In this document: positions 1 through 64,000 of the stretch, piece by piece | Layout: the number at the start of each line of letters is the position of its first letter | Numbering within the stretch: the stretch's first letter is position 1 | DNA from: a virus | Direction: 5' to 3' (one strand) | Length of the DNA: 64,000 nucleotides | IMG/VR virus record: IMGVR_UViG_3300024987_000055 | Notes under the pieces: model-generated | Told to the model about the DNA's origin: nothing | The model's input: the letters and a program-made list of their open reading frames with translations, nothing else | Databases searched by the model: none | Position numbers and translations under genes: made by a program

Positions 1-33
1 TCAATATGGCAAGGCGCCGGGTTCTTATCCTAC
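1..33 (+). mobile_element. Probable 3' end (domain VI) of a group II intron inserted in traG
   Basis: ..AATATGGCAAGGCGCCGGGTTCTTATCCTAC resembles the 3' ends of LtrA/ML-class introns as I recall them and ends in AY; TraG-like sequence starts exactly at nt 34 (AYTTEE). Confidence 0.55.
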
Positions 34-156
34 GCCTACACTACAGAAGAAGTTGAAAAATTGGAAGTCATGCAGCTTGCGGAAGAATTGGATGGAAATG
101 TAGAACTCGCTATCAAGCATCTCGCCCAACAAAGGCGGGATCAAGAAAATCAATAA
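34..156 (+). CDS. traG: TraG (VirB4-like ATPase) C-terminal end, partial
   Basis: Frame 1 reads AYTTEEVEKLEVMQLAEELDGNVELAIKHL, typical of the Bacteroidota TraG C-terminus; directly upstream of traI. Confidence 0.7.
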   Translation, partial: AYTTEEVEKLEVMQLAEELDGNVELAIKHLAQQRRDQENQ

Positions 157-204
157 CAATTATCTCACAATGAGCTTGCAAAAGCTCGGTTTAAAAATCA
201 AAAA

Positions 205-837
205 ATGAAAAAGATCATTTATCTCGTATGTACTGCCCTAATACTGGCAGTAGTGCCATCAGCAAAAGCTCAATTTATCGTTGCTGATCCGGCGAATCTT
301 GCCTCCGGCATTTTAAATAGTGCTAACGAAATTATCCAAACCTCATCTACGGTCAGCAATGTGGTTAAAAATTTCAAAGAAGTGGAGAAGGTTTACAATC
401 AGGGAAAAGAATATTACGACAAGCTTAAAACGGTCAGTAATCTCGTAAAAGATGCCCGAAAGGTGCAACAAACCGTATTGCTCGTTGGGGATGTATCCGA
501 AATGTACGTTAAAAATTTCGGTAAAATGATGAACGATCCCCACTTCACTCCCCAGGAGCTTGTTGCAATAGGAAACGGATATTCGGCTTTGCTGAATGAG
601 AGTACGGAACTACTTAAAGATTTAAAACAGATTATCAGTAGCTCCAGCCTTTCGCTCAATGATAAGGAGCGGATGGATATTATTGACCGGGTGTATAAAG
701 AAGTGAAAGAGTATCATAACCTGGTGAGGTATTATACGAATAAAAATATTTCTGTCAGCTATTTGCGTGCAAAGAAAAAGAAAGACGGAAAGAGCGTCCT
801 CGATCTATATGGTAGTCCATCTCAAAAATACTGGTAG
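205..837 (+). CDS. traI: Conjugative transposon protein TraI (DUF4141)
   Basis: Signal peptide followed by AQFIVADPANLASGILNS; position before traJ. Confidence 0.85.
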   Translation: MKKIIYLVCTALILAVVPSAKAQFIVADPANLASGILNSANEIIQTSSTVSNVVKNFKEVEKVYNQGKEYYDKLKTVSNLVKDARKVQQTVLLVGDVSEMYVKNFGKMMNDPHFTPQELVAIGNGYSALLNESTELLKDLKQIISSSSLSLNDKERMDIIDRVYKEVKEYHNLVRYYTNKNISVSYLRAKKKKDGKSVLDLYGSPSQKYW

Positions 838-839
838 CT

Positions 840-1835
840 ATGGAATGGAATAATCTTCACGAACTCCTGCGGTCACTCTATGATGACATGATGCCATTCG
901 TAGACAACATGGCTGGTTTAGCAAAGGGCATTGCGGGTCTGGGAGCTTTGTTTTACGTGTCCTTACGCGTGTGGCAGGCATTAAGCCGGGCGGAGCCTAT
1001 TGATGTATTTGCCTTATTAAGACCTTTTGCTTTGGGACTATGTATAATGTTCTTTAGTACTATCGTTTTAGGAACCATCAATACGGTACTCAGTCCATTT
1101 GTATCAGGCACACATGAGATGCTGGAAGATCAGGTCTTGGATCTGAACAAATTGCAAGAGCAAAAAGATCAATTGGAATATGAGGCCATGATCCGAAATC
1201 CTGAAACCGCTTTCATCGTTTCAGATGAAGAATTTGATAAAAAGCTGGATGAATTAGGATGGATGCCATCTGACATCAGTACTATGGCAGGCATGTACCT
1301 GGACAGGACAGAATATAAAATGGAAAAAGCAATGAAAGACTGGTTCCGTAATCTGTTAGAAATTCTCTTTCAGGCGGCAGCATTAGTAATAGATACGATA
1401 CGAACCTTTTTCCTCATTGTCCTATCTATACTTGGTCCCATATCCTTCGCGCTCAGTATCTGGGACGGATTTCAGCATACACTTTCAAAATGGTTAGCGA
1501 GGTATATCAGTATCTATTTGTGGCTACCTGTTTCGGATCTGCTCAGCTCCATGTTGGCAAGGATACAATCCTTGATTCTTGAAAAAGATATCGCAAATCT
1601 TTCTGATCCCACCTTTATACCGGATACCAGCAATACAGTTTATATCATTTTTATGATCATAGGTATCGTGGGATATTTCACAATTCCTACGGTAACCGGA
1701 TGGATCATTGAAACTGGTGGAGCCGGCAATTTTATGAGAAATATTCAGCGCACAGGATCGACCGCAGCCAATGTTGCAGGAGCAGCAACGGGTTCAACGG
1801 CTGGTAATATAGGCGGCCAATTGATAAAAAAATAG
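840..1835 (+). CDS. traJ: Conjugative transposon TraJ (VirB6-like)
   Basis: Multi-TM; IAGLGALFYV..RAEPIDVF..LRPF; YISIYLWLPV. Confidence 0.92.
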   Translation: MEWNNLHELLRSLYDDMMPFVDNMAGLAKGIAGLGALFYVSLRVWQALSRAEPIDVFALLRPFALGLCIMFFSTIVLGTINTVLSPFVSGTHEMLEDQVLDLNKLQEQKDQLEYEAMIRNPETAFIVSDEEFDKKLDELGWMPSDISTMAGMYLDRTEYKMEKAMKDWFRNLLEILFQAAALVIDTIRTFFLIVLSILGPISFALSIWDGFQHTLSKWLARYISIYLWLPVSDLLSSMLARIQSLILEKDIANLSDPTFIPDTSNTVYIIFMIIGIVGYFTIPTVTGWIIETGGAGNFMRNIQRTGSTAANVAGAATGSTAGNIGGQLIKK

Positions 1836-1857
1836 TTAAGCATCTTCAATTAAAGTC

Positions 1858-2481
1858 ATGGAATTTAAAACATTAAGAAATATAGAAAACAGCTTCCGGC
1901 AGACCAGGCTATATGCTATCGTATTTGCAATTGTCTGCGCCGCCATTTGCGGATTTACAATTTGGAAGTCCTACAGTTTTGCGGAACAGCAAAGGCAAAA
2001 GGTTTATGTATTGGACAGCGGAAAATCGTTGATGCTGGCGCTCTCCCAAGACGCCAGTATCAATCGACCTGTTGAGGCCAGGGAGCATGTGAGACGTTTC
2101 CATGAGCTCTTCTTTACACTGGCACCGGATAAAAGCGCTATTGAGAGTAATATGAAACGTGCGTTTCATCTGGCTGATAAGTCAGCTTTCGATTATTATA
2201 AGGATTTATCTGAAAAGGGCTATTATAACAGGATCATATCCGGAAATGTACAGCAACGGGTGGAAGTGGACAGTGTGGTTTGTGATTTTGACCATTATCC
2301 CTATTCGGTTCGAACCTATGCCAAACAGTTTATCATCCGTTCCAGTAATGTGACCCGTCGAAACCTGGTTACAACCTGTAATCTCCTGAACTCGGTGCGT
2401 TCTGACAATAATCCGCAGGGGTTCAATATCGAAAAGTTTGCCGTTGTCGAAAACCGGGATATCGAAATTATTGAACGCTAA
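1858..2481 (+). CDS. traK: Conjugative transposon TraK (VirB8-like)
   Basis: MEFKTLRNIENSF, EAREHVRRFHELFFTL, RSDNNPQGF. Confidence 0.95.
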   Translation: MEFKTLRNIENSFRQTRLYAIVFAIVCAAICGFTIWKSYSFAEQQRQKVYVLDSGKSLMLALSQDASINRPVEAREHVRRFHELFFTLAPDKSAIESNMKRAFHLADKSAFDYYKDLSEKGYYNRIISGNVQQRVEVDSVVCDFDHYPYSVRTYAKQFIIRSSNVTRRNLVTTCNLLNSVRSDNNPQGFNIEKFAVVENRDIEIIER

Positions 2482-2546
2482 TGATGGGCATATATTGCCT
2501 TAACCTGTGAAGCGCCTTACAGGTTCTAATTCTATAAATCATCGGC

Positions 2547-2834
2547 ATGGAAAAATTTAAAGCAAGTATTCGTCAATGGGTAAAAAAGCTGGAGTATCGT
2601 TGGAATTGTTTGCCTTTAAAAAAGCAACAGCAATATATACGCATACTTTTCATGGCATACGCCCTCATAACGATTATAGTCCTGTGCTATGACTGTTCTG
2701 TCAGCTCAGAATCTGATCCTAAAATCAGGATCAAGCACATTAAAATCCCGGAGATTCCGGGCGGTAAAAGTCCTGCCAGTTTGCAGGACACAGTATCCAT
2801 CATAATAAATAATAAAGTTTATGAAAGAATCTAA
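2547..2834 (+). CDS. traL: TraL-like small membrane protein
   Basis: Single TM, located between traK and traM. Confidence 0.65.
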   Translation: MEKFKASIRQWVKKLEYRWNCLPLKKQQQYIRILFMAYALITIIVLCYDCSVSSESDPKIRIKHIKIPEIPGGKSPASLQDTVSIIINNKVYERI

Positions 2835-4152
2835 TAATAATATCAAGTTTCTTGTTGGCAAAAATGACCCAACAAAAGACCCTGACCCTGGAGACACAAC
2901 TAAAATCAATAAAGCCCGGATTAAAAAATCATTGATTTTCGGCCTTATGGGAATTGTGTTTGCCGCTAGTTTGTACCTAATCTTTAAACCTTCAAAAAAT
3001 AAATTAGAAAAGGACAATATAGGGTTGAATGATGCAGTACCACAGGCGACGGAGCCCGGAATGCAATCCGATAAACAAAAAGCTTATGAGTTGGATATGC
3101 TGGAACAGAAGGATCAGGAAAAGCGAAATGGCCTTACAACGCTTTCGGACTATTGGAGTTCGGAGCCAAACGATAAGCCCGTTGAAGATAATTCAGAGCA
3201 GACAAGTGACCAAAATTTTAGTGGTTCGGGCAATAACGGCAACAGATCAAGCAGTCCGGCACTGAATAGTTATCAGCGTGCCCAAAGTACATTAGGTTCC
3301 TTTTACCAGGATAACGATGCTGAAACTACTGTACTCAGACGAGAATTGGATGAGCTTAAACAAAAGTTGGCGGAAAAGGATGTTCCTAAGCAGGTGACTG
3401 TTGATGACCAGATAGCCTTGATGGAAAAATCCTATCAGATGGCAGCCAAATACCTCCCGACGAATTCAAAAACAGAAGACCCTGCTCCTACAATTGATAA
3501 AGGTACTAAGACTACAGGATCAAGTCAGAAAGAAACATTTATAGGTATTACACCTGCAAAAAAGAATTTTGTATCTGCCTTATACCGTGAGCCTTCGGAT
3601 AGTGCCTTTATAGCCCATTGGGGTGAAACCAGGAACAGGGGATTTTATACCTCCGGTTCTGTTGAACAAATGATGCAACCTAAAAACAGTATAAAGGCAA
3701 GTGTTTATGAAGAACAAACCGTCGTAGGTGAAGCTGGGGTACGACTTCGCTTATTGGAATCTGCACGTACACCATCCGGTATTATACCTGTTGGTACTCT
3801 AGTTACCGCTTTAGGCAAATTCCAGGGTGGACGATTACAGTTAAAAATAAGCTCCATAGAATTTGAGGGCAATATTATTCCTGTTGATATTACTATTTAT
3901 GATGTGGATGGCCAGGCGGGACTAAATGTTCCCTATTCCCCGGAAATGAATGCACTGACAGAGATGGCAGGCAACATGAGCCAGACTTCAGGATCTAGTA
4001 TTATGCTAACCCAATCTGCAGGTCAACAGGTTGCTGCGGATTTGAGCCGCGGTGTAGTGCAAGGGATTTCTGGCTATTTCGCTAAAAAAATACGGACACC
4101 GAAGGTAACCCTAAAAGCTGGTCATCAGGTTTTCCTGGTTTCAAAAAAATAA
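2821..4152 (+). CDS. traM: Conjugative transposon TraM (VirB10-like)
   Basis: N-terminal TM, coiled coil, C-terminal VRLRLLE..GRLQLKISSIE..YDVDGQAGL domain. Confidence 0.93.
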   Translation: MKESNNNIKFLVGKNDPTKDPDPGDTTKINKARIKKSLIFGLMGIVFAASLYLIFKPSKNKLEKDNIGLNDAVPQATEPGMQSDKQKAYELDMLEQKDQEKRNGLTTLSDYWSSEPNDKPVEDNSEQTSDQNFSGSGNNGNRSSSPALNSYQRAQSTLGSFYQDNDAETTVLRRELDELKQKLAEKDVPKQVTVDDQIALMEKSYQMAAKYLPTNSKTEDPAPTIDKGTKTTGSSQKETFIGITPAKKNFVSALYREPSDSAFIAHWGETRNRGFYTSGSVEQMMQPKNSIKASVYEEQTVVGEAGVRLRLLESARTPSGIIPVGTLVTALGKFQGGRLQLKISSIEFEGNIIPVDITIYDVDGQAGLNVPYSPEMNALTEMAGNMSQTSGSSIMLTQSAGQQVAADLSRGVVQGISGYFAKKIRTPKVTLKAGHQVFLVSKK

Positions 4153-5072
4153 TGTTTTACGCTATTAATATTTATAAAATGAAAAATATCTTTTTAATCA
4201 TTTGGGCAATTGCCCTTGTAATGGGTATCAAATTACCAGCTATGGCTCAGGATACTACTAAAGCACCGCTAACCTTGGGCAAAATTGAACCTTATAAAAT
4301 GGAAGTCACTTATGACAAGACTTCCCATTTGATCTTTCCTACCGGTATCCGCTATGTGGATCTGGGCAGCGAGTACTTGATAGCAGGAAAAGCCGAAGAC
4401 GCGGAAAATGTGCTACGTATCAAAGCATCAGTAAAAGACTTTGCCACTGAAACTAATTTCTCCGTCATTACCAATGATGGTAAGTTTTATAATTTCAATG
4501 TTTATTATAGTGCCTATCCGGAGGCTTTAAGCTATGACCTTGTAAATATGCAGAAAGCCGTGGATAAGGCCGGTGGTAACGATGTATTATTTGAGGAATT
4601 GGGAAACAATTCACCATCTCTTGCTGGCTTGCTACTGGAAACGATTTATAAAAAGGATAAGCGAAGCATTAAACACATTGGGGCTAAGAGTTTCGGTATC
4701 CAGTTTTTGCTCAAAGCAATTTACATTCATAATGGTAAATATTATTTCCATACAGAAATGGAGAATAAGAGCAATGTTCCTTTTCAGATTGACTTTATCA
4801 ATTTTAAGATCGTAGACAAAAAAGTGGCCAAGCGGACGGTAATCCAGGAGCGCGCCCTGATCCCACTTCGTACCTATAAACCCATGAATGAGGTTGGGGG
4901 AAAATCAAAAGATAAAAATGTATTCCTGTTGGACCAGTTTACGATAACAGATGACAAAGTGCTACTCATCGAAATTTTCGAAAAGAACGGAGGACGGCAT
5001 CAGACATTAGATGTTGAGAACTCCGATCTGGTCAATGCACTTTTGATCAATGAAATGCATCTCAAGTTTTAA
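4152..5072 (+). CDS. traN: Conjugative transposon TraN (VirB9-like)
   Basis: VTYDKTSHLIFP..YVDLGS..AENVLRIKA; start may be 4179. Confidence 0.93.
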   Translation: MFYAINIYKMKNIFLIIWAIALVMGIKLPAMAQDTTKAPLTLGKIEPYKMEVTYDKTSHLIFPTGIRYVDLGSEYLIAGKAEDAENVLRIKASVKDFATETNFSVITNDGKFYNFNVYYSAYPEALSYDLVNMQKAVDKAGGNDVLFEELGNNSPSLAGLLLETIYKKDKRSIKHIGAKSFGIQFLLKAIYIHNGKYYFHTEMENKSNVPFQIDFINFKIVDKKVAKRTVIQERALIPLRTYKPMNEVGGKSKDKNVFLLDQFTITDDKVLLIEIFEKNGGRHQTLDVENSDLVNALLINEMHLKF

Positions 5073-5094
5073 TTACCTTTTAAAAACTGAATTA

Positions 5095-5655
5095 ATGAAA
5101 AAATATATCTGTTTGGTGATAATCCTTTTATCAGGACTCACTGCAAGCCAGGCGCAAAGAATGTTGCCTAATCAAAAGGGGTTGGAAGTCAACGCCGGTG
5201 TTTTGTCATTCGATAAATTGGGTTCTGCATATTATCTGGGTATTGGAATGATAATGAATGGCCGAAATGGGAACTATGGCCTTTGGGAGATGCAATACAC
5301 GCATCTTTACCATACTTACAAAGAAATCACTATCCCGGTAGAAACTTATACTGCCGAAGGTGGCTATAGTATATTTCTGTTGGGCGATAGTCGAAAGAAT
5401 ATAGCACTGAACCTGGCGCTGACCGGAATTGTAGGTTATGAACGACTCAACAGAGGTGAAACTGTCCTTTATGATGGTGCAAAGATCTTAAGCAAAGAAA
5501 ATTGGATTTATGGTGCTGGTGGGCAGCTCCGGTTTGAGACTTACCTGACCAACAAATTTATTATAAGCTTACAGGGAAGAACAAGAGCCATATGGGGTAC
5601 CGATCTGGAACTTTTGCGCCCATCTGCTGGCTTGGGATTAAGGTTTAACTTTTAA
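5095..5655 (+). CDS. traO: Conjugative transposon TraO
   Basis: Signal peptide, AQRMLPNQKGLEV, beta-barrel-like C-terminus ending in F; start moved from 5050 to MKKYI. Confidence 0.88.
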   Translation: MKKYICLVIILLSGLTASQAQRMLPNQKGLEVNAGVLSFDKLGSAYYLGIGMIMNGRNGNYGLWEMQYTHLYHTYKEITIPVETYTAEGGYSIFLLGDSRKNIALNLALTGIVGYERLNRGETVLYDGAKILSKENWIYGAGGQLRFETYLTNKFIISLQGRTRAIWGTDLELLRPSAGLGLRFNF

Positions 5656-5666
5656 ATTCAAATACA

Positions 5667-6110
5667 ATGATGAATATGATAAATAAAATCAGAACAGGTC
5701 TTTTTACTATGCTGATAGTCCTGGTCAGCATTGGAACACTATTTACATTCGTGTCCTGTAAAAAGGATTTGAAAATACAGCAGGATTTCCTCTTTGAAGT
5801 AGAGGTCATGCCGGTACCAAAAGAAATTGCTAATAACAGTACGATCGAGATCCGGGTTACAATAAAGCGTACTGGTAATTATGCCGGAACCGGTTACTTT
5901 ATCCGGTATTTCCAATATGATGGGGTGGGGCAACTAAAATATTATGATGACCCCTCCTACCAACCTAATGACCTTTACCCTTTACAATCAGAGCAATTTA
6001 GGTTATACTATACTTCGCTATCCACGGTTTCGCAATCTTTTAGTATTTGGATTTCGGATAGCTTTGGTAATGAGAAGGAAGTAAAATTTGAGTTTAATAG
6101 TAAGGATTGA
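5667..6110 (+). CDS. traQ: TraQ lipoprotein (DUF3872)
   Basis: Lipobox FVSC; FEVEVMPVPK, YFIRYFQYDG, FRLYYTS. Confidence 0.88.
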   Translation: MMNMINKIRTGLFTMLIVLVSIGTLFTFVSCKKDLKIQQDFLFEVEVMPVPKEIANNSTIEIRVTIKRTGNYAGTGYFIRYFQYDGVGQLKYYDDPSYQPNDLYPLQSEQFRLYYTSLSTVSQSFSIWISDSFGNEKEVKFEFNSKD

Positions 6111-6111
6111 T

Positions 6112-6153
6112 ATATTAAGAGAGAACCGACACAAGTCGGTTCTCTCTTAATAT
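6112..6153. terminator. Bidirectional intrinsic terminator
   Basis: Perfect 19-bp inverted repeat ATATTAAGAGAGAACCGAC-acaa-GTCGGTTCTCTCTTAATAT between convergent traQ and katE. Confidence 0.85.
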
Positions 6154-6220
6154 TAAGCTGCTTTATTTAATTTAGATTGAGCATTAGGTTTTTCCAAACT
6201 TCTGAGCGTATAGGTAAATT

Positions 6221-8341
6221 CTAAGAAGGAACTTTTCTTGGTTTTTCTCGTTCCCAAATACGATGCCCTTTCATTGCTGTAATGAAATCATTTGTAAGGT
6301 CTTTTTTGCTTTCCAAAATCACGCCTTGGTCTTCTTTAACCAAAGTTTTCTTAATAAGTTCTTCTGCTCCTTTGGCAAAAGCAATAGCTTTACAATGACG
6401 GAATCCTTCATTAATGAATTGTATGTAATCGGAATTGTCAGCTAATTTCTTTACAGAATCGCCATCAGGGGTATAGAAAGCATCGTACAAAACAGAAGCA
6501 TCGGTCAGGTATGAATGTTTTACTTCTTCCATATCACCTTCTTTAAACTTGAGTTTTCCAACGTGTGAAGCAATCAAAACTGCTTGTGCGCCTTCTTTTT
6601 TCAGGGCTTTTTTCATTTTGTCTACAGAAGCTTTACTCACACCGTCATCTACCAGAAATGCGATTTTACGGGTTTCAATCAATCCCTCTCCGGGTTTAAT
6701 TTTCATACTTAAAGCTTCTGATTTTTCAACTTCTGGCATTTTGGGTTTGATCGGATATTCCGGATGATTCTGACGGGCAAACTTCAAGGTTAATTCATCC
6801 AGTTCTTTTGGAGGAGTCAAATTCAAGTTATCACCGACTTTTTTAGCTAAATCTTGATGCACTTGGTTCAAAATTGCCAATTCTCTTCGACGGATATTCT
6901 CATCATCTACCTTGGACAACTCAAAACTCAATGCACTGATAATATGTTCTTGCTCTTCCGAACTTTGGGAATTGAAAAACAATCGTGCCTGAGTGAAATG
7001 ATCAGCAAAGGAATCAGAACGAGCGCGGACTTTCGGAGCATCTATTTTCTGTTGGTGCGATTGGAATCCTTTTTCCCCTTTTAACATGGCGTGATATGGA
7101 CAGCCCTCAGCTTTGCTATTGGGAAAATAACTCACCGAACCTGTAGGAATATCCATTTTTGAAAAACCATCCTTTTGATTGTTGTGTTTGCCATTTACAG
7201 GACGATTTATCGGTAATTCGTGAAAATTCGGACCTCCCAAGCGATAATTTTGTGTATCCATATAGGAGAAAATTCTTCCCTGCAAAAGAGGATCGTCCGA
7301 TACATCTATTCCCGGGACCAACCTTCCCGGATCGAAAGCGGCCTGTTCGGTTTCGGCAAAGAAATTTTCAGGATTCCGGTTTAAAGACATTGTTCCGATA
7401 ATTTGCACCGGAACCAATTCTTCTGGGATGATTTTAGTCGGATCTAAAATGTCGAAAGAATATTTCATTTCATCTTCTTCAGGAATCAACTGTACGCCTA
7501 AATCCCATTGTGGGAAATCACCTTTTTCAATTGCTTCCCACAGGTCCCGGCGATGAAAATCCGCATCAAAACCAGAAATTTTCTGTGCTTCATTCCATGC
7601 CACAGAATGTACGCCTAAACGGGGTTTCCAATGGAATTTTACAAAAGTTGCTTTTCCGTTATCATTAACAAATTTGAAGGTATGTACGCCAAACCCTTCC
7701 ATCATCCTAAAGCTTCGTGGAATGGCCCTGTCTGACATCACCCACATAATCATATGGGCAGATTCGGGCATTAATGAGATGAAGTCCCAAAAGGTATTGT
7801 GAGCAGAAGCTGCCTGGGGCATTTCATTATTTGGCTCTGGTTTTACCGCATGTACTAAATCAGGAAAATTCATGGCATCCTGTATGAAGAATACCGGAAT
7901 ATTATTTCCAACTAAATCGTAATTCCCTTCTTCGGTATAGAATTTTACAGAAAATCCTCTCACATCTCTGGCGAGGTCTGTGGAACCTTTAAAACCCGCA
8001 ACAGTTGAAAAGCGGGTGAAGACAGGTGTCTTTGTTCCTTTTTTTAAAAAAGCAGCAGTGGTAAATTCTGATACATCGGCAGTGGCCTCAAATACTCCGT
8101 GAGCTGCCGAACCCCGAGCATGTACTACACGCTCGGGAATACGTTCCCGGTCGAAATGTGCCATTTTGTCAAAATAGACATGGTCTTGTTGTAGAGACGG
8201 ACCTCTATTTCCTGCTTTAAGCGTGTTATTGTTATCGTAAATTGGCACACCATCGTTGGTAGTCATTACCTTTTGATCGTTGTCGATGAAATGCTGGCCA
8301 AGCTGATCTTTTTTTGCATTTTTTTCTTTTTCCATTGCCAT
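6221..8341 (-). CDS. katE: Catalase HPII (large subunit, clade 2)
   Basis: FDRERIPERVVHARG, RDVRGFSVKFYTEEGNYDLVGNN, RIFSYMDTQ; C-terminal GATase/DJ-1-like domain. Confidence 0.97.
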   Translation of the reverse strand: MAMEKEKNAKKDQLGQHFIDNDQKVMTTNDGVPIYDNNNTLKAGNRGPSLQQDHVYFDKMAHFDRERIPERVVHARGSAAHGVFEATADVSEFTTAAFLKKGTKTPVFTRFSTVAGFKGSTDLARDVRGFSVKFYTEEGNYDLVGNNIPVFFIQDAMNFPDLVHAVKPEPNNEMPQAASAHNTFWDFISLMPESAHMIMWVMSDRAIPRSFRMMEGFGVHTFKFVNDNGKATFVKFHWKPRLGVHSVAWNEAQKISGFDADFHRRDLWEAIEKGDFPQWDLGVQLIPEEDEMKYSFDILDPTKIIPEELVPVQIIGTMSLNRNPENFFAETEQAAFDPGRLVPGIDVSDDPLLQGRIFSYMDTQNYRLGGPNFHELPINRPVNGKHNNQKDGFSKMDIPTGSVSYFPNSKAEGCPYHAMLKGEKGFQSHQQKIDAPKVRARSDSFADHFTQARLFFNSQSSEEQEHIISALSFELSKVDDENIRRRELAILNQVHQDLAKKVGDNLNLTPPKELDELTLKFARQNHPEYPIKPKMPEVEKSEALSMKIKPGEGLIETRKIAFLVDDGVSKASVDKMKKALKKEGAQAVLIASHVGKLKFKEGDMEEVKHSYLTDASVLYDAFYTPDGDSVKKLADNSDYIQFINEGFRHCKAIAFAKGAEELIKKTLVKEDQGVILESKKDLTNDFITAMKGHRIWEREKPRKVPS

Positions 8342-8657
8342 GAATTTTATGATTTATTGAAAATACTTCTTATTATTATTTCAATTTCAAAAAGAATAAA
8401 AATACAAAAATAAACTTTAAGTATTGTTTTGATAAGTTTCTTTAACACTATAAATAAAGAAAATAACAAATAGAGTTTGGCATAATAGATAAACCTCAAG
8501 GCTGCTAATTGTTGTTCAAAAAGATAAAGCAGATTCTATTATGTTAACATGTTTGCAGTATGTCTGTTAAATAATGGTTACTTATGAAGTATAATTAATA
8601 ATAAAAAATAATGTATGACAAACCTGTTATTTAAGAGAAATCAAAAGCACCTGAAAA

Positions 8658-9374
8658 TTATATGAAAAATGTATCCTTATTATCAAACTGAATGTTTGCT
8701 GATTGTGGGTGGTTGGTGAAATAGGTTTCTTCTTCTTCCCTTAAAATATTAGACTTGTTTATTTCCGGGTTTAGAATGGCGGTATTTTTATTGTAATTCA
8801 GATCTCTGACCGTTCTGGCCAGAGCAATAACTTTGAAGTCAACATCAGGGTACCAATCCAAAAGAGTTTTCCATGTTGCTCTTGCGGTTGCCCCGGTTGT
8901 AATAATATCATCTACAAACCAGAAGGTTTTAGTATTTCCAGACATAAATATTTGCGATAGGGCAAAATTATCTTTTACTATATTCCATCGTTCATCTTTT
9001 GATAAGCCTTTAAGTGGAGGAGTGACCTTTAACTTATGGATCATTCCGGCAACATACCGGGAGTTGGTCAATTTTGCCGCTCGGTTACATAATAAACTCA
9101 AAGGTTTTTTGTAGTCTGTACTTAAATCTACGTCTAATTCATTATGACCAAGGGCCCGAATTATTAATTCACTTTCATCCTTTGCAAATATGTTTTCGCA
9201 CAAGTTAAGGAAGTGATCCAACCAAAATTTTCTGGCATTATAGTAGCCGGCTTTAAATCCGATCAAATTTTTGGATAGGATATCAGTTACATTCTTACCA
9301 GGAATATATCCGCATAAATAATACACTGGTGCTTTTAAACCTTCCAAATATAACCACTCGTTGCAACTAATCAT
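8658..9374 (-). CDS. Type I phosphoribosyltransferase (ComF-like)
   Basis: PRPP-binding loop FVDDIITTGAT; start moved from 9581 to Met at 9374 because a promoter motif lies at 9487-9494. Confidence 0.75.
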   Translation of the reverse strand: MISCNEWLYLEGLKAPVYYLCGYIPGKNVTDILSKNLIGFKAGYYNARKFWLDHFLNLCENIFAKDESELIIRALGHNELDVDLSTDYKKPLSLLCNRAAKLTNSRYVAGMIHKLKVTPPLKGLSKDERWNIVKDNFALSQIFMSGNTKTFWFVDDIITTGATARATWKTLLDWYPDVDFKVIALARTVRDLNYNKNTAILNPEINKSNILREEEETYFTNHPQSANIQFDNKDTFFI

Positions 9375-9486
9375 TAAACAATATACAAAATAATTTATAA
9401 TCAGTTTAAAAATATCGAGTTGATAATCAGGTTTCTTTGCTACTTTCTTTTTCGGAAGCCTCACGAAAGAAAGTAGTTTCCATGTG

Positions 9487-9494
9487 CAAAGATA
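9487..9494 (-). promoter_or_regulatory. Bacteroidota sigma-ABfr -7 element
   Basis: TATCTTTG matches TAnnTTTG, 113 nt before the PRTase Met. Confidence 0.55.
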
Positions 9495-9602
9495 AAACGG
9501 GATATCAAATATCCCCCATGAAACACAGGCAACCTGTTTGGCAATTTTAGGGGAGTAAATGTGCGATTGGAGAATTGACAAAGTGGTTGCACCGATTCAA
9601 CC

Positions 9603-9645
9603 GCAAAAATGCGCTTCCGACTGGAGTTGGGAAGTGCATTTTTGC
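9603..9645 (-). terminator. Hairpin/terminator after ThiF gene
   Basis: GCAAAAATGCGCTTCCGACT-gg-AGTTGGGAAGTGCATTTTTGC, 16 nt past the stop codon. Confidence 0.65.
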
Positions 9646-9660
9646 CGCCTGGCAAACGCT

Positions 9661-10470
9661 TTAAGCGACTTTGATGGGCGTAGTGCGAAAGTCTTTCAGG
9701 TTATGGAAAAATCCCCTGTATGGTGTCATTCCGTGTCTGAATAGGCTCCATAATAGCGAACATCCCATTTGAGTTATTGATGCATTGATATATAAGTCCT
9801 GTTTTTCTAAAGCTTCTGCTAAGCTACAACTCGGTATATCTTCCTTTAATTCGGACTGCTTTAGCAGTTCGCCAAATTCTTCCGTAATAAACGGCAGATT
9901 TTCAATAGCCTGAAATTTTTCTGAATCAGGCTGTTTTATTTTCCCAACCGTTGAAAGTAATACCTGCCCAGTATGGGTTGCATTCCCGAAGTCTATCCAA
10001 TATTTAGGTTCATCCCTATGTTTGCTGAATGTTTCGTGAACAGTGGTAAGGATTTCCGCAACTTCAAATCTAGCCTTTACATTGTCCACACAGGTAATCG
10101 TGATTGTCGCACTAACATGGTCAGGCAATCGTTTAAAGCTATCCCTTTCAAATTTGCGGGTCTCAGCTTTCCAATTAGTACCTGCCCATCTGTTCGTACG
10201 ATTAATTAGAGCAACAGATTTATACTGTCCAGTTTCACAATCTGCAAAACGTTGTCTACCCAAATTGGCACTTGTGATGATATCATCATCCCATAATCTT
10301 ACAAAAAGTCCTGCATGACCTAATGCAATCAGGCTGTGGTTCATTTCCAAAAGTGCCGTTAATACTTTAGAGCCTGTCCCTCCTGCTCCAATCAGGTTTA
10401 TTGCTATAGGATTAGTCGGTGCAATTAAATAATTGTCAACAAAATGAACGGCAGTTTTTAATGTATTCAT
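9661..10470 (-). CDS. PRTRC system ThiF/E1-like protein
   Basis: GAGGTGS, DDDII..NLGRQ, CVDN..AR, SCSLAEALEKQDLYIN. Confidence 0.92.
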   Translation of the reverse strand: MNTLKTAVHFVDNYLIAPTNPIAINLIGAGGTGSKVLTALLEMNHSLIALGHAGLFVRLWDDDIITSANLGRQRFADCETGQYKSVALINRTNRWAGTNWKAETRKFERDSFKRLPDHVSATITITCVDNVKARFEVAEILTTVHETFSKHRDEPKYWIDFGNATHTGQVLLSTVGKIKQPDSEKFQAIENLPFITEEFGELLKQSELKEDIPSCSLAEALEKQDLYINASITQMGCSLLWSLFRHGMTPYRGFFHNLKDFRTTPIKVA

Positions 10471-11192
10471 CGCAGTAGTTTTTTTAAGGTGAAATTATTT
10501 CTTTTCAATACTTCCATAGGAAACTGTTTATCCGTTCCGATAAGTTCTTTCCAAACAGTAACACAATTTCCGTTTATGGGGTTATTACCACCCAAAAGAT
10601 GGCTGAAATAGCTATTGAAAAAATAGTATTCCCATGCTGAGGTAAACTCTTCCACCGATGCTGATTTTTTTATATCAACATTTATTGTACCCATGCAAAC
10701 GTTGCCTTTATCATAAACATTAAAAAAGGGCGCATGGTGTAATGGCGTATTTTCGCTAGGTCTTCTGTCGCTTGCCAAAGCAAAAACAGACAACCTATTT
10801 TTTGTTGCGTGCCAAAGCATTGGAGGCACATTAGCTTTACCATTAGGGATTCCAAGCCCATCAATAAAAAACAATTGTCTTTTTTGTGCTTTTGTGTACC
10901 ATAACACCGATCCTTTTGCCACAGGATTAATATGTAAAACATTCGTTGGCAATATGCCTTTAGGCTTTAAATAGGCTTTATTCTTTTCCTCCTCGGTTTG
11001 TAGAGCAGTCGCTAATTCCTCTGCTTCTTTAACGGTCAAAGGGTGAGCATTCACAGGGTTTCCATTGTTGTCCATATCAAAATGCTCTACATACATCGGT
11101 GAATTACTATCTCTGGAATCATAAAATACCAATGCACTTTTAGGAAAGAACATTGTTCCAAAATCATCTGTAATATCTAATGGAGTACTCAT
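10467..11192 (-). CDS. PRTRC system protein B (prokaryotic E2-like)
   Basis: HAPFFNVYDKGNVCMG with putative catalytic Cys; WE..FFNSYFSH. Confidence 0.88.
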   Translation of the reverse strand: MSTPLDITDDFGTMFFPKSALVFYDSRDSNSPMYVEHFDMDNNGNPVNAHPLTVKEAEELATALQTEEEKNKAYLKPKGILPTNVLHINPVAKGSVLWYTKAQKRQLFFIDGLGIPNGKANVPPMLWHATKNRLSVFALASDRRPSENTPLHHAPFFNVYDKGNVCMGTINVDIKKSASVEEFTSAWEYYFFNSYFSHLLGGNNPINGNCVTVWKELIGTDKQFPMEVLKRNNFTLKKLLR

Positions 11193-12370
11193 CTGCCAAA
11201 TATTTTATGGTTATGCAATAGGTAGGTTAAGTCTTCTAAAAGTGTAAAAAGCTTGCATTCAAAATTGAGATTATCAGCAGGTATTTTCCTTCCATCGAAA
11301 TTTTTAAGGATAACTGGTTCTTGCATTCTCCCATATTCATTGAACTCATTGTTAAGCTGTTCTATAATACTATCAGGTAACCAACCGCTGATGTCTGATA
11401 TGAAGGAAATGTATTTATCCATACCGATTGATTCATTCTCATAATAATCCTCATTTGTGTCTTCGTCTTCTACCGAAGCATTTCTGAAAATGCTTTCTTT
11501 AGGATATAAGGTATAGAGCGACAACGCATTTTCAGCAACTTTTTTACAAGCATTGTCAAATTTATTCAGACCATTAAATTTTTCAATGCGCAGATGAAGC
11601 AAGTCTAAGTTGATCCTATTAAAGATTTTTTGTTCCATCCTATCGCCTATCCAATCCGCTTTATCAAATTCTTGCAAATAGCTTTTTGTCAATTCTTCTT
11701 CCTCTTCCTGTTCTACCCACTCTTTATGGATTTCATACATCCAAGCAAGATAACTTTGATCCTGCCGATAGTATGGGATATCAGCAATATGATACAGGTA
11801 ACTGCATACGGACAATAATAATTGTGCTGATTTTTTTCGTTCAGGGTCTTTCAGTAGTTTATAAAGCGGTATGATTGGAACATAATATAAAATCGTATCT
11901 ATATTGCATTTTTCCTCAATAGCGATATAAGTATTGCTACTATGCTGTAGCAATTTGAAATCAGCCCAACAAGCAAGGGAACGTCTAACTTTGGCTTGCA
12001 TATCCCACATTGACAAGGCAATATTATAGGGATAACTAAAATTCTTTATTGGCATTGCACTGATATTGTAATGACGCTCAACTTTGGAAAGGGATTTATA
12101 AAAATCCCTTTCTGTTTTTCCTTTATTCAGGTGTACTGCATCTTTAGTGTTTAGCTTAGGAAGAAATGTACAATTTAAAAAGGCATTGGTAGCATCGCTA
12201 CTGGTACGGACTGCTGTTTGTCCTGCTGTACTTCGTTTGCATCTTTTGGTCTTTTCATCCATTCTACGAATTTTCCGAGTTGTAGATGCAAGACCTGTTG
12301 TCTTTTTTCTATCGGCAATTCTATTGTTCCTGATATTATCTTTCGTTCCATTGTTCATGATCTTTAGCAT
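11189..12370 (-). CDS. PRTRC-associated protein (protein F-like)
   Basis: Position between proteins C and B with 4-bp overlap; no catalytic motif recognised. Confidence 0.55.
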   Translation of the reverse strand: MLKIMNNGTKDNIRNNRIADRKKTTGLASTTRKIRRMDEKTKRCKRSTAGQTAVRTSSDATNAFLNCTFLPKLNTKDAVHLNKGKTERDFYKSLSKVERHYNISAMPIKNFSYPYNIALSMWDMQAKVRRSLACWADFKLLQHSSNTYIAIEEKCNIDTILYYVPIIPLYKLLKDPERKKSAQLLLSVCSYLYHIADIPYYRQDQSYLAWMYEIHKEWVEQEEEEELTKSYLQEFDKADWIGDRMEQKIFNRINLDLLHLRIEKFNGLNKFDNACKKVAENALSLYTLYPKESIFRNASVEDEDTNEDYYENESIGMDKYISFISDISGWLPDSIIEQLNNEFNEYGRMQEPVILKNFDGRKIPADNLNFECKLFTLLEDLTYLLHNHKIFGR

Positions 12371-12375
12371 TTACG

Positions 12376-12591
12376 TTAACCTTTTGTCCCCATTACGCTT
12401 TCGAATATATACTCTATTGCATCGTCTTTAATTTTAGGAGCAGATACTTTTGCGGTAGTCAATATTGGATACAAACTTGCATAGTGATTCATTACTGCAT
12501 CCGTACTCCATCGTGGCTCAGGGTCATTTAAACGAATATTTTGCCCTTTATCTTTGAGTATAAAAACCCTTATTAAATCTGTAACTAACAT
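12376..12591 (-). CDS. PRTRC system protein C (ubiquitin-like)
   Basis: 71 aa; RVF..L.DP...S.DAVMNHYA..YP.LTTA; ends in GTKG. Confidence 0.9.
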   Translation of the reverse strand: MLVTDLIRVFILKDKGQNIRLNDPEPRWSTDAVMNHYASLYPILTTAKVSAPKIKDDAIEYIFESVMGTKG

Positions 12592-12626
12592 AGTTTATAA
12601 ATTAATTATTAATAATAAATGACCAA

Positions 12627-13274
12627 TTAATTGGTTTCCTCTTCTAAGCTATTTTCTTCTTCATCTGGTTCAGTATATTTGTTCTCTGCTATTATTGGCT
12701 GTAGTTGTTGGCTTGTTTCATCCATTGAACCAAATAGACTTGGCGCAGCAAATTTGTCAGATAAGGATTTCTTACGTTTTAAGATTTCCTCTGCTTTTTC
12801 AGGGTATTCTGTAACATCAGGCACTTTCATCCATGCATCCCGGTGTTTCCCTTCTTTTTCCAATTCATCCGCTTTTGCCATTGCTTCTTTATACTTTTTG
12901 TCTTTGGTTTCCTGCTCCTTTTTCGCTTTATCTGTTTTATCCTTTTCCATTGCAGATTGTTTTTTGACTTCGTCCATTTGCTTCTCGAATGCTGCCATAT
13001 CAACCAACAGTCCCGATACCTTTTGTACTGGCACTGTAATACGTTGAAAAAAACCCTCGTCAAATTCCTGTGGGGTGGCATTTATTGTTATGGAAGGAAT
13101 AAGATTTTTAGCCTTATCTCCGCAAGCATCATTTAGAACTAAGACAGATACAATAAGACTGTTTTCTATCCCTTTGGAAATGTTCAGTTGCAATACTCCC
13201 GTAAAGTCTAACTGCGCTATTTGATTAAAAAAATTTGTATTCATGTTATTCAATTTTTTGTTTTCTAATTTCAA
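12627..13274 (-). CDS. PRTRC system protein E
   Basis: NFFNQI..ATPQEFDEGFF..I; charged coiled coil; PSLF; acidic tail. Confidence 0.85.
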   Translation of the reverse strand: MKLENKKLNNMNTNFFNQIAQLDFTGVLQLNISKGIENSLIVSVLVLNDACGDKAKNLIPSITINATPQEFDEGFFQRITVPVQKVSGLLVDMAAFEKQMDEVKKQSAMEKDKTDKAKKEQETKDKKYKEAMAKADELEKEGKHRDAWMKVPDVTEYPEKAEEILKRKKSLSDKFAAPSLFGSMDETSQQLQPIIAENKYTEPDEEENSLEEETN

Positions 13275-13276
13275 TT

Positions 13277-13756
13277 TTACCCGATTCTATTCATCGACCT
13301 GAAATGCTCAATCATTTTATCTGCTTCGATTTCAGTTTTACATTTCTTTAATTCGTAAACCAATCTTTCAACTTCCTTAACTGCTATCGTTGGGTCTAGA
13401 CCATATTCAAAATATTGACCTTCTATCTTTACCAATACTCTATATGGCTTTGTTATTACGCTTCGTAACTTTTGCGCTTGCCGAGCATAATCCACTATTC
13501 CAGTGTTGCGGTATAATTCTAAGAACTGAATCATTTTAAAGTATCGTCCAAACCTAACAAGGGAAGATTTCTTGTTCTTTGTGCGCTTGGATTTATTTCT
13601 AATCCTCAAATCGTCTTGGAATTGTTCATAGGTATAGTCCTTGAATTCTGCGCAAAGGATTGCAAATGCAAAAACAGGTTGTTGTTTATAGAGTCTTCTA
13701 GCTTTTCGCAACCTGCGAATATTTGCTAATCTTTCAGGAGTAAACGGCTTGCCCAT
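13277..13756 (-). CDS. Hypothetical basic protein
   Basis: 159-aa ORF, tightly packed in the operon. Confidence 0.7.
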   Translation of the reverse strand: MGKPFTPERLANIRRLRKARRLYKQQPVFAFAILCAEFKDYTYEQFQDDLRIRNKSKRTKNKKSSLVRFGRYFKMIQFLELYRNTGIVDYARQAQKLRSVITKPYRVLVKIEGQYFEYGLDPTIAVKEVERLVYELKKCKTEIEADKMIEHFRSMNRIG

Positions 13757-13781
13757 AGCAGTATAAGAATTTCAGGATTAA

Positions 13782-14015
13782 TTATTGTTTTTGCTTATCT
13801 CTAATAGTTTTCAGTTTTTCATATAAGTCCGTCCAGTATGCGCACTGCCTGTTGTCAAATTCTTCGAAACCTTTATTTACGTGGCGGTATTCTTTGTAAT
13901 CGTCAGCAATTCGAATTGCTTCGTCGAGGTCGGTTACTTCTATATTATTCCCGTTTAAATCAGTTACGTTCATCATTTTTTGACGTTTTGGATTGAGCAA
14001 AAATTTTATCATCAT
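13782..14015 (-). CDS. Hypothetical small protein
   Basis: Likely starts at M(M)NVTDLNGNNIEVTDL; in operon. Confidence 0.65.
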   Translation of the reverse strand: MMIKFLLNPKRQKMMNVTDLNGNNIEVTDLDEAIRIADDYKEYRHVNKGFEEFDNRQCAYWTDLYEKLKTIRDKQKQ

Positions 14016-14385
14016 TAAAAAGCAGGTTTATTGCATCTCTTAAGTAATAATCACATTCGTTTCCTTTTGCAAAATCAATAAGACAATGAATGGTAAATAG
14101 CGTATTATGCCCGTCAAAAAACTGGTCAATAAACCAATTCGGCTTTTTAATATATTTACTTTGGTTTTCTTCGATTGCGTTGTTGGCAACTTGAACCAAT
14201 CTGTACCAAAAGTCAGCAGTAATGAAACCGCGTTTGTTCCACTCCTTACGAATGGTAACCTCTTCTTTTAAATAGTAGTTACACTGTTGTTTTATGGCGT
14301 TCTGAATGTTTGGCAGTTCTTCGGGAAATAAGTCAATAAGCAATTTCCCTTTTTCCAAATTGTCCATTTTATATAAAGCTTTCAT
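13960..14385 (-). CDS. Hypothetical protein
   Basis: 141-aa ORF in operon. Confidence 0.7.
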   Translation of the reverse strand: MKALYKMDNLEKGKLLIDLFPEELPNIQNAIKQQCNYYLKEEVTIRKEWNKRGFITADFWYRLVQVANNAIEENQSKYIKKPNWFIDQFFDGHNTLFTIHCLIDFAKGNECDYYLRDAINLLFNDDKIFAQSKTSKNDERN

Positions 14386-14397
14386 AAGATAAAATTT

Positions 14398-14425
14398 AAG
14401 GCTACTACCAAAAGGCAGTAGCCTT
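14398..14425 (-). terminator. Hairpin after DUF932 gene
   Basis: AAGGCTACTACC-aaaa-GGCAGTAGCCTT (one mismatch). Confidence 0.6.
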
Positions 14426-14431
14426 TGTGAA

Positions 14432-15505
14432 TTAATTGAATTTTAATATTTCTGCTCCGTCCATAGCAAAGGAGGTACACAGGTCAAATGCGCTTTGACT
14501 TCTTTTTTGAGCAGTACCACCTAATACGATATTCTTAAGCTTATCTTCATCGTCTTTGAATTTTTTCACATTCTGATAATAACCAGTAACAGCGTTGTAA
14601 GCCCCGAACAGTGTACCTTTAGTGGTGTCCAATTGTTGTGAATCGCTGGTCATCGCATAGGCAAAAGCATCTTCAACTATGTTTTTGAATGCCGTAGAAA
14701 TTTCACTTTCAGCGCCATTTTTTATTAATGCTAGGGTTTCGGTATTTGGGCATAATGCCAACTGTATGAGTTTTTTCACTTCATGGTCTGTTATGTTGAC
14801 CTTTGTCCAGTTATTAAATACTCCTTCCAATTTGTTGCTCATGGTGTTTGCTATTCCCATGATTTTATGCGCATTGTCCAGGCGTTCTTTTGCTCCGGCG
14901 GTATGTTTGATACGAACTACATTGTTCATGTTGCGGAATGCCGCATTAAGCGTATTTTGGCAGACAATCCGAACGGGGGTAAATGCTGCGGTAATACTTC
15001 CACTTCCATCATGGCTCGTTGTTAAGAAGATATATTTTTCTGTAACGTCGTCGCCATTGCCCACCCTGATATAATCAGGCAGTTTTGCTGTGATGAAAAT
15101 TCGTTCACCGTTACCTAATGCGCCTGCTGTTTCATATAGTATGCCATCATTACCACCGACAATAGCATCAAAGAAGCCGAATGCATCTTTATTCTGAATA
15201 ATGTGGTAGTCATTGCCTACTACGCCCAAAACACAATTATTGTCTGTACGGATATTAGCAAAGCAGTTAGGGACTTCTATTTCTGAACTTCCTACTTCTA
15301 TGCCGTGAGTAGTTTCAATGATACCCGAACCTTTTGTATATAAAGGGGATTTAACGACTTCAAAATCTAGCCCTGCATGAATGATTGCTTCACTACTTGT
15401 AGGGTATTGATCTACGATTTGGCCTAGTCCGTGCCATGCTTTTTGTTTAACGCTAAAGAAGGAATAACGGCCTGTATTTTCGTTGAAATTGATGTTGTGT
15501 GCCAT
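14432..15505 (-). CDS. DUF932 / phage-plasmid-like protein
   Basis: MAHN..FFS...AWHGLG, YETAGAL..G, TSHDGSG, TPVRIVCQNTL. Confidence 0.9.
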   Translation of the reverse strand: MAHNINFNENTGRYSFFSVKQKAWHGLGQIVDQYPTSSEAIIHAGLDFEVVKSPLYTKGSGIIETTHGIEVGSSEIEVPNCFANIRTDNNCVLGVVGNDYHIIQNKDAFGFFDAIVGGNDGILYETAGALGNGERIFITAKLPDYIRVGNGDDVTEKYIFLTTSHDGSGSITAAFTPVRIVCQNTLNAAFRNMNNVVRIKHTAGAKERLDNAHKIMGIANTMSNKLEGVFNNWTKVNITDHEVKKLIQLALCPNTETLALIKNGAESEISTAFKNIVEDAFAYAMTSDSQQLDTTKGTLFGAYNAVTGYYQNVKKFKDDEDKLKNIVLGGTAQKRSQSAFDLCTSFAMDGAEILKFN

Positions 15506-15554
15506 GATATAAAATTTTTGATGTTTAGAAAATTGTTTGAGCGTTTGGTAGTTT

Positions 15555-15932
15555 TTAAAATGGTAAGTCGTCTTTTGATTCCTCTTGGCTTTGTCCTTCG
15601 GTATCTTGTACGGATTCGGCTTTTCTTCCTCCTGCTAAAGTTTTGATATTAGAGGTATGAAAGTTCAATCCTGCTTTGGGTTCCCCCTCCTTGCTTACCC
15701 ATGCCCTTGCACTTACATTGCCTGTCAGCTCAACCAATAGCCCTTTGGTAAGCATTTTTAGCACCTTTGTTGATTTCCAGTAAGAGCAACTGAAAAAGGA
15801 CGTTTGCTCTACACGTTCGCCCTGTTTGTTCTTGTAGCTATCGTTAACTGCTACTGAAAAGTTTACGACCTGCTTGCCGTTCATTGTCGTGTTTACTTCG
15901 GCATCTCTTGTTAATCTCCCTGTGATGTTCAT
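15555..15932 (-). CDS. ssb: Single-stranded DNA-binding protein
   Basis: GRLTRDAE..FSVAVN; C-terminal DDLPF. Confidence 0.95.
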   Translation of the reverse strand: MNITGRLTRDAEVNTTMNGKQVVNFSVAVNDSYKNKQGERVEQTSFFSCSYWKSTKVLKMLTKGLLVELTGNVSARAWVSKEGEPKAGLNFHTSNIKTLAGGRKAESVQDTEGQSQEESKDDLPF

Positions 15933-16013
15933 AATCTTTACGTTTTAAAATTTTTAAAAATGTTTACTTCTTTTTCGTCTTTCTTTCTTGGTGGCTCGCT
16001 TTGCTTCGCTTCT

Positions 16014-16210
16014 CATTTTTCCAAAAGAAAACCGGAAAAAGAAAGTAAAATGAAGCAGTAGGCAATAGCGCAGACCTAGAGAAAAAATGATTTAATGGGG
16101 GTTCCTTTTAAGGGGGAAACCGTTCATTCATTTTTTCTATAGGTGGCTTTGTGGGTGTGCTGACTACGCTATTTTCACTGCGCTTTTACCGGTTGAGTTG
16201 TGGAAAATGC
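16014..16210. promoter_or_regulatory. ~200-nt nested inverted repeat (rod-like hairpin); candidate ssDNA promoter/ssi or structured RNA
   Basis: Nested arms 16030-41/16183-94, 16055-59/16177-81, 16064-70/16167-73, 16074-90/16128-44; lies upstream of ssb. Confidence 0.6.
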
Positions 16211-16361
16211 ATAAATGCATTGTGTCTAATTCTTTTAGCCAGGCTTCGATAGCCTGGTACTGAAATTTGGATATTGAATGGAAGGGTAATGCGCTAGGGA
16301 GAATATTCAATTTTCAGAAAAGAAAACAGTCAAAGCTCTTTGACCATATTCAAGGAATAGG

Positions 16362-16583
16362 TTAATGTGCTTTGACTGATAAACACCAATTGAAATCATC
16401 GCCAGGGATGGAAACGGCATCCTTCGAATAAGTCGAAGATATAGAGGACAGCCCGGTCCAATGGGAGGCGCATAACGAGATGCTTTTCACAAAATATTTT
16501 TGCAATTGACTTACCAGAGGAACGAAAATAGCGACCTCATAGTGCCAAATAGAACCACATTTCAAGATTGATAAATCTCTCAT
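16362..16583 (-). CDS. Possible small hypothetical ORF
   Basis: Only the ORF call; no motif. Confidence 0.25.
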   Translation of the reverse strand: MRDLSILKCGSIWHYEVAIFVPLVSQLQKYFVKSISLCASHWTGLSSISSTYSKDAVSIPGDDFNWCLSVKAH

Positions 16584-16817
16584 GCTTTATTTGCTAATAA
16601 TGAAACTATGCTATTAAAAATGAGGATATTATGGTTAAGGAAAATAGATTAGAAAAGTACCAAGAGGTGTCAGCCCTTAAAGGAATTTTGGTGTGTCAAA
16701 TTGTACAACTATTCAGGTATTGTATACTAACAAACTGGTTTTGTTTCGAGGTGATGAATGAAACCTCAGAAATTTATGCTAGAGCAATCGGGTAATTTGA
16801 AAATAAGACAGAGAGAT

Positions 16818-17078
16818 ATGTTAGTAGATATAGTGACGAAGAAAGACCTGGAAGAGTTCCGGATTAAATTGCTGGAAGAGATTAAGCAAGTCTTAAACCT
16901 ACAAGTTGAGAAGAGTTATCCTAAATCAATTAAGACAAAGGAAGTCCTTAAGATTTTACAGATATCCGCTGGGAAATTACAAAGCTTAAGGATATCTGGA
17001 GAGTTGTCCTATAAAAAGGTTGGAGGAAACTATTATTACAACTATAAAGAAGTAAAACAGCTACTACCAAAAGATTAA
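16818..17078 (+). CDS. HTH_17/MerR-like DNA-binding protein (excisionase-like)
   Basis: IVTKKDLEEF..IKTKEVLKILQISAGKLQSLRISGELSYKKVGG; start moved from 16758. Confidence 0.8.
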   Translation: MLVDIVTKKDLEEFRIKLLEEIKQVLNLQVEKSYPKSIKTKEVLKILQISAGKLQSLRISGELSYKKVGGNYYYNYKEVKQLLPKD

Positions 17079-17091
17079 TAAGAGGATAAAA

Positions 17092-17364
17092 ATGTGGAAT
17101 GACGAGATAATAAGAAAGGCGACTAAAGATCAACGATTAACAGTCTCACATATGGCATTGCTTTTTGCCATTATTGTATTGTGCCATAGAGAAAAGGGTT
17201 ACCGGGCCATTCAAACTTCAAGAAAAGTATTAATGAGTAAGTCCCATATAGGAAGCCTGCCAACCTATCATAAATGTATCAAGGATTTAGAGAAGCTAAA
17301 TTATGTGGAGTATCATCCTTCCTACCATCCAAAATTAGGTAGTAGAATAAAACTTTTGATTTAA
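17092..17364 (+). CDS. Small winged-helix-like protein
   Basis: SRKVLMSKSHIGSLPTYHKCIKDL...YVEYHPSYHP, typical of Bacteroidota mobile-element HTH proteins. Confidence 0.65.
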   Translation: MWNDEIIRKATKDQRLTVSHMALLFAIIVLCHREKGYRAIQTSRKVLMSKSHIGSLPTYHKCIKDLEKLNYVEYHPSYHPKLGSRIKLLI

Positions 17365-17673
17365 TATGATTAAAATTAGTATTCGCGTTGATTTACAGGG
17401 GTATAGTATTGAATGGTAAGGGAAGATAAGTTTAGATATTTTAAATTGTGGTTTAGAAGGCAATGAAAGAAATAATTACTTTATTATAAAATATTTGAAC
17501 AGAATAATCTTAACTTGGGATAAAAATTCCCGATCTCACAGTTAGTGTAATACTAAAAATTCTAAGCCAGTTTATAATTTAGATGCCTTGTGTCTTCAAA
17601 AAGAATATCATTATGCAGGTCATCAAAATAAAAATGATAGATGATTTCACATTTCTTGAATTTTAGGGTAATA

Positions 17674-18091
17674 CGATTTATTCTTTTTCAATTTACTTAC
17701 TATCAATTTATAATTATCATGGATTTCAAAATTGATAGTAAGGGTTGTTCTGTAAGGCACTTATCAAAAGATCAAATATTTGTTGGGGAGATATTTATAA
17801 ATGGATCTCCTATAATCGAAAAAAGACTGATATTTTAAATATAGAACCCCTCCTTCCACCTGCTATAACTATTAATAATAAATACAGTATTCAAAATCAT
17901 GAAAACGGAAAATTATTGCCAATAATTTCAAATCAAAAAATGAATGCTTTTTTTAGAAAATTTGAAACATTTGCTCAATAAACAAAGAACTTACATTCTA
18001 CATCCTTGGACATACGTTTTCGACAAATGTAATGTTACCTAATGGCGTACCGCTAATTACCGTTTCAATGATCTTAGGACACAAAAAATAA
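17674..18091 (+). pseudogene. Degenerate tyrosine integrase (C-terminal remnant)
   Basis: Across three frames: VRHLSKDQIFVG / KWISYNRKKTD..PLLPPA..GKLLPIISNQKMNAF / INKELTFYILGHTFSTNVMLPNGVPLITVSMILGHKK*; frameshifted, RH changed to GH, stops before catalytic Tyr. Confidence 0.85.
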
Positions 18092-18225
18092 TCAAAATTT
18101 CCAAGGTAGTTATAGATTCAAAATTGTAAGGAATATTAGTATATTTAAAATACCTTTGTTTTGGGTATAATTGTTGGAAATACCCATTTTTATACCTATT
18201 ATCTCAATAGAATTAGGAATCAAAA

Positions 18226-20598
18226 ATGAATGAATTAGAAATAAGAAATAAACTTGCTGATGTTCTGGTAAATAATCCTGAAAATTATTCAGAGATACTC
18301 GAATTATCATCGCAACTAGCATCTTTTGATAGAGATAATGTTAGATTTTCTGTAGATGCTGGAGTAATAGATCGATTAGGGAAAGAACTAGTTGCTCGAC
18401 ATGAAACAGCCGTATCAGAACTAGTGAAAAATGCATATGATGCAGATGCGTCTTTTGTAGAAATAATTTTTAAAGATTCAAATAATATTGGGGGAACATT
18501 ATCACTTGAAGATGATGGGCACGGTATGACAAAAGAACAACTAGTCAATGGTTTTATGAAAATCTCATCTTCTGACAAATTTCACAATCCCATCTCTCCT
18601 TTATATAAAAGAATTCGTGCTGGAAAAAAAGGTATAGGTAGATTCGCAACTCAAAGATTAGGTGAAAAATTAATTATTATAACTCAAACTGAAGAAAGTG
18701 AATATGCAATTAAAGTTGAAATTGATTGGGGCAAATTCAATATGGATAAAAATTTAATAAGTATTTCTAATTCAATAATAGAGGTTCCAAAAGAGAGAGT
18801 CAAGGGTACTACTTTAAAAATTGAGGGCCTACGTGAAAATTGGAGTGTTCCTGCAATTAAGCGTGTATTTAAATATAGCATGGATGTAATTCAGCCATTC
18901 CCCATTTCTAGACAATCTGTTGGCCCAATTGAGGAAAAAATAGGTGAAGACATAACTGATCCTGGATTTGAAATTCGATGTTGGCAATCAATAAATGGAG
19001 GACTTGAAGAAATTGCAGATAATGATACAATGATTTTTGAACATGCCCTTGCTGAGATTACTGGTGAAATTGACAATGAAGGCTTCGGAGATTGGGAAGT
19101 GATAAGTACAAAACTGGGTTTAATAGATTCAGGAATAATTGGTCGTACACAAAAAGATGAAAAGGAACCATTTAAATTTATCAGGAATTTAAAATTTAAA
19201 GCATATTATTTCATTTATAATATTGGAATGATTCCCAAAATGGTTACCGGGTATATACAACAAAAAGCTAATGATAGTGGAGGATTTCGCCTTTACAGAA
19301 ATGGGTTTAGAGTTCTTCCATATGGAGAACCACAAAATGATTGGCTTGGATTAGATGAATCACAAAGAAGGAGAGTAATACTTCCCCCACATGGAAATAA
19401 TAGCTTTTTTGGATTTGTTGAAATTACAGATCATTCTGGAACAGTTTTCAATGAGTTATCTAGTCGAGAGGGATTATTTAAAGACGATTCTTACGATGAA
19501 TTAGTAGATTTTATATATCGCTCAATCTTAGCGTCTGTTTTGCGAATTGCAGAGTTTAGAAAAAAGAAGCAGAAAACTGGACAGAAGAATTACCAAAAAG
19601 ATGATCTATCACCTTCAGAGGAAGTTAATAAACTTGCTGATGATCTAGATGAACTTGCAAATTCTATTTCTAACAATCCAACAGAATCAAAAACAGAAAA
19701 TAAAGACAATGAATCAACGGAAAATAATGAGCATAAAAAAGAAGATGAAGAGAATTATAATAACAATACTGAGAACGAAGAACAATCTCGTAAATTTAGA
19801 GAATTTGCAGAAAAATTAAGGAGTGCTGCTGAAAGCCTTGAAGAACTTGGTTTACTAAGAGTACTTGCAGGGCTGGGCCTAACAATTGGAGAATTTACAC
19901 ATGAAATAAAACAATATTTACCTGCTTTTGACGTGGACTCAGAATTCATTATTCAAAATTCACCAAATGATTCTGAAATAAAAAATAGAGGTATCAGATT
20001 AAAACAATCCTTCAATTCATTTAACACATATGCTTCTTATTTTGATGAAACAATATCACAAAATGTTCAGCGTGAATTAATAATTGTAGAATTAAGAGAT
20101 GTAGTTAATCAATTTCTAAGTGTTATCATCCCGGATTTAGAAAGAGGGTCAATTAATATAACTAAATCTTTTAATGATCCAAGTTTATTTACTTGCAAAA
20201 TGCATCCATCTGAATGGGCATCCATATTATTTAATCTATATAGTAATAGTAAAAAAGCAATCAAGAGAGCAAGATCTGAAGGGAAAATTAGTATAAATGC
20301 AGGTAAATTAGACAATATTGTATATTTAGAGTTCAGCGATAATGGTGATGGTGTACCAGATGAGAATGAAGAAAAAATATTTAATGCATTTTTCACTACA
20401 TCAAGCCAAGTTGGACATAAGGGTACACAAAGAGAAGAATTAGCAGGCACAGGACTTGGATTAAAAATTATTAGTGATATTATTGGAGCTTATGGGGGGG
20501 AAATTTTTTTAACCCCTTCTAAAGATGGATTTAAAACTACATTTCGAATAGAAATTCCGGCCGCTACGGAAGATGAAATTGCAAAGTATGACATATAA
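18226..20598 (+). CDS. GHKL (MutL/MORC-like) ATPase fused to HisKA-HATPase histidine kinase
   Basis: N-terminal ELVKNAYDADA, DDGHGM, GKKGIGRF; C-terminal FTHEIKQ, NLYSNS, DNGDGV, GTGLGL. Confidence 0.9.
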   Translation: MNELEIRNKLADVLVNNPENYSEILELSSQLASFDRDNVRFSVDAGVIDRLGKELVARHETAVSELVKNAYDADASFVEIIFKDSNNIGGTLSLEDDGHGMTKEQLVNGFMKISSSDKFHNPISPLYKRIRAGKKGIGRFATQRLGEKLIIITQTEESEYAIKVEIDWGKFNMDKNLISISNSIIEVPKERVKGTTLKIEGLRENWSVPAIKRVFKYSMDVIQPFPISRQSVGPIEEKIGEDITDPGFEIRCWQSINGGLEEIADNDTMIFEHALAEITGEIDNEGFGDWEVISTKLGLIDSGIIGRTQKDEKEPFKFIRNLKFKAYYFIYNIGMIPKMVTGYIQQKANDSGGFRLYRNGFRVLPYGEPQNDWLGLDESQRRRVILPPHGNNSFFGFVEITDHSGTVFNELSSREGLFKDDSYDELVDFIYRSILASVLRIAEFRKKKQKTGQKNYQKDDLSPSEEVNKLADDLDELANSISNNPTESKTENKDNESTENNEHKKEDEENYNNNTENEEQSRKFREFAEKLRSAAESLEELGLLRVLAGLGLTIGEFTHEIKQYLPAFDVDSEFIIQNSPNDSEIKNRGIRLKQSFNSFNTYASYFDETISQNVQRELIIVELRDVVNQFLSVIIPDLERGSINITKSFNDPSLFTCKMHPSEWASILFNLYSNSKKAIKRARSEGKISINAGKLDNIVYLEFSDNGDGVPDENEEKIFNAFFTTSSQVGHKGTQREELAGTGLGLKIISDIIGAYGGEIFLTPSKDGFKTTFRIEIPAATEDEIAKYDI

Positions 20599-21682
20599 CA
20601 TTATTTACATAGATGACGACCAGAATTCGAAAATTCTAGTTGATGGTTTCAACACAACCGGACTTTTAAATGTTACTAGGATAAAACCAACTTCTTTTGA
20701 AGATCAAATTAATGAACTGTTGGATTATGGTAATACAATTCAAGGTATTATCCTTGATTTGAAATTTGATGAAGATTTCTCTGAAGATAGGAAGGCATAT
20801 TATTCAGCTACGACCCTTGCACAGCAAATAAGAACCAAGGTGAACGAAGGGGATTGGAAAAATGAAATCCCATTAATTTTGTTTACTACTCAATTAAAAT
20901 TAGATGCAGCTTTTAGTGGAGACACTACAAGTAAGAAACTTTTTGATATAATTTTCACAAAGGATAAAATTACTGATATTTCCTTACAGGAGAAAATATA
21001 TTCAATTGTGGATGGTTACAATTTAATAAAACAAAATAAACCAAATTTTGCAAAAATATTGGATATTGATACAATTGATATTCTTGATCAAAGAATTTTC
21101 CCACTAAATCTCTTAAAAGCAGATCAGGGTTCTAATATTCACAATTATTCAAAACACATATTAAATGAGCTTATAGAAAGACCTGGACCATTAATTGATG
21201 AATTATATTTAGCAGCTCGGCTAGGTGTTGATATTGGATTATCAAATCAATGGAAAGATTTTATTAATAATGAATTGACAGGTGTTAAATATACAGGAAT
21301 TTTTAACTCAGCATGGGATCGCTGGTGGATGTTTAAACTAAATAATTGGTGGGAAAATAACATTGATAAAAATCCTATCGCTACTCTTGATGCTCGAGAC
21401 AGAATTGAAAAATTGAATTCAAAATTCAATTATAATTTAGTCGTAGCAAAACCCATATCTAAAGCTACTAGTTATAGATATTGGACTATTTGTCAAGGAT
21501 ACGATAAACCACTTGATCCACGAGAAGGATTAAGAATAAATGAATCTGAACCTTTACCATGGCAAGAAACAAAATATATCTCTATTGATGCAGCGATAGA
21601 AAGAGTCAAAAGAAAGGAAGGTTTAAAAATAAATCCTATTGAAAAGACAAGATTCGAAAATATTTTAAAGTCTTTTCAATAA
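20588..21682 (+). CDS. Response regulator receiver domain plus unknown C-terminal domain
   Basis: IIYIDDD, GIILDLKF (phosphoacceptor Asp), PLILFT; overlaps kinase stop; start moved from 20573. Confidence 0.82.
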   Translation: MTYNIIYIDDDQNSKILVDGFNTTGLLNVTRIKPTSFEDQINELLDYGNTIQGIILDLKFDEDFSEDRKAYYSATTLAQQIRTKVNEGDWKNEIPLILFTTQLKLDAAFSGDTTSKKLFDIIFTKDKITDISLQEKIYSIVDGYNLIKQNKPNFAKILDIDTIDILDQRIFPLNLLKADQGSNIHNYSKHILNELIERPGPLIDELYLAARLGVDIGLSNQWKDFINNELTGVKYTGIFNSAWDRWWMFKLNNWWENNIDKNPIATLDARDRIEKLNSKFNYNLVVAKPISKATSYRYWTICQGYDKPLDPREGLRINESEPLPWQETKYISIDAAIERVKRKEGLKINPIEKTRFENILKSFQ

Positions 21683-22485
21683 TGGCAATTAATAGTAAAA
21701 CAAAAGCATTTAGAATAGAAAGAGCTAGCGAATTGGAACAATTTGCAAGAGTTCTTCAAAAGTCTGGAATATGTGATCCAAGTTACATTTTTGATGCCGC
21801 GAAACAGTTAAGAGATTTTGAATTTGTACCAAAAATTGAGAAAGATGATCCAGTAGATTATAATTTTTGGGGATATGATTCTGGTGAAATTATTTTCTAT
21901 TTTGAAAATTCCCCTAGGCATACATATCCAGTAAATGCATCAAATCTGTCATTAACTTTAACTGTAAAAGTTATTGCTGACTACAATGATTTTCAAGCAA
22001 TTTGTGATCCCTATAAACATTTAGAATTCAATATTATCATAAATGGTGGTCTTTTTGATAAATCTTCACAAGAAACCAGAGAGTTAGTGACATCATACCA
22101 TCTTGATAGACATATCTTTAAAGAAGGCGATAACGAACCTGAAGATTGCCATCCAATTTATCACCTTCAATTTGGTGGTAGAAAATTAGAAAAAAGTAAT
22201 AGGGATTTTGGAAATGCATTGATTCTGGATGCACCGCGTGTTGCACACTATCCAATGGATATAATATTAGGGGTTGATTTTATTTTGTCAAACTTTTTTT
22301 CAAAAACTTGGAGATCCCTCAGACGCGATGGAGAATACATAAATTTAGTTAAAGATTACCAACAATATTTTTGGAAACCTTATGCTCATAGTAGTGCCTC
22401 ACACTGGAAACCATATACTCATCATGATGTTAACTGGGATCCTGTAAATATCTGGCCACAATTATTGTTATTAAGTAATGGATAA
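21682..22485 (+). CDS. Hypothetical protein with His-rich motifs (candidate effector)
   Basis: YHLDRH..HPIYHLQFGG..PRVAHYPMDIILGVDF; TAATG coupling to the upstream gene. Confidence 0.75.
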   Translation: MAINSKTKAFRIERASELEQFARVLQKSGICDPSYIFDAAKQLRDFEFVPKIEKDDPVDYNFWGYDSGEIIFYFENSPRHTYPVNASNLSLTLTVKVIADYNDFQAICDPYKHLEFNIIINGGLFDKSSQETRELVTSYHLDRHIFKEGDNEPEDCHPIYHLQFGGRKLEKSNRDFGNALILDAPRVAHYPMDIILGVDFILSNFFSKTWRSLRRDGEYINLVKDYQQYFWKPYAHSSASHWKPYTHHDVNWDPVNIWPQLLLLSNG

Positions 22486-24325
22486 ACAAATATTTAAAAT
22501 ACTAAAAAAATACTCAAACGATACTTTTAAAGTAAACAGCTTAATTATTAGCGCATTTATACAAATAAATGAAATTGCAATTATTAAAAATCTTGAAATT
22601 AAGAACCATATAATAAAAAAAGATAGTTCAGATTGGGAAATATTATTAGAAATTACAAGCTGTTTCCCTAAAAAAAAATTTGGGTTTGAAGAACTCATTG
22701 AACTATTTGAGTTCGTAATATCACCATCTGATAAACTAATAAATGGTGCAGTTTATACCCCTAAATATATAAGAGAATATATCACTGATCAAGTATTCCA
22801 AAGAATATTAAAACCTGTAAATGAAGTAAAAGCAGTTGATATTTCTTGTGGTTGTGGAGGGTTCTTATTATCTGTTGCAAGTAAAATACAATCCCTCACT
22901 AAAAAAACATATGATACAATTTTCAAAGAAAATATCTATGGAATTGATATTGAGGAATACAGTGTAGTAAGAGCGAAACTTCTACTTTCACTTTTCGCAA
23001 TTATTAATGGCGAAGACAAAATGGTATTTTCGTTTAATCTTTTTTCAGCGAATTCATTATTATTTGACTGGAAAGCTACCGTTACTGAAATTAGAATTAA
23101 TAATGGTTTTGATATAGTTGTCGGGAATCCTCCATATGTAGCGTCTAGAAATATGGAAAAAGAAACAATTAAACTGCTATCTAAATTTAAAGTTGCAAGT
23201 ACTGGTCATCCAGATCTATATATTCCATTTTTTCAAATTGGATATGAATTACTAAATAAAGAAGGCATATTAGGCTATATAACCGTTAATACTTTTACGA
23301 AAAGCATTAATGGACGTGCATTAAGGCAATATTTTCAAGATCAAAATGCGGGTTTAGAAATTATTACTTTTGGTGGTGAGCAAATATTCAAAGATCGAAA
23401 TACTTATACATGTATTTGTTTTCTTAATCAAAACCTGGGCTATATACGCTTTATAAAATGTTCAAGTAACGAATTAGAGAAACTTAAACAAGATGATTTT
23501 AATGAATTTAAGTATGAAGATTTAAATAATTTTGATGGCTGGAATCTTACAAATTCTAAGTCATTAAATAATTTTATTACTACAATAGAATCAGTCGGAA
23601 AGCCATTTAAAAGCAAATATGTTACTAAAAATGGTATTGCAACTCTAAAAAATTATATATACAAATTTGTACCCTTAAAAGAAGATCAAGATTATTATTA
23701 TTTACCATATGAGGACGAATTATATCCAATAGAAAAGGGTATTTGTAGGGATATAATAAATGCTAATAAACTGAAAAAAAATAGTGATTTAATAAACAAA
23801 TTAGAAAAGATAATTTTTCCATATTATTCACAAAATGATAAAATTTTAATTATTCCGGAAAGGATGTTAAAAAAGGAATACCCTAAAGCTTATAAATATT
23901 TGTTTTCTCAAAAAGATATTTTAGCAACCAGAGATAAAGGAGAAGGAAAATATGAGGAATGGTATGCATTTGGACGTAGACAATCTCTAGATATTAAACA
24001 ATACAAATTATTCTTTCCACATATTTGTAATAGACCATCTTTTGTAATTTCTGAAGACCCAAATCTACTATTCTACAATGGAATAGCAGTAGTCAACGAC
24101 GATTTGGAGGAACTTAAAATATTAAAAAAAATAATGGAGACTGATATGTTTTTCAAATACATACAGGCTACTACTAAAGATTATGCATCTGGATATTTGT
24201 CTATGAGTAGAAATTATTTAAAGAACTTTGGTATTTATGACTTCAATAAAATTGAAAGAAGTGAAATTTTAAAATCTAAAAATCCTGAATTGTTAATACA
24301 AGAAAAATATAACCTTGATTTTTAG
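22478..24325 (+). CDS. N6-adenine DNA methyltransferase (Eco57I/TaqI-like) with C-terminal target recognition domain
   Basis: GAVYTP, DISCGCGGFL (motif I), VVGNPPY (motif IV), DLYIPF, KLFFP. Confidence 0.9.
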   Translation: MDKQIFKILKKYSNDTFKVNSLIISAFIQINEIAIIKNLEIKNHIIKKDSSDWEILLEITSCFPKKKFGFEELIELFEFVISPSDKLINGAVYTPKYIREYITDQVFQRILKPVNEVKAVDISCGCGGFLLSVASKIQSLTKKTYDTIFKENIYGIDIEEYSVVRAKLLLSLFAIINGEDKMVFSFNLFSANSLLFDWKATVTEIRINNGFDIVVGNPPYVASRNMEKETIKLLSKFKVASTGHPDLYIPFFQIGYELLNKEGILGYITVNTFTKSINGRALRQYFQDQNAGLEIITFGGEQIFKDRNTYTCICFLNQNLGYIRFIKCSSNELEKLKQDDFNEFKYEDLNNFDGWNLTNSKSLNNFITTIESVGKPFKSKYVTKNGIATLKNYIYKFVPLKEDQDYYYLPYEDELYPIEKGICRDIINANKLKKNSDLINKLEKIIFPYYSQNDKILIIPERMLKKEYPKAYKYLFSQKDILATRDKGEGKYEEWYAFGRRQSLDIKQYKLFFPHICNRPSFVISEDPNLLFYNGIAVVNDDLEELKILKKIMETDMFFKYIQATTKDYASGYLSMSRNYLKNFGIYDFNKIERSEILKSKNPELLIQEKYNLDF

Positions 24326-24408
24326 TTATTAACATTAGCCCCAGTCACTAAAAAATTCTTGACTCCAATTCCTAATATTTTTATAAATTACAAAACTGCT
24401 ATAGATTA

Positions 24409-24880
24409 CTATAGCAGTCTTTGCAACTCTGCATTAACAATTTCCTTTACTTCATTTCTAATCGCAATTTAATTGCTTTGAACCAAAACTTGTTAGATCT
24501 TTCGAATTACCAGGATCGGTTTATAAACATCATCCTCAACCTTCAAACACATATGATTATTATGAATTACACAATAAAAAGTTTTCAATTCAATCTTTTC
24601 TCAGGGGAATCTGTAACCAATCTGATAAACTCTTCACTATTTAATGCCGAAATTTTAGAGGCATGAACCGCTGCTCCAATAGTTTGCTTATACTAATGGA
24701 TGTATGAGTGCGGTTAAGTGATAAACTTTGTCGATGCTGATTTAAACGCCATTTTCGATCAGATAATAACTTTGCAGTTTCACCGGTAACCTGTCCGGAA
24801 ATGACGTTTACAACTATGCTCATTATAACATCTGCTTGCTCCTTTCCCTAACCTTTCCTAAGCTGAGATAGGTCTTGTTG
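24409..24880 (-). pseudogene. mobC: Degenerate MobC/VirD4-like coupling protein C-terminal remnant
   Basis: QDLSQLRKG*GKEQADVIMSIVVNVISGQVTGETAK..AAVHASKISALNSEEF..KIELKTF..NAELQRLL*, with frameshifts and stops. Confidence 0.8.
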
Positions 24881-25130
24881 TTAAAAACAAAAGTCTGGAT
24901 AATAGTTTTTAAATAATTATAGGCTGTTTTGTTGGAAAATAAAATTTTAATCTTCAATTATCATATCTTTGCTACAATCATTTCGGATGATTGCTCTTTG
25001 ATACAAGACAAATTTAAAAATTAGACAGTATACGAATTTCCGGAATTCAGAAAAGAAAACTGAAATCCACATTCGTGGCAGTGTGTCAGAAGCACTTAAA
25101 ATATATTATTGAAATGCAGGAAAAGCAGCT

Positions 25131-25153
25131 GGTTCGAATCCCTCCTCTTCCGC
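25131..25153 (+). other. att core 1: tRNA-Ser-like 3' fragment
   Basis: GGTTCGAATCCCTCCTCTTCCGC = T-loop, acceptor strand, discriminator G; no 5' half upstream. Confidence 0.7.
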
Positions 25154-25163
25154 TAAATGATAT

Positions 25164-25196
25164 AAATGCCACGAATAATCCTTATTCGTGGCATTT
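25164..25196. terminator. Perfect hairpin between the att cores
   Basis: AAATGCCACGAATAA-tcc-TTATTCGTGGCATTT. Confidence 0.7.
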
Positions 25197-25246
25197 TTGT
25201 TTTAAGCACTATAGAATACGCGCGGGAAGAGGTTTTAACCCATAAA

Positions 25247-25268
25247 GTTCGAATCCCTCTCTCTCCGC
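25247..25268 (+). other. att core 2 (prophage left junction): tRNA-Ser-like 3' fragment
   Basis: GTTCGAATCCCTCTCTCTCCGC, 84 nt upstream of the phage integrase. Confidence 0.8.
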
Positions 25269-25351
25269 TGAAAGTTCTAATAAGCAGTACTGTAGCAGGT
25301 TTTCGGAATGCCAGTGTTTAATGTCAAACAAAAGTTCAAACATTATTCACT

Positions 25352-26611
25352 ATGTCTACAAAAAAGAGCTTAGAAGTCAAATTGTTTCATTACGATGCTG
25401 ACATTACCAAGGAATGGTATGTCGGCTTTCGCATGGAATGTCCTACCTCCGGAAAAAGAAAGCCTTTTCAAATCAGGCTAGGAATAAACTACGAGCATAC
25501 AGTTAAAAGCCGGATGCGTGTAGGCAACGATCTTGTCGAACTGGTTAAGCAATCGCTGGATGCAGGATGGGACCCCTTTGACCAACCATTGGATATTTAT
25601 CTGGAAAACTTTCAAACAGTAGAAGTGAAAGCAAAACTGGAAGCCGATAGGGTAGAGGCGGAACGCATTGAACGCCTGGGGCTTGTCAATTGCTTACAGC
25701 GTGCTTTTAAAAATCGTGAAAAGTCCTTTGCTAAAAAATCCCGCACAGATATTGAAGGTGTTCTGAATTTCGCGGTTGCTGCAGCAACGACATTGGGTTT
25801 GGATAAGATGATCATTTCAGAAGCAAGGAAAAGCACAGTTAAGGCTATTTTAGACCAGATAGCAATTGATCGGCAGGCAGAATATGATCTCCACGCTCGC
25901 CTTGGTAAGAGGAAGAATATTTTTACCGGTAACTCATATAATAAATATAAGGGCTATTTAAGCATTCTTTTCGCCGATATTGAGGGCGATGATCTAATTG
26001 AATTTAATCCATGCGCTAAAATCAAAAATCGCCGGGAAATTAAAACAAACATACACCGGCACGCGACTGAGGAAGAGAGAACGATTATTGTGAGTACTTT
26101 AAAAACTAATCATTACCGGTTTTATAAATTCCTGTCAACAATTCATGCTGCCGGGGTCAGAATAGAAGAATTGATGAGCTTTAAAATATTCGATATTGAT
26201 CATGTCAACAAAGGCCTAAAGCTTGATCACACTATTGCAAAGACTGATGAATCCAGGATTGTACCTTTGCCGCTGTTTGCTTATGATTATATCTGTGAAA
26301 TGACTGACGGTTATCCGGATCATTATTACATATTCAATACGGATTTTAAACCAGGCACATTTGAGCGGAAGCGCCCGGGAGATTATGCTACTAAGAAATG
26401 GCGTGAAATTATAAAGGAGGGCCTGGGACTTTCAGTATCTCTTTATTCCTTTAAAGGTCTGGGTGGTGAAGACAAGCGTAAGGCCGGGGTATCTAAAGGT
26501 GCAGTTTCTGCCGGATTCGGTCACAGCTCCTTAAATATGACAGATGTTTACCTGCACGGGGAACAGGATAGGATTAATGCAGAAATAAGGGAAAGAAGCC
26601 CAGAATTATAA
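25352..26611 (+). CDS. int: Phage tyrosine integrase
   Basis: GVRIEEL, KTDESRIVPL, YSFK, GHSSLNMTDVY; adjacent to att. Confidence 0.92.
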   Translation: MSTKKSLEVKLFHYDADITKEWYVGFRMECPTSGKRKPFQIRLGINYEHTVKSRMRVGNDLVELVKQSLDAGWDPFDQPLDIYLENFQTVEVKAKLEADRVEAERIERLGLVNCLQRAFKNREKSFAKKSRTDIEGVLNFAVAAATTLGLDKMIISEARKSTVKAILDQIAIDRQAEYDLHARLGKRKNIFTGNSYNKYKGYLSILFADIEGDDLIEFNPCAKIKNRREIKTNIHRHATEEERTIIVSTLKTNHYRFYKFLSTIHAAGVRIEELMSFKIFDIDHVNKGLKLDHTIAKTDESRIVPLPLFAYDYICEMTDGYPDHYYIFNTDFKPGTFERKRPGDYATKKWREIIKEGLGLSVSLYSFKGLGGEDKRKAGVSKGAVSAGFGHSSLNMTDVYLHGEQDRINAEIRERSPEL

Positions 26612-26642
26612 AAAAAACAGGAGCACTCAGCTCCTGTTTTTT
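26612..26642. terminator. Bidirectional terminator
   Basis: AAAAAACAGGAGC-actca-GCTCCTGTTTTTT. Confidence 0.85.
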
Positions 26643-26962
26643 AGTTTGTTTGTATTCATGTAATAATCCTCTACTTTATTAGCAAATTGATCTCTGATAT
26701 CTTTTAGCTCCTGCAGCCTGGCATCCAACCGCGGGATCATATCGCGTGGATCTTTTATTTTAGCTGCTTTAGTTTCAAACCTGGTGTACCCTGGGTGCAT
26801 GTATATATCCTGGCTATTTGCTGCCTGTACGAACTCATCCGGGGTAAACCATTCTTTTTTGTAATTAACCCAGCAGCTGTTATTTTTCGCATTTTTTGCT
26901 ATTGCCCTGCATTCTTCCTTAGACAAATACAGTTCTTCATAATAGCTCCGTCCCCTGCGCAT
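26627..26962 (-). CDS. Hypothetical protein (moron-like)
   Basis: 111-aa ORF converging on int. Confidence 0.7.
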   Translation of the reverse strand: MRRGRSYYEELYLSKEECRAIAKNAKNNSCWVNYKKEWFTPDEFVQAANSQDIYMHPGYTRFETKAAKIKDPRDMIPRLDARLQELKDIRDQFANKVEDYYMNTNKLKNRS

Positions 26963-27147
26963 ACAATATTTTTATATAAAGTTACGGAGCCGGCAAATAT
27001 GGGGGTTGTAAAAGTTATTCAGCAGAACATATTAAAAAAGCCCCGCATTGCTGCAGGGCGGGTAAATTACGGGAATTCCAGTATAGGATTTTTATTGACA
27101 AATATTGAATTTTGCCATATTCATTAATTCAATAAAAATTTTCTAAC

Positions 27148-27483
27148 ATGAAGATGAAAATCAAAATTATTACAAAACAACCTAGAGCTTTACTGGATGC
27201 TTTAAAAAAGATGATGGATGATCAGGAATTGAAAACATGGAAAGTAGATTCCTCAAAAACTAATCCTATACTGTTCAACCATACGCCTGAACAGTGGTTA
27301 GATCAGGTGCTCCTGAAGCCAACGATAAATATTGACAATGAATATTTATTAATTGAAATAAACCACTGGGCTCACATTGGAGAGCCTGACGATAAAAAAG
27401 CGGGATATGTTTTGGGTAGATTTATTGAAATATTAATTGTTCATTTTCAAAAATACTATGAAAAGATAGAGATAATTAAATAG
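27148..27483 (+). CDS. Hypothetical AT-rich moron
   Basis: 111-aa lone + strand ORF with its own terminator. Confidence 0.75.
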   Translation: MKMKIKIITKQPRALLDALKKMMDDQELKTWKVDSSKTNPILFNHTPEQWLDQVLLKPTINIDNEYLLIEINHWAHIGEPDDKKAGYVLGRFIEILIVHFQKYYEKIEIIK

Positions 27484-27500
27484 TTCAATAAGTAGTCCTA

Positions 27501-27533
27501 ACAATTGGTTCTCTAAGTGAGAGAACCAATTGT
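27501..27533. terminator. Bidirectional terminator
   Basis: ACAATTGGTTCTCT-aagtg-AGAGAACCAATTGT. Confidence 0.85.
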
Positions 27534-27550
27534 ATATACACTAAAATGCT

Positions 27551-27985
27551 TTACTGCAACTCCAGCGCCCGGTTCATCCATCCGCGTAGGAACTTTTGCT
27601 GGCTGGTATTCCGGTTCGCTATTCGAAGATAATACCGGGCATTTTCGATCATCAGCCGCGCATGCAATAGCCGGGCGGCCAGGGTGTCAGATGTGCCCTG
27701 CATGCTATCAATTAGCAGCTGTAGGGCCTTATTCTTTATGGCCAGTTGCTCAGCATCGGCTTTGTAGACAAAGAACATGGAATCTCGCACTTTGTTCAGA
27801 GAATCCCGGGATCTAACAATGCTATCCGCAACCATCATTGCACTGTCTTTATCGAGTTCGCGCACAGGCTCATTTACTTCTAAAGGGACCTTTATTTCAT
27901 ATATTTTTTCCTGATGGCTCCCCCGGATATTCCGGCAGGATGTCAGGCAGACCAACGCTGCCAGTAAAATGATTAATTGTTTCAT
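27551..27985 (-). CDS. Lipoprotein with coiled coil (o-spanin-like?)
   Basis: Lipobox LTSC at residue 17; end of lysis cassette. Confidence 0.6.
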   Translation of the reverse strand: MKQLIILLAALVCLTSCRNIRGSHQEKIYEIKVPLEVNEPVRELDKDSAMMVADSIVRSRDSLNKVRDSMFFVYKADAEQLAIKNKALQLLIDSMQGTSDTLAARLLHARLMIENARYYLRIANRNTSQQKFLRGWMNRALELQ

Positions 27986-28001
27986 GCTATTTGATTTTGT
28001 T

Positions 28002-28199
28002 TTAAAACTGGGTTAAGCTTGCCGGATGAACTATGTGAACCCCTTCATCGTTTTCGATGCAAACAACGTAGCCATATATGTTTACATCACCAGCTAATTG
28101 TAAAGTTTCACGATCGCGAAAAGTCATTTTACCGGTTACAATCTTGCTATTGTCATGCCAGCATTTAGCCTGAAATATTATCTCGTTTAATGTTCTCAT
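28002..28199 (-). CDS. Hypothetical protein
   Basis: 65-aa ORF in the lysis cassette. Confidence 0.6.
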   Translation of the reverse strand: MRTLNEIIFQAKCWHDNSKIVTGKMTFRDRETLQLAGDVNIYGYVVCIENDEGVHIVHPASLTQF

Positions 28200-28204
28200 A
28201 ATGT

Positions 28205-28624
28205 TTATTTGATTAAGTGTTTTGCAGGGTTATTAATAGCTTCGATTAGCGCCGCGGTGATCTTACCAGTTTTCGGCAGACCTAAAACACCCTGAATTTG
28301 TTCAATGGATTTAGGTTGGCCACTGGTCACGGCTAAATCATAAAGCTTAAAGGCGGTTTCCTGGTCATCAATTGCGTCACCGGCGATCTTGTCCCAGAAG
28401 TTCCTTTTATAAAAAAAGTTCACCTGGCTTTCCAGCTCCTGATCCTTGATCTTTGCGTTATGCTTTAATGGTTTATTCCGGTCAACGATAGCCCATCCGG
28501 CCCAGTTAGGCCAAAAGTTCCGGGCAATCCCTTTATATGTTTCTCCGCCCCGGTCGCCTTTTACATTTGCATAACCGCCTTCACTTACCGCGGTCTTTTT
28601 ATGTGCTGCTAAAAATTCTGCCAT
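28205..28624 (-). CDS. Endolysin, glycoside hydrolase family 108
   Basis: EGGY.N..GDRGGETYKGI, FYKRNFW. Confidence 0.92.
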   Translation of the reverse strand: MAEFLAAHKKTAVSEGGYANVKGDRGGETYKGIARNFWPNWAGWAIVDRNKPLKHNAKIKDQELESQVNFFYKRNFWDKIAGDAIDDQETAFKLYDLAVTSGQPKSIEQIQGVLGLPKTGKITAALIEAINNPAKHLIK

Positions 28625-28625
28625 T

Positions 28626-29420
28626 CTATTTTGATTTAATTTTATTGATAATTCTTTTCACCCATACAACTACTTTACCGATTACCGAAAAATGCCAAAG
28701 CAGACCGGCCGCAATGATAACCACCAGGACAATGATCGAAATAGTTACCCAGCTGGTGCCGGTGGAAACATTACTTTGCTTCCCAGCATCTACATCTACC
28801 GTTTGATTTTCGGATTCCTTTATCTGGCCGGAATCTGAATTAACCACCTGGGAAACTTCCTTAAGGCTTTCTGCAGTGATCACCTTTTCATCCTTAGCGG
28901 ATTTGTCACTGCTGTTTTTGGTTGCGTCTGTACTTTTGGTGATCCGGAGTTCTTCTGCCGGCACGTCAATTACTTTGTCTTTCGTCTGCAGCTCTACCCG
29001 CATCTGCCCGGCCTGATAGTAGGCCGTTGCCCGGACATCATCATTATCCAGGTCAAAATATATCAGCTTGCCATCCTTTATACCGCTGGTATCCAGCATC
29101 CAGTTCCCCGGAACGGTCGTTTTATAAGTTTTACCGGGGATTGTTACCGGGTTCGGCACTGTCTTTTTTTCAATGGATATATTTTCAGCACGTCTTTCCG
29201 CGGTCACCTTATCCATTCGGGTAATAGTTTCGGCCAAGGTATTGCGGACCATGGAAAGTGTTTGCATGCTATCGCGCATGATCACGCGCATGCTATCCGT
29301 ATCACGGGTAAGCTTAGCATTTAATTTTAGCTCTTGCTTATAGCTTTTGCGGACCTTACACCCACTTTGCGGCACTATACATAATGCCAGGAAAATGACA
29401 ATTAAAAGTTTAGTTTTCAT
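28626..29420 (-). CDS. Putative unimolecular spanin
   Basis: Lipoprotein signal MKTKLLIVIFLALCIVPQSG-C plus C-terminal TM WVTISIIVLVVIIAAGLLW; start moved from 29480. Confidence 0.65.
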   Translation of the reverse strand: MKTKLLIVIFLALCIVPQSGCKVRKSYKQELKLNAKLTRDTDSMRVIMRDSMQTLSMVRNTLAETITRMDKVTAERRAENISIEKKTVPNPVTIPGKTYKTTVPGNWMLDTSGIKDGKLIYFDLDNDDVRATAYYQAGQMRVELQTKDKVIDVPAEELRITKSTDATKNSSDKSAKDEKVITAESLKEVSQVVNSDSGQIKESENQTVDVDAGKQSNVSTGTSWVTISIIVLVVIIAAGLLWHFSVIGKVVVWVKRIINKIKSK

Positions 29421-29709
29421 AACTATCAGTATTTTGTTGCTCCGGCGTGACTTCCACGGTTTTCTTTCCCGGGGCCACACCGAATCTGTGTATTACTTCG
29501 TATAAGTTCTTTTCGTTCTGACATTTTGATAATTCCGATTGAAGTCTGTCTTTTTCAGTTTCTGCTTTATCTGCTCGCTTTGTTTCCCGTTCAAGTAAAT
29601 CATCCATGCTACTTTTCCAGAAGCCAAAAACAGCAACTGTAACGGCTGAAAGCACTCCTATAACCCAGGTTATAATGCTGCTACGGCTTAAGTTTCGTGG
29701 TGCTTCCAA
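29410..29709 (-). CDS. Single-TM protein with coiled coil (holin or i-spanin candidate)
   Basis: TM IITWVIGVLSAVTVAVFGFW, then coiled coil; first gene of the lysis cassette. Confidence 0.55.
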   Translation of the reverse strand: MEAPRNLSRSSIITWVIGVLSAVTVAVFGFWKSSMDDLLERETKRADKAETEKDRLQSELSKCQNEKNLYEVIHRFGVAPGKKTVEVTPEQQNTDSYEN

Positions 29710-29721
29710 AATTTATTAAGT

Positions 29722-31599
29722 TTAATTATTAATTGTAGGCCTTACTCCTTCTTTGCTGACATTGTTTTTGAGAGATACTTCCGAAGCCTGGCCATTATAG
29801 TTTTCTTCCACGTCTGCATTGAACATGCAACCATTAACATAGTTTCTGCCAGGGCTTGTATTGTTTCCTTCAAATTGCATAACTGAAGAAATAAATGCGC
29901 TACTAAAAAGAATCCCTTTGCTTCGTATTACACGAATAGGCGCAAACCATGATTGGAAGCCTGAAAAAACAAATCCTAAAGAGATATCCATAGTAAGTAT
30001 TCCCCATTTAGAAGCATGGTTGATTGTGCCACCAACCAGAGATCCATGCGCCTCATTTGTTCCTGTACCTAAGAAGAAATTACAGCGATTCCCGTCTATA
30101 TTGTTGCCTACAAATGTGTTGTTTCCTGAACTGTCATAAACCCCAATCTGATTATATGAAATCGTGTTGCCGGAGATTTGTGAGTATTCAGCTTCGCTTG
30201 AAAAGTGTATCGCATTAAAATTATTGAAGAAGAAATTATCTTTAATTTTTACTCCATCGGTATACCCTTTATTAAAGCTTGTAGCTTTAATACCATGTCC
30301 AGTGATCTGCAAGAATCTGCAACCGTATATGCCAATCCGTTTTACATTGTTAAGAGCTATCGCAATTTCATTTCCTATGCCCAACATATCCCGGATGTCT
30401 TCCGGGGTATTTGCAGGGCCATCAACACCATAATAAGGAGCTCCAGCGCTTGCATAAAGCGGTTGAGTGCCGACAAACACGACATCCTTTATAATTACAT
30501 CATCATCACCGTTAATGTCAAAAAGTGTTGTCACTCCTGGACCAAACTTAATTCTAGCTCCATTGCCATATATTCGGGTCCCATTTTTCGGGGTAATAGT
30601 TGTATTGAGCGTATACATTTTATCAGCATCTAAAACAATAACTCCACCGGCAACTAACTTTGCTAGCAATTCAGCATCATCTTTTGTTTTCACATAATCT
30701 AATGCAATCGTTGCCTTCCCTTTTGCAGTTTCCGAATAGTCATCGATATGCACTTCTGTGCCTAAAGGATAAACACCGTTGACCCAGGATACACCATTAT
30801 TCAATGTGTACCGGGTAGGATAAGTAAACCCGGGATATAATGTAAGGTCCTGGGCAAGCCGGGAATCTGTAGATTTAATACCGATATAAACATCTTGATC
30901 AAAAGAAGCGGACCAGGGCACAGTATTTACGCCCTCCAGTAAGCCGGAAGCGTTATGTGTTGTGATCACATTTTCATTCATGTCCAGGGCGACAATTTGG
31001 ATAGTACCCCCGTTTTGATAGTTTGTTTCGATGTAAATACTAACGGCTTTTATCTTATCCCCTTTTACAACCTTATTCAAGGGGTCGTAATAGATTGAAT
31101 TCACCGCAACTGCACCCCCGGCAAAAACAAAATCATGATCAGCAATAAAATCAGGAACTGGCAACACCTTGCTTTGAGGCAAGTCTCCCATTACCTTTAT
31201 TGCCCATTTGTCAGACTCCCCTGGAATATCGGAAGCTGTTGCCCCGGCAGGATCTGTTACCTCATAGATTGTCCCTTCATGAAAAACCTGGGCATCTTGC
31301 AAGTAAGAAGTTGATTGCCAGTCGTTGTAGGTTGCTGTACCGTTAGCCCCTGGGATCCCTTGATCTCCAGTATCACCTTTTTCACCAGTGTCTCCTTTTT
31401 CTCCATCCTTACTTACAATGTCCCAGCTGGTAGCGTCGTTTAGGGATGCGGTATTGTTCGTTTTTTTTGAACGAAATGTTCCGGATATAGTTCCATTATC
31501 TCCGTGTACCTCGTTATACTTTTCATAAGTACTACCTGGTACAAACTCTCCTTTATGAACAACTGCCCCGGGTCCTAAGTTTACTGTTACTTCTGCCAT
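29722..31599 (-). CDS. Tailspike/fibre with collagen-like repeat and pectin-lyase-like beta-helix
   Basis: GEKGDTGEKGDTGDQGIPGANG; Asn/Gly/Ile-rich parallel beta-helix repeats (IKDNFFFNNFNAIHF, ISGNTISYNQIG). Confidence 0.75.
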   Translation of the reverse strand: MAEVTVNLGPGAVVHKGEFVPGSTYEKYNEVHGDNGTISGTFRSKKTNNTASLNDATSWDIVSKDGEKGDTGEKGDTGDQGIPGANGTATYNDWQSTSYLQDAQVFHEGTIYEVTDPAGATASDIPGESDKWAIKVMGDLPQSKVLPVPDFIADHDFVFAGGAVAVNSIYYDPLNKVVKGDKIKAVSIYIETNYQNGGTIQIVALDMNENVITTHNASGLLEGVNTVPWSASFDQDVYIGIKSTDSRLAQDLTLYPGFTYPTRYTLNNGVSWVNGVYPLGTEVHIDDYSETAKGKATIALDYVKTKDDAELLAKLVAGGVIVLDADKMYTLNTTITPKNGTRIYGNGARIKFGPGVTTLFDINGDDDVIIKDVVFVGTQPLYASAGAPYYGVDGPANTPEDIRDMLGIGNEIAIALNNVKRIGIYGCRFLQITGHGIKATSFNKGYTDGVKIKDNFFFNNFNAIHFSSEAEYSQISGNTISYNQIGVYDSSGNNTFVGNNIDGNRCNFFLGTGTNEAHGSLVGGTINHASKWGILTMDISLGFVFSGFQSWFAPIRVIRSKGILFSSAFISSVMQFEGNNTSPGRNYVNGCMFNADVEENYNGQASEVSLKNNVSKEGVRPTINN

Positions 31600-31609
31600 T
31601 CTATTTTAA

Positions 31610-32197
31610 TTAATTTTCAATCCATTGATACTGGTATCCCTGGTCGGTTTCGGCCAGCAATACCCCTGTTAAGTGTTGTTGAATTTGCGGAGCATTTAAT
31701 GCCTCTGTTTCTTCTATAAGAGTCACATCATATGTTATTACTGCACTGCTGATATTAGCAGCATCCTGCCCAGGGAAAATGTCCGAAAACTGCATACTGC
31801 TAACGATACTGTTATTATTGAAAGGAGGACTAAAGCCTAATGTTTTATATTGACTGTCTTCCAGTATCGCATGAATAATACCGGCAATTTTCTGGCAGAT
31901 CATCAGGCTCTTTGATTCATCTTTATCTCGAACGCTCAGATCAATAATAAACCGGTCTTCCCCTGTAGAGCAGCCCTGATATTTGTCCGAAAAATTAAGC
32001 GTGGCAATCCGGACATTGATAGCCGGCATTTCAGATTGATCGAATACACTGATCCTATTTACCCAGACATTTACACGGATCGTTTCATCATCTTGAATAG
32101 TTGCTTGGTTATCCAGTTCAACAAACAAGATTGCCCCGATTGCATCCCTGGCATACTCAAAATTTCTTTTCCCTATTGCGTTCTGTATTTTAGGCAT
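31610..32197 (-). CDS. Tail terminator / neck protein
   Basis: Size, position after the head-tail joining gene, MPAINV.. motif. Confidence 0.6.
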   Translation of the reverse strand: MPKIQNAIGKRNFEYARDAIGAILFVELDNQATIQDDETIRVNVWVNRISVFDQSEMPAINVRIATLNFSDKYQGCSTGEDRFIIDLSVRDKDESKSLMICQKIAGIIHAILEDSQYKTLGFSPPFNNNSIVSSMQFSDIFPGQDAANISSAVITYDVTLIEETEALNAPQIQQHLTGVLLAETDQGYQYQWIEN

Positions 32198-32564
32198 CGC
32201 TTAAAATGAATACGATCAATCCCAGGTGTTCATCAGGAAGGACCTCTTTTGTTTTGTAAGTGTTTAACTGTCCGGTTGCATCGGTAAACTGGATCCTTAA
32301 TTTATTGGCCTCTGCTTTCTGTACCTCACCATTTACCCGGAGATTAATACCGGCCTGAATCAGATCTAGTTCTGAAACGGTGCAGGTAACGGCCCGGCTA
32401 TTAACCAGGTTTCCTTCATCATCATATTGGGCTGTGTGCCGCTTACTGGTTCCTTTCAGATTATAGGCAAGGCTATCTTTAGTTATAACTATCGGAATAG
32501 CAAAGCCATTGCCATTACTGACAATGTGCCTTGCGTCTTGCCGTGCTCTATCCATCAGGCTCAT
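32190..32564 (-). CDS. Head-tail joining protein (gpFII-like)
   Basis: Beta-rich, 124 aa, downstream of capsid genes. Confidence 0.6.
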   Translation of the reverse strand: MSLMDRARQDARHIVSNGNGFAIPIVITKDSLAYNLKGTSKRHTAQYDDEGNLVNSRAVTCTVSELDLIQAGINLRVNGEVQKAEANKLRIQFTDATGQLNTYKTKEVLPDEHLGLIVFILSDA

Positions 32565-32890
32565 TACTTCTTAGGAGTTGTTTTGCCGGATTTTGCTTTT
32601 TCAGCCAATTCTTTACCTAAATCAGCAGGTGGTGCAGGTGTTTCAGGTTTCTGGTCTTCGCCTGGAGGTGGGTCACCAGCTGGAGCCTCTTTCTGTCCGC
32701 CGGTTTCATCGGGACCTGTACCAACACCCATTGGTTTTTCTCCTGGTTCATACGGCTTCAGGAAGCCTTCTTTTACCAGCTGATCTGCGTGTCCGTCCTC
32801 AAATGCTGAACTGTCAACAATATCATCTGAATAGTGAATTTTGTTCCCTAAGCCGCCTACTGATAAAGCAATTACTACATACTTTGCCAT
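32564..32890 (-). CDS. Small capsid-associated protein (gpFI-like position)
   Basis: Start MAKYVV at 32890; Pro/Glu/Gly-rich tail. Confidence 0.55.
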   Translation of the reverse strand: MAKYVVIALSVGGLGNKIHYSDDIVDSSAFEDGHADQLVKEGFLKPYEPGEKPMGVGTGPDETGGQKEAPAGDPPPGEDQKPETPAPPADLGKELAEKAKSGKTTPKK

Positions 32891-32916
32891 TTGTTTTAAA
32901 ATTGAAATTTTGTTAT

Positions 32917-32947
32917 AAAAAAAGGCTGCCACCATTAAGCAGCAGCC
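32917..32947 (-). terminator. Terminator after major capsid gene
   Basis: GGCTGC..GCAGCC stem followed by a T7 run on the minus strand. Confidence 0.6.
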
Positions 32948-32971
32948 GTAAATCAACATGAGTACAAAAAC

Positions 32972-34039
32972 CTATACTAAAACTTTCATGGTGAAAATCT
33001 GATCAACAGCAACCGGCACCGCTACACCTGCCGACATTACATCAAATTCGTGTGTCGCCTTTCTGCGATCGATGTAATCACCGAAAACAAACGCACCTTT
33101 TTTAACTGTTGGAGTTTCTTTACCGTCAATGACTTGTGGAACAGCTCCAAAAGCCATTTTGAAATTGGTAACTTCCGGCACAATGATAACATTGGTATCA
33201 TCAATGTAAGGCCGCTTAACTCCGTTCTTTTCTTCATAAATCTCCGGATAAGACCAAAGATTGATTTTATTGGAACCGGCTGAAATTTGTCCGTGCAAAG
33301 ATGCTCCTGTAGAGTTTCTTTGAGGTTCGTGCATATCAGTAAGGAAAACATTTCTGTTATCTCCTTTCTTCAGGTATTTTTCATTGTTTTGAAGTGCTGT
33401 AAGCGCCTTTCTGCCCAGGATCGCAGTAAATACACCTGCCTGTGATTTTCCCTCTTCACGGATGAAAGTACATCCTGTTTCGAAGTGTGCAAACGGATCA
33501 TTCGCATCATTATCCCACGGTGCAGTACCGCTGAAATTCACTTTAGATCCTGACTTTCTTTTATAGTCGATATTGTCGCCATTCTTCAAAGTCACGATAC
33601 CGGTCTGAAAGACTTCAGCACATTGGTATTCATAACGCCTTTCAATCATAGCTACCAATAATCTCACCTCAGATGCGATCTGATCAACGAGCTGGGCAAA
33701 CAATTGGGATGAAACAACACCACCCTCATTTGCGCTACCAATAGTAACATTATACAACTCTAATTCTGTAGCTGCAATATACTCGCGGTAATAAGGCGGA
33801 ATAAAAGATTTTTGCGTTGATCTGCTTACGGCATTATAATTACCCTGGTGCCCCCGGATAACATCAACAGCCATCAATTCCGTGCCACGTTGCACTTCAA
33901 ATTGAATAGCAAGGCCCAAAGATTCAACAGTTGGGAAAAAGGAACGGAGAAAACTATTTACAGCAATCCTTTCCTGATAAATGGCAACTACTGTCTGAGT
34001 AAAAATTGCCCTGGCTTGTTCAACTGGTAATGTTGCCAT
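32972..34039 (-). CDS. Major capsid protein (lambda gpE family)
   Basis: FLRSFFP, PPYYRE, IERRYEYQCAEVFQTG; follows the decoration protein gene. Confidence 0.88.
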   Translation of the reverse strand: MATLPVEQARAIFTQTVVAIYQERIAVNSFLRSFFPTVESLGLAIQFEVQRGTELMAVDVIRGHQGNYNAVSRSTQKSFIPPYYREYIAATELELYNVTIGSANEGGVVSSQLFAQLVDQIASEVRLLVAMIERRYEYQCAEVFQTGIVTLKNGDNIDYKRKSGSKVNFSGTAPWDNDANDPFAHFETGCTFIREEGKSQAGVFTAILGRKALTALQNNEKYLKKGDNRNVFLTDMHEPQRNSTGASLHGQISAGSNKINLWSYPEIYEEKNGVKRPYIDDTNVIIVPEVTNFKMAFGAVPQVIDGKETPTVKKGAFVFGDYIDRRKATHEFDVMSAGVAVPVAVDQIFTMKVLV

Positions 34040-34053
34040 TTCTGTATTAAATT

Positions 34054-34461
34054 TTATTGATTATCGAATTTTGTTAATTCTGTACCTTGAATTAGTACAA
34101 TTTGAGAGTTGCGCTGTAGGATATCGCGATAACGACCTTTATCGGGAACAACTGTATCCAATGTTTCTGCACCGGTAAGTTTTACCATTGCTTCATCAAC
34201 CCTGCCGGCAACGCAATAGGTTACCGTAATGGTTTCACCAGGGGCAACGGTACGATCGTCACCAAGCACACCAAAAGCATCCACACTCCCATCAGTCGCG
34301 GTAGATACGGAAGCAATAATTTTACCGGATACAGCAACCCGGCCAATTAGCAGACCTCTTTCAAGTGTTACTGGTGAACCTCCGCTATTTGTGAATTCTC
34401 CGGATTGGTATAAATTATCCCCGATGAATATCTTTCTGGTATCGTAGTTTTTGGTCAACAT
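34054..34461 (-). CDS. Head decoration protein (gpD-like)
   Basis: LERGLLIGRVAVSGK....ATDGS..AFGVL. Confidence 0.85.
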   Translation of the reverse strand: MLTKNYDTRKIFIGDNLYQSGEFTNSGGSPVTLERGLLIGRVAVSGKIIASVSTATDGSVDAFGVLGDDRTVAPGETITVTYCVAGRVDEAMVKLTGAETLDTVVPDKGRYRDILQRNSQIVLIQGTELTKFDNQ

Positions 34462-34469
34462 ATCGAATA

Positions 34470-35486
34470 TTATTTGCGGGTAATACCCAGGTCAGAGAAT
34501 ACAGCAGACTGGAAATCTTTAACTTTTTCCTGTGTTGCTGTTTTTGCTTTTTCGGCTTCCGGAGTTTCAACCCCTTGCGGATTCTCAGCTGTGATTGCAC
34601 TCAGATGTCCGGATTGAATTCCTTTTAATGTGAATTCAGACATTTGCTTCTGTGTGATTTTTTCACCGGATTCAATGCCCTCAATACAGGCTTTAAGGTC
34701 CAGGTGTGCAAAAGTCAAAAAGGAGCCAACGCGATCACGCTCTTCCTTTGCGCCTTCTTTCAGTATTGCTTCATACCCCTCAGGATTAGCGGCTTTAAAT
34801 TCTGGTAAAGTCATTTTATTTGTTTTTTTATTTGAATCGTTATTTGTTGGCACCGCTGCAGGTGAGTTTGTTGTTGCAGTTGCGGTTGCGGGCTCTGGTA
34901 ATCTTATGGCTGCGATCTTTGCAGATAAGGAATTTATTTCCGCTCTTTTTTCAGGAGTGATTGTTTTTATACTACCAATTATACCCAGGCGTTTTGCCTG
35001 TTCTGCACTGATCTCAACATCAATACGGCTATCAATAGAAAAAAGATCATCAAGGCTTACACCGGTTTCCTTGAACCACTGATCAGCGGTAAACTTCCCT
35101 TCCATAGCAGCACGTAAATGGTCATTAACTTTTTTAAGGCTGGCCTGCAATTCAGGAGTAAAGGCTTTTTTATCATCTTCAATCCACCATCCATAAGCAG
35201 CACGATGAAAAAGGAATGTTGAAACGTCTAAGGCTTCAATATTTTGTGTCGGAACAAACAAACATAGGATAGCTCCCATGCTGGCGGCCTGACCATCTAC
35301 TTTTAGAAAAATATCCTTTTCGTGCTCGGAGATCTGGGCGATCATGCCGTACCCGTCCAACACACTACCGCCGGGAGTATTTACACGAATTTCAATATTG
35401 CTATTTTTGTTATCAGCCAGGTCCTTAATAAAGGATGCGGCTGTATAGGCATATATTGCAGAGTATAAAAGGATTTGCTTTCTCAT
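34470..35486 (-). CDS. ClpP-like prohead protease with C-terminal scaffold region
   Basis: VNTPGGSVLDG, DGQAASMG (Ser), FLFHRA (His). Confidence 0.9.
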   Translation of the reverse strand: MRKQILLYSAIYAYTAASFIKDLADNKNSNIEIRVNTPGGSVLDGYGMIAQISEHEKDIFLKVDGQAASMGAILCLFVPTQNIEALDVSTFLFHRAAYGWWIEDDKKAFTPELQASLKKVNDHLRAAMEGKFTADQWFKETGVSLDDLFSIDSRIDVEISAEQAKRLGIIGSIKTITPEKRAEINSLSAKIAAIRLPEPATATATTNSPAAVPTNNDSNKKTNKMTLPEFKAANPEGYEAILKEGAKEERDRVGSFLTFAHLDLKACIEGIESGEKITQKQMSEFTLKGIQSGHLSAITAENPQGVETPEAEKAKTATQEKVKDFQSAVFSDLGITRK

Positions 35487-35579
35487 TTCTACTAAAATAG
35501 AAGCGGCGCAAAGGGTAAAAAAAAATAGTCCCGTTTTTGGGACTATTATGGGACTATTTTGGGATTTTTTATTTTACAA
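35485..35579. repeat. 95-bp perfect direct repeat, copy 1 (late-promoter candidate)
   Basis: Identical to 48768-48862; contains GGGACTATT iterons. Confidence 0.95.
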
Positions 35580-35601
35580 ATGCTATCTTAGTAGGAACCA
35601 C
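35575..35601 (+). repeat. 27-bp element, inverted copy of 51583-51609
   Basis: TACAAATGCTATCTTAGTAGGAACCAC; contains TATCTTAG, close to TAnnTTTG. Confidence 0.9.
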
Positions 35602-35616
35602 TTTGAAATTATAACC

Positions 35617-35805
35617 ATGAGCGGAAAAGAAAAAACACCTGAAATACGCATCAGAACACTAAGAGGAAAAGCATATACACAGCTTTGCAACATGGCCGAA
35701 TACAACGGACTGGATCTTGCTGACTATGTTAAGCTTTTACTGGTACAAACAATTAATAATACTCCAGAGCACATCAAAGAATACAAAAAAGAGGAAGACA
35801 ATTAA
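35617..35805 (+). CDS. Ribbon-helix-helix-like regulator, antisense to the late operons
   Basis: PEIRIRT (strand), KAYTQLCNMAEYNG, LADYVKLLL (helices); start moved from 35548. Confidence 0.65.
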   Translation: MSGKEKTPEIRIRTLRGKAYTQLCNMAEYNGLDLADYVKLLLVQTINNTPEHIKEYKKEEDN

Positions 35806-37400
35806 GCTTCCTCTTTTACTGTAGTTTCTGACTTTTGCGCTGCTTCATTTAAACCAAGCTGTTTTGCTTTTTTCAATTCTTCGGCATAATACATTAATAC
35901 CGAATCTACATCGCCACCGCCCAGTGCTTCAATCGCTTCTTCCAATGTAGTTAATGGCAGATCCTTTCCTAAAGCTCCCAGCTTTTCCCTGGCTGCGCGA
36001 ACTTCTTTGTATGGATCTATATGTGGAACATTTGCACCAACAAACCGGGAAAATCGGTAAGCAGATAAAGCCATTTGATTTTTATCCATTATAGATTTTA
36101 AGTATTGCGGTGCCACAATCTTATTGGTCAATACTTCAATATCCAGCCAGTATGCAAATACCGGTTTTATTGCCTGTAAGGAAAGGTCATCCCGGCGGAC
36201 AATAAGTGTATGCTCCCAGTCTTTCATTGCTGCCCTGGAGCTGGAAAAGTTACTGGTGTATAACATCATAGCCACTTCAGGCGGAATGCCAACTGTAGCA
36301 AATACATATTTTGCATTTCCGTCATAAAATGGCGTAAAGTTCACTTCCTTTTTACTTTCAACTGCTTCTAAGCTCGCACCCTGCGGCATATTGATGGCAC
36401 GCTTATTTGTAGTTGCTGCTACTGTGTCAGCCAACTGCTTACCGTTTATATCAATAGGATTTTCCCCGTTGGCATTATTGGTGGGTTTAATGATCTTAGC
36501 AAGCTGTTGCCCCAGCGGATTTTCACCGGTAGAAAAAGCCTGGTGTTCAATGGTAAACACCATCTTTGCCGCTTCTTCTGCTGATCCCAGCGTGGCTTCC
36601 TTGTAACGCTCCATTTTACTGGCCGTTTCCATTACTGCTGAGATCAAGGGCAATCCGCGGACCTCACCGATCCGGTATTTCAAACCATATACCATGAATG
36701 CCGTACGGTTGCCAAATTTATTGCGGGCCTTGATACGCTCCCAGGTAAAAGGTGACGTTTTCACATGGTAGGCCACGTGCTGCCCTTTAGCATCAATTTC
36801 TACACCATGACGGATCCGATTTCCTTCAGCACTGATATAATCCGTGCCGCTATAACTACAACCCCAGGGAGTGCAGATATTAGCGCCATCGACGATCTGA
36901 GTTTTCAGAGTATTATTAATTACTCTTTGGATCACAAGACAATCGCCGCCGATAATGGCATTCAGAAAAATTTCCTCCAGCTGCTTTTGAAAAGTGGTCA
37001 TATCAGCATAGTCAGACATAAAGTCATTAGACCATACTTTAAACCTCATTTCTGACTGGTTCGTGAATGCTTTAACTTCTTTTTCTGAAAGGTGTATCCC
37101 CTCTGTTTCCAATACATCTAAATTGGGTTCAAGTTTCAGTTTTAAACCCTCACCCACTACCCAGGTAGCGAACCGCCTGAAGACCAACTGGCAGATCTCC
37201 GAATCCAGGAACATTTGCCAGGACCTTGCCCGGAGCATATTGTAATCAACTGTATAGTTCTTAACTGGCCCCATTTCACCCAGATTCTTTTCCCCGTCAA
37301 AAGAAATTGAATAGCTGGACATATAGGCCCGTGGTTCTTCCGTTGCAATACCTGTTGGTTGTTCTTTATTTAATCCTAATAATTTATCCCAAAATCCCAT
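35802..37400 (-). CDS. Portal protein (lambda family)
   Basis: VVGEGLKL, IRHGVEID..G..VAYH, RIGEVRGLPL, FSSSRAA, IDPYKEV. Confidence 0.93.
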   Translation of the reverse strand: MGFWDKLLGLNKEQPTGIATEEPRAYMSSYSISFDGEKNLGEMGPVKNYTVDYNMLRARSWQMFLDSEICQLVFRRFATWVVGEGLKLKLEPNLDVLETEGIHLSEKEVKAFTNQSEMRFKVWSNDFMSDYADMTTFQKQLEEIFLNAIIGGDCLVIQRVINNTLKTQIVDGANICTPWGCSYSGTDYISAEGNRIRHGVEIDAKGQHVAYHVKTSPFTWERIKARNKFGNRTAFMVYGLKYRIGEVRGLPLISAVMETASKMERYKEATLGSAEEAAKMVFTIEHQAFSTGENPLGQQLAKIIKPTNNANGENPIDINGKQLADTVAATTNKRAINMPQGASLEAVESKKEVNFTPFYDGNAKYVFATVGIPPEVAMMLYTSNFSSSRAAMKDWEHTLIVRRDDLSLQAIKPVFAYWLDIEVLTNKIVAPQYLKSIMDKNQMALSAYRFSRFVGANVPHIDPYKEVRAAREKLGALGKDLPLTTLEEAIEALGGGDVDSVLMYYAEELKKAKQLGLNEAAQKSETTVKEEA

Positions 37401-37402
37401 AA

Positions 37403-37696
37403 TTATATAAAGTTTCTGCCATCTACTAACCGGAAAGTGCGGCCGTTGAGCTTATTAATATACATTTGTTTTAATTGCTCCATACTCCTTATGGAATTCG
37501 CAATATCTACCGGTGTGTTGTAAACAGACCGGATCTTTGTCTGCCCGTCATCTAACTGATATTCTTTGTATTGTGCTGCAGCTGCATTATCAATCAATAG
37601 TATGGTTAGCGCACTGATCACTTGATCAATACGCACGATCTTTTCCTGTAAGCTGATCGCTGATTCGACATAAACCCCTGCGCTATTGTAAATCAT
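37403..37696 (-). CDS. Head completion protein (gpW-like)
   Basis: Small helical protein immediately before the portal; EYQLDDGQTK..Y. Confidence 0.65.
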   Translation of the reverse strand: MIYNSAGVYVESAISLQEKIVRIDQVISALTILLIDNAAAAQYKEYQLDDGQTKIRSVYNTPVDIANSIRSMEQLKQMYINKLNGRTFRLVDGRNFI

Positions 37697-38190
37697 AATG
37701 TTTTCAGTTCGTCTATTTTTGAATTTGATATATTTAAACTGGTGTAAGTGGGCAGATATACACCACCTACACCGGATATTCCTGTTGCAATTTTACTGAG
37801 CTCAGTATTAATCTTTGTTACCAGCTCCTGCAGACCTAGATTCAAAGGCATATATCTTACCAGGTTATGCGTATTGCCCATAAATTCAATGGTGCCATTG
37901 TTTTTCAAGTGGATAAATGTGGATTGATCACCATTCCCATCCAAAGAGTATAGCCGGATTTCACCCATCTTTGCCACCTGGTTTTCATTGATGTAGCCTA
38001 TGATCACACTTTCTTCACTATTTGAGGTGTCGGAATACAGTGCCACCATTCCATCCAGCGGAGCGGAATCAATACCAAAAGGCATGCTTTCATAAGGCTC
38101 GCGGATATCTTGTTCACCCATAGCCATGACCTGGATAATCCTCTGTTTCGCTCTTATGAAAACATTTTTTATATAGGTAGTGAAGATCAT
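37693..38190 (-). CDS. Baseplate spike/assembly protein (Mu gp45-like)
   Basis: PFGIDSAP, GEIRLYS; follows the hub gene. Confidence 0.75.
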   Translation of the reverse strand: MIFTTYIKNVFIRAKQRIIQVMAMGEQDIREPYESMPFGIDSAPLDGMVALYSDTSNSEESVIIGYINENQVAKMGEIRLYSLDGNGDQSTFIHLKNNGTIEFMGNTHNLVRYMPLNLGLQELVTKINTELSKIATGISGVGGVYLPTYTSLNISNSKIDELKTL

Positions 38191-39233
38191 TCAAAAATAT
38201 TTTTAGGAGTGTCCTGGTTATATACTTCCGGCAGGTAACAATTTATGGAGCAGCTTTCGCCATTCGTATCCAATTTGTAAGAAACGCTTTCTATAAAAAA
38301 ACGTGTTTTTTTGAACAAAAACAAATATGGATTTTCAAGAGTGATGATCTGATTGGGCTTAATGAAAACCCCGTTAATGTTCCAGGTACTAAGATTCCCT
38401 TTTATCCCGATGCCTTTTAATTCTTCAGACAGGTTTGTCCGTGCGGCCTTACCGGTATCATGTTCGTCTCCTGCTTGCTGCCTGGCCACTCGGGGGCGGA
38501 ATACATTGCAATAGGGATTAGACACCTTTGCCTGGCCCACTACCGGATTCTTTTTAGTATTCCGGCCGCCGATCTTTGCCTGCCGGAGCGTTGTCACATC
38601 AGAGTGCATTTTTTGACCATCAAAATCCAGCGTAAAGTCTATACCTGGAATACCGCCTGTAAAATCAAATAGCGGAGTGGCCTTTGTGTTGCATTCAGTA
38701 AGGATTATATTCCCATTTGCATCGTGTGTGACAATAATCCCCTGCTGTGCGGCCATGTCGGTGATGTACTGCTTTGCGCTTTGCTGATTGGTTGCAGTGG
38801 CATTCTTAAATACTTTGCCTATTCTCCCGGAAACGGAAGGATCAACAATCACATTAATACCAAATTCAGCACATATCTTTTCGGTGATGGACTTAAGGTC
38901 CAGCCCTTTGGAATGCAACGGATAGGCGCTTGTTGGTATCTGGCAATCTTCCAGAACACCGGTATGAGAATAACCCGAAATAGCCAGAGCATTGTTCTGG
39001 GCACTACTTACAAAGGACATATTCAGTACCGTTCCTGTAAGCAATATTTCATCATTGTAGTAGACCTTCGCTGTTTGGTAATCTCCCGGCTTAAACGCCC
39101 TTTTGTGGGCCTCGTTGCTGGGGTCAAACCAAGCAGTAAAGGAAAAATCACTGGCCACACTGTCATACCTCAGATTAAGGTTAAATTCAAGGAACTTATC
39201 AAATGCCGTATCTCCTATAACAAGTTTAAACAT
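38187..39233 (-). CDS. Baseplate hub protein (Mu gp44-like)
   Basis: SGYSHTGVLEDC, W.INGVFIKPNQ. Confidence 0.8.
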   Translation of the reverse strand: MFKLVIGDTAFDKFLEFNLNLRYDSVASDFSFTAWFDPSNEAHKRAFKPGDYQTAKVYYNDEILLTGTVLNMSFVSSAQNNALAISGYSHTGVLEDCQIPTSAYPLHSKGLDLKSITEKICAEFGINVIVDPSVSGRIGKVFKNATATNQQSAKQYITDMAAQQGIIVTHDANGNIILTECNTKATPLFDFTGGIPGIDFTLDFDGQKMHSDVTTLRQAKIGGRNTKKNPVVGQAKVSNPYCNVFRPRVARQQAGDEHDTGKAARTNLSEELKGIGIKGNLSTWNINGVFIKPNQIITLENPYLFLFKKTRFFIESVSYKLDTNGESCSINCYLPEVYNQDTPKNIFE

Positions 39234-40458
39234 AGTACTTAATTAATCTATCTTTTTTCAATTCGAGCATTTCAGAAATACCGATCCGGTTTGATTCGAT
39301 AAAGAAAACCAGGTTTTCATCAGCCCGGTCAAGGCCGTAATATTTTTTAGCCAGCAATACCGGATTTGAATCTTCCGTTAACCGGATTGATCGCTCCTGT
39401 TTACTGTTCAGCGCAATTTCCATCAATGCGGAAATGGTATAACTGAACAGGTTTGAAACATTGCGGATCGTATCTGCTCCGGGTAAGTAGCCATCAACCT
39501 GCCCGCCGTTCGGGGAGCTGATCGCATCCAGTGAAATGATCCAGTCATCATAAATACTTTTTAGCTCCCTCATGACCGGCAAAACACCACTTACCAACCG
39601 GAACGAATCGCCCACATTATTTACAACAGATTGGGCCATACCCATGAGCAGGAAACTGGACTGGCTTTCGTAAAGGCGTTTTGATGTCCGGGTGAACAGG
39701 TTGCCAATATTGTTCCGGATGATGCGGTATTGAAGCTTCAGCATGTTCAGCCTGTTTTCAACGGTATCCAGGAACGCATAAGGCATGGTGGAAAAATCAT
39801 GCAGTGCCCTGGCAATTTGTACCGTACTGGAAGTACCGCTGTTCAACAGGGCGATATATTTATTGTACCCGTTCAGGTACTTTGAAACATCTGCAGCAGC
39901 TTTAATTTTCCCAGCCGTTGTTTTATACTGGTTCATGGTATCTTTTAGCAGTGATCGCTTATCAGCCACCTTTACAGCTGGGATATCAGAAGTAACCGCT
40001 GCTATTTCACTATCCTTTGCCAGATCGGCATCCGCGGTGATCTTCTCCACCGGTGCAATGGTGACCTTTAAAACATCCATTACCTGGATCGTTTCCATAC
40101 AATTGATTTGCACCATGCTGGTATTCAAATCTTCGTTTGTGTATGATATCGTTAAAGGCTGGGCCAATATTTTGCCATAGCGAGGGTGATCGATCTGCCA
40201 TGGCCGCTTATCCAAACTAGATTGATCAAATGCCTGGATCTGCTCCAGGTGATCAGCACCATCAAATACCAAGTCTAAAGGCAGTATCCGCCCTTTCGTT
40301 TCCAATTTCTGCACCAGTGATCCCGGAAGCATTGGAAATTCCATAACGGTATTATTAAATTCCCGGCTATATTCTGAAAACATCCATTTTGGGGTATAGA
40401 CTTTGCCATCCCCCGTAACGATCGTTAACTTTTGCTGTAACCTTTCCTGCCAACTCAT
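39226..40458 (-). CDS. DNA circularisation/tail initiator protein (Mu gp43/N-like)
   Basis: MSWQERLQ, EFP....VQKL, IDHPRYG. Confidence 0.8.
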   Translation of the reverse strand: MSWQERLQQKLTIVTGDGKVYTPKWMFSEYSREFNNTVMEFPMLPGSLVQKLETKGRILPLDLVFDGADHLEQIQAFDQSSLDKRPWQIDHPRYGKILAQPLTISYTNEDLNTSMVQINCMETIQVMDVLKVTIAPVEKITADADLAKDSEIAAVTSDIPAVKVADKRSLLKDTMNQYKTTAGKIKAAADVSKYLNGYNKYIALLNSGTSSTVQIARALHDFSTMPYAFLDTVENRLNMLKLQYRIIRNNIGNLFTRTSKRLYESQSSFLLMGMAQSVVNNVGDSFRLVSGVLPVMRELKSIYDDWIISLDAISSPNGGQVDGYLPGADTIRNVSNLFSYTISALMEIALNSKQERSIRLTEDSNPVLLAKKYYGLDRADENLVFFIESNRIGISEMLELKKDRLIKYYV

Positions 40459-41234
40459 TTGTTATAAAATTTCTTAACCTGATTTAATGCATGTTCGTTA
40501 AAGAATTTTTCCATTTTACCAGCACTTTTTTCAGATGCTTTTTTCATAAATTCTTTCTTATCAATTTTTACCTTTCTGCCTTTTTTATAGGAATATAATG
40601 CCTCAGCTCTTATATCAAGCCTTCTTGAAGATTCTGCCCCTTGTCTTCTGGTGCTGCCCCATATTTCCTTGATTCTGAGCACGGTACTTATACCGTTTTC
40701 TCTGGGTGTCATCACATGGGCATTTGCTCCGTACTTTTTAGCGGCATAGAATGCGGCCCGGATGAATTTCTGTGATTTATTTTTAGCTCCCCTTACTTTA
40801 TTAGAATTGACAATGTTTTTTAATACAGTGGTTCTGTTCACAGGGCGGACGTTTTTCTTCCGACTTTTACCTACACGCGCCTTATCATGAGCAATAAAAG
40901 AACGACCCCCTATAACACCCCCTTCTTCTTGCTGCTTTAGTTCTTCAACAGCACGATCCATGCCCTTTCCACTTGTCTTTTTAAATCCTATCGTTGATTT
41001 CATGCTAGACACGTTGAATCCTGTTGCCTGCTCAACTTTTGAGGTGGCTTTAAAGAAAGTTTTCTTACGTTCAACAAAATTGTCGGTGGCTGACTTGGGC
41101 ATAGTTTTGGTCTTAACATCAAAGGCAGCACTATTCAGCGTTTGCCTGATTGCTACCGGCAAAGCTGATTTACTGAGTTGCTCCAATTTTTTGGCGTAAT
41201 TCCTGACTGCCTTTGTATTTACATTGATCTGCAT
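40455..41234 (-). CDS. Tail completion / virion morphogenesis protein (gpZ-like)
   Basis: Highly basic; KKLEQL....PVAIRQTLNSAA. Confidence 0.6.
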   Translation of the reverse strand: MQINVNTKAVRNYAKKLEQLSKSALPVAIRQTLNSAAFDVKTKTMPKSATDNFVERKKTFFKATSKVEQATGFNVSSMKSTIGFKKTSGKGMDRAVEELKQQEEGGVIGGRSFIAHDKARVGKSRKKNVRPVNRTTVLKNIVNSNKVRGAKNKSQKFIRAAFYAAKKYGANAHVMTPRENGISTVLRIKEIWGSTRRQGAESSRRLDIRAEALYSYKKGRKVKIDKKEFMKKASEKSAGKMEKFFNEHALNQVKKFYNK

Positions 41235-41836
41235 TAGGCAATTTCCAGTCTAAACGAAAACCCAAAAAGCCTTAGAGATCCATTAGGAAAGGCCGCTCCT
41301 CTTGTAATAGTTACCTTACCTGTTGTAGCATTTAAAACCGCAGGCAGGACTTCAGCGCTAAAGTAAGTACATGTTCCTGGCCGCGGAATAGTGTTGTTAG
41401 CAATAGTAAGAGAAGTGATCGCAGAGGGAATATTAACGCTAATCGATGTACCTATGCTATTCAGTGTAGCACTGAAAATACATTGCCACTCCAATGTCTT
41501 CCCCTGTATTCTTATTTTATTAATAAATGAAGTGCCAGCAGTTATTGTTCCTGTATCTACACTTAATATAGGGGTCGTTAATGCCGTCCAGGATTGAAGG
41601 CCTGCCAGCTTTTCAAACGCATCATATAGCTGAAACCCATTTGTAAGGTTGTCAGGAAGACCATTAGATGTCAATCCGGATATTGCGAATAATCGTGCAA
41701 AAAATTGGTGTATATCCCCGTAAACTTGGACATCTACAGGAGTTCCATCACCTGTACCTGTATCATTCTTAATTGCTCCGTATGGATAATCTGCATCCGG
41801 AGGCATCACATTAGCTTTATTTTCTAGTTTAATCAT
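41234..41836 (-). CDS. Short tail fibre protein
   Basis: YPYGAIKNDT..GDGTP..NGLPDNLTNGFQL N-terminus; follows wedge genes. Confidence 0.7.
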   Translation of the reverse strand: MIKLENKANVMPPDADYPYGAIKNDTGTGDGTPVDVQVYGDIHQFFARLFAISGLTSNGLPDNLTNGFQLYDAFEKLAGLQSWTALTTPILSVDTGTITAGTSFINKIRIQGKTLEWQCIFSATLNSIGTSISVNIPSAITSLTIANNTIPRPGTCTYFSAEVLPAVLNATTGKVTITRGAAFPNGSLRLFGFSFRLEIA

Positions 41837-41843
41837 TGCTTTA

Positions 41844-42782
41844 TTATTGGTAGTTTACAAATAAAATTCCGATAGTATTAACAGGCTTTAACCTTAATAT
41901 CATTTGCCTGAATTCTGCCTCTCTTTGTTGAGGTATTATAGCAAACTCTGGCATATGATCACCAGCAATATAAAACGTACTTTTCCACATGTCACCATTA
42001 ATGGCCAAATCACCGTCCCGGCTGCGTTCAATATGGTTAGCAACGTAATTGTTGAACCGTGCTCCATGTCGCAACAACGGGCGATGCCTTAGCGTTAATG
42101 AGTGATATGCTCCCAGGTATTGGAAAGTGCTATGTTGTAAAACATTGCTATGCCTAGTCGTCGGGCTATGCATGGTGGTATTGATCGGGGCCAACCATTC
42201 ATTAGGTGTTTTCGTTCCTAAGCTGTAAGCAAATACACTTCCATTTTCAATCACAAACTTTAATTTAGCTCCTGGTAAGTATTTTACTACAATATCTCCA
42301 CCATCCATGCTGAATTCATAAAATGCCATCTCTTCTTCATCTCCGGTAATAACCAATTCCATATCATCATTGAACGAAAACTCTATGGATGTGACAACAG
42401 GGACATCAAACTTATTAGGATAAACACGGACATTAAAACCAACCGCCCGGAGCTGCTGCTCCAAGGACTTGTAGTATTGCCTCGGGGCATCGGTGACCGG
42501 GTAATTATACTTTAAGCGTATTGCGGCCATGCGATTTACCAGTGCTACGCCTGCACCATTAATCATACCCAAACGTTTTTCCCACATATCAGCATCTTCT
42601 GTAGTAAAGTTTGCATTATCAGGAAAGGCGGAATCAAAGGTGCTCAGCGCCCCCTTTAGAGCTCGCTCTTCACTCAGGGACAATGCTTTGTTCAATCGAT
42701 CCAAAACACCGCCCTCCGGCTGCCAAAATGCGCGCCCTTTGGGTAATAGTTGCTTTGTTAATTTCCTGATGATGCTAAGCAT
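41844..42782 (-). CDS. Baseplate wedge protein (Mu gp48/YmfQ-like)
   Basis: QLLPKGRAF, DMWEKRLG, RLKP.NT. Confidence 0.78.
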   Translation of the reverse strand: MLSIIRKLTKQLLPKGRAFWQPEGGVLDRLNKALSLSEERALKGALSTFDSAFPDNANFTTEDADMWEKRLGMINGAGVALVNRMAAIRLKYNYPVTDAPRQYYKSLEQQLRAVGFNVRVYPNKFDVPVVTSIEFSFNDDMELVITGDEEEMAFYEFSMDGGDIVVKYLPGAKLKFVIENGSVFAYSLGTKTPNEWLAPINTTMHSPTTRHSNVLQHSTFQYLGAYHSLTLRHRPLLRHGARFNNYVANHIERSRDGDLAINGDMWKSTFYIAGDHMPEFAIIPQQREAEFRQMILRLKPVNTIGILFVNYQ

Positions 42783-43953
42783 AGACTACATTTACTAAAT
42801 ATGGGATATTACCGTAACTGAATGTTTTGATAGATACTGTATTGGCACTTGATGATCCAATTTGAATGCTCATTTCTACAGCCCCAAAACCCAACCCCGG
42901 AATTGCATTGATCATCCAGGATATTACCTGATTCGTACTAATTGTGTCGTTACGTTCTTCCAGTATATCTGCACCGGCAATAAATGGCCTCACTTCATCT
43001 ACCTGTTCTTTGATAGCTGCATTGATTATTGCTTTTTGTGATTCAGTAATACCAGCACTATTATTAATCGTTATTGTCAATTTATTGATCACTACCGGAT
43101 ATACATTATTTGCCCAGACACTTAATGGAGTACGTCCTTGTTGTGTGTTGGGATCAATTTCCAAAACTGATGCTACATTATCCAGTATTGTTTGCGTAGG
43201 AGTTCCCATACCGTCAGTACTATCCTCTGGTGATGCTTCTACATATATATCGACCTCGGCAGCAGCCGTTGGGCTTGTATAAGGGTAAGAAGCTTTAACC
43301 CCTTGAGCATCCTGCGCCCATAAGATGTAATCAGCAGATGCACCGCCTTGCGGTTCAAGTCGGTAGCTGTCAATGATCGCCTGTCGGTAATCTTCTTCCG
43401 ATTCCGCAGCTGTTGGTGATACAGTTTCTGCAATAACAAGAGCTTCGCCAGTAATACCTACAATAGGGACGGTACAGGACAGCCCGTCATTTACATTTAA
43501 TTTGCTTTCCAATCCCGGATTGAGCGCCCGGAGTTCAATTATATTATTTACCTGATCGATATTATAATCCTGATCACTGATTAGAAGCACCCCTGAGTTA
43601 AGGGCACTTTCCAGGCTTTTAAATATTGTACCGGTTGGAATAAAAGCATTACCGGTTGCTGTTACAGTTACATCATACTTTCCCGAAGTGGCTGGGAAAG
43701 GATTACGATTTATCTTTAGCCGACCGATTCTTTCCAAAGTCCCTCCCATGCTTTCCGGTTCTGCCGTATCTGCAAAGAGATTTTTTTGTACTTTACCCAG
43801 GAGCAAATAGTATAGTTTTAATTTTGCTGATTGCCAGGCAGCCTGAGCACGTAACACCATTTTGCCAAATGGCAATATTGATATCCCCATTTCGGTTTGA
43901 AGGTCCTGCAGCGACTGATCATATAATTCTTTAAGTGTAGGGATCTTAAACAT
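42775..43953 (-). CDS. Baseplate J-like protein (Mu gp47)
   Basis: PTLKEL, ESEEDYRQ..PQGGASADY..WA. Confidence 0.9.
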   Translation of the reverse strand: MFKIPTLKELYDQSLQDLQTEMGISILPFGKMVLRAQAAWQSAKLKLYYLLLGKVQKNLFADTAEPESMGGTLERIGRLKINRNPFPATSGKYDVTVTATGNAFIPTGTIFKSLESALNSGVLLISDQDYNIDQVNNIIELRALNPGLESKLNVNDGLSCTVPIVGITGEALVIAETVSPTAAESEEDYRQAIIDSYRLEPQGGASADYILWAQDAQGVKASYPYTSPTAAAEVDIYVEASPEDSTDGMGTPTQTILDNVASVLEIDPNTQQGRTPLSVWANNVYPVVINKLTITINNSAGITESQKAIINAAIKEQVDEVRPFIAGADILEERNDTISTNQVISWMINAIPGLGFGAVEMSIQIGSSSANTVSIKTFSYGNIPYLVNVVYA

Positions 43954-44356
43954 CTCTTCGTATAAAAATTAAGCTTCCGGGCAATACAAATTGTAATATG
44001 TACGCCTCATTGTTTATCAATATTTGAATGTTCATTTTATCATCACTGATAACCTGGGCTGATACGCTTACCGTTGTTCCGGGAATTTCTGAAGTGAAGA
44101 ACTTAAGATCTTCGCGCACTGCATTTTCAATAGTTACCCGTCCTGCGGAATTTAAAGCCACCTCTTTTAGTGTCTTTTCAGTTTTTGATTCATACTTTTG
44201 AGACCCTTCAAGTAGTAGATCATTAGCCCAGTATTCGTAACCCCCGAATAGCGCCTGGTAGATCATTGTTCCGAAATTGCTATCCAGTAATAGATCGTTC
44301 CCTTCTAATACAAAATCCCCACCATCATCAGTTTCTTTCATCAGTAAATCAATCAT
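43946..44356 (-). CDS. Baseplate protein (Mu gp46-like)
   Basis: DGGDF...GNDL, YWAN, AVREDLKF. Confidence 0.75.
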   Translation of the reverse strand: MIDLLMKETDDGGDFVLEGNDLLLDSNFGTMIYQALFGGYEYWANDLLLEGSQKYESKTEKTLKEVALNSAGRVTIENAVREDLKFFTSEIPGTTVSVSAQVISDDKMNIQILINNEAYILQFVLPGSLIFIRRDV

Positions 44357-44357
44357 A

Positions 44358-46235
44358 CTATCCGATATTAGAGGTCAATTTAATTGGTATTCCTGCAGGT
44401 GCTTTATAACTAAAGTCTTTCGGATTCCCGTTTATATCAATACTTAGCCTGTTGTTGATTGTTTTTTCAAATGAGGCTGTAGTATATTCTTGTTGAGCTT
44501 TTTTTAAGTCTAAGACTTGAGCAGATGGCTTACCTTCGTCGCCTTGCATAACCTTCATTATATGTTCGTAGTCAGATCGCCCTTTAATCTGGCTATTCGT
44601 TAATCCAGGTGCTAGCATTGTATCAATACCACGCAATGCATTTTTAGCCCAGTCTCCCCCAAAACTGTCCGGGAGTTTTGCTAATAATTGCAATAATTGA
44701 GTAACTGGCGTGAGCATAAATTTTACAATACTTTTCCCTATTTCGACAATAGCACCTACAATTCCATAATCTTCAAATAGTTGTTTAGTGCTTTTCCATG
44801 CCCCTTTGATTGCCATAATAGCTGCTACAATATCACCCAAAGGGCCAGCCAGGTATCTTGCGTATTTCCCCCATTCATCCCAATAAGCAATGAGTACAAC
44901 AACTGTAGCAATAATAGCAGAAATAGCCAGCGCAAGTAGGCCGATGGGACTTGCAATAAATAATACAGCTTGAATAGCCGCACCTATTCCCCCAACTGCG
45001 AATGCAAGAGCTGAAGCACCTAGCGCAACCTTGCCTATGGTTGATGCCAGTTCCGGATTTTTAGTTATCCAGTCAGAAACATTTTTAATGATTGGTTGAA
45101 TTGTTGTTAATATTTTGTCTAATACAGGCAAGAAAATTTCTCCTACCTTAATTGCCAAAGCCTCAAATTGATTTTTTAGTTGCGCAATTTTAGCGGCATG
45201 AGTAGCATTTTTAGCCGCAGCCTCCGCAGACAGCGAGTTGTTTTTTGCAAATTCATAATTTGATATTCCTAGAAATTCCGTAAACACTTTGTAACTTGAA
45301 CCTAAAGAGCCCAATGCCATTTTTGCTTCCTTATCGTTTATCTTCAATTTTTTTAATATATCCGTCATTTGAATCGCATTTAGCCCATTCAATGATTCCG
45401 CTAATTTGAACACAAAATTTGAAGGGTCTGTATTAAATAGGGTTATTGCTTCTTTAGTCCCTATTTTCATCTGCTTTGCAAAAGCTCCAATATTCCCACC
45501 AGCCAATGATTGGACTTTATGGAAACCAGACGATGCGATTTCTGCCGTAATTCCTGCCTTATTAAGAACTGCGCCAAGAGCAATTGTTTCCTGGATTGTT
45601 GGTTTAAAAGCTTCAGGCAATGCTCCTATTCTTTGCGAAAACTCATTGATTGCCTGAGCATTTGCGCCTTTTGTTGTCAATTCATTAATCGCAGACCCTA
45701 TCTTATTTATAGTATTTGCAGAGTCAAGTAATCTTGTCTCTTTATATAGATTTCGTAAAGAAGCTATACTCTTGACAGCTTCTTCTACTCCACCAAAGTC
45801 AGAGCCTAGAGCTAAATTGAATTTATCTGCTGTCTTAGTAAATGCCTCCAATTGATTAAGCTCATTAATTCCCATAGAACCCCCAATTGCTGCTATTTGA
45901 GTAAGCTCTTGTATTGATGTTCTTGTTTGTCCTGAATATTTGAGAATTGAATCACCTAAGTTTTTAAGGCTTGTACCACTTAATCCTGTCGTTTTAGCAA
46001 CATCAGCCATTGCATCCTCAAAAGCAATAGTTTTTTTCGTAGCCAATACCAATGGGGCGGCAATTGCAGTACCAACAGCAACTCCACCAACCATCATTTT
46101 TTGAGAAACATTATTCAGGTTTTTATATTTCCTTTCCATTGCTTCTAACGACCCGTTAACCCGTGCTGCCATTTGTTGCACAGGTCTTGTTAATTTATCG
46201 ATTGCTGTAAAAATTGAAGGAATAGTAAATGCCAT
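44358..46235 (-). CDS. Tape measure protein
   Basis: FEDAMADVAKT (TP901-like core), Ala/Gly-rich, hydrophobic C-terminal part. Confidence 0.92.
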   Translation of the reverse strand: MAFTIPSIFTAIDKLTRPVQQMAARVNGSLEAMERKYKNLNNVSQKMMVGGVAVGTAIAAPLVLATKKTIAFEDAMADVAKTTGLSGTSLKNLGDSILKYSGQTRTSIQELTQIAAIGGSMGINELNQLEAFTKTADKFNLALGSDFGGVEEAVKSIASLRNLYKETRLLDSANTINKIGSAINELTTKGANAQAINEFSQRIGALPEAFKPTIQETIALGAVLNKAGITAEIASSGFHKVQSLAGGNIGAFAKQMKIGTKEAITLFNTDPSNFVFKLAESLNGLNAIQMTDILKKLKINDKEAKMALGSLGSSYKVFTEFLGISNYEFAKNNSLSAEAAAKNATHAAKIAQLKNQFEALAIKVGEIFLPVLDKILTTIQPIIKNVSDWITKNPELASTIGKVALGASALAFAVGGIGAAIQAVLFIASPIGLLALAISAIIATVVVLIAYWDEWGKYARYLAGPLGDIVAAIMAIKGAWKSTKQLFEDYGIVGAIVEIGKSIVKFMLTPVTQLLQLLAKLPDSFGGDWAKNALRGIDTMLAPGLTNSQIKGRSDYEHIMKVMQGDEGKPSAQVLDLKKAQQEYTTASFEKTINNRLSIDINGNPKDFSYKAPAGIPIKLTSNIG

Positions 46236-46236
46236 G

Positions 46237-46799
46237 CTATTTTGTTTTTAGGCTTTTTATTTTTTCATCGATGATTTCGTAGTGTCTGACTAACCCTTTG
46301 TGATCATTATCGTCTAAAAAAAGAGCATCAACAACCTCTGGCGGCCAGTGATGCTCTGATTCTATAGTAAGTGCCATATTATTAACACTATCGAAATCAC
46401 CTACATAAAAAAAGCGGCTACTGCATTAGAGATGTTTGAATCAATAGTATCCATTTTTGCCAAAACTGAGATAGGAACTCCTGCTAACGCTGCAGAATAG
46501 GCCAAAAGTCGAGAATCCGCATCGGTCCCAGCATTTTTAAGCTTCTGTCCTACCTCTTCAACGGTAACCCTGGGCTTATATTTAAACCCGTTAATAGGTG
46601 TGTCTCCTGACTCAATAGGGAATGATAAATTGTGTGTCCAGCTGTAGTCCTCATTTAAGACTAATGCTCCGTCTTCAACAGCCTCAACAAGTGTTGCCTT
46701 AAAGTCCTCATATTTTTCAATCTTTTTAGGACGAATTCTTTTATAGGATAGCCAATTTTCAACATCTTTTACTGCTACTTCGTGTGATACTGTACTCAT
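46237..46799 (-). CDS. Tail assembly chaperone, -1 frameshift product (gpGT-like)
   Basis: Slippery GCT TTT TTT ATG TAG at 46401-46415; the -1 frame stays open to 46237 and reads FYVGDFDSVNNMALTIESEHHWPPEVVDAL..KTK*. Confidence 0.75.
46401..46799 (-). CDS. Tail assembly chaperone
   Basis: Between the tube and tape measure genes. Confidence 0.8.
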   Translation of the reverse strand: MSTVSHEVAVKDVENWLSYKRIRPKKIEKYEDFKATLVEAVEDGALVLNEDYSWTHNLSFPIESGDTPINGFKYKPRVTVEEVGQKLKNAGTDADSRLLAYSAALAGVPISVLAKMDTIDSNISNAVAAFFM

Positions 46800-46820
46800 T
46801 TTATTATATTGATTTTTTGA

Positions 46821-47231
46821 TTAAACAATTTTTTTCAACTTACCACCGCCATTCACTTTTAAGGTGAATGTTGCAACATTAGCATCCGGCTGAACATCAC
46901 CAACAGGAGAGCCCAGGCCACCATATACCGTCCCGTTAATAAATGTGAAAGTCCAATCGCCTTCTTCCGGACTAGCCTGTAAATCACAAACAAACTCGGC
47001 CGCTGGCTTTGAAGCCACAGTATCATTTACTGCAGTTAATTCAAATGACCAGGCTGCCATATTCATCTGCCTGATAATTGATCCATCAGTTGCAATCTGG
47101 TTTGCATCGTCATTTTTACGAATACCCCCCAGGTCAAAAGTTGAACCTTCATTAGATTTTATTTTAAAAATTCCAGTCCCTAATGTGGGATGGTTTACTG
47201 TTACTTCTATGATATCGCCACCTACAGCCAT
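46821..47231 (-). CDS. Tail tube protein
   Basis: 136 aa after the sheath; WTFTFINGTVYGG. Confidence 0.85.
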   Translation of the reverse strand: MAVGGDIIEVTVNHPTLGTGIFKIKSNEGSTFDLGGIRKNDDANQIATDGSIIRQMNMAAWSFELTAVNDTVASKPAAEFVCDLQASPEEGDWTFTFINGTVYGGLGSPVGDVQPDANVATFTLKVNGGGKLKKIV

Positions 47232-47244
47232 CGTTATTTATTTT

Positions 47245-48756
47245 TTAGATATTACCAAAATTGAATCCGGCAGTTGCTGTAGTAGCCGACTGACGTAAGA
47301 ACCCGGAACGCTTATACCTGAATTGGGTTTCAAACCTATCCGGATTTGTAGAAGAAATATTTACCTGTAAGCTTGACTGCATAAAAGAAGCATCGGCCAA
47401 TAATCCACGAGTAACCAGGTCATCAGCGTAAGTATTCAGTATTTGCTTCCATTGCTTTGGCTTAAGGACCTTAGTTGCGTTAACTCGATCACCGTCATTT
47501 GCCAATGCATGCCCAACAACATTGATCTGCTCAAGCAAGTAGTAACCATATTTTACATTGAAGTCGATCATCAGCGTGCGGCAGTATCGGAATTGAGGCA
47601 CTGCCTCACCATCAGGGTGATAGGTAGTTACAAAGTCTTTCACCTGATATCTTCCATTAATCAGGTCTACAGTTGAGGAGCCTTTCTTAACGATTGCATC
47701 TCGGCCATCATAAGCACTCATCATCCCAATGCTTGCTGGTGCAGGCATATCCGGGTAGGATTTCTCCAGCACATCAAGGTGCGGAGTATCCTGACTCACA
47801 CGGGCATAAAGTAAGGCCATATTTGCAGCGGCTTCCATCGGCAACCCCTTGCTTAAAGGTGCTGGGGCAATAGCAATAGTTACATTATCTTTTCTTGAAT
47901 CAGTAACTGAACTAGGATCCTCTAATGTGCTCCCCGTAATTGCTATAAACGGCTTCATGATAATTCCGCTATAACGACCAGTTGGCTGTTCATTGTCAGG
48001 GATACCGTTAAAGGTTTCCAATGCGTTCAGGACTGATGAAACGGCACCGTATGAGTTAATTACAATTGTATTCCAGGATGAACCAAAAAGAGCTAAAGAT
48101 GCAGCAATATTCGGAGTGCCACTACCAGCAGTGGTCTGAGCAACAGCATATGTTATCCCGGCACCATTACCATCATTAATTACTTCAATTGAAACATCCT
48201 GAGCAGTTAACCCGGTCCATTTTGTAGTTGCTGTGACCACACCTAGTGCTGATGTTGCAGATACAGGAGCGCCTAAGGCTGCATTTATTGTATCAGAGAT
48301 TTTTCCTGCTATGATTGTTGGAGTGTCACCTGATACGATGTTGAATTCATAGCTGTAAGCATCGACTGCTGACCTTCCGGCAATCAACAACTTATGTGTG
48401 CGGTTCTCTGTTGCAGAACCGGTAATGGTAATCGTTTGAACCCGAGCGGCAGAACCAACGGCTGCTACTTGTGGGTAGACTACAATAGGAATACCACCAA
48501 CGCCATCACCGCTCACGGGCTTAAGAATGCGCATGATCTGGTGAATAGGCGAACCGAATCCGTATAAATTACCGGCTTGCTGTGCCGAAATCAAATCCTG
48601 TGGAGCTGTATTAAGGGTAGCCTGGTTTGCTGTATTCGCTTCTGCCAGGATTGCGATCCGTTGCGGTAAATTGGGGCTTGTTTCAGAAAAGTTTGCTGTT
48701 CCGATATTATAGCCTACAATTGCAGAAACCCTTTCTTGACCTATTGCATTGTTCAT
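47245..48756 (-). CDS. Tail sheath protein (Mu gpL-like)
   Basis: LPQRIAIL, A..YGFGSPIH, VTTYH. Confidence 0.9.
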   Translation of the reverse strand: MNNAIGQERVSAIVGYNIGTANFSETSPNLPQRIAILAEANTANQATLNTAPQDLISAQQAGNLYGFGSPIHQIMRILKPVSGDGVGGIPIVVYPQVAAVGSAARVQTITITGSATENRTHKLLIAGRSAVDAYSYEFNIVSGDTPTIIAGKISDTINAALGAPVSATSALGVVTATTKWTGLTAQDVSIEVINDGNGAGITYAVAQTTAGSGTPNIAASLALFGSSWNTIVINSYGAVSSVLNALETFNGIPDNEQPTGRYSGIIMKPFIAITGSTLEDPSSVTDSRKDNVTIAIAPAPLSKGLPMEAAANMALLYARVSQDTPHLDVLEKSYPDMPAPASIGMMSAYDGRDAIVKKGSSTVDLINGRYQVKDFVTTYHPDGEAVPQFRYCRTLMIDFNVKYGYYLLEQINVVGHALANDGDRVNATKVLKPKQWKQILNTYADDLVTRGLLADASFMQSSLQVNISSTNPDRFETQFRYKRSGFLRQSATTATAGFNFGNI

Positions 48757-48767
48757 TTTTGATTGGT

Positions 48768-48862
48768 ATTTCTACTAAAATAGAAGCGGCGCAAAGGGTA
48801 AAAAAAAATAGTCCCGTTTTTGGGACTATTATGGGACTATTTTGGGATTTTTTATTTTACAA
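48768..48862. repeat. 95-bp perfect direct repeat, copy 2
   Basis: Identical to 35485-35579; upstream of the sheath gene, overlaps the terL stop. Confidence 0.95.
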
Positions 48863-50851
48863 GTAAGGGGCGACCAAAGCGGCATAATCGGCAAAGGTTA
48901 ATTTTTGCTTGTATGCTTTTGTAAGTTTATCAATAAAGACATCCCGGATCGCCATGTTATAAATTCGGCAATCCCATAAGTGGTTTTGCTTACCGTTCTT
49001 TTTCTTCCAGACGATAGCATTTTTTTCAAATGCCCGTTCCTCTGATTCAAAATGCTCAAAATAATTTCTGAACCCATACAGCCCGTGACCCGGTTGGGGG
49101 AAATTAAGAAAGTTACCAGGTTGTGGTGTACCATCGCCGCCCCAATTTAGATTCATATACTCGGCTAGTCTATCTTTAATCAATCCTACACGTACGATAT
49201 ACAATTGTGGCCTTTCTGTTGATTCCCTGATAGTTTTTTTATCTTGCCCGATCTTTATTTTTTCTTCCCCTTCTCCTTTGAAGCCTATAATATTGCAATT
49301 GGTTCTATCAATAAAAGCATAAGCATCCGTTGTACAGTGGCCAGTATCCAACCCTGTAATTGCAATTGGAATTTCGCGGCCCGTGTCTGTTTTATATATA
49401 GGTTCCAGGATCTTTTCAAATTCGGGCCATACAGAATTTGGCATGTTTTCCTGGTAGGTCCACTTAACCCGGTCATCATCTTTTTTGCTTTCTCCTTTTA
49501 CAAATGTTCCAATAGAACCATGAGTAATTGAATAAATGGTGCCGTTTTCAGCATGTGCAACAATCTCATAATCAAGACGGGCATCATCCCGGTTACCGTT
49601 CATATCCGCACCACATGTAAGCAAAACAATTTTCCCATTCTCATCATCTATAGATATTGATTCCGGAACCATTCCTATTTCATAATCGCGGATGTTTCCC
49701 ATGATGGCATTAGCCTCCGGAGCTTCTGCAGTTTCTTCATAGGTTAATCCGAGCACCACATTTACAAACGTCTTGTATTTTGCTTCATCTCTAGGCTGAC
49801 CTGGAGGGTGAATATCAATCCATCTCCTTACATAACGTTCCCAATTGTAGATACCAGGCGGAGCATATAGGCTTGAAAGATGGTAACTGTAATAGCCAGG
49901 CTGTGACGGTTTAGCGGTCGGTTGCCAATATCCCTGATTTAATAGTTGATGTTTCTTTTCATCCGTAAAGAATCCTCCACATTTTTGACAGGTATATCCA
50001 ACGGATTCTGCAATAAGTTCCCCATTTTCGTCAACTTGCCAAGTTATTCCGCCAGTAATGCCGTTTTCTTCTATCGTCCAAACCCATTCTATAAATTCAC
50101 CACAACAGGGACAAGGAGTTAGATATTTTCGTTGATCCCCTTTTAAATATACCGGCTCAATATTTGATGTTGATTTAAGTTCAGGAGTTGAAATATAGTA
50201 AATTTTATGCCTATTAGCATAAGCGGCAAAACGTTGTTCAATCAAATCGATTGTATTACCTGATTCCTTAGAAGAAGACTTTACAGCCTCTAAGTCATCA
50301 AACCATCCATACATTAAATCCACTTGCCTCCACGCCTTATGATTTCCTGCGTAAGCAACTGTTAAATATCCTTTTGAAAACTCCTTTTTTGTATTAGTAT
50401 CGCCAGATTTTTGTGCCCTATTTCTGTTAACACTCGGTTTAATCAAATGACGGATACCGCTACCATCTATCATTAAATCTACTTTTTCCATTGCCGGATC
50501 TATCAGGTCCGGTGATCCAACTGTCAAGTAAGAGTTCCCTGGTTGATTTGCAATCATCCAGCCAATTCCGGGGATCAAAATAGTTGACGAAAACCCTAGC
50601 TGACCTCCTTTCATTACTGCAACCCATCTTGCCGGATGATCCGGAGCCATACAATCAATTATTTCACGCGTGTAAGGGGTTAAAGAATATTTTAGCCTGC
50701 CAGGGAATGCGCCTGAATTAATTACAATATTTTCCTCTGCCCATTGGCTAGGTTTGATATTTGAAATTGAAACCTTGCTATTTCTTACAAGATTTTCAAA
50801 AGCAGATACATATTCTTTTACCCCTCTTATTTCATCAAGTCCTTTCACCAA
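48857..50851 (-). CDS. terL: Terminase large subunit (lambda gpA family)
   Basis: TPYTREI, KGGQLGFS, FDDLE, ISTP, GDQRKY..PCPCCG. Confidence 0.95.
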   Translation of the reverse strand: MVKGLDEIRGVKEYVSAFENLVRNSKVSISNIKPSQWAEENIVINSGAFPGRLKYSLTPYTREIIDCMAPDHPARWVAVMKGGQLGFSSTILIPGIGWMIANQPGNSYLTVGSPDLIDPAMEKVDLMIDGSGIRHLIKPSVNRNRAQKSGDTNTKKEFSKGYLTVAYAGNHKAWRQVDLMYGWFDDLEAVKSSSKESGNTIDLIEQRFAAYANRHKIYYISTPELKSTSNIEPVYLKGDQRKYLTPCPCCGEFIEWVWTIEENGITGGITWQVDENGELIAESVGYTCQKCGGFFTDEKKHQLLNQGYWQPTAKPSQPGYYSYHLSSLYAPPGIYNWERYVRRWIDIHPPGQPRDEAKYKTFVNVVLGLTYEETAEAPEANAIMGNIRDYEIGMVPESISIDDENGKIVLLTCGADMNGNRDDARLDYEIVAHAENGTIYSITHGSIGTFVKGESKKDDDRVKWTYQENMPNSVWPEFEKILEPIYKTDTGREIPIAITGLDTGHCTTDAYAFIDRTNCNIIGFKGEGEEKIKIGQDKKTIRESTERPQLYIVRVGLIKDRLAEYMNLNWGGDGTPQPGNFLNFPQPGHGLYGFRNYFEHFESEERAFEKNAIVWKKKNGKQNHLWDCRIYNMAIRDVFIDKLTKAYKQKLTFADYAALVAPYL

Positions 50852-51551
50852 CCGCTAATATTGAAGTGTAATCATTAATAATTTGTTCAACAGATTTTGC
50901 AGTGTTTTCTATTGCCTGATCTATTGCCCGATTTAAAATATCAACCAATTGGCCCCTGATTTTTGCAATTTCATCTACACTAAAACGCTTCTCTGCACTT
51001 ATAATCCGTATAATATCATCAGCCCCATTTTTAAACTCAATAAGAATAGATTGATTATGAGCTGTAAAGACATTTTGAATTAAATCCGCAGGAACGACTT
51101 CCCCCCTTTGCTTTTGGATTTTAATCGTGAGCTGTTCAATTTCCTTTTCCCTTTTTAGTGTATCCAGGTATTTAAGCAGTTGTACAGAATCCTCATATTT
51201 AGGGGTAGGTTTCCCGTTCCTTGATTTACCAACCGCCTTTTCTGCTTCATCAACCTCCGCCAAAATCTTATTAAAGGCATCGGTATGAGTAGTGTCTGGC
51301 TTTGCTTCCACTTTTTCAGGTGCAGCAGGGTACTTCTTTATCCTGTTTATAATCTCAGCTTCTTCCAGCTCTGAGGTTTTCTTTGCCTGTTTATCCCGAA
51401 TGAATAATGCGTTTGTTGGATTTTCTGTATCAAACTTTTTATTCTTACCTGATCCTGTAGCAACGATTTTACCCCGGTTCTCATAGGAAGCCAGGGAGGT
51501 TCTCTTAATTATACAAGCGTCTGCGAATTCGGATGCGGTTAAAAGTGCCAT
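50835..51551 (-). CDS. terS: Terminase small subunit (Nu1-like)
   Basis: N-terminal HTH-like segment; RGEVVPAD; directly upstream of terL. Confidence 0.75.
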   Translation of the reverse strand: MALLTASEFADACIIKRTSLASYENRGKIVATGSGKNKKFDTENPTNALFIRDKQAKKTSELEEAEIINRIKKYPAAPEKVEAKPDTTHTDAFNKILAEVDEAEKAVGKSRNGKPTPKYEDSVQLLKYLDTLKREKEIEQLTIKIQKQRGEVVPADLIQNVFTAHNQSILIEFKNGADDIIRIISAEKRFSVDEIAKIRGQLVDILNRAIDQAIENTAKSVEQIINDYTSILAVGERT

Positions 51552-51582
51552 TTTAGACAGGGAAAATCACGTTAAAGTCAAT

Positions 51583-51609
51583 GTGGTTCCTACTAAGATA
51601 GCATTTGTA
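51583..51609 (-). repeat. 27-bp element upstream of terS
   Basis: Exact reverse complement of 35575-35601. Confidence 0.9.
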
Positions 51610-51738
51610 TAGCAATTGTATAATGGGATTTTATACAACTTATACATTTTTTATACAAAATTTGAAATAGGGTGATACATGTTTTTTGATGCGGTGTCCC
51701 ATACTTTGCGTGACAAATGGGATTGTGAGGGAGTACCT
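51605..51738 (-). other. Putative cos packaging site (cosQ/cosN/cosB-like)
   Basis: AGGTACT, 23 nt ending GTCACG, then five TTGTATA/TATACAA repeats before terS. Confidence 0.5.
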
Positions 51739-51791
51739 TTTGATTATCAATGTATTACGAATCGACATAACAACGCATAGGCTCTGACCGT

Positions 51792-51977
51792 TTATTTATG
51801 ATCACTAATCTTATTGCTGATTATCGCCAATCGATTAAGTATCTCAAGGAGAAGTGATGCAATGATGCTAAGTAGACAAGCATATGGATGCTTGACAAGC
51901 ATAACCCCTAGTCCGCTTATGAGTAATGCTAATGTTATGTGCAACCAAAAAGGTATGCCTTTTCCTTCGTGTTTCAT
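51792..51977 (-). CDS. Small two-TM protein
   Basis: 61 aa with two hydrophobic segments. Confidence 0.55.
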   Translation of the reverse strand: MKHEGKGIPFWLHITLALLISGLGVMLVKHPYACLLSIIASLLLEILNRLAIISNKISDHK

Positions 51978-51979
51978 AT

Positions 51980-52249
51980 TTACTTTACTTTTCTTATTGC
52001 GAATGATCTATTGTATTTGTGTGATGTGTGTGTGCGGTAATAAAGGATGATCTGCCCGTTCTGTCGCTTCTTCTTTAGTTCGGTGTAGTTGCGCAGTTGT
52101 TGGTGTGTGGTGATACCAAGATATTCCATCACATCTCTTCCAGTATTGAATAGTTGCCTGGATGCTCTGCGTTGCTCGATATCCTGTATTGACAGATCGT
52201 ATAGGTAGTAAGCTTGACCCTTAGTTCTGATATCGGTTATCTCGTTCAT
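51980..52249 (-). CDS. Small DNA-binding-like protein (NUMOD1/HTH-like)
   Basis: Likely start MNEITD; LFNTGRDVMEYLGIT. Confidence 0.5.
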   Translation of the reverse strand: MNEITDIRTKGQAYYLYDLSIQDIEQRRASRQLFNTGRDVMEYLGITTHQQLRNYTELKKKRQNGQIILYYRTHTSHKYNRSFAIRKVK

Positions 52250-52584
52250 GACGATATTATTTGTGTGAATAAAGATTTGAACGTCTCCACATCTCTCACG
52301 ATGTGTATTTCTTGGCCCTGGGAGGCCCATACGGGGTGTAATTCCTTCTGGTCCTTAGATAGTACGCCTGTATCGTCTTTAAACTCAAAAGCGTGCCATT
52401 TCCCGGCATATAGGAAAAGCATATCGGGCACGCCGGCTATTACTCCGGATGATTTGAGTTGCATTGCTTCAATTGGATTGCGTTTTCCACCGTTTGGGAC
52501 GTGGAAGAGTAGTCGTCGCGTTTGTGGGTATGTGTTCCATGCCCATTGGAAACATTCGGATTGTATTTGGATTTCGCTAGGCAT
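52246..52584 (-). CDS. VRR-NUC domain nuclease
   Basis: SEIQIQ, FHVPNGG, GVIAGVPD, EFK....S.DQK. Confidence 0.92.
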   Translation of the reverse strand: MPSEIQIQSECFQWAWNTYPQTRRLLFHVPNGGKRNPIEAMQLKSSGVIAGVPDMLFLYAGKWHAFEFKDDTGVLSKDQKELHPVWASQGQEIHIVRDVETFKSLFTQIISS

Positions 52585-52714
52585 TTTTATAAGATTGAGT
52601 GAATAAAAGAATAACCAGGCTCCATAATGAGCCGGTTTTGTAAAATAAAAAAGCCGCTATTGATACGATAGCGACATTGCAAATAGCGACGATTGCTTCT
52701 GTGAGTTTGTTCAT
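52577..52714 (-). CDS. 45-aa two-TM peptide (not in ORF track)
   Basis: MNKLTEAIVAICNVAIVSIAAFLFYKTGSLWSLVILLFTQSYKNA*; overlaps the VRR-NUC start by 8 nt. Confidence 0.5.
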   Translation of the reverse strand: MNKLTEAIVAICNVAIVSIAAFLFYKTGSLWSLVILLFTQSYKNA

Positions 52715-52772
52715 TGGAGGATTATTATTGTAATATTTATTTAATGTAAATGGCAGGGGGCTAAGGTATCCG

Positions 52773-53029
52773 GGTAGCCACGGTAGCCACTTTTCCTATA
52801 GATTCTTTTGTGCTATAATATCTTTTTGCTCCACTGTGTTTTTATTTATTAAAATATACTCTATAATAAAAAGTAGTTACACTAGTTACCTATATCGGCT
52901 GTAATTATTATCTGTATTGCGTTTAGGGTTAGGTAACTACTATTTGTTTTCAGTTATACCCTTATTACTATAAATCTATTCAAATGCAACGCCAGCAAGG
53001 GTTTAATAGGTGTAACCAGGGTGTAACTA
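52773..53029. repeat. Iteron cluster, putative phage replication origin
   Basis: Seven (G/T)GTA(A/G)C(C/T)A copies in both orientations around an AT-rich core, directly downstream of the primase-helicase. Confidence 0.55.
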
Positions 53030-53031
53030 TT

Positions 53032-55155
53032 TTACTGAATTGCGCGCCTTTTTACGTAATAACCATACCTTCTGGCAGCTCTTTTCCCTTTTGAGACCCT
53101 CTCGAACCCACATTTTTTCAATTCTTGCCCTAGTTTGTTAATGTTCAAACGCTGCCCGGATTGCATTTCGATGCGTGCTTTTATCTCTGAAGTGGTCAAA
53201 AATTCCCGATGTAGATCATCAGGAGGCAATTCATAGTATGCCATGAGCAATTCTCTTTCGACAGATGGTGCCTGAAAGTCTTCCGTCTGGCTTGCCAGGT
53301 ATTCGATCTCTTCTTTAGACAAAACCGAAGTGAATCCACTTTTGTGCAGGTGATACACCTCCATTAAAAGATCAGTCTTGTCAATAGAATTGTAGAGCTC
53401 CTTGTCAATATAGTCGATCACCTCAATGGGGATAATACGTCGGTTGCCGGTAGGGTCATTGAGCAGATCACTATCATTTGATGTCCCACCCAATACAGCC
53501 AGCCTACGAAGATCAACATTATGACGACCGTAGGGTTCACGGAGAGAAAACCATTTCTTTGAGGTCAATTCTTTCAGCCTGGCGGTCTCCTTTTTGGACT
53601 TACCACCCATTTCGTCATCAACAATAAGCAGCTTAGAGGTCATTAGGATCTCATCATCCTTGCCAGCATCAAGTTTGGATTCTGCGTAGTAGGAGCGTAT
53701 ATCCCGGGGTAGTAGCCGCCTAAACCACTCAGTTTTTCCCGTTCCCTGCCTGGAACCAGATAACACCAGCATAAGAGGGGAAAAATCTCCTTCTATAGAT
53801 TCGACAATACCAACCAGCCATTTGGTGATGAATAGCTCCTTGTATTCTTTTGGCTGTGAGCTGCGAATACTATTGCATAGCTGCACAATTAGACCGGATG
53901 GTTGCCGGTGTCGGTTCGCCTGGATAAACTCAGTCAACGGATTATAATCCTGAGTGAAATCGGAATTAATTACTCTTTCCATAAGTTCAAATGATGTTTT
54001 GTCTATTGCTTTTTTGGTATTAATGAATACGGTGTTCAGGTCTTTTGTTTCCATGGGTACACCACTGTTTTCAATTTTTCGGGTAAGCTCGTTACGCCTG
54101 AAGGTGTAGTTTTGGCGTAGGTATATCATCAAATCTTCAAGGATGGATTCATTGTCCTCAAATTCTATATTGCTATTGAACACTTGATCCACAACATCCC
54201 TGGATATATCAGCCGGAATCCTTTCAAGGTCTTGCAGGAGTTGCACGGCAGATTCAGCCGAGCGGCCGGTCTTTTTTGCCTGGAAGGCTGTTGTCCCAAT
54301 AAGCTTTGTTTTTGCTGATACCGTCACTATCCCGGCCTGCTTGGCCATATAGTAGAAACTGGCAATGGTAATCCCGGTGCCTTTGTGGTTCAGGCAGGCA
54401 GAATACTGCTTATCACATTTGTCCGGGGAGTACTTATGGCTGATTCCGCTTAGGGTATGGAAATACCCACGCCCGGCTTCCCCGAACTTATCACTAAGTG
54501 CAAAAGCCACCGTTACCCAATCAAAATAGGAATCCACCAGGTCAACACCCCTATCCGCTACCTGAGCAACGATCTCATCAAAGTCAGATTGAACGAATAC
54601 TTGTTGCGGCAGCTTGGTTAACGCTTTTTTTTTCGGCGGCGGGTATATAGCGAATTTGGCCGATCCTTCGTTTATAAAAAGTTCATGATCCGTAGAAACA
54701 AACCTTGCTCGGCTGACATCCTTGCCGGATGGGTCAACGACAATACCGTAAGTTGAGAATAGATACTCAGACAGCCCAAGAAAACTTTCAGCATGTTTTT
54801 TGGGATTAATCTTGAAAACTGCGGCTACACCTTTTCCTCCTACTGATTTCCAGGCTGCAAAGGTATATTTATCGGCTGCCAGCTGCTGTTTCACAACTAC
54901 AGGATCAATATCGTCAATATCTATACATATAAACCCACTCGGTTCGACTAAACCTGCGATACTTCTATATGAAAAGACTCCACAGATTGTCGCAAGAGGT
55001 AATGCGATCTTTTCAATTTTATTATTACGGTAATCGATAATCTCGTTGTTCCATCTGCCATTCTTTATTGCATACAGATATGATAAAATATCCATTGTGC
55101 CACCATTGGATAAATGCTTCACGTTATTGAATACCGAAATATTACCTGCTGTCAT
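53032..55155 (-). CDS. Primase-helicase (BT4734-like N-terminus, PriCT-2, VapE ATPase)
   Basis: SGFICIDID, KSVGGKG, DPSGKDVSRARF; YFDWVTVAFAL; GSRQGTGKT, DDE, DPTGNRR. Confidence 0.9.
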   Translation of the reverse strand: MTAGNISVFNNVKHLSNGGTMDILSYLYAIKNGRWNNEIIDYRNNKIEKIALPLATICGVFSYRSIAGLVEPSGFICIDIDDIDPVVVKQQLAADKYTFAAWKSVGGKGVAAVFKINPKKHAESFLGLSEYLFSTYGIVVDPSGKDVSRARFVSTDHELFINEGSAKFAIYPPPKKKALTKLPQQVFVQSDFDEIVAQVADRGVDLVDSYFDWVTVAFALSDKFGEAGRGYFHTLSGISHKYSPDKCDKQYSACLNHKGTGITIASFYYMAKQAGIVTVSAKTKLIGTTAFQAKKTGRSAESAVQLLQDLERIPADISRDVVDQVFNSNIEFEDNESILEDLMIYLRQNYTFRRNELTRKIENSGVPMETKDLNTVFINTKKAIDKTSFELMERVINSDFTQDYNPLTEFIQANRHRQPSGLIVQLCNSIRSSQPKEYKELFITKWLVGIVESIEGDFSPLMLVLSGSRQGTGKTEWFRRLLPRDIRSYYAESKLDAGKDDEILMTSKLLIVDDEMGGKSKKETARLKELTSKKWFSLREPYGRHNVDLRRLAVLGGTSNDSDLLNDPTGNRRIIPIEVIDYIDKELYNSIDKTDLLMEVYHLHKSGFTSVLSKEEIEYLASQTEDFQAPSVERELLMAYYELPPDDLHREFLTTSEIKARIEMQSGQRLNINKLGQELKKCGFERVSKGKRAARRYGYYVKRRAIQ

Positions 55156-56708
55156 AGTTGTATATTTAAAACCGGCTTTTCATACTGGAACTGCTTCCGC
55201 AGCTCATCAAAAAACCAGCTGGATGTTATGTCTTTGTGCCACTGATCGTAATTTTTACCATTCATATGGCACCATTCTTTTACTTTCTCCTGGTAGAGTT
55301 CAAGCAGGTTATAGGCAATTGTGTCGTTCATGCCCGTTTGGGAATCCTTGGCCTGCTGTATAATAATTTGCTTCACCGCATGGATGGCCCCATATGGATT
55401 TGCACCTCGCTGCTGAACCTGCTCAACTATGCCGGTGATATTTATCGATGATGAGATCAATTCAAACTCCACGGAAGCCTTATCGTATTGCGGTGCTTTC
55501 TGAGATTGCTCAGCACCACAAAATGGACATACCCGGGCCTGCAGGGAAATGATCGCCTCGCATTGCTCGCACAATTTGACCGGTGCAGCACCATCAGCTT
55601 TCTGCTTACCAGGCTTGGGTGGATTATGGAAAATAAAATGCCAATCACGGGGGGTGGACCAGTCGCCATGCCGGAGTGCGTTGCCACCCAAGTCCAGAAT
55701 AATGAAATGATCTTTGTTCTCGAAGGGGCGCGACCCACGACCGGTACATTGTAACCAGAGAGGCAGCGATAAGGTCGCGCGGTTCATGATAACGCATTTA
55801 ATACTGGGTTCATCGAATCCAGCTGTAAGGATGCCAATATTACAAAGTATAGCATCAGGAGTGGCCGCAAACCATTTTAGTATTTCCGCCCGTTCAGCAT
55901 CCGGCATTTCTCCGTCCAGGTGACGCGCATTATAGCCGGCATCTACAAAAGCCTGAGTGACCATCTGGGAATGCTCAACCGAGCAGTTAAAAACTATGGT
56001 CTTTTCGCCTTTAGCATGATCTTCGTAGCCCTTAACGCAATTCATGATGTGCTTAGACTTGGAGTATTCCCGGGACATCTCAAAGGCATCAAATTCACCG
56101 TTTTTTACTTTTAGCTCAGCAGCTGAGACCTGTCCTTTAATGTGGAATGTCTTATTCGGGACCAGTGCGCCTATCTGGATCAGGTCCGGGATATCGGTAC
56201 TACAGATAATTTCATGGTACTGCTCTTTTAAAGGATGTTTTTTAGATGACGATATTGGCGTGGCCGTAAGTCCGACAATAAGTGTTTCCGGGAAATACTG
56301 GTGAATCTTTTTAAAGTTGCCGATATGGGCCTCATCGATCACTACCAGCCCGACATCTCCAAACCAATTTGGGGACTTTTTAAGCCGGTTGTTTGCCGTT
56401 TCCACCATGGTCACATATACCTGGCTATTCGGGTTCCGGTAAGATACACCGGATACTATTGCCTCAGGAAATACGCCATACTGCCCGGCATATGCTTTCC
56501 GGAATTGTATAAGTAGCTCATCGCGGTGAACAATGAATAAGACTTTCTTATCCGGCATAGCCTGGCAGAACCGATGAATAAGGGCTGATGCGGTGATGGT
56601 CTTTCCTCCGCCGGTGGGCAATTGGAATATCAAGCGCATCAGCCCGGAAGCGTAAGCAGCAGCAATGTTGTCATTACCTGTCTGCTGGTAAGGTCTGAGT
56701 GTTTTCAT
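55152..56708 (-). CDS. SF2 DEAD/DEAH-box helicase with Zn finger
   Basis: LPTGGGKT, DEAH, TATP, GFDEP, QCTGRGSR, CEQC..CPFC. Confidence 0.95.
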   Translation of the reverse strand: MKTLRPYQQTGNDNIAAAYASGLMRLIFQLPTGGGKTITASALIHRFCQAMPDKKVLFIVHRDELLIQFRKAYAGQYGVFPEAIVSGVSYRNPNSQVYVTMVETANNRLKKSPNWFGDVGLVVIDEAHIGNFKKIHQYFPETLIVGLTATPISSSKKHPLKEQYHEIICSTDIPDLIQIGALVPNKTFHIKGQVSAAELKVKNGEFDAFEMSREYSKSKHIMNCVKGYEDHAKGEKTIVFNCSVEHSQMVTQAFVDAGYNARHLDGEMPDAERAEILKWFAATPDAILCNIGILTAGFDEPSIKCVIMNRATLSLPLWLQCTGRGSRPFENKDHFIILDLGGNALRHGDWSTPRDWHFIFHNPPKPGKQKADGAAPVKLCEQCEAIISLQARVCPFCGAEQSQKAPQYDKASVEFELISSSINITGIVEQVQQRGANPYGAIHAVKQIIIQQAKDSQTGMNDTIAYNLLELYQEKVKEWCHMNGKNYDQWHKDITSSWFFDELRKQFQYEKPVLNIQL

Positions 56709-56871
56709 TTTTCACTTTAAACAATTTCAGAATGTCAATTAAGGGCTCGATGTTCTCCCTTTCTATAAACACCGGATTTGTACCGATACTCAGCGCGATA
56801 TGCTGCGGATGCGACTTGTCTATGACCAGATCAGGGATGCTGAGCTGTTCAATGATGATTCTATTATTCAT
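56674..56871 (-). CDS. Hypothetical protein
   Basis: 65 aa in the early operon. Confidence 0.55.
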   Translation of the reverse strand: MNNRIIIEQLSIPDLVIDKSHPQHIALSIGTNPVFIERENIEPLIDILKLFKVKNENTQTLPADR

Positions 56872-56898
56872 AAAATAAAAAAGAGCGCTTAGTGCGCT

Positions 56899-57247
56899 CT
56901 AAAATTTGTCATGTTCATTTTTTACAAACTCCACCGCCACCTTCTGGACGTGTGGGATAAAAATGTAAGGAAATGTGCCTTTGGCAACATCCTGGCATAA
57001 AATTTCCTTTACTTCAAAAAGCTTTAGGTTGTAAGCAAGTCGATCCCCAACAAATACCGGTTCTGCCGGATTGATAATCAGGCTTATTTCAGACCGGCCA
57101 CATTCAATGCTTTTTACCGGCTTTTTATTGCCTTTGTCGTCCTCTATTTCGCGGATAACCTCTTTCGATGCAATACGCTTTGTATTGATCATATAGGGGG
57201 GGGGTAAGCCTTCCGTGGAAGCTGCCCTGAATATTTAGTGTTCTCAT
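56899..57247 (-). CDS. Hypothetical protein, apparently frameshifted at a C9 tract
   Basis: ATG at 57247 overlaps the upstream stop (ATGA); C8 instead of C9 would join it in frame to ORF 56899-57192. Confidence 0.5.
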
Positions 57248-57477
57248 AAAATTAAATGCCCGGAACCGCCGGGCGCGGGTTGATTAATTAACGATAAAGT
57301 GTTATAGCGTTCGCGATTATCACTCAATTTTGATAGGACATGGTCAAATATTGAGCTCATTGCACCTACGGTATAAGAAGGATAATTGTCCCCTGCGGCT
57401 TCCTTAGCTTCTGCTTCCAGGCCGGTTAACCTGTTCATAATAAATTCTACCAATTCTTGATCACGTTTTTTTGACAT
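57244..57477 (-). CDS. Hypothetical protein
   Basis: 77 aa in the early operon. Confidence 0.6.
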   Translation of the reverse strand: MSKKRDQELVEFIMNRLTGLEAEAKEAAGDNYPSYTVGAMSSIFDHVLSKLSDNRERYNTLSLINQPAPGGSGHLIL

Positions 57478-57481
57478 ATAC

Positions 57482-57811
57482 TTACCGGTTATCGGGAGCC
57501 GGGGCCGTTTTGTTGGTTAACGATTTTTTAAAATATTGATATACCCACCTTTTATATCTTTTCTCTAGCTCATTCTCCACTTCATCGTGTGTTCTCTTAT
57601 GTTCTTTGTAGACGATTAAAGTTCGTCCTGCAGGTGTATGCAGGTAAAACTCTAGGGTTGCCATACGCCTTTGTTTTCCGTGCTTCGTATACTCGTCGTT
57701 TCCGTCTCTTCTGTAACTAAACTCGATATCTTCAATCCCTTTTGCACCAGATTTTATGATAAGACTCCAAATTTGGTACTTGGTATATTCAATTCTATCA
57801 AGCGAATTCAT
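57482..57811 (-). CDS. Hypothetical protein
   Basis: 109 aa, bracketed by 28-bp direct repeats. Confidence 0.65.
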   Translation of the reverse strand: MNSLDRIEYTKYQIWSLIIKSGAKGIEDIEFSYRRDGNDEYTKHGKQRRMATLEFYLHTPAGRTLIVYKEHKRTHDEVENELEKRYKRWVYQYFKKSLTNKTAPAPDNR

Positions 57812-57844
57812 TCTTTTTACCGGGTATCGGGAGCCGGGGCCGTT
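57482..57844. repeat. 28-bp direct repeat at the 3' ends of two adjacent genes
   Basis: 57482-57509 and 57817-57844, one mismatch; both encode TAPAPD(N/T)R*. Confidence 0.9.
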
Positions 57845-58419
57845 AAAAAAGTTATACTGTTTTCGACCTGATTACCGAATACATCCCAACCTGCGCGCTG
57901 ATTACGAGCAAACATTTCCAGGCGCTTACCTGGAGATACTTGTTCAATCAATTCTGCAAATACTTCTGGTTTTTTACTGTGACAAGGATAACCGTTGACA
58001 TAAGGTCGTTTGGCTTCGATCACACTTTCGGGTATAATACCTGTAGCCTTTAAGTTACCACGCCTGCAGAACAGTAAAAATTCACTCGTTCCTCTCACCA
58101 TTCCACCTAGGCCGCCGCCCATTTTCTTTTTCTTCCAGGTAATACAGGTTACATATTTAAACCCCCAAGCTTTTATCACCGCCTTTGATTCAAGAAGGTA
58201 TTTGTTCGTTACCCACATGAAAAGATGCGCATCTTTTGCTACTATACTTTTTACAGGAATGGCAGCAATCTCGTCAATTGACATTGTTGGATATGGAAGA
58301 TCAAGGCTCTTGTTATCTACGGGCACCCATAACTGTTTATCACCATCCATTTTATAGCCTGAAAGCTTTCGTCCGCCTTTTTGTTCCCAGGGCGGATCTG
58401 CATATATTACGTTGTACAT
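57817..58419 (-). CDS. MT-A70 family adenine methyltransferase
   Basis: YNVIYADPPW, YPTMS, LFMWVTN, HSKKP, EMFAR..GW..FGNQ. Confidence 0.92.
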   Translation of the reverse strand: MYNVIYADPPWEQKGGRKLSGYKMDGDKQLWVPVDNKSLDLPYPTMSIDEIAAIPVKSIVAKDAHLFMWVTNKYLLESKAVIKAWGFKYVTCITWKKKKMGGGLGGMVRGTSEFLLFCRRGNLKATGIIPESVIEAKRPYVNGYPCHSKKPEVFAELIEQVSPGKRLEMFARNQRAGWDVFGNQVENSITFLTAPAPDTR

Positions 58420-58428
58420 TCGTTATAG

Positions 58429-59067
58429 TTATTTTGTCATATAATATTTAAAAGCCAAATAGTTTAATTCGCGCTCGCCAATCTTCCAAAGCCTATCGCC
58501 TTCTTGCATAGTAATCAGGAAGACCTTACGATTCACTTTAGACACACCGAAGACTATTGCTTTTTTTGTGCAGGTGAGCCTGCAGTATAAAACCATCTGG
58601 CGAGGGTAGCTGAACTGCACGAATGCTGATTCAAATTGCTTTTTTGTGGCAGCAAAGGTTGATTTTAGGTCCGATACAATACCTGGCACAAAGAAGTCAA
58701 GCTTTGCCTTTACATCCAGGGCAAAAGAAAAGCCCTCATATTCGAATTGAAATGAGGGCTGATATAGTTCCTTCTGTAGTTCCGGTTGGCACCGGATAAA
58801 ATCCTGATACAACTTGTCTTCCTGAAGGGCCTTATACATTAACCGGGAATTCTCATACTCAACAGGTGTAAAGGTGTAATCCGTGTCAAAAATCCGATTC
58901 TGTATCAGATCTATCTTTTCAGGTTCCGTCACAACAGCATCAAACAGGCTGCCCAGTCGGTAGGCATTGTAAGTATCTATATCTATTTCCGGAAAGATTC
59001 CCAGGGTGCGGCCGAGCTTTGTAAGCCCGGAGTTAGAGCAAAATGGATGGGCGAAGTAGTCGGGCAT
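58429..59067 (-). CDS. PD-(D/E)XK exonuclease (RecE/Exo VIII C-terminal-like)
   Basis: SNSGL, LGSLFD, KAKLD....SDLKST, Y.RQM..Y. Confidence 0.8.
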   Translation of the reverse strand: MPDYFAHPFCSNSGLTKLGRTLGIFPEIDIDTYNAYRLGSLFDAVVTEPEKIDLIQNRIFDTDYTFTPVEYENSRLMYKALQEDKLYQDFIRCQPELQKELYQPSFQFEYEGFSFALDVKAKLDFFVPGIVSDLKSTFAATKKQFESAFVQFSYPRQMVLYCRLTCTKKAIVFGVSKVNRKVFLITMQEGDRLWKIGERELNYLAFKYYMTK

Positions 59068-59087
59068 ATGAAACTAAAGATTATTAA

Positions 59088-59294
59088 CTAAAAGCCTTTT
59101 GCTTTTAAATTATCAATTGCTTTTTGTTGTTTTTTAGGAAGACAATTGTAGCACAAATGCTCGTACTTTCTTCCTTTATTCAAAGACCAACCCTCACGCC
59201 AAAATTTCTCATTATAGCTATCGTTCGGGGCGACAGATTCTTTTTGACACTTGTCACATTTAATAGTGGTCGTGCTTTCTCCTGTTGTTATCAT
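59088..59294 (-). CDS. Small Zn-finger-like protein
   Basis: CDKC ... CYNC. Confidence 0.6.
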   Translation of the reverse strand: MITTGESTTTIKCDKCQKESVAPNDSYNEKFWREGWSLNKGRKYEHLCYNCLPKKQQKAIDNLKAKGF

Positions 59295-59295
59295 T

Positions 59296-60474
59296 CTATT
59301 TCATTTTCATTGCCCTGGTGGAAAAATCATCTTCAGTGGGCACGCCCTCGATGACGGTACCTTTATTTAGCTCTTTATTGGCGGCCGTGAACATGAAAGA
59401 AAATTTCTTCAGTGCATCGTCTACCGTCATCAGGCTCATTTGGTTGGTGATCCACCATTGAATTATGGGCAAGATTTCCTTGTGCGATTTGGGAGCATAT
59501 TTCTGCTTATGTACTGTTCCTTTCGTTTGCTCAACAGTAGGAGCGATGGCCGCTTCCGCAAAAGAATTACCGAGCTTTTCGGTGTTGGCTTTAGCTTCAA
59601 ACGCTTCAATGTTTTGCGCTGATTCAAGCACTATGCTTTGAGCGATACTATTCTGCTCTTCCTGGATTCGGGCGGCAGCTGCTTCTGCAGCGCTGGCATC
59701 GGCGGCAATAGTGGCCAGTTCAGCCACGCGTCCCGGGATGAGTGCGGTATATCGCTCAGCTTCCTGCTTGATCTTTTCTGTATAAGCATTTGACAGCAGA
59801 GGAAGGGTTTCGTTGTAAGTCTTGTAAAAGATCTGATTCAGTTCTTCGACTGGTAGAGCCGGTGGATTTATTGGCTGAACATTGAATTCAATAAGCGGGT
59901 ACCTGTCCGTGGTGATCGTTTGCATAAACGCTACTAATTCAGCCTGCGTGCCTTGCTTATAAAAATCCTTTGAAATAAATTCAAGTGTCACAGCCAGTGC
60001 ACCGGTGTAAATACGGTCCATGTCCTGCTGGATCCGGAAAGCAAAATCAACCTTAGCATTTTCAAGCGCTACCTTAGCTGCGCTTTCTTCCTGTGCCTTC
60101 TTAACTCTTAAGTGCTTTTCAGCTGCCCAGGCATTGGACCAGGTGACCAAACGCTTGGCCTCAGTATCGATAGCATTTTCAGCAGCCGTAAACATCGATT
60201 TAATCTCATCCATCTTCCTGGTGATCGGCATGCGGCGCTCCTTATTCATGTCAATGGCCTGCTTTGCCCGTGACCGAAGGTCATTCACCTGGCTTTCAAC
60301 ACCATCACCAGAGATTACATCTAATGCACTCAGGTCAGAGGGTAAAATAATTGCTTGCATGGCAGCAATCGCCCGGGAGGTTAGTTCTTGATTTTGGGTT
60401 AGTACTTCCGGGAGCGTTTCTAAAGAAATACCCCCATTTGTTATGGGGGTATTAGGAATTAATGCTTGTTCCAT
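59296..60474 (-). CDS. Coiled-coil protein of the recombination module
   Basis: Ala/Glu/Gln-rich helical protein; RMPITRKMDE. Confidence 0.65.
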   Translation of the reverse strand: MEQALIPNTPITNGGISLETLPEVLTQNQELTSRAIAAMQAIILPSDLSALDVISGDGVESQVNDLRSRAKQAIDMNKERRMPITRKMDEIKSMFTAAENAIDTEAKRLVTWSNAWAAEKHLRVKKAQEESAAKVALENAKVDFAFRIQQDMDRIYTGALAVTLEFISKDFYKQGTQAELVAFMQTITTDRYPLIEFNVQPINPPALPVEELNQIFYKTYNETLPLLSNAYTEKIKQEAERYTALIPGRVAELATIAADASAAEAAAARIQEEQNSIAQSIVLESAQNIEAFEAKANTEKLGNSFAEAAIAPTVEQTKGTVHKQKYAPKSHKEILPIIQWWITNQMSLMTVDDALKKFSFMFTAANKELNKGTVIEGVPTEDDFSTRAMKMK

Positions 60475-60479
60475 ATCTA

Positions 60480-61025
60480 TTAAAATGGCAATTGCCCTGG
60501 GTTTTGTGGGTTAAAATTAGGTTGCTGCTGCTGAGCTGGTGGCGCTGGTGGTGTCCATTGCTGCTGCTGCTGCGGTTGTCCGTACTGCGGTTGTGCCTGC
60601 TGAGCCGGTGGCGCTGCCGGGGGTGTCCATTGCTGCTGTGGCACCTGTTGTTGAGCTGGCTGGTTGTACTGTTGCTGCTGAGGTGCAGGAGCAGCATATT
60701 GCTGTGCTGGTGGGGCGTATTGCTGCTGCTGTACTTGTACTGGTTCAATCTTCCAGGCATTGATATTGGTAATCACTGTTTCACCCTGCTGGCCATTAAA
60801 TAGACTACCACGAAGGTTGTAAGAAACCTTAATCACATCGCCAACTTTGTACTGGTCGATAAGACTGGTATTGTTATTTACCAACTGCAACATGATAAAG
60901 TTCGGGTAAGTCTGCCCGTTGTTGGTTTCGGATACGTCCAGGATAAAGTTTCTGTGTGAGAAAGTCTGGGTACGTTGCACCGGTTGGTCGATACGATAAA
61001 TTTTTCCTGTTACTTGATTTGACAT
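60480..61025 (-). CDS. DUF3127 family SSB-like protein
   Basis: VTGKI, F..RNFIL, GDVIKVSYNLRG, NINAWKI; Q/P-rich tail ending LPF. Confidence 0.85.
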   Translation of the reverse strand: MSNQVTGKIYRIDQPVQRTQTFSHRNFILDVSETNNGQTYPNFIMLQLVNNNTSLIDQYKVGDVIKVSYNLRGSLFNGQQGETVITNINAWKIEPVQVQQQQYAPPAQQYAAPAPQQQQYNQPAQQQVPQQQWTPPAAPPAQQAQPQYGQPQQQQQWTPPAPPAQQQQPNFNPQNPGQLPF

Positions 61026-61036
61026 TGTATTTAAAT

Positions 61037-61888
61037 TTAAAATGGTTCGTTGCTTTGAGAATTATTAGGATAAGGCTGTTGCGCGTATGGTTGCGATTGC
61101 GGTTGTGCCTGTTGGTGTGTGGGTGGTGATACGATATAGGCCGGTGCATAATTGCCAGACGGCTGCGCTATTGACTCTGGCAGGGCTTCTTCTGTATTAT
61201 CCGCACCTATGCTGAATGCAAACGGTGTTTTGCGGACTTTACGAAGTGCATGTTTTATAAGTTTGGTTTGCACAAAGCTTTCATCATCATACATGGCTGG
61301 ATTTTGGCTTTTGGCCCTGAGTTCTTTTAGTCGCTCAGATGATAACCAGGATAATTCCCGACTGCCGTCCGGGTAGACCACGTAGATATATCCTGCCAGC
61401 ATACCTTCCAGGGTAAATTTAGGCCTTCCTTCAAAAAACATGGTGTGCTGTGCCACTTGCTTACCATCCGGTGTATTAGATATAGAGAACTGTTCCCCAC
61501 GCCAGACAAGCACCGGTTCAGAGCAGTGGTCGATAGCTCCGGACTTTTGTGCCAGGTAAATTTCACCGTCAGCGGTTACCTTATAGCCGATATTTACGCC
61601 GGTACCCTTCATTCTGGATAGGTAGATGTGATTCGCGATAGACGAAAGTGAAAGCCCCGACTGCATTACCTCCAGGAAGATGTTCGCTCCGGTCTCAATA
61701 GTGATCTGAGCGTTTGCATTTTTCGGGTCCGAAAGGTATAATTTCAATCGGGACATATAGTTTGACAGTTCAGCGGTAACAATCCGCTTTGCCTCATCTT
61801 CTGAAACTATATGCGTTTTCTGGGCTATCTGCTCATAGATAGCAATACGGGACATTATTTGCCCGTACAATTGTTCAATAATTTGCAT
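61037..61888 (-). CDS. recT: RecT-like ssDNA annealing protein
   Basis: GLSL.....Y, GEIYLA.KSG, KT.IKHAL pattern; next to SSB and exonuclease genes. Confidence 0.75.
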   Translation of the reverse strand: MQIIEQLYGQIMSRIAIYEQIAQKTHIVSEDEAKRIVTAELSNYMSRLKLYLSDPKNANAQITIETGANIFLEVMQSGLSLSSIANHIYLSRMKGTGVNIGYKVTADGEIYLAQKSGAIDHCSEPVLVWRGEQFSISNTPDGKQVAQHTMFFEGRPKFTLEGMLAGYIYVVYPDGSRELSWLSSERLKELRAKSQNPAMYDDESFVQTKLIKHALRKVRKTPFAFSIGADNTEEALPESIAQPSGNYAPAYIVSPPTHQQAQPQSQPYAQQPYPNNSQSNEPF

Positions 61889-61898
61889 TATGATTTAT

Positions 61899-63074
61899 TT
61901 AATAGATGATACTTAATCCTTCTGGGGTCTTCACCCGGCTCAAGGCTACATATAGCTGCCCTTCCTGGAAGCATGGAGAAGTGAGGTCAATGGTACATTC
62001 TTCAAAAGTGAGGCCCTGGCTTTTATGAATGCTTATAGCATAGGCCAGTTTAAAGGGATATTGCGAGATGCTCCCGATTTCTCGCAGTTCAATCTCATCG
62101 CTTTCTTCATTGTAGATATATTCCTTTTTAGTAAAGGTCTTGATCTCCAATGGATACTCAATATTGTTTACCTTAATAAAATAGTTGTCATCCTTGCCAA
62201 CGATGAAGGTTCCCAGAGTGCCGTTACAAAGTGGAGTGTTCGGGCTGTTTACCAGGTACATGATCTTTGCACCGTGTTTTACGTTTATGATCGGTTCCAG
62301 ATTAAAGTCTGATATTTTAGCATCACCTTCAATGATGGCATCAAAAGAATACGCCTTCTCATCTTTGATATTATCCAGGCCGAGCTTGTTATATTTGGCT
62401 ACAGTTGAGTTGTAGGGAGCCAGGATAACGCCTTTTTGCCCTTTGCCTATGAATTGCCGGAAGTAGCCCGATTTGCCTCCCTCGCGAACAATGTTAAGGT
62501 TCTCAATGAATTCAGGATTATCCTGCCTGAGCACGTCGGTCAGTTCAATAACCTTTGGTTTGATCTTTGTGAATATCCTGGCGGAGTCGAACTGTACTGA
62601 ACTGTACATACCCAAAAGAATAGATTTTGTATTGTCGTCTGCCACTGGTGGCAGCTGCTTTAGGTCACCTACAAGAATTACCTGTTTGTTAAACAAGGAG
62701 CCGCAGCCGTTCTTCTGCATGGTCATGTTAATAGCATCGAGCAGATCCGGGCGAAGCATAGAAACTTCATCAATAATGAAGGTGTCAACTTTACGGATAA
62801 TGTCACGCTTCTGGCTTTTAAGGAATCTGCAGTCTTCGAACTTTATCACACCGAAAGGCTGAACATTAAAAAAGGAGTGAATCGTTTGCCCTTCTATATT
62901 TGTTGCGGCTATTCCGGTAGGTGCCAGGGCAACTACTTGCTTGCCTTCCTTTTTGAGCGCCTGAATCACCTGCTTTACAATGTAAGACTTCCCTGTTCCG
63001 GCTTTACCTGTGAGGAAAATATTTTCACCTTCCAGAGCGGCATTTAAGAATGTGTTTTGAGATTCTGTGAGCAT
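61899..63074 (-). CDS. PIF1/RecD-like SF1B helicase
   Basis: TGKAGTGKS, DEVSM, GDLKQLPPV, YAISIHKSQG, GQLYVALSR. Confidence 0.95.
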   Translation of the reverse strand: MLTESQNTFLNAALEGENIFLTGKAGTGKSYIVKQVIQALKKEGKQVVALAPTGIAATNIEGQTIHSFFNVQPFGVIKFEDCRFLKSQKRDIIRKVDTFIIDEVSMLRPDLLDAINMTMQKNGCGSLFNKQVILVGDLKQLPPVADDNTKSILLGMYSSVQFDSARIFTKIKPKVIELTDVLRQDNPEFIENLNIVREGGKSGYFRQFIGKGQKGVILAPYNSTVAKYNKLGLDNIKDEKAYSFDAIIEGDAKISDFNLEPIINVKHGAKIMYLVNSPNTPLCNGTLGTFIVGKDDNYFIKVNNIEYPLEIKTFTKKEYIYNEESDEIELREIGSISQYPFKLAYAISIHKSQGLTFEECTIDLTSPCFQEGQLYVALSRVKTPEGLSIIY

Positions 63075-63403
63075 ATTATTTCATTTTGGTCGATGGCCAT
63101 TTGAGCATTTACAAACCTTATATTGATCTGACCGCGAACAAATCCTATAGTTTCGGCAAGGGACTTCAAGGTGGTTTGGATGTATTGCGTTTGCTTGAAC
63201 CTAAAAGGATGATAGAGATTTTGCATGAAGTACCGGTCCACGCTGTTCAGTTGCGGGTGGGATATACAGGAATGTGCCATTTTTACAATGTGCATAGCCT
63301 GGCGGTCAAACATTTCCTTTTCGGCCTGACTACTGAAGCCATGATCAAAGAATGTTGGGGCAGGGTGAACGAAAGTCAGCAGGGATGATAATATGTCTTT
63401 CAT
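63044..63403 (-). CDS. Hypothetical protein
   Basis: 119 aa in the early operon. Confidence 0.55.
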   Translation of the reverse strand: MKDILSSLLTFVHPAPTFFDHGFSSQAEKEMFDRQAMHIVKMAHSCISHPQLNSVDRYFMQNLYHPFRFKQTQYIQTTLKSLAETIGFVRGQINIRFVNAQMAIDQNEIICSQNLKTHS

Positions 63404-63816
63404 ATAAACTGAAAATTTATAAGTTCTGGATTGTCGTGAATATTGCCGATTACTTCCATCTTATGACCTAAATAGTGCGCTAATACTGTAGAATAATCTG
63501 AAACATCATTTGCATCCTTAGAGGCAAATGAGCCTGGAATTGATAAGACAAATTCTGTAAAAGTTGATTTTTGACCACATAGCTCAATGGTTCTTTGAAT
63601 AACATCACCCTCGTATATATCAACACCGTTTTTGTCTTTCAGGCCGGTGAATTGACCGACAGTTTTTTGGTCTACTCGCCACCAAAACTCAGCATTGAAA
63701 TACTCATCATCAAAATCTACCATTTCTCCAACTATGAAATCAGGTGATATTAAGTTCCCTTCTATCCATTCTCCATCATTAGTCTTTTTTCCCCTAAATT
63801 TGATTTCTCTATTCAT
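63400..63816 (-). CDS. YopX family protein
   Basis: REIKFRG, VGQFTGLKDKNG.DIYEGD, EVIGNIHDNPEL. Confidence 0.93.
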   Translation of the reverse strand: MNREIKFRGKKTNDGEWIEGNLISPDFIVGEMVDFDDEYFNAEFWWRVDQKTVGQFTGLKDKNGVDIYEGDVIQRTIELCGQKSTFTEFVLSIPGSFASKDANDVSDYSTVLAHYLGHKMEVIGNIHDNPELINFQFI

Positions 63817-64000
63817 TTAAGTTAGTTTGATTATTATTTAAAAAAATGGCACTAGGCAGTACCCGCCCCTTTGCTGCTCTTATTGCAAAAAATACCTAAC
63901 AAGGGGATAGGCTCACCCAGCAAAAGACAGAGCAGCTTTGTTTTACCCAGCCTTTAGGTTCAGCACAAGGGTTATGATTGGATGAATTAGATAAAAAATT

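Follow-up and report, generated by a model that had tools for sequence, protein, structure and literature searches.

Gene content and organization

Four overlapping open reading frames, all on the + strand, were identified in the window, which is the whole 64,000-nt stretch of DNA analyzed. Gene g1 (18226-20598, 790 aa) is followed by g2, which can be read from 20573 or 20588 to 21682 (369 or 364 aa; the start at 20588 is that of the public 364-aa protein form), by g3 (21682-22485, 267 aa) and by g4 (22478-24325, 615 aa). With g2 started at 20588, the ORF coordinates reproduce the 11-, 1- and 8-bp overlaps reported in an earlier reading made from the letters alone (the sequence-only reading). 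The AT-richness noted there was also borne out, the GC content being 0.27-0.32 over 17-25 kb vs about 0.35-0.45 on either side.

A candidate promoter element, TACCTTTG, was read from the sequence on the + strand at 18152..18159, about 67 nt 5' of the g1 start. It is a pattern match only, fitting TAnnTTTG, which we take to be the Bacteroidota -7 consensus. A sigma-70 promoter scan was uninformative at the locus. A hairpin with a 13-bp stem, a possible operon terminator, was located at 24392..24421, 67 nt 3' of the g4 stop, using a terminator-like scan and the sequence; its better T-tract is on the - strand, which puts in doubt that it terminates the + strand operon. No XRE regulator was found heading the cassette, and the closest upstream regulator-like ORF codes for an HTH_17 protein (16758-17078, 1.1 kb upstream).

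The g1 ATPase-kinase

g1 is predicted to be a soluble protein in which a paraMORC-type GHKL ATPase (about residues 1-445) and a complete histidine kinase are joined, with a low-complexity linker, a DHp H box at H559 and a kinase catalytic domain at about 660-785. The Pfam models HATPase_c_3 (1e-24) and HATPase_c (2.5e-23) matched residues 60-187 and 666-780, respectively, in agreement with the two GHKL modules described previously; the phosphoacceptor His motif FTHEIKQ, with H559-E560 as the H box, and the lack of a transmembrane sensor were likewise confirmed. The N-terminal region matched the GHKL domain of the BbrUII/HgiDII restriction enzymes (6.5e-21). Pfam HEF_HK (PF19191) was not matched by g1 at E<=10, and a genome scan with this model matched another contig only.

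The catalytic motifs of both GHKL modules and the H box are unchanged in 72/72 orthologues. Invariant or near-invariant residues in this set are E65, N69, D72, D96xGxG, G133/136/138, T195, R358-N-G-F and D372-W on the ATPase side, and H559-E560, D705xGxG, F719, F722 and G741xGxG on the kinase side. The kinase motifs (H559-E560, DxGxG, F and GxGxG), taken with the receiver pocket of g2, make up the feature set of a two-component phosphorelay. The sensor domain of the kinase is replaced by a catalytically intact GHKL ATPase of the MORC/MutL type, placed upstream of an intact DHp and catalytic domain.

The g2 receiver protein

The receiver in g2 of the window was undetected by Pfam, and Response_reg was matched, weakly, by only 6 of the 55 members of its family; the protein as a whole matched no Pfam, NCBIfam or PADLOC family. 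In the AlphaFold model (pLDDT 92.6) residues 1-150 superposed on receiver domains with VIA (Z 11-12.6, rmsd 2.0-2.7 A) and also with Foldseek. In the family alignment (55 sequences) D9, D10 and the phospho-acceptor D57 are invariant or nearly so and K125 is near-invariant. The complete receiver proposed earlier was thus substantiated by fold and motifs, and not by any family model.

The remaining output region comprises about 215 aa. Partial alignments to OmpR-type regulators reach about residue 243, and an HTH-like part may be present around 180-243; the region is otherwise without a match. Assignment to Response_reg_2 (PF19192) was considered and rejected, since 0/55 family members matched at E<=1 and no genome match was obtained at E<=10. 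Against true Response_reg_2 members hhalign gave E 0.019 over 41 columns.

The g3 protein

g3 had no match in Pfam, NCBIfam or PADLOC. Its family comprises about 400-970 clusters at 50% identity (967 at E<=1e-3), and in all 967 the homologues are stand-alone proteins of about 240-290 aa. Neither a fusion nor a named relative was found among these clusters or on screening 87 members with Pfam, which matched 0/87. No solved structure was matched, the Foldseek E values being >0.4 and the highest VIA Z 5.0, and no recognizable catalytic fold was found. HNH and HNH_2 signals are absent from the family, and genome scans with PF01844 and PF13391 miss the window contig.

Alignments showed an invariant cluster consisting of H140, D142, H157-P158, H161, G165-G166, P185-R186, P191 and D199-F200; this His/Asp region is also the least confident stretch of the predicted model (pLDDT 61-72). 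Because of the cluster, g3 is possibly, though not quite probably, a metal-dependent nuclease or hydrolase.

A motif-level likeness was seen to DUF2290 (PF10053), a helicase partner in a satellite-encoded defence system. It is weak: with a deeper profile the hhalign E value went from 0.02 to 8e-4, at a probability of 24%. Over about 50 columns the invariant residues of the two families coincide (HPxxH..G, R, P and F-I-L..N-F), but none of the 87 g3 members matched DUF2290 in Pfam, and the fold match reached a TM of 0.38-0.42, to a mixed cluster.

The g4 methylase and the exchangeable modification partner

g4 was matched in Pfam by Eco57I (9e-33), N6_Mtase (3e-16) and MmeI_Mtase, and aligned end to end with the stand-alone PADLOC model MTase_II PDLC03335 (1e-101, over 31-601/607). 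The motifs DISCGCGGF and GNPPY are present in its translation. Type IIG enzymes matched g4 over the methylase and TRD part only, and a nuclease domain is therefore lacking, as the sequence-only reading had it. g4 is predicted to be an Eco57I/gamma-class N6-adenine DNA methyltransferase with a target-recognition region. No cognate restriction endonuclease was found, either as a domain of g4 or as a nuclease family in g1-g3.

Of 80 genome loci containing g3, 70 have enough upstream sequence for conservation to be scored. g1-g2-g3 occur together in 70/70, with order and strand kept. The four-gene set proposed earlier was therefore upheld for its first three members, while the fourth is not fixed. 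An Eco57I-type methylase lies downstream of the trio in 31 loci and upstream in 15. At 19-21 loci the partner is instead sspB-sspC-sspD, the phosphorothioation genes, in the same operon; there the ORFs overlap through sspB-sspC-sspD-g1-g2-g3, and these trios form a single clade (support 100). In lineages of Mesorhizobium and Sphingobium the trio is without an adjacent modification gene. The conserved core is consequently g1-g2-g3 together with an exchangeable DNA-marking module, either an adenine methylase or SspBCD.

When Ssp-linked and methylase-linked trios were compared, clade-specific conserved residues numbered 1 in g1, 0 in g2 and 0 in g3. This near absence argues against a fixed pocket reading one kind of mark, and hence against the mark-reading sense of the mechanism suggested earlier. 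A PbeA/PbeC-like module stands convergent beside about 8 of the Ssp-linked loci, where it is an alternative candidate for the restriction partner of Ssp.

Distribution and mobility

Trio loci were found in Bacteroidota, Campylobacterota, Pseudomonadota, Chloroflexota, Acidobacteriota, Gemmatimonadota, Rhodothermota and Balneolota, and the trio tree conflicts with taxonomy. g1-g2-g3 are inherited as one, horizontally mobile unit. The cassette is ICE cargo in the window (DUF932, SSB and integrase nearby) and in Algoriphagus (TraG, ArdC), and one trio is on a Hymenobacter plasmid. AbiE adjoins some loci. Many other copies are chromosomal and lie among housekeeping genes (urease operon, ribonucleotide reductase, cytochrome b). 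Occasional decay was seen, g1 or g2 being broken in L076, L048 and L080.

These data bear on the idea that the two-component system controls an orphan methylase tuning host expression, with no part in immunity, and that g3 is an accessory enzyme with no role in attacking DNA. The missing nuclease of g4 and the possible HTH-like segment of g2 would fit such epigenetic regulation. It does not account, however, for the exchange of the methylase for sspBCD, for the patchy spread by horizontal transfer with its decayed copies, or for the proximity of AbiE, Pbe and further defence genes, and is judged highly improbable.

Relation to Ambrosia

Ambrosia (AbrR-AbrA-AbrB-AbrC-AbrD) of Pseudomonas aeruginosa, the anti-phage activity of which was validated in 2025 by van den Berg et al. 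(bioRxiv 10.1101/2025.09.30.679545), is composed of an MTase, a HATPase-kinase, a REC-wHTH protein and an HNH protein. Every gene is required for defence, infection induces the system, and the two-component pair appears to turn on expression; the receiver mutation D60A abolishes defence, and methylation by AbrA gave phages no protection (same source). Homology was judged using L121, a Pseudomonas locus fitting the published description, rather than the tested Ambrosia genes. L121 codes for a 740-aa kinase, a 210-aa receiver protein and a 200-aa protein with an HNH match (5e-8, Pfam). Its kinase is a full-length homologue of g1 (24% identity, E 2e-45), and its receiver aligned with that of g2 (hhalign 93%, E 3e-7).

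Ambrosia and the window cassette share the layout of an N6-adenine methylase, a sensor kinase with a GHKL/HSP90-like ATPase, a receiver protein and a fourth, effector or candidate effector gene in one cluster. They differ in several respects. AbrD is a type IV HNH endonuclease, and the window cassette has g3 in that slot, for which reason we take g3 as the candidate effector; no match was obtained between the g3 profile and the HNH protein of L121. The Ambrosia-type receiver protein (REC + wHTH) has a length of about 210 aa; g2 is longer, at 364 aa, and its output region is of another kind. Ambrosia is headed by the XRE/HipB-like AbrR, whereas no XRE gene lies directly upstream of g1, and the methylase is the last gene of the window cassette. 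An Ssp-linked clade exists in the family of the window trio, which also sets it apart.

The authors of Ambrosia noted C-protein-like control and possible toxicity (bioRxiv 10.1101/2025.09.30.679545), and Bellieny-Rabelo et al. proposed regulation of R-M genes by comparable elements (PMC8011034). Together with the transport of the cassette as ICE or plasmid cargo, this would suit addiction or establishment control, in which the kinase-receiver pair times methylase against toxin (g3) on entry of an ICE or plasmid and mainly stabilizes the element. Against it are the many chromosomal copies amid housekeeping genes, the cost of a MORC-like ATPase as a sensor for mere timing, and the phage protection given by the sister system; as the main role it is quite unlikely.

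Proposed mechanism and significance

The cassette is probably a phosphorelay-gated, modification-linked defence module. In the mechanism envisaged, the GHKL clamp of g1 would engage either DNA or a cue of infection, and autophosphorylation at H559 would be gated by the ATPase cycle of the clamp. The phosphate would move from H559 of g1 to D57 of g2, and phospho-g2 would act through its output region, either turning on the operon, as proposed for the Ambrosia REC-wHTH protein, or licensing g3 directly. Both roles of g2, as transcription factor and as effector activator, are guesses. The modification module would be required for tolerance of the system or for its working, the mark either protecting self DNA or creating the target.

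The sequence-only reading is supported in part, by the conserved mobile unit, the intact relay parts, the defence-island or mobile contexts and the phage-blocking sister cassette. Its sensing mechanism, in which the ATPase detects unmethylated DNA and the MTase marks self, is not supported, considering that AbrA methylation did not shield phages and that the Ambrosia pair appears to induce expression.

A related alternative follows classical R-M logic: the methylase or SspBCD would mark self, and g1-g2-g3 would form a constitutive ATP-dependent complex cutting unmarked DNA, like DndFGH or SspFGH, with kinase and receiver serving assembly or allostery. The pairing of the trio with two chemically distinct self-marking modules, at the position of restriction genes, speaks for it, as do the GHKL ATPases of BbrUII/HgiDII-type restriction enzymes, to which the g1 N-terminus is homologous, the DNA looping predicted for paraMORCs in R-M systems (PMC2292703) and the damage done by SspFGH to non-PT DNA (PMC8092258). 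Yet H559-E560 and every kinase box are strictly kept in 72 sequences, and the Asp pocket of the receiver in 55, an invariance that points to real phosphotransfer. The Ambrosia results on methylation and D60A, and the lack of clade-specific residues, also count against this alternative, which seems unlikely.

We consider it fairly likely that the cassette is cargo of a conjugative element and works as an immune or addiction module that is linked to DNA modification, resembles Ambrosia and signals by His-Asp phosphotransfer. A more tentative extension is that g1-g2-g3 acts as a 'mark-agnostic' restriction module complete in itself, in which a MORC-like clamp and His-Asp relay would license g3, of a fold absent from solved structures, against invading DNA, and which might be the missing restriction partner of the orphan SspBCD clade and of Eco57I-type orphan methylases. 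If true, this would add a third type of restriction associated with Ssp, and a new family of effectors. Roughly 85% of surveyed sspBCD clusters were without a known restriction partner (PMC8092258), and for part of these the trio could be the restriction arm that is missing.

The trio is in effect a natural experiment, one invariant relay being coupled to two unrelated marks, N6-methyladenine and backbone phosphorothioate. It bears on the role of MORC/MutL-like ATPases in bacterial immunity and on why some modification-linked systems use phosphotransfer rather than direct cutting, and its study could reveal the cue of the GHKL head, the effect of the mark (protection or targeting) and the activity of g3. 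Since the g3 family and the g2 output domain are without Pfam models, current annotation and defence finders miss the system.

Comparison with known systems

PADLOC 2.0 assigned no system name to g1-g3; no Ssp, Dnd or Pbe model was matched in these genes, and at E<=0.01 neither g1 nor g2 was hit by any model for Detocs. In Detocs (DtcABC), a two-component anti-phage system, a histidine kinase phosphorylates a receiver-effector protein. The kinase-to-receiver logic is that proposed here, but in Detocs a TPR-type sensor is combined with a buffer receiver and a PNP effector, and a modification gene is lacking.

Phosphorothioate defence systems include SspABCD-SspE and SspBCD-SspFGH (PMC8092258). 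One clade of the trio takes the operon position behind sspB-sspC-sspD, as SspE or SspFGH do, but is unrelated to them in sequence and lacks the Walker A motif of SspF and the FtsK-like features of SspH (PMC8092258); the modification gene of the window cassette itself is a methylase.

MORC/MutL-like GHKL domains serve as ATP-driven regulatory heads, as in g1, in the paraMORC families of R-M systems described by Iyer, Abhiman and Aravind in 2008 (PMC2292703) and in the GHKL-Shedu protein VcSduA (PMC12137116). These are fused to or partnered directly with nucleases or helicases and, unlike g1, none with a histidine-kinase module.

The sequence-only reading knew of no characterized system with this four-gene composition. 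The architecture had in fact been described computationally by Bellieny-Rabelo, Pretorius and Moleleki in 2021 as HEF_HK / Response_reg_2 'two-component-like' elements beside R-M genes (PMC8011034), in which, as in g1-g2, a soluble HATPase_c_3 + DHp + HATPase_c kinase and an adjacent divergent receiver lie in methylase-enriched surroundings. The N-terminal 450 aa of g1 matched the kinases of these elements at 1e-22 to 1e-24. Their proteins differ in size (about 990 and 540-620 aa), mostly accompany C5 methylases, Vsr and HNH_2, and have no g3 equivalent; searches of them with the g2 and g3 profiles found nothing. Ambrosia is the only experimentally validated system of the methylase/kinase/receiver/effector design. 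The window cassette is most likely a variant of this type, in which the g2 output domain and g3 are Pfam-less families distinct from those of Ambrosia.

The four-gene cassette and its surroundings

The cassette occupies positions 18226–24325 of the window and consists of g1 (18226–20598, + strand, 790 aa), g2 (20588–21682, +, 364 aa, with the start used in public gene calls), g3 (21682–22485, +, 267 aa) and the methylase gene g4 (22478–24325, +, 615 aa). The ORFs overlap by 11, 1 and 8 bp, as had been claimed from the sequence alone, and the AT-richness claimed with it was borne out by a GC content of 0.27–0.32 over 17–25 kb against about 0.35–0.45 around it. The transcript may be bounded by a candidate promoter element (TACCTTTG) 67 nt 5' of g1 and a hairpin 67 nt 3' of g4, both located by pattern match only.

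Genes for DUF932, SSB and a small HTH_17 protein lie 5' of the cassette and a tyrosine integrase gene lies 3' of it; because of these neighbors on either side, the 17–25 kb block was interpreted as mobile-element cargo located at the element's edge. The HTH_17 protein (106 aa, 16758–17078) has a homologue (cluster c12) at the matching relative position in a Flagellimonas locus (L036), and its gene could be a passenger of the island that encodes a regulator or an excisionase-like protein. At 25071–25270, just 5' of the tyrosine integrase gene (25352–26611), two fragments resembling tRNA 3' ends (GGTTCGAATCCC...) flank a perfect 15-bp hairpin. ARAGORN called no tRNA at these fragments near 25.1–25.3 kb, and they therefore look like att remnants at the junction of two elements.

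ATPase-kinase, receiver protein and methylase

The two GHKL modules attributed to g1 were recovered using Pfam as HATPase_c_3 (residues 60–187) and HATPase_c (666–780). The N-terminal module resembles that of the BbrUII/HgiDII restriction enzymes (6.5e-21) and the C-terminus resembles ordinary sensor kinases, while residues 445–540 form a low-complexity linker. All 72 g1 orthologues share, without variation, the Bergerat-fold motifs of module 1 (E65, N69, D72, D96xGxG, the G133/G136/G138 lid and T195) and, in the middle domain, R358-N-G-F ... D372-W; the H box (H559-E560) is equally invariant, as are boxes G1, F and G2 of the kinase. Assignment of g1 to a named defence component was rejected, its sole PADLOC match being to the GHKL domain of a type II REase model.

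No Pfam, NCBIfam or PADLOC family was found for g2 (PADLOC returned a 32-residue LmuA blip). Its predicted structure (pLDDT 92.6) confirmed the receiver that had been proposed, with residues 1–150 superposing on receiver domains at Z 11–12.6 and rmsd 2–2.7 Å; D9, D10, D57 and K125 are conserved in the family. The ATPase, kinase and receiver parts are all intact. Nothing matched g2 residues 150–364 in a PDB profile search or an ESM Atlas feature search, and structural searches with g2 were dominated by the receiver part. A few full-length OmpR-type regulators align with g2 as far as about residue 243, a weak hint from the model that the output region may include an HTH-like part.

A gamma-class N6A methylase of the Eco57I type is encoded by g4; it is complete, includes a target-recognition region and, as first described, has no nuclease domain. 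Models of MADS, BREX and DISARM match the methylase fold only, far below their cut-offs, and g4 was not assigned to any of these systems.

The candidate effector

An exhaustive HMM search put 967 clusters (50% identity) in the g3 family at E<=1e-3, 389 of them also passing E<=1e-30; each of the best 150 of the 967 is a stand-alone protein, with nearly every length falling at about 240–290 aa. The invariant pattern of the family is H140-x-D142 ... H157-P-x-x-H161 ... G-G ... P185-R186 ... P191 ... D199-F200. Searches of solved structures by sequence profile and by Foldseek gave no counterpart, nor did an exhaustive structural scan, in which Z reached 5.0 at best; no named family was found, PADLOC was empty, and no homologue was found in phage records. 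A resemblance to DUF2290, remarked on separately at the first reading, found some support: the invariant residues of both coincide over 50 columns, but hhalign similarity is weak (E 0.02, or 8e-4 with a deeper profile). DUF4253, which Foldseek matched through one AlphaFold DB cluster (E 1e-4, TM 0.58), was rejected at an hhalign E of only 0.39.

Conservation of the trio and its exchangeable partner

A g3 profile was searched against 185,579 species, each represented by a single genome, giving 122 genomes, from which 80 loci were taken; being anchored on g3, the survey covers g3-containing loci, and g1-g2 pairs lacking g3 lie outside its reach. In all 70 loci with enough contig 5' of g3, that gene is preceded by homologues of g1 and g2, with gene order and strand conserved; the remaining 10 of the 80 run into contig ends before the g1-g2 region. 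The expected co-occurrence of all four genes was borne out for g1-g2-g3 (the trio), which is inseparable, but not for the modification partner, which is exchangeable. An Eco57I-type methylase lies directly 3' of g3 in 31 loci, the type found in the window, and one with M_Eco57I_C lies directly 5' of g1 in 15 (Marinobacter, Pseudomonas, Chloroflexota, Acidobacteriota and others). In 19–21 loci, all Bacteroidota, the phosphorothioation (PT) genes sspB-sspC-sspD (Ssp) lie directly 5' of g1 with overlapping ORFs; PADLOC scored SspB at 5e-106 to 4e-114, SspC at E=0 and SspD at 2e-93, and some of these loci have SspA nearby. A Flavobacterium subsaxonicum locus (L074) is one example of the Ssp-linked type.

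Two proteobacterial lineages carry the trio with no neighboring modification gene. These loci (L065:1154-10554 and L049:2204-9347; Mesorhizobium, Sphingobium) encode a g1 with about 190 aa extra at the N-terminus and have a NERD + AAA protein and a DUF4365 protein as neighbors.

A tree of concatenated g1, g2 and g3 places the downstream-methylase trios in one clade and the Ssp-linked trios in another, the latter with support 100; the tree's disagreement with taxonomy indicates horizontal transfer. Distribution is mobile and patchy. A Hymenobacter plasmid carries the same four genes, whose annotation goes no further than 'sensor histidine kinase', 'hypothetical protein' (twice) and 'N-6 DNA methylase', and an Algoriphagus orthologue adjoins TraG and ArdC. 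A few trio copies are decaying; Sphingobium sp. Ant17 has a second, decayed copy (L048) with g2 split in four.

An AbiEi (DUF6577)/AbiEii pair lies directly 5' of g1 at about 3.6–6.6 kb in L009, L019, L020, L034, L036 and L039 and at L005:3930-5551, and AbiE with the trio is a recurring defence-island pairing in several Flavobacteriaceae loci. Convergent with sspBCD-g1-g2-g3, L057:10722-15861 encodes a homologue of PbeA (PADLOC E=0) together with an SMC ATPase resembling PbeC/DndD and a small protein similar to dnd_assoc_4. PbeA/PbeC-like neighbor modules occur in about eight Ssp-linked loci (L057, L044, L051, L059, L066, L075, L083 and L085), placing two candidate PT-dependent restriction modules around one Ssp writer; the Pbe-like module could also use the PT mark.

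Proposed mechanism

The GHKL clamp of g1 would sense DNA or an infection cue and thereby gate autophosphorylation, with phosphate passing from H559 of g1 to D57 of g2. Phosphorylated g2 would then either induce the operon, as modeled for Ambrosia (AbrR-AbrA-AbrB-AbrC-AbrD, an anti-phage system of Pseudomonas aeruginosa), or license g3. The latter is the putative effector because its position matches that of HNH in an Ambrosia-type cassette and its His/Asp cluster is invariant.

When Ssp-linked and methylase-linked trios were compared, clade-specific conserved residues numbered 1 in g1, 0 in g2 and 0 in g3. This near absence casts doubt on a fixed mark-reading pocket in the trio, weakly, as the comparison spans one evolutionary switch; it agrees with the unprotective methylation of Ambrosia.

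Comparison with known systems

PADLOC identified no named defence system in the cassette. The published description of SspFGH (PMC8092258) and PADLOC exclude the trio as SspFGH, and SspE is likewise unrelated.

Soluble HATPase_c_3 + HEF_HK + HATPase_c kinases beside Response_reg_2 proteins were described computationally in 2021 as paraMORC-derived pairs enriched near R-M genes (Bellieny-Rabelo et al., PMC8011034). Neither the HEF_HK nor the Response_reg_2 Pfam model matches the window proteins, which were not accepted as members. The Bacteroidota members are about 990 and 540–620 aa, their detectable likeness to g1 is confined to the paraMORC head (1e-22 to 1e-24), and nothing in them corresponds to g2 or g3; the 540–620-aa proteins were ruled out as g2+g3 fusions by the lack of profile similarity. 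Response_reg_2 occurred in 6 of 301 sampled Bacteroidota genomes. Canonical cassettes of this kind (L094–L096, in Bacteroidota G126, G300 and G187) encode, in order, proteins of about 365 aa, about 990 aa (the kinase) and about 575 aa (receiver-like), and make useful comparators.

Ambrosia consists of an XRE regulator, an N6A methylase (AbrA), a HATPase kinase, a REC-wHTH protein and an HNH nuclease; defence needs all genes and is abolished by receiver D60A, expression rises on infection, and AbrA methylation gives phages no protection (bioRxiv 10.1101/2025.09.30.679545). Comparison was made through a Pseudomonas cassette (L121) chosen because its layout fits the published description, not through the tested genes. 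It encodes proteins of 517 aa, 740 aa (kinase), 210 aa (receiver) and 200 aa (Pfam HNH 5e-8). The kinase aligns with g1 over its full length (24% identity, E 2e-45) and the receiver with that of g2 (hhalign 93%), whereas the HNH protein is unrelated to g3; with HNH profile scans, this left g3 as an HNH nuclease unsupported.

Another Pseudomonas locus (L119:3609-9995, G395) encodes a 113-aa ORF, a 461-aa methylase, a 747-aa paraMORC-kinase, a 351-aa g2-like protein (280 columns, 81%, E 1e-5) and a 242-aa protein with the g3 motif H-x-D ... HPxxHxQFG (E 7e-4). These alignments mark it as a distant variant of the cassette type seen in the window, detectable only by profile-profile comparison. Other Pseudomonas paraMORC cassettes (L117, L118 and L120) have either a GHKL protein of 728–732 aa with a protein of 470 aa after it, or a 736-aa kinase followed by proteins of 402, 220 and 140 aa; such varied partners suggest a large combinatorial family.

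The sequence observation was confirmed and the earlier interpretation supported in part, but its claim of novelty was not, since the kind was predicted in 2021 (PMC8011034) and one sister was validated in 2025 (bioRxiv 10.1101/2025.09.30.679545). The window family is a distinct candidate variant: its receiver protein has an output domain of its own, its putative effector belongs to a family that has no name, and an Ssp-linked clade is its sister.
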